From Candidatus Baldrarchaeum yapensis (GTDB lineage: Archaea; Asgardarchaeota; Baldrarchaeia; Baldrarchaeales; Baldrarchaeaceae), in NCBI GenBank assembly GCA_016840465.1, contig JAEOSH010000053.1:1-13875 (forward strand): 13,875 bases of DNA. Reading direction: 5' to 3'. Below, one piece after another: positions 1-13,875 of this stretch. Position numbers and translations under genes: made by a program. Within the stretch, counting starts at the first letter, position 1; each line of letters begins with the position of its first letter. The notes under the pieces are model-generated. The model had not been told where the DNA came from and ran no database searches. It saw only the letters and a program-made list of their open reading frames with translations.

Positions 1-498
1 TGTTAATGTCTTGGAGAATATGATAAACCTCGGGCTTGTGGTATATCGTGATATTTTTGTCACTACTTTTCTACATAGTGTCCGTGCACTTCAGGCTCAT
101 CCTTTGATCTATGTGACAACGAACCGACGCCGATGAGCGATTGTTCCACCCTTCTGCTCAAAGGGGCCGAGAGAGGAGATTCCCAAGTTCGCTGAAGAGC
201 TCAGATATTTTCCGGACCATCTTCTCCCCTAACTATTTCCATTTTTGATTAAGAATTCGAACTTGAGGTAATGCTGGCCTGTAAATTGCAGGTTTGAAGG
301 GAACATGCCTTGAAGCAATGTCTTCGCCTATGGCATTGCTTGCAGTTCTCGAGAACATAGCGAAAAATCACCAAACTTCACCGAACTGCGTCCCAGTAGT
401 CATCGAACTGCCGATTAAATAGAGAGCATAATGGTATATGTTCGGAGATGTTTTTGGATTATGCATAAAATTTTGCCGATAAAATCGGGATGTTGCGA

Positions 499-513
499 GA
501 AAACGTTTAAATA
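499..513 (+). promoter_or_regulatory. Archaeal BRE/TATA promoter of the dtxR-feoB operon
   Basis: GAAAACG (499-505) directly followed by TTTAAATA (506-513), about 75 nt upstream of the TTG start at 589. Confidence 0.6.
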
Positions 514-588
514 TCCAAGTATGGGATGAGATCCATGTAATTTCAACATGTGAAAAATTGATTTCCACGAACGAAAGGGTGCCCCACC

Positions 589-1290
589 TTGGACGCCAGC
601 CTGACAGAAAAGATAGAGGAGTGTCTGGAGTTCTTATATAAGTGCGAGAAGGAAGGAAAGAACATTGTCAGGATGTCGGAGGTATCGAAGGCGTTAGAGA
701 TGTCCCCATCATCGACCACCTCCCTACTTAGGAAAATGGCCGATATGGAGTTGGTACTGTACGAGTCGTACAAGGGCGTAAGACTCACGGAGAAGGGGCG
801 CAAGATTGCCAAGAACGTTGTGAGGAAGCACAGGCTAAGCGAGCGCCTCCTCACCGATTTACTGGGTATGGATTGGGCCGAGGTCCACGAACACGCATGC
901 AGGCTCGAGCATGCGATTTCGGACAAGCTTGCGGACATAATAGAGGAGAAATTGGGATATCCGGAAACGTGTCCTCATGGACATCCGATTTCTGGAGATG
1001 ATCCCCCGGTTCCGGATGTGCCTCTCTCCGAGGTGGAGCCCCCGGCCGAGGTGGAAGTGACAAGAATAATGGACGAGAGCCCCGCATTTCTGAGGAGATT
1101 ATCATCTATCGGGATCTTGCCGGGGTCCGTGATATCCGTGGAGGATCGTGCACCCCTAGGTGGAGCCCTTCTCGTTAGAGTTCTCGACACGGATATTGCG
1201 ATAGGTAAGGATGTCGCCCCCAAGATAAGGGTTAGACTACTGAGGGGAGGGCACAGACACCGCCACAGGCACAGATGGGGGTGGAAGTGA
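589..1290 (+). CDS. dtxR: DtxR/IdeR/MntR-family metal-dependent repressor with C-terminal FeoA/SH3-like domain and (HR)4 tail, 233 aa
   Basis: N-terminal wHTH (VRMSEVSKALEMSPSSTTSLLRKM, YKGVRLTEKG). Metal-site motifs RKHRLSER and HEHACRLEH, and CPHGHPI. FeoA-like C-terminus (RRLSSIGILPGSVISV...IAIGKDVA). TTG start preceded by AAGGGTG. Confidence 0.92.
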   Translation: MDASLTEKIEECLEFLYKCEKEGKNIVRMSEVSKALEMSPSSTTSLLRKMADMELVLYESYKGVRLTEKGRKIAKNVVRKHRLSERLLTDLLGMDWAEVHEHACRLEHAISDKLADIIEEKLGYPETCPHGHPISGDDPPVPDVPLSEVEPPAEVEVTRIMDESPAFLRRLSSIGILPGSVISVEDRAPLGGALLVRVLDTDIAIGKDVAPKIRVRLLRGGHRHRHRHRWGWK

Positions 1291-1295
1291 CACAT

Positions 1296-3251
1296 ATGAG
1301 CGATAGGGTGAGTATTGTTCTTGCAGGGCAGCCCAACACCGGGAAGTCCGTATTCTTCAACAGAATAACGGGAATAGGGGTCATATCATCGAACTATCCC
1401 GGGACCACTGTTGAGATCATGGAGGGATGGACAAAGATCGATGGTCTTCGTGTTAGGGTTATAGACACGCCCGGGATATATTCCCTCGATGCAACATCCC
1501 CCGACCAGATGGTTGCACGCAGGGTGATTCTGGAGACGAGGCCCGCGGTGATCATAAATATCATCGACGCAACGCATCTTGAGCGCAACCTCTACCTTAC
1601 GCTTCAGTTACTGGAGCTGGAGGTGCCGATGGTAGTAGCGCTTAACATGGTCGATGAGGCGTCGAAGCGAGGTATAAAGATAGATCATGAGAAGTTATCG
1701 GAATTTTTGGGCGTCCCGGTGATTCCGACAGTTGCCACGAGAGGAGAAGGAGTTTTTAAGGCCGTGAAGAAGGCGATGGAGTTACTGAAGGAGGGAGCGG
1801 GGGTTAGGGGCAAGAAGCTGGAGTACGGCAAGGACATTGAGAGGGTGATAAGCGCGCTGGAGGAGAAGATAAGGAGGGAGATGAGGGAGATCCCGTTTGG
1901 AATTTCCCCCCGTGCTCTTGCGATACTTCTACTCCAGAGGGACCCGGAGATCGTGAAAATTGTTTCGGAGAAGCATAAGGAGGTCGTGGAGTTTGCGGAG
2001 AAGCTTGCGAGCGCGATTGAGAGCATGCACGGGGAGCAATCGAGTATAAGAATAGCGAAGGAGAGGTATGCGCTTGCCCACATGATAGCGAACTCTGTTG
2101 TTGAGAAGCAGGAGCGGAGGCTGCTCAGGGACGTGATAGATGAGATAACGACGACTAACATTTACACGGGAATTCCGATAATGATGCTGGTGGTGCTCGC
2201 ACTGTTCAGTTCGCTGGTGTACATTGGTGGCATGCTGGAGGAGATTATAACCACGGCGTGGGAGTTGTTCGTGGTGGCGAACGTTGAGGGGATTATAACA
2301 GCGTATGGTGTTGATCCCCTGTTAAGGGTGATTATTCTCAATGGAGTACTGCTAGGGCTGGAGGCGGGGCTCGCTATCGTGATACCGTACATAGTCCTGT
2401 TCTACATACTTCTATCCGTGCTGGAAGACACCGGCTATCTCGCAAGGATCGCGTATCTCCTCGATGGGCTGATGCATCGCCTTGGTTTGCACGGAAGGGC
2501 GCTCATACCTCTCATAGTGGGGTACGGTTGCAACGTACCGGCAATTGTCGGAACAAGAGTACTCGAAACGCGCAGGGAGAGGTTCATCGCCGCGTTTTTG
2601 ATATCAATAGTTCCGTGTTCGGCGAGGACGGTTGTAATACTGGGGATAGTTGGCTCGTACCTGGGCATCATGTACGCGCTGGGGGTTTACGCCATAGGTC
2701 TCCTGTTGCTCGTGATCTCAGGAGTATTCTTAAACAGGATCCTGAGTGGTGAAAGGGTAGGCTTGGTGATGGAAATTCCACCCTACAGGGTGCCCCATCC
2801 GGTCACAGTGCTCAAGAAGACGTGGATAAGGTTCCGGGAGTTCGTGTACATAGCGTTTCCGCTCCTCATCATCGGTAGCATTGTCCTGAGCCTGCTGGAG
2901 TACTTTGAAATGCTGGATGCCGTCACGCGCGCAATGAGTCCCTTGATGGTCACGGTGCTCGGTCTCCCTCCGGTGACGGCGGTGCCGATAATATTCGGAA
3001 TATTCAGGAAAGAGATGGTGATAGAGATGCTCGTTGTCCTATCCGGCACCACCGACCTATCGCTGATATTTACTCCCACGCAGATGATAGTCTTCGCGGT
3101 CGTCACGATGCTGTACTTCCCGTGTATAGCATCTCTCGGAGCTCTCGCGAAGGAATTGGGCTGGAGGGATACGATCCTGATAGCTCTCGGAACAATGGCC
3201 CTCGCGATAACGGTGGGAGCGATACTCAACGTTGCCCTGAGGTGTTTATGA
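1296..3251 (+). CDS. feoB: Ferrous iron transporter FeoB, 651 aa
   Basis: G1 GQPNTGKS, G2 NYPGTTVE, G3 DTPG, G4 NMVD, G5 PTVATRGEG. Membrane domain with GYGCNVPA, PCSAR and YFPCIASL motifs. ATG 1296, 5 nt after the dtxR stop, is preferred over ATG 1275 of the ORF track. Confidence 0.97.
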   Translation: MSDRVSIVLAGQPNTGKSVFFNRITGIGVISSNYPGTTVEIMEGWTKIDGLRVRVIDTPGIYSLDATSPDQMVARRVILETRPAVIINIIDATHLERNLYLTLQLLELEVPMVVALNMVDEASKRGIKIDHEKLSEFLGVPVIPTVATRGEGVFKAVKKAMELLKEGAGVRGKKLEYGKDIERVISALEEKIRREMREIPFGISPRALAILLLQRDPEIVKIVSEKHKEVVEFAEKLASAIESMHGEQSSIRIAKERYALAHMIANSVVEKQERRLLRDVIDEITTTNIYTGIPIMMLVVLALFSSLVYIGGMLEEIITTAWELFVVANVEGIITAYGVDPLLRVIILNGVLLGLEAGLAIVIPYIVLFYILLSVLEDTGYLARIAYLLDGLMHRLGLHGRALIPLIVGYGCNVPAIVGTRVLETRRERFIAAFLISIVPCSARTVVILGIVGSYLGIMYALGVYAIGLLLLVISGVFLNRILSGERVGLVMEIPPYRVPHPVTVLKKTWIRFREFVYIAFPLLIIGSIVLSLLEYFEMLDAVTRAMSPLMVTVLGLPPVTAVPIIFGIFRKEMVIEMLVVLSGTTDLSLIFTPTQMIVFAVVTMLYFPCIASLGALAKELGWRDTILIALGTMALAITVGAILNVALRCL

Positions 3252-3391
3252 TGACAAAAAAGGAAATTCAGTGTCCCCTCTGCGGGTACAGGTTCTCCGA
3301 AGAAGAGAGCGGGTGCGCCAGATGCCCCCACGTGAAGAAATGCCGGATGGTCATGTGCCCAAACTGCGGGTATGAATTTCCGAATATATGA
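3248..3391 (+). CDS. Small Cys-rich metal-binding protein downstream of feoB, 47 aa
   Basis: MMTKKEIQCPLCGYRFSEEESGCARCPHVKKCRMVMCPNCGYEFPNI. GAGGTG RBS just upstream. ATG overlaps the feoB TGA (ATGA coupling). Pattern CxxC-x10-CxxC-x5-C-x4-CxxC. It is the 3' part of the track ORF 3122..3391. Confidence 0.85.
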   Translation: MMTKKEIQCPLCGYRFSEEESGCARCPHVKKCRMVMCPNCGYEFPNI

Positions 3392-3404
3392 TTGAATTCC
3401 CAAC

Positions 3405-3430
3405 TTTCTTAATTGCCAAACGCGTTTTTC
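3405..3430 (+). terminator. Possible oligo-T terminator of the feo operon
   Basis: T-rich tracts (TTTCTT, TTTTTC) 14-40 nt after the stop at 3391. Confidence 0.35.
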
Positions 3431-3469
3431 GGCACCCACCACTGCATCAAGTGTGATACCGTGGAGACA

Positions 3470-3521
3470 TTTATATATTCATGACTCGGTTATATACTCA
3501 TGGGTATATACCTATGAGTAT
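3470..3521 (+). promoter_or_regulatory. TATA elements and palindromic operator at the ATPase start
   Basis: TTTATATAT (3470-3478), a second TTATATA (3490-3496), and the 28-bp palindrome ATACTCATGGGTATATACCTATGAGTAT (3494-3521, 13/14 pairs) overlapping ATG 3514. Confidence 0.6.
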
Positions 3522-4827
3522 TCAGAAATTTGTCGCGAGAAGGAGCGAAGTCGACATCATTAGGAATCACCCCAGCTGGGTCTTGGTATACGGCAGAAGG
3601 AAGACCGGAAAAACGTTTATGCTCAAGAATTTTCTGAGTTGGCACACGTATATTACCGTAAGCAGAGGGTTAAGTGTTCTGGTTGAGAGGAGGGGCGGGG
3701 GGACCAAGGTCGTCGAGTTGAGGAGATTACCCTCCATAATCGAGGATGCCCTTGAGAGAAATGAAGTTGTGATCGTGGACGAGTTTCAGCGGCTCCCGGA
3801 GCACTTCTGGGACATCATCGCAAGTTGCCACCCGAAGGGGAAGCTAGTGCTCTCCGGTAGTAGCCTCAGCATCGTCGAGAAAGTTTTCTCGCACAGAAGC
3901 CCATTACTCGGGCTCCTCCTACCGATCCGCATAGACATAATAAGACCGAGTGACATACTGTTCTCACTCGTCTCGGCAGGGTTAACCCCCAGAAGGGCGG
4001 TCGAGTGGGGCGTTATAGTCAGAGACCCCTGGGTGATCCCCCATGTGAACCTGAAGGGGAGCGTTCTGGATCAGGTAACGAGGCTGCTACCGTTCCTAGT
4101 AGAGGCCTCGATAGGCCTCATCGGGGAGGTTTTCAAGGATGAGGAGAGGCTCCTAACGAGAATATATGAGGCGATACTGTACTCGATAGCCTCAGGAAGC
4201 TGGAGCCTCGAGGAGGTCGCGAGAGAACTCTACCAAAAGGGTATCGTTGAGCACCCCCGCCTCGAGTACGCGTCCTCATATGTTGACAGGCTCTCCAAAA
4301 TGGGGCTCGTGGAGAAGGTGCCGCTCTACAAGAGCAGAGCCAGAATATACCTCAAACTGAGATCCCACCTGATGAGCATAGCCATGGGCGTAGAGGAGAA
4401 GACGGGGATCACCGAGGCAATGCAACCGATATTCGGAATTGAGGAGACCATCAGGTCAATATACGGTTTGGAACTGCAGTTCTTCGTCGGTGAGGCGCTG
4501 GCCGAGGCAACGGGTCTGCGTAGAGCGTATACAATACTTCCTAGAGGCGAAGGGGATATAGATGTCGTACTACTTGATAGAAAGAACAAACCGGTAATGG
4601 CGGTCGAGGTAAAATCTAGCGCTCCCAAAGATGCCGATGTTACAAAGTTGAGGGAGAGAGCAGAGCAAATAGGCGCACCCGAAACCGCAATCTTTACGCT
4701 AAGGGAGAGCAGGGAGCAAAGAATACGGGGAGTGAAGATAATCACGCCCAAAGTCCTGATAGAAATGTTAAGGAGGAGAGAACTGGTTGATACTGCAGAT
4801 TACGACACGCATGAATTCCCCTCATAG
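3514..4827 (+). CDS. Archaeal ATPase (COG1672 / ATPase_2-like): P-loop ATPase, wHTH and C-terminal PD-(D/E)xK nuclease-like (DUF234-type) domain, about 437 aa
   Basis: N-terminal FVARRSE, Walker A YGRRKTGKT, Walker B VIVDEFQ, sensor LSGSS, wHTH (SLEEVAREL...YVDRLSKMGLVEK), and GDIDVV...AVEVK. ATG 3514 is preferred; the ORF track starts at 3481. Confidence 0.85.
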   Translation: MSIQKFVARRSEVDIIRNHPSWVLVYGRRKTGKTFMLKNFLSWHTYITVSRGLSVLVERRGGGTKVVELRRLPSIIEDALERNEVVIVDEFQRLPEHFWDIIASCHPKGKLVLSGSSLSIVEKVFSHRSPLLGLLLPIRIDIIRPSDILFSLVSAGLTPRRAVEWGVIVRDPWVIPHVNLKGSVLDQVTRLLPFLVEASIGLIGEVFKDEERLLTRIYEAILYSIASGSWSLEEVARELYQKGIVEHPRLEYASSYVDRLSKMGLVEKVPLYKSRARIYLKLRSHLMSIAMGVEEKTGITEAMQPIFGIEETIRSIYGLELQFFVGEALAEATGLRRAYTILPRGEGDIDVVLLDRKNKPVMAVEVKSSAPKDADVTKLRERAEQIGAPETAIFTLRESREQRIRGVKIITPKVLIEMLRRRELVDTADYDTHEFPS

Positions 4828-5973
4828 ATCTATACCTAACGCATTGCTTATGCCCCTCAGCATGAGATCTGCAGTCCTTTCCCAGTTAAACCTTCTCCGA
4901 ATATCGAACGCTCTCCTACTCATTTCCTTTAATGTCGTACTATCCTCCCAGAAACTCCTTATTAGCCTCGCCAACTCTCCCTCATTGTCATCAGAGAAGA
5001 GCGCAGAATCCACGCCGTTTCTAAGTATCTCAGGAATTCCGCCATTACTTTGTGCAATCACAGGCTTTCCAAACGATAACGCCTCCATTGGCGTCAATCC
5101 CATGTGTTCGTAATATGCGGGATGGACTAAGAAATCACACCCACGGTAATAACTGACTAATTCTTCATCCGAGCAGTTAAGCCGAATATAAACTCTTTCC
5201 CTCAGCCCCAGGACATCTATCTGCTTCTTTAAAAGATCAAAATACCGTTTGGAGCGCAAACCTCTGATGAAGCCTACCAGAGCCAGATTTACATCGTCAA
5301 GACGGCTTAAAACTCTGAGAAGCATATGCTGACGCTTTCGGGGCTCAAAGGCTCCCACACACAGGATATATGGGTCATCACATTCGATGGATGCAGAGTT
5401 TGCGGAAAGAAGATGCTCGGAGCCGCCATAGATGGGAAACGCCGATATTCCCTCGTATTCCTTATAGAGATTTGCAACCCAGCGCGTGTTCGTGAAGAAA
5501 ATGTCAACATATCCGATAAACTCCCTCCACAGCCGATACTTCTCGACGGATAGGCGGTAATTGACCCAGTTCTGGCGATAGCCCGTATCCGAGCACAGAA
5601 AACCATAAGGGGGGTTGTGCAACATGTATGCGAGTTTACAGCCGTATCTTTTCTTCAAAAGAACGCCGGCAACCAACTCCTTGTAACTATGTATCAGGAT
5701 AACGTCGTCTTCATCAATTCCTTCACTAATCGCCTCCGAAATCGCCCTGCCCGCCCTTATTATGCCGTCAACATCATTGAAGTCGTAGCTTTTCGTTTCG
5801 GCCACCTTCAGCGGGATCCTATCTCTATCTGCAAGATAAAGCGCGCCCGGAACCATTGTGATCACATACGCTTCGAGCCCCCTCCTTCTCAGTGCATCGG
5901 TAACGCATGTTATCCACCGCTCGACGCCGCCCGCGCGCCAAAATCTCAGAAATATCTGGAAGATTCTCACCAT
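4822..5973 (-). CDS. Glycosyltransferase family 4 (GT-B fold), 383 aa
   Basis: N-terminal AGGVER loop, CVGAFEPRKR, and C-terminal E-x7-E motif EHMGLTPMEALSFGKPVIAQSNGGIPE. GGGTG RBS upstream. Overlaps the ATPase 3' end by 6 nt, convergently. Confidence 0.9.
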   Translation of the reverse strand: MVRIFQIFLRFWRAGGVERWITCVTDALRRRGLEAYVITMVPGALYLADRDRIPLKVAETKSYDFNDVDGIIRAGRAISEAISEGIDEDDVILIHSYKELVAGVLLKKRYGCKLAYMLHNPPYGFLCSDTGYRQNWVNYRLSVEKYRLWREFIGYVDIFFTNTRWVANLYKEYEGISAFPIYGGSEHLLSANSASIECDDPYILCVGAFEPRKRQHMLLRVLSRLDDVNLALVGFIRGLRSKRYFDLLKKQIDVLGLRERVYIRLNCSDEELVSYYRGCDFLVHPAYYEHMGLTPMEALSFGKPVIAQSNGGIPEILRNGVDSALFSDDNEGELARLIRSFWEDSTTLKEMSRRAFDIRRRFNWERTADLMLRGISNALGIDL

Positions 5974-6081
5974 GGAAACACCCGGCGCGAGTGAGTATTA
6001 TTTTATTGTGCGCCCACCAATGTAAAATGTACGGAAGAGCCCATCTCGACAAAAAGGATGCACAAGCACAGCCGGTATTCC

Positions 6082-6095
6082 CAAAACTTTTTAAA
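6082..6095 (+). promoter_or_regulatory. Possible BRE/TATA for the MFS gene
   Basis: CAAAAC followed by TTTTTAAA, about 50 nt upstream of ATG 6144. Confidence 0.45.
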
Positions 6096-6143
6096 ATGGG
6101 TCGAACTACCAAAAATTCCCCATACTGACCGAAAGGGACCTGC

Positions 6144-7364
6144 ATGAGAAGAAGAGAAAACACTAGGACCCCGCGGACGCTGTACGCGGCGGTCTTCTTC
6201 TCCTACTTTTCCTTCGGAACCTACCAGCCCTACATAATAGTGTACGCGGTGGAGATGGGAGCAAGGTACGACGAATTGGGGATCGTGACGTCGGTCGGAA
6301 ACGCATCACCCGCGATCTTTCAACCGCTGTGAGGCATGCTCTCGGACAGACTGGGAAAAAGGAAACCCTTCATTCTGACAGGCTTCCTAATAGGCTCTCT
6401 ACTGCTCTTCCCATTCCCGTTCGTCGATAAACCCCTACTCTACGCCACAATACTCGGAATCCACTTCGTGATGCTCTCCGCGGCTCTTCCAACATGGACC
6501 ACACTCATAGGTAGGCATGTTCCCGAGGAGGCTCGAGGAAGAGGTCTAGGAAAGATAAATGGGATCTCCCTCGGCGCACGGGTGCTTGCAACCCTGCTCT
6601 CAGGAATGGTCATGACCTTTGTCGTGGGAGAAACATTTATAAGGATGTAGTACCGCGTGTTGCTCGCCATAGCGGCGCTTTCAGGAATAATCGCAGATCT
6701 GTCGATAATGTTCTACAAAGAGACGCCCTATACCGATGCCCCGAGCGCTAGATCTTCACCCGTAATGTCCATCATCAGGAATAGTTACTTCAAGAGGTTA
6801 TGGGTCCTAGAGTGCATGTTTTTCTTCGCAATGTCAATCGCATGGCCCTACTTCTCCGTTGTAATGATAAGAAGACTGCACGCGTCGAAATTCGAAATCG
6901 CAATTCAGAGCATGCTCCTCTTCTCCCTTGGCTCCATAATTCAGTTCTTCTTCGGAGGTCTTGCGGACAGGTTCGGAAGAAAACCCGTTCTCGCCGCCTC
7001 AAGAACGGCTCTTCCATCGTATCCCCTCCTCTTCATGCTCGCCACTCACATGGGCTTCATATACGTAGCGGCGGTGATCGCGGGAATATGCAACGGGCTC
7101 TGGATGGTGGCGTCGACGGCGTACATTCTCGATATTACGAGGGAAGAGGAAAGAGCATCGGCATTCGCAGTATTCAACACGGCAATAGGATTCGCCACGT
7201 TCTTCGGAAGCCTGCTGGAAGGACTCCTTGGAGAGTTCTTAACGCAGTTTTATGGCGTGGAAGACGCGCTCATCGCAGTCCTGCTGTTAAGTTTTACCCT
7301 CAAACTAGCATCATCACTGCTTTACGTGACAACCAAAGAAACCAGAACTCCCGGAAGAGGATGA
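6144..7364 (+). pseudogene. MFS transporter (406 codons, about 12 TM) interrupted by two in-frame stops
   Basis: Track ORFs 6144-6332, 6336-6650 and 6657-7364 are all in one frame. Read through, they give FQPL*GMLSDRLGKRKPF (MFS motif A, TGA 6330-6332) and FIRM*YRVLL (TAG 6648-6650). The second motif A copy, GGLADRFGRKPV, is intact. No frameshift. Confidence 0.85.
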
Positions 7365-7385
7365 GGGAGGGACCAAAACCGAAAA
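7365..7385 (-). terminator. Possible oligo-T terminator of the minus-strand operon
   Basis: The minus strand reads TTTTCGGTTTTGG directly after the TAG at 7388-7386, in the 21-nt gap to the convergent MFS stop. Confidence 0.4.
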
Positions 7386-8288
7386 CTAGATTGTGGGCAG
7401 TATCCTGTCCATGATAATAGATCCTATCCTCACCATCTCTTTGGACGCTGGCGAGTTGGGGGAGAACTCGGGCAAGGGAGACGCGTATGCTATTGATCTT
7501 GGAACATCGTCGTCCAGCGGTATTTCTCCTAACAGTTCTATGCCGTTCTCCTTAGAAAACTCGATGAGTTTCTCCCTAAATTTGGGTTCCAAGTCGCATT
7601 TGTTGATTATAAGCCCCGCCGGTATGCCAAAGTGACTGACTACCGCATATATTCTGCTCAGGTCGTGGATAGCAGTAGGCGTTGGTTCCGATACCAGAAT
7701 CACATAATTGGACCCCGCAACCGCCGCTATTGCCGGACAACTCGATCCCGGCGGACCATCTATCAATATGACATTCAATCCCTCCTTAACGGCGATGGAT
7801 CGCGCCTTCATCTTCACAAGAGAAACTATTCTCCCGCTATTGGCACCTCCCACCTTCAGCCTTCCAGTAACGACAAGAAAGCCGTATTTGCTCCTGATGA
7901 CCTCTACGTACGCGTTCTCAACGAGTTTCATCTGAATGGCGCCGACCTCGCAGATGGCCGCACATGCCCCACATCCCTCGCACAGGAAGTCTATGACGAC
8001 TGGTCTATTGTTCTCCGAATCCCAGGCAAGAGCGTCCTCCTTGCAGTACTTGACGCACTCCCCACACCCGTTGCACAGATCATAATTAACTTCGGCAATC
8101 TCAGCCGCCTGTACAGGGTTTGATTCCAGCTTTTCTCCCTCGAGAACCAGTGCCAAATTGGGAGCATCAACATCCGTATCCGCGGATATGAACCTTACCC
8201 CGTTTTTGGAGAAAAGATACGCGAGTGACGCCGTTATCGTGGTCTTACCAACCCCACCCTTCCCGCTTACGACGACTATCTCCTTCAT
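7386..8288 (-). CDS. MinD/ParA-superfamily ATPase with inserted 2x[4Fe-4S] ferredoxin domain (COG1149-like), paralog 2, 300 aa
   Basis: Deviant Walker A SGKGGVGKTT, DTDVDAPNL, ferredoxin motifs CNGCGECVKYC and CEGCGACAAIC, DGPPGSSCP, VSEPTP. ATGA overlap with the upstream paralog. Confidence 0.92.
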   Translation of the reverse strand: MKEIVVVSGKGGVGKTTITASLAYLFSKNGVRFISADTDVDAPNLALVLEGEKLESNPVQAAEIAEVNYDLCNGCGECVKYCKEDALAWDSENNRPVVIDFLCEGCGACAAICEVGAIQMKLVENAYVEVIRSKYGFLVVTGRLKVGGANSGRIVSLVKMKARSIAVKEGLNVILIDGPPGSSCPAIAAVAGSNYVILVSEPTPTAIHDLSRIYAVVSHFGIPAGLIINKCDLEPKFREKLIEFSKENGIELLGEIPLDDDVPRSIAYASPLPEFSPNSPASKEMVRIGSIIMDRILPTI

Positions 8289-9214
8289 AGGTTAAGCAAC
8301 CCCCGTACGGTTTCTCCAAGCCTTACTAGTGCCCTAACCCCAGGAGTATCCACATTTCTGAGAACTGCCGGATATCCCTTAACGTAACTGTACAGGATCT
8401 CCCTGTCAAGCGGAATCTCGGCAATAACCTCACTATCATATTTTTCACAAATCTCACGAACCTTGGCTCCACCGTTTTCTAAAATGTCCGACCTGTTTAT
8501 CACGACCTTCGTTTTAACACCCAGCATCCTCGTGAGTTCCAAGATGAGCCCTAGATCATGCATCCCGAAAGGTGTCGGCTCGGTGACCGCAATTGCAACA
8601 TCCGACCCCCATATTGACCTTATGACGTCACAATGCGTTCCCGGCGCGGTATCTACGATCATGACATCGTAATTTCCATCTTTCAGAACCTCGTACGCTC
8701 TGTCTTTAGTTGCCTTCACCACAACGGCCGAATTCGGCTCCCCTTCTTTCAGCTCCCCAGAAACTATGTCCACGCCGTACGCGCTCCCCGTATAGGTCCA
8801 CCCCACAACCTTCCTCTCCTCCTTGATCGCTCCCGCTGGACAAACAACCTTGCATATTTCGCAACTTTTGCACAAGCTTGCGAAGAAAATAGGCGGCTTG
8901 TCTCCCACCTGCAGGATCGCGTGGGCCCTACAAACACTTACGCACTTTCCGCACCTTACACAAGCCTTCTCGTCGAACGACGGGAGAAAGGATGTCACTT
9001 CTCTCTTTTCCGAGAGAGTTGTGTTCATCAGAATTGCGACGTTGGGGGCACTTACATCGCAGTCTACGATCAGTACCTTCAGACCTTCTCTTGCAAAGTA
9101 CGCGGCGAGATTCACCGCAACCGTGGACTTGCCAGTTCCTCCCTTTCCACCAGTGACACAAACTACCGGAACATCAATATCCTTACTTGCCGCTCCAATG
9201 TGCGTCATGCTCAT
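8285..9214 (-). CDS. MinD/ParA-superfamily ATPase with inserted 2x[4Fe-4S] ferredoxin domain (COG1149-like), paralog 1, about 309 aa
   Basis: TGGKGGTGKST, DCDVSAPN, CVRCGKCVSVC and CKSCEICKVVC, DTAPGTHC, VTEPTPFGMHDL. The ATG abuts the upstream TAG; an alternative ATG is at 9208. Confidence 0.92.
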   Translation of the reverse strand: MSMTHIGAASKDIDVPVVCVTGGKGGTGKSTVAVNLAAYFAREGLKVLIVDCDVSAPNVAILMNTTLSEKREVTSFLPSFDEKACVRCGKCVSVCRAHAILQVGDKPPIFFASLCKSCEICKVVCPAGAIKEERKVVGWTYTGSAYGVDIVSGELKEGEPNSAVVVKATKDRAYEVLKDGNYDVMIVDTAPGTHCDVIRSIWGSDVAIAVTEPTPFGMHDLGLILELTRMLGVKTKVVINRSDILENGGAKVREICEKYDSEVIAEIPLDREILYSYVKGYPAVLRNVDTPGVRALVRLGETVRGLLNL

Positions 9215-9700
9215 CTACCAGTTTCCTGATTGTCCGCCTCCCCATCTGCGCCCTCTTCCGCGTCCCCAGCCCCAGCCACCGCCTCTGCCCATTCCACGCC
9301 CCATTCCCATACCCATGCCCATTCCCATGCCCATACCCGGCCTTGTGGGCGCCGTTATTTGTTGCAACTCGCCGGACAGGTACATCCTTATGACATCCCC
9401 GACCGTTCTGCCAATAACCCCCATATACACTCGGACACCATACTGCTGAAGCGCCATGAAAGCATTTGGGCCTATGTTGCCTGTTATTACAGCGTTTACC
9501 CCCAAACTCAGCACTAGTTGAGCCGCCTCTATTCCCGCACCGCGGGGCGCCGCCATGGCCGTGTTCTGAACTGCTCTGACATCGGTTATTTGGTCCCCGT
9601 CGAGAGTGACCACTATGAAGTACGGGCACCTTCCAAACCTCATATCTACCATTGCATTCAGCCCATCAGGGGACATAGCGCTCACGGCAACCTTCTCCAT
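9215..9700 (-). CDS. NifB/NifX-domain (COG1433; IssA/orange-protein-like) protein with a 40-aa Gly/Met/Arg/Trp tail, 161 aa
   Basis: MEKVAVSA...FGRCPYF...GAGIEAAQ...GNIGPNAF...YLSGEL core. GGGGTGAG RBS before ATG 9700 (the track start at 9736 lies inside the upstream gene). Tail (GM)6GRGMGRGGGWGWGRGRGRRWGGGQSGNW. Confidence 0.9.
   Translation of the reverse strand: MEKVAVSAMSPDGLNAMVDMRFGRCPYFIVVTLDGDQITDVRAVQNTAMAAPRGAGIEAAQLVLSLGVNAVITGNIGPNAFMALQQYGVRVYMGVIGRTVGDVIRMYLSGELQQITAPTRPGMGMGMGMGMGMGRGMGRGGGWGWGRGRGRRWGGGQSGNW
9300..9335 (-). repeat. Six hexamer units encoding (Gly-Met)6
   Basis: Plus strand reads CCCATT CCCATA CCCATG CCCATT CCCATG CCCATA. The variable base is the Gly third codon position. 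Confidence 0.9.
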
Positions 9701-9710
9701 GTGCTCACCC

Positions 9711-10310
9711 CTAATACTCCTCCTCTTCCTCCTCACCCTTCAACTCCTTCAATCTCTTATTTATCCACTCAAGCTGTTGCTTCAGGAACTTCCTTCGCTC
9801 CTCGAGCATTCTTATTTCGGCATCTCTCGAAAGCGATGGCATGGAGGGTTGCATTGGCTGTTGCACAGGCTGCGGAGGCTGCTGCATTTGCATCTGCATC
9901 CTCCAGAACATTCCAGGCTTCATCATCATTCCAGCATGCATGGGAGCCGTGGGTGCGGTCACCGTGCTTAGTTCCCCTCTCAGGTATCGCTGTACGGCTT
10001 CACGCACACTTACACCCATGACTCCCGCTATTACCTTTATGCCGAGCGAACTTAGCGCGGTGAACGCATTCGGGCCAAAGTTTCCCGCTATCACAACGTT
10101 AGCGCCCAGACTTCCGATGAACTGTGCGGCCTGTATACCCGCGCCCATCGGTGCCATCATTGCTGGGTTCTGATGCACACTTACGTTAACGATTTTACCA
10201 TCTTCTACATCGACTACTGTGAATGCGGGGCACCTTCCAAACACAGGAGAAACCATGTCGTCGAGGCCGCCTCGGCTCTGTGAGGCAATTACTATCCTCT
10301 CACGAGGCAT
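9711..10310 (-). CDS. NifB/NifX-domain protein with Met/Gln/Pro-rich linker and C-terminal DUF5320-like coiled coil, 199 aa
   Basis: ERIVIAS...FGRCPAF...GAGIQAAQ...GNFGPNAF...YLRGEL core, linker MQMQMQQPPQPVQQPMQP, and EIRMLEERRKFLKQQLEWINKRLKEL. AGGTGG RBS before ATG 10310 (track start GTG 10319). Confidence 0.88.
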   Translation of the reverse strand: MPRERIVIASQSRGGLDDMVSPVFGRCPAFTVVDVEDGKIVNVSVHQNPAMMAPMGAGIQAAQFIGSLGANVVIAGNFGPNAFTALSSLGIKVIAGVMGVSVREAVQRYLRGELSTVTAPTAPMHAGMMMKPGMFWRMQMQMQQPPQPVQQPMQPSMPSLSRDAEIRMLEERRKFLKQQLEWINKRLKELKGEEEEEEY

Positions 10311-10324
10311 GTTTACCACCTGCG

Positions 10325-10681
10325 CTAGAATCCTCCCTTCAGTTCCTTCAATCTCCTCTCAATCTCCTTTAACTCCCTCTCCAAGAGTTTCTTTTGTTCC
10401 TCGAGGAACTTCTTCTCGTCTTCAACACTGGGTGCCATCATGGGAGCGAATGGCGTGGTTGGTATGCCCCACCATGCCCATTGCGCGGCGGGGTAGCCGA
10501 ATAACTGCCATGCATGTACAATTTGCCCGGATGGTGTCATGTAGTAGGCATTCGGACCGAATCCGCACCTACATGGGCCTATGTAAACGTACCCCCTGCT
10601 TGCCATTGCAGCGATGGCGGGTGACCACCACCACATCCAGCGCCAGCCCCATCCTCGACCACGGCCCCACCACCAGGGCAC
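10325..10681 (-). CDS. Trp/Gly/Arg-rich protein with CxC motif and C-terminal coiled coil (DUF5320-like), about 118 aa
   Basis: MPWWWGRGRGWGWRWMWWW...YIGPCRCGFGPNAYY...EKKFLEEQKKLLERELKEIERRLKEL. GAGGTGA RBS 5 nt before GTG 10681 (alternative ATG 10687). First gene of the operon. Confidence 0.8.
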   Translation of the reverse strand: MPWWWGRGRGWGWRWMWWWSPAIAAMASRGYVYIGPCRCGFGPNAYYMTPSGQIVHAWQLFGYPAAQWAWWGIPTTPFAPMMAPSVEDEKKFLEEQKKLLERELKEIERRLKELKGGF

Positions 10682-10701
10682 GTCCATCACCTCGGTAAAT
10701 T

Positions 10702-10717
10702 TTGTGCATTTGCACAA
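10702..10717. promoter_or_regulatory. Perfect 7-2-7 inverted repeat, candidate operator of the minus-strand operon
   Basis: TTGTGCA-TT-TGCACAA, lying between the putative TATA box and the RBS. Confidence 0.6.
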
Positions 10718-10735
10718 TAACCTACCCCATCCACC

Positions 10736-10750
10736 AATTTATCTTTTGCG
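10736..10750 (-). promoter_or_regulatory. Putative BRE/TATA of the minus-strand operon
   Basis: The minus strand reads CGCAAAAG-ATAAATT, about 55 nt upstream of GTG 10681. The same CGCAAAAG octamer precedes the nik TATA box. Confidence 0.5.
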
Positions 10751-11015
10751 ATTCGGCAGACATCCCGGCATCCCTCCAGACCATCACGACCAAGTAGATG
10801 CCGTGCAAATTTCACGTGCCAGTAATACGGCAAAATCGCTTCGCTTCAAATCGCGCCGAGATGAAGGTGGAAAGATATTGCCAATAGCTTGGCAAAGATT
10901 CGCGTGATCCGCTCGAATAATTATCCATATACGCCTAATAATGCCATGAAGTAAGCATCCCGGTCTGAGGAGTTTTCCCCAACTCCCCTCCCCAGCTACA
11001 ACTCCCAAGTGAGCC

Positions 11016-11032
11016 CGCAAAAGGTTTATATT
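11016..11032 (+). promoter_or_regulatory. BRE/TATA promoter of nikMNQO
   Basis: CGCAAAAGG followed by TTTATATT, 50 nt upstream of ATG 11082. Confidence 0.75.
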
Positions 11033-11039
11033 ACGATCA

Positions 11040-11071
11040 TGGTAACACTTTCATCAAAAATTGTGTTACCA
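11040..11071. promoter_or_regulatory. NikR-type operator
   Basis: TGGTAACAC-N14-GTGTTACCA with perfect 9-bp arms. The core GTAACA-N16-TGTTAC has the 6-16-6 geometry of the E. coli NikR site GTATGA-N16-TCATAC and lies between the TATA box and the RBS. Confidence 0.75.
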
Positions 11072-11081
11072 GGTGGACCTC

Positions 11082-11729
11082 ATGCACATCCCCGACGGGT
11101 ACCTCGACGCCTGGGTCCTAGTACTGTTCTTCGTGCTGACCGCCATAATGTGGATACTTGCCTTTAAGAGGGCAAACTCCGTAATGGAGGAAAGACATAT
11201 TCCCCTATTCGCAGTACTAACGGCTGCGGTGTTTGCAGCCCAGATGATAAACTGGCCGGTCGGACCGGGCGGAACAACTGCACATCTAGTGGGTGGAGCC
11301 CTACTTGCGATATTCCTCGGGCCCTTCGGCGGGCTTATTGCGATGACGGTGATACTGGTCATACAGGCGTTCTTCTTCGGAGATGGGGGAATAACAGCGC
11401 TTGGGGCAAACGTCTGGAACATGGGCGTGGTGGACTGCTTCGTCGGATACTACCTCTTCAAAATTATAAGCAAGTCTCTGGGAGATACCCCCCGTGCGAA
11501 GACCATTGGAGCGTTCGTCGGCGGGTGGATCGGGATAACGCTGGCGGCTTTCTTCTGCGGCCTCCAAATAGGGATATCAACAGTTTTCCCCTACGAGATC
11601 TCGGTTTCGATACCAGTGATGACACTGTACCACTGCCTGCTCGGGCTCATCGAGGGTCTCATCACGGCGCTCGTGATAACATACGTCCTTAAAGTCCGAC
11701 CCGACCTTCTCGAACTCCCCAAGATATAG
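11082..11729 (+). CDS. nikM: ECF-type Ni/Co transporter substrate-binding (S) component, NikM/CbiM family, 215 aa
   Basis: N-terminus MHIPDGYL (His2 metal ligand), TTAHLVGG, ALGANVWNMG, YHCLLGLIEGLIT. AGGTGG RBS at 11071-11076, so the start is moved from 11061 to 11082. Confidence 0.93.
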   Translation: MHIPDGYLDAWVLVLFFVLTAIMWILAFKRANSVMEERHIPLFAVLTAAVFAAQMINWPVGPGGTTAHLVGGALLAIFLGPFGGLIAMTVILVIQAFFFGDGGITALGANVWNMGVVDCFVGYYLFKIISKSLGDTPRAKTIGAFVGGWIGITLAAFFCGLQIGISTVFPYEISVSIPVMTLYHCLLGLIEGLITALVITYVLKVRPDLLELPKI

Positions 11730-11732
11730 GGG

Positions 11733-12041
11733 GTGGTGAAAATTAGCGACGTGTTTGTGACACTTAAGCAACGGTGGGTGATTGCAGTAATAGTGGTCTC
11801 GATAGTGCTGGTGTTGCTGAGCCCCCTCTTTGCATATGCCTATGAGCCTCTGGACGTGGTTGCGGAGAAATACGGCGCCGAGGAAAGCGCAATTTTTGAA
11901 GCCCCCATGCCTGACTACATACTGCCGCCTTTAGGGGAAACAGAAATCAGCGGAATCCTTGCCGGCCTGATAGGTGTGTTCATAGTACTGGCGGTGTCTC
12001 TGGCGCTTGGATACGCATTGGTGCGTCCCCGCAAACAATAA
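11733..12041 (+). CDS. nikN: NikN-like / PDGLE-domain small membrane component, about 102 aa
   Basis: Two hydrophobic helices flanking EPLDVVAE...FEAPMPDY, located between nikM and nikQ. The exact GTG start is uncertain. Confidence 0.8.
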   Translation: MVKISDVFVTLKQRWVIAVIVVSIVLVLLSPLFAYAYEPLDVVAEKYGAEESAIFEAPMPDYILPPLGETEISGILAGLIGVFIVLAVSLALGYALVRPRKQ

Positions 12042-12068
12042 TTCCTTATTTTTGATTTGGTGATGGCC

Positions 12069-12926
12069 ATGGGGCTCAGAAGAATGGTGCACCTCTCAGT
12101 CAGAGAGGTTCTGCAGAAGTTCAGAGATGTCATGTTCCAAGACAGAATCGCCCGGCGGGAGGGACTCCTACAGAGCATAGATCCACGAGCAAAGATAGTT
12201 GTGATAGTCGCACTGATCTTCACGGCCGTGTTCCTAAAAAAGATAGTGACGCTGGTGGCGATTCTCTTCCTCGCCGTCCTCCTCGCCATGCTTTCGAAAA
12301 TAAGTCTGAGATTCTTTCTCCTCCGCACCTTCGTTTTCATCCCGCTGTTCAGCGCGGTAATCGCAATCCCACTTCCCTTCATTGTCGGGGGAGAAACTAT
12401 CACGTCCATTGCCCTAGGCGGGATTCTGATAAGGGTCTCACGAGAGGGCCTCCTGCAAATGGTGCAATTCATTCTTAGAGTGTGGGTCTGCGTGTCACTT
12501 TCGGTGCTCCTAGTACTAACGACCACATGGCCCAAACTCATGCATGCGTTGGCGAGAATGCGAGTGCCGCGGGTGTTCGTGCTAATCGCAGATATGACAT
12601 ACCGCTATCTTTTTTACTTTGCCGATATGCTTTACAAAATGCTCCTAGCTAGGGAGAGCAGACTGACCGGGCCTATCGGAATGATGGACACCATGAAGAC
12701 CGGGGCATCCGCCGTGGGAGCGCTACTGGTCAGGGCATACGAGCACGGGGAGAGAGTTTACCTTGCGATGAAGTCGAGGGGCTTTTGCGGAAGCATAGAG
12801 ATATTGGATAACCTGACCCTCAGACCCCGAGACATAACGTTTATGATACTCCTCATACTTTCGATTATCCCGTTAATACTCGTGGAGGTCCACGCGCTAC
12901 CCCTGCCCTCCCATCTCCTGATATAG
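12069..12926 (+). CDS. nikQ: ECF transporter transmembrane (T) component NikQ/CbiQ, about 285 aa
   Basis: LQSIDPRAKI, MTYRYLFYF, ARESR and RAYEHGERVYLAMKSRGF motifs. GGTGA RBS favours ATG 12069 (alternatives 12057, 12063, 12084). Confidence 0.92.
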   Translation: MGLRRMVHLSVREVLQKFRDVMFQDRIARREGLLQSIDPRAKIVVIVALIFTAVFLKKIVTLVAILFLAVLLAMLSKISLRFFLLRTFVFIPLFSAVIAIPLPFIVGGETITSIALGGILIRVSREGLLQMVQFILRVWVCVSLSVLLVLTTTWPKLMHALARMRVPRVFVLIADMTYRYLFYFADMLYKMLLARESRLTGPIGMMDTMKTGASAVGALLVRAYEHGERVYLAMKSRGFCGSIEILDNLTLRPRDITFMILLILSIIPLILVEVHALPLPSHLLI

Positions 12927-12936
12927 GTGAAAACGC

Positions 12937-13848
12937 TTGCGCTCGACGCTCTTCGAACTCAGGGGCGTGTCCTACACGTATACCAACGGGACCGTGGCGC
13001 TGGAGAACGTCACATTCAAGATCTTTGAGGGGGAAAATGTAGCGATCCTCGGGCCGAACGGCGGGGGGAAGTCAACCCTACTCATGATAATGGACGGGCT
13101 CTTGGAACCCACCGAGGGAGAGGTCTACTTCAGGGGGCGCAAAGTGGACCCCAAGGACGAAAAGTTCATGTTCGAAATGCGGAAGCGGGTGGGTATGGTC
13201 TTTCAGGATCCGGACGTTGCCCTCTTTTCTTCCACGGTATGGGAGGACATAATCTTCGGTCCCCTCCACATGAGGCTCCCAAGGGAGGAGGTCATAAGAA
13301 GGGGGGAGTGGGCCCTCCGCACCTTGGGAATAGAGCACCTCAAAGATAGGCCCCCGTTCCAGCTCAGTGAGGGGGAAAAGAAAAAGGCGGCGATCGCATC
13401 CGTTCTCTCGATAGACCCTGAGGTTTTATTGCTGGACGAGCCCTTCATAAACTTGGATCTGAGATCTCAGGAACGGTTGCTGGCGCTGCTGAGGGAAATG
13501 TCGAGGAGCGGCAAGACACTCATACTCGCAACACATGACGTGAACATCGTGCCGCTTCTCGCCGACCGCGTCATTCTGCTCAATAAAACTGTCATAGCTG
13601 ATGGCTCGGTTCGCGAAATATTTTCTAGACCCGAGTTGCTGAAGTCCGCAAACATAAGACCGCCTTTAGTTGCAGTGCTCTTCACAGAGTTGATGAAAAG
13701 AAATTTGGTGGGGGACGGAGTAAGGGTTCCGCTGACTGTGGAGGAGGCCGTCTCTGCTATAGTTAAGATGTTCGACTCAAAGGATAAGATAACCAAACGC
13801 TCCTCCCCGGGGCGGTTTTCAGGACTGCAGGATGATTCTGAACACTGA
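12937..13848 (+). CDS. nikO: ECF transporter ATPase NikO/CbiO, 303 aa
   Basis: Walker A GPNGGGKST, Q-loop VFQDPD, signature LSEGEKKK, Walker B LLLDEP, H-loop ATHD. AGGTGA RBS before the TTG start. Confidence 0.95.
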   Translation: MRSTLFELRGVSYTYTNGTVALENVTFKIFEGENVAILGPNGGGKSTLLMIMDGLLEPTEGEVYFRGRKVDPKDEKFMFEMRKRVGMVFQDPDVALFSSTVWEDIIFGPLHMRLPREEVIRRGEWALRTLGIEHLKDRPPFQLSEGEKKKAAIASVLSIDPEVLLLDEPFINLDLRSQERLLALLREMSRSGKTLILATHDVNIVPLLADRVILLNKTVIADGSVREIFSRPELLKSANIRPPLVAVLFTELMKRNLVGDGVRVPLTVEEAVSAIVKMFDSKDKITKRSSPGRFSGLQDDSEH

Positions 13849-13875
13849 TGCATTCTTACATGAGGTTCTCGAGAA

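Follow-up and report, generated by a model that had tools for sequence, protein, structure and literature searches.

What is held, moved or assembled by three small proteins that share parts with one another and are encoded directly ahead of a pair of Fe-S ATPases? The window, that is the whole stretch of 13,875 nucleotides that was analysed, belongs to a hydrothermal-sediment MAG of the Asgard archaea (Baldrarchaeia-order), and carries a tightly coupled five-gene operon on the minus strand (7386-10681) in the order A-B-C-ATPase 1-ATPase 2. A sequence-only reading of this DNA had described the operon as ORP/IssA-like, and the five open reading frames on which that description was built were all recovered in place on the minus strand. 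The intergenic gaps are 14 nt (A/B) and 10 nt (B/C), the start of ATPase 1 directly abuts the stop of C, and the two ATPase genes overlap by 4 nt; SD-like GGAGG/GGTGA motifs lie 5′ of A, B and C. Profile searches with HMMER place PF17253 in A, PF02579 in B and C, and CbiA/ParA plus Fer4 in the ATPases. An iron context is provided by DtxR-FeoA and FeoB, which are also encoded within the window.

Protein A consists of the three parts that had been read from its sequence, a W/G/R segment, a CxC motif and a coil:

10325-10681, minus strand: gene A, a 118-aa DUF5320-family protein (Pfam PF17253, 36.7 bits; gathering cut-off 27)
10616-10681, minus strand: A residues 1-22, Trp/Gly/Arg head (9 W, 4 G, 3 R; pI 12)
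10565-10573, minus strand: A Cys37-Arg-Cys39, turn of a predicted beta-hairpin (AF2 model and conservation)
10328-10429, minus strand: A residues 85-118, leucine zipper with core L/L/L/I/L/L (sequence and AF2 model)

The start codon of A is GTG, with an ATG at 10687 as an alternative. Membership of DUF5320, a Pfam family of uncharacterised small proteins, is defined by the curated cut-off of 27 bits, which A exceeds through its C-terminal half, the match spanning profile positions 50-99 only; this assignment, together with the identification of the B tail as the C-terminal half of DUF5320, goes beyond the sequence-only reading. The usual DUF5320 head reads MPRGDGTGP...GYC (loci L012 and L013), whereas the N-terminal half of A has a conserved hairpin and belongs to the rare 'GY.YIGPCRCGFGPNA' subtype, which is known in 39 GTDB species and forms 115 clusters at 50% identity among 1.84 billion representatives. 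Tryptophan accounts for 13 of the 118 residues of A, compared with 1.1% in the long ORFs of the genome. Among 123 members of the A subfamily, 84 have a basic aromatic/Gly/Arg N-terminal segment and 101 a coil-like C-terminal segment, and at least one Cys is found in 122; in L046 and P0339 the aromatic/Gly/Arg segment is placed C-terminal to the core and not before it. The AF2 model of A has a beta-hairpin core at residues 32-56 (pLDDT 71-81) and a helix at 86-115 (pLDDT 85-90). An experimental study of any DUF5320 protein, or of the present organism, was not found in the literature.

Proteins B and C both begin with a NifX-like domain that scores above the domain cut-off of PF02579 (IPR003731), which is 26.3 bits, and they continue, as had been proposed, into a coil in B and a W/G/R-rich tail in C:

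9942-10310, minus strand: gene B residues 1-123, NifX-like (Nitro_FeMo-Co) domain (PF02579, 80.7 bits)
9831-9941, minus strand: B residues 124-160, Met/Gln/Pro-rich disordered linker (composition; pLDDT 47-56)
9714-9830, minus strand: B residues 161-199, leucine zipper homologous to that of A, then an acidic end (PF17253 C-terminal half)
9338-9700, minus strand: gene C residues 1-121, NifX-like domain (PF02579, 83.8 bits)
9218-9337, minus strand: C residues 122-161, IssA-like cationic tail (20 G, 7 M, 6 R, 4 W; pI 12)

In the AF2 model of B the domain (residues 1-120) has a pLDDT of 93-98 and the helix at 162-197 one of about 90. The B tail is borderline against the PF17253 cut-off of 27, with 26.6 bits by hmmscan and 27.4 bits in the genome scan, and the database copy of B is annotated with PF17253. 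The nearest solved structures to the NifX domain of C are MTH1175 (1eo1) and the D. gigas ORP (2wfb), and the NifX-like domains also match the TM1290 structure by sequence. Orthologous C proteins have tails of the form GRGMGRG...W. The sole Cys of C lies in its NifX domain (FGRCP).

The sequence-only reading held that each pair of small proteins shares a module, which stands for the A/B zipper and the B/C NifX core and fails for A/C. The coils of A and B are identical at 16 of 32 positions (E = 2e-7) and align by profile-profile comparison in the coil only (hhalign, 97% probability, E = 3e-11), while the cores of B and C are identical at 60 of 120 positions without gaps (E = 2e-39), exactly as counted earlier by hand. 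A and C gave no BLAST alignment; WGRGRGWGW in A and WGWGRGRG in C are both present, and the two proteins have composition alone in common. Every module is kept at the protein level in orthologous operons and is thus not a product of chance. The three-way split with the same gene order occurs in at least six or seven archaeal MAGs, and the A-B-C-ATPase-ATPase order together with a divergent dtxR-DUF5320b pair is found in L009, L016/17, L018, L020 and L021; the tails and coils, on whose conservation the sequence-only reading had staked its proposal, are kept in the window and in all of these loci. NifX genes adjoin 27 of the 39 A-type loci and DUF134 genes 16 of the 39, and DtxR/Feo genes also occur in L012, L013, L018 and L020.

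In most relatives, NifX domain, G/R/M stretch and zipper are combined in a single protein (PF02579+PF17253) that stands beside a free DUF5320 and is known to databases only as 'NifB/NifX family molybdenum-iron cluster-binding protein'. B is a member of these fusions, with NifX domain, disordered linker and DUF5320 zipper, but its linker is without the G/R stretch found at this place in most relatives (family consensus GxGxGRGxGRGM). A GxGRGxGRGM stretch between domain and zipper is found in 184 of 231 relatives, and in this lineage it sits instead on the zipper-less paralogue C. The A/B/C architecture is, as judged from these comparisons, a variant specific to the lineage, in which the parts of a very common design have been redistributed and split over B and C. 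The split, put forward earlier as a possibly undescribed architecture, is real and conserved, but it is no new design, since its modules usually reside on one protein.

The sequence-only reading inferred that A-B, B-C and A-C contacts could close a network and give a particle or condensate, a hypothesis that the A-C pair, with no module that aligns, does not support. That most lineages carry all three modules in one polypeptide makes hetero-contact unnecessary, and the shared modules could then reflect common descent and domain shuffling only, with separate homo-oligomers and no heteromeric A-B-C network, particle or condensate. The limitation of the A/C likeness to composition agrees with this, as does a simple g/e′ charge count, which gave no conserved preference for hetero-pairing of A with B (in L009 and L017, A-B is no better than A-A or B-B). 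This reading is nevertheless unlikely, although it deserves serious weight: very many genomes retain, beside the NifX-zipper fusion, a free DUF5320 whose zipper is the same, and translational coupling suggests matched stoichiometry. Moreover, DUF5320b, which is encoded elsewhere in the genome but counts with A, B and C as one set, bears a homologous leucine zipper, and A, B and DUF5320b have the same residues in the zipper core, which makes mixed assembly sterically plausible.

The presence of two Fe-S ATPases in the same operon, also claimed earlier, holds for both genes:

8285-9214, minus strand: ATPase 1, MinD/ParA-type, with an inserted 2x[4Fe-4S] ferredoxin domain, Orp3/Orp4-like (CbiA/ParA and Fer4 matches)
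7386-8288, minus strand: ATPase 2, paralogue of ATPase 1 with the same architecture (29% identity to ATPase 1)

Each has a deviant Walker A motif KGGxGK[ST] (GKGGTGKST in ATPase 1, GKGGVGKTT in ATPase 2) and two CxxCxxCxxxC ferredoxin motifs. Their P-loop matches structures of archaeal MinD, NifH and Mrp, and no solved structure carrying the ferredoxin insert was found.

The ATPase pair, the NifX domains near MTH1175 and the D. gigas orange protein, and the IssA-type tail bear out the ORP/IssA-like reading. IssA of Pyrococcus furiosus (PF2025; Vaccaro et al. 2017) binds thioferrate, with Fe/S binding by its IPR003731 domain, forms nanoparticles of ~20 nm and is induced with abundant sulfur and iron; the chemistry of the W/G/R-rich tails is conserved in the IssA clade (PMC5524996). 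C resembles it in having an N-terminal IPR003731/NifX-like domain and a disordered, strongly cationic Gly/Arg/Trp tail, a likeness of domain and tail chemistry read from sequence. The C tail is about 40 residues long (70 in IssA) and lacks both the Pro-rich part and Cys, and a further difference from IssA is that C comes with partners, namely two ATPases, DUF5320 proteins and a NifX paralogue that bears a zipper. In Desulfovibrio vulgaris Hildenborough, Orp3, Orp4 and Orp8 co-purify and take Fe-S clusters from MrpORP (PMC6345978). Like the orp operons of that organism (Orp3, Orp4, Orp5, Orp8, Orp9/MrpORP), the present operon has paired MinD-type ATPases with two [4Fe-4S] motifs each, and the single-domain NifX-like B and C lie directly upstream of them as Orp5/Orp8 counterparts. 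A Mrp/NBP35 partner likewise exists in the Baldrarchaeum genome, but Orp9 is split: no Mrp/NBP35-NifX fusion is encoded in the window, where NCBIfam MrpORP scores far below its cut-off, and a 140-aa NifX protein and a 299-aa Mrp with CPHC are encoded on contig C68. For the ORP complex, the literature examined describes neither the zipper nor G/R/W modules nor DUF5320 partners.

With somewhat more confidence than doubt, the locus can be regarded as an archaeal form of the ORP/IssA cluster of anaerobes that most likely holds and passes on inorganic iron-sulfide material. The ORP/IssA-type system is widespread in anaerobes and still unexplained, and the locus is a local rearrangement of it. The NifX domains would hold anionic Fe-S species without covalent bonds, in the way shown for IssA and the orange protein, and the cationic aromatic segments would neutralise and wrap these species, a role suggested earlier for the tail of IssA. 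The zippers may join A, B and DUF5320b as homo- or hetero-oligomers, and would thereby render binding domains and tails multivalent. The ATPase pair may form a dimer dependent on ATP and provide low-potential electrons, or conformational work, for loading or release. That the cargo is iron sulfide, as opposed to another metal sulfide or ordinary clusters, we infer from the relatives only.

The region upstream of A holds two elements that suggest how the operon may be controlled:

10702-10717, no strand assigned: 16-bp perfect palindrome TTGTGCATTTGCACAA, candidate operator where transcription of the operon is predicted to start
10736-10747, minus strand: TATA-like/BRE-like element AAAAGATAAATT (coding strand), read from the sequence, with a putative promoter function

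The palindrome (consensus TTGTGCAwwTGCACAA, located where transcription of A is predicted to begin) is the sole perfect match in the 2.27-Mb genome, with a chance expectation of 0.03 matches in the window. The second- and third-best matches lie ahead of DUF5320b (C68:19373) and the NifX-Mrp pair (C68:22350), so that the split Orp9 also lies behind the box; further matches precede an MBL gene and a SufT-like FeS_assembly_P gene. The same box lies 5′ of orthologous A, DUF5320b and DUF134 genes in L009-L011, L016, L017, L019, L022, L033, L036 and L037. The TATA-like/BRE-like element is 26 nt upstream of the palindrome, and a TTTATATT box has the same 26-nt spacing to the palindrome in L009 and L017. 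The palindrome is a new element here and a candidate operator common to the operon and other ORP/Fe-S genes, where repression of these genes is probably exerted by the only DUF134 regulator that the genome encodes. The archaeal TATA-like box and palindromic operator differ from the sigma54/OrpR-dependent divergent operons of D. vulgaris, and no EBP gene is present at the locus. In M. voltae, IssA homologues go up together with FeoB and DtxR (PMC8516115). The repressor-type box and the Feo/DtxR neighbourhood could indicate induction under iron shortage, opposite to the iron/sulfide abundance of IssA, in which case trafficking fits better than storage.

Induction under iron shortage would also suit a dedicated machinery of Fe-S cluster carriage and maturation that keeps no store. 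Here A would dimerise through its zipper, with a [2Fe-2S] or [4Fe-4S] cluster bridged between two CxC hairpins; ordinary clusters would be carried by the NifX domains, and the ATPases, with the Mrp encoded elsewhere, would insert clusters into client enzymes. The CxC, conserved in 109 of the 123 A-subfamily members, is at the hairpin tip beside the dimerising helix, MrpORP passes clusters to Orp3/Orp4 and the Di-Nase domain binds a [3Fe-4S] cluster (PMC6345978), and the box 5′ of the FeS_assembly_P gene and the NifX-Mrp pair points the same way. Cationic G/R/W stretches that resemble the IssA tail are, however, hard to account for in discrete-cluster carriers, B and C have one Cys each, and in several A orthologues Ser replaces the second Cys of the CxC, while C37 is invariant in A1; these features render a pure cluster carrier doubtful, if by no means negligible, next to the iron-sulfide reading.

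It is improbable that the system binds or stores a heterometal thiometallate (Mo/W-Cu-S) in the manner of the Desulfovibrio orange protein and that Met-rich stretches assist in retaining soft metals. Orp8 does bind a [S2MoS2CuS2MoS2] cluster (PMC6345978), C matches the D. gigas ORP (2wfb) with E = 1e-16, 10 of the 37 residues of the B linker are Met and the C tail opens with GM repeats, but MTH1175 is the closer match, and neighbourhood and regulon are related to iron (Feo, DtxR, Mrp, FeS_assembly_P) and not to Mo, W or Cu. Most improbable is that the metal link is secondary and that the RG-rich small proteins bind nucleic acid such as G-quadruplexes (M. mazei DUF134 and DUF5320 proteins are listed with an RG-rich G4-binding-like motif; PMC7565180) or the MinD-like ATPases serve cell division or positioning (the Desulfovibrio ORP complex was 'putatively involved in cell division'; PMC6345978), as no nucleic-acid enzyme is linked to the cluster, all conserved neighbours are metal or Fe-S proteins, and the ATPases carry ferredoxin inserts.

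The ORP-type operon of Candidatus Baldrarchaeum yapensis adds three features to the picture of such clusters: a clean three-way split of modules, a rare DUF5320 subtype with a CxC hairpin, and a candidate operator with a small regulon. The 2.27-Mb MAG (G000) is 96% complete, and the window is its entire 13,875-bp contig C3. Five minus-strand genes at 7386-10681 are separated by gaps of 14, 10 and 0 nt followed by a 4-nt overlap, and SD-like motifs lie upstream of A, B and C.

10325-10681, minus strand: protein A, 118 aa; Trp/Gly/Arg head, core with C37-R-C39, Pro/Ala/Trp linker, C-terminal helix
9711-10310, minus strand: protein B, 199 aa; NifX-like Nitro_FeMo-Co domain (80.7 bits), Met/Gln/Pro linker, C-terminal half of DUF5320 as in A
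9215-9700, minus strand: protein C, 161 aa; NifX-like domain (83.8 bits), 40-residue tail
8285-9214, minus strand: first ATPase, 309 aa
7386-8288, minus strand: second ATPase, 300 aa, 29% identical to the first

The head of A has nine Trp within residues 1-22, and the tail of C consists largely of Gly (20), with 7 Met, 6 Arg and 4 Trp; each of the two segments has a pI of 12. Protein A is assigned to DUF5320 by Pfam (36.7 bits), with the match confined to the C-terminal half of the profile. In both ATPases the Walker A is of the deviant kind known from MinD/NifH/Mrp-type proteins, and each has an inserted domain that bears two CxxCxxCxxxC motifs. On the coding strand, the DNA for the C tail (9218-9337, minus strand) is packed with GGG tracts and thus has G-quadruplex potential; an RG-rich G4-binding-like motif has been listed for M. 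mazei proteins of the DUF5320 and DUF134 families (PMC7565180).

The sequence-only reading had proposed that A, B and C share modules pairwise and that A-B, B-C and A-C contacts could thereby close into a network. The C-terminal coils (zippers) of A and B do align, with 16/32 residues identical (E = 2e-7), and comparison of the A- and B-family profiles by hhalign gives 97% probability over the zipper region only. The manual count of 60/120 gap-free identities between the B and C cores was exact, and in homologous operons the C tails (GRGMGRG...W) are conserved and the B zippers are intact where sequence is present. The third link, a W/G/R module common to A and C, holds for composition but for nothing beyond it. 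AF2 models of A and B agree with the modular picture. For A they predict a small core folded as a beta-hairpin (residues 32-56, pLDDT 71-81), whose turn holds the CxC; a disordered linker comes next, and then a helix of high confidence (86-115). For B they predict a NifX domain (pLDDT 93-98), a disordered linker (121-160) and a helix (162-197). Complex prediction for full-length A and B, both supplied as alignments and run without controls, scored 0.29 against a mark of 0.32. By g/e' charge count for parallel in-register zippers, A-B has -3 and A-A and B-B -6 in the window, all three pairings have -4 in the related loci L009 and L017, and L018 is different again; across these four loci the count reveals no conserved hetero-preference. 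Foldseek found no PDB structure resembling the A model at E <= 0.001, and a PDB profile search with the A-type profile (A1) returned generic coiled coils only (E > 0.1). Derivation of the A core (CGFGPNAY) from the NifX motif GNFGPNAF was rejected, as the BLAST match spans 6 residues and hhalign aligns the zipper alone.

The module split across the three proteins is real, but the usual relatives hold all three modules in one protein. Among the matches listed, PF02579 and PF17253 occur together in about half of B/C relatives, with carriers in Asgard, Hadarchaeia, Bathyarchaeia, Methanomicrobia, Thermoplasmata, Bipolaricaulota and Aminicenantes. By simple count, a G/R stretch follows the NifX domain in 184/231 relatives, with a coil as well in at least 146 and a zinc ribbon instead in some, and the family consensus runs from NifX through GxGRGxGRGM and a Pro-rich stretch to the zipper. 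The usual state is therefore a single three-module protein adjoining a free DUF5320. In the window's lineage, the G/R stretch has been lost from B and is carried by the zipper-less paralogue C.

The B design is very common and the A subtype is rare. The latter, with the core GY.YIGPCRCGFGPNA, amounts to 115 clusters (50% identity) in a set of 1.84 billion representatives. Of about 186,000 species genomes 39 encode it, with a patchy spread over Asgard, Thermoproteota, Bathyarchaeia, methanogens, Aquificota, Zixibacteria, Aminicenantes and others. Members share the CxC (109/123, its first Cys being invariant in A1), a C-terminal coil (101/123) and a basic aromatic/Gly/Arg head (84/123). Some methanogen A-type proteins (L046:5776-6186, P0339) have the Trp/Gly/Arg segment after the CxC core, not before it; because its position varies, the low-complexity segment behaves as a movable module. 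In P0319, P0324 and P0330, which are also A-type proteins, the core is separated from the zipper by a zinc ribbon.

L009, L017, L018, L020 and L021 have the same gene order as the window, from A through B with its zipper and C with its tail to the two ATPases, and so do L016 and L019, both cut by contig ends; the MAGs concerned bear the labels Baldrarchaeota and Odinarchaeota. The same loci also hold a divergent dtxR and a second zipper protein, DUF5320b, with an MYYLTGLPGW head. Among the 39 A-type loci, a NifX gene adjoins A in 27 and DUF134 in 16. Elsewhere in G000 there is a further locus of this type:

C68:19373-23700 (L003, L006, L057): second ORP-type locus, two boxes and two gene groups

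In its first group the box is followed by DUF5320b (WWGGGRGRGG head, zipper as in A and B), a 131-aa DtxR and the sole DUF134 gene of the genome (C68:20217-20489). In the second, it precedes a 140-aa NifX-like gene, the third NifX, and a 299-aa Mrp/NBP35 ATPase with CPHC; this pair looks like a split version of Orp9/MrpORP. In an Asgardarchaeia MAG, a 64-aa ORF between DUF5320b and a NifX-zipper gene (L011:5785-5979) is extremely Tyr/Pro/Phe/Trp-rich and begins MWWGRGGRG; it may be a further unannotated aromatic miniprotein of the system.

The box itself, the palindrome TTGTGCAwwTGCACAA, was revealed by promoter alignment. It sits about 26 nt downstream of a TATA-like box, and the start codon of A follows about 20 nt later. 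Its sole perfect match in the genome is at C3:10702-10717 (0.03 matches are expected by chance in the window), and the single 1-mismatch site is upstream of DUF5320b. Of the eight sites with two mismatches, one precedes the NifX-Mrp pair, another a metallo-beta-lactamase-fold gene of a type seen in ORP clusters, and a third a SufT-like gene; a reversed-sequence control contained four such sites and none better. Chance is expected to account for about half of the 2-mismatch sites. The metallo-beta-lactamase-fold and SufT-like genes may also belong to the regulon.

C12:63033 (L055): 2-mismatch copy directly upstream of the 311-aa metallo-beta-lactamase-fold gene
C52:29954 (L056): 2-mismatch copy directly upstream of the 101-aa FeS_assembly_P (SufT/DUF59-like) gene

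Genes for A-type proteins, DUF5320b and DUF134 are likewise preceded by the 14-bp core, with at most one mismatch, in L009-L011, L016, L017, L019, L022, L033, L036 and L037. In three loci from bacteria (L045, L051, L053), a variant, TGAGCATATGCTCA, lies in front of DUF134 and NifX genes. DtxR was considered as the binding protein because dtxR adjoins DUF5320b in several loci, but it is the less likely one: DUF134 genes have the box in front of them also where the locus is free of dtxR (L022, L036, and as the variant in L045, L051 and L053). We infer from this distribution that DUF134 is the better candidate. Further upstream, the A-cbiM intergenic region has an imperfect 20-nt palindrome (70% complementary) at 10799-10832.

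A link of the operon to iron is indicated by the DtxR-FeoA fusion gene (589-1290) and feoB (1275-3251) in the window, by Feo and DtxR in relatives, and by M. voltae, in which IssA homologues rise with FeoB and DtxR (PMC8516115). Upstream of the fusion gene and feoB, 505-550 contains a TATA-like GTTTAAATAT and a CATGT-N7-ACATG palindrome, distinct from the ORP box, that is perhaps the iron box of DtxR-FeoA. In IssA, the IPR003731 domain binds Fe and S, and the W/G/R tail has been proposed to wrap anionic thioferrate (PMC5524996); Orp3, Orp4 and Orp8 purify together, and MrpORP passes clusters to them (PMC6345978). By analogy with these systems, the operon products most likely build a multivalent scaffold for inorganic iron-sulfide, which the ATPases would load or unload. 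The scaffold may serve storage or trafficking: IssA is made under iron and sulfide excess, whereas the repressor-type box and the Feo linkage of the operon may hint at induction when iron is scarce.

A fuller version of the scaffold proposal, which we regard as rather unlikely in its entirety, would have A, B, C and DUF5320b co-assembled by one promiscuous zipper and by cationic Trp/Gly/Arg segments. The resulting matrix, a particle or condensate, would enclose a thioferrate-like iron-sulfide polymer, loaded or reductively unloaded by the ferredoxin-ATPase pair, with the whole set switched by DUF134 at a dedicated operator. If true, this would be an Fe-S storage body made of separable modules. 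It would assign a function to the ORP cluster and to DUF5320 and DUF134, two large uncharacterised families, and would show by what means anaerobes can buffer iron and sulfide with no recourse to ferritin chemistry.

The ORP-type cluster is widespread in anaerobic archaea and bacteria, and its function has been open since its description in Desulfovibrio; to our knowledge, IssA is its sole relative with a demonstrated role. A literature search found no dedicated paper on DUF5320, only irrelevant or incidental mentions, and nothing useful on COG1149/COG1433. The window connects this uncharacterised family to IssA-type tails, and the candidate operator joins DUF134, DUF5320, NifX-like, Mrp, MBL and SufT-like genes. 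As binding domain, cationic tail, zipper and Cys hairpin are cleanly parted over different small proteins, deletion and mixing experiments are straightforward.

Elsewhere in the window, a perfect 9-nt inverted repeat, TGGTAACAC-N14-GTGTTACCA, at 11040-11071 overlaps the start of cbiM in a cbiMNQO transporter (11061-13848); we take it to resemble NikR-type operators, in which case the transporter would presumably be a nickel importer. An MFS transporter frame (6144-7364, plus strand) has two in-frame stops (TGA 6330-6332, TAG 6648-6650) and probably represents either a pseudogene or a misassembly. No RNA data set was listed for the DNA of the window, which occurs in hydrothermal-vent, sediment and seawater metagenomes.
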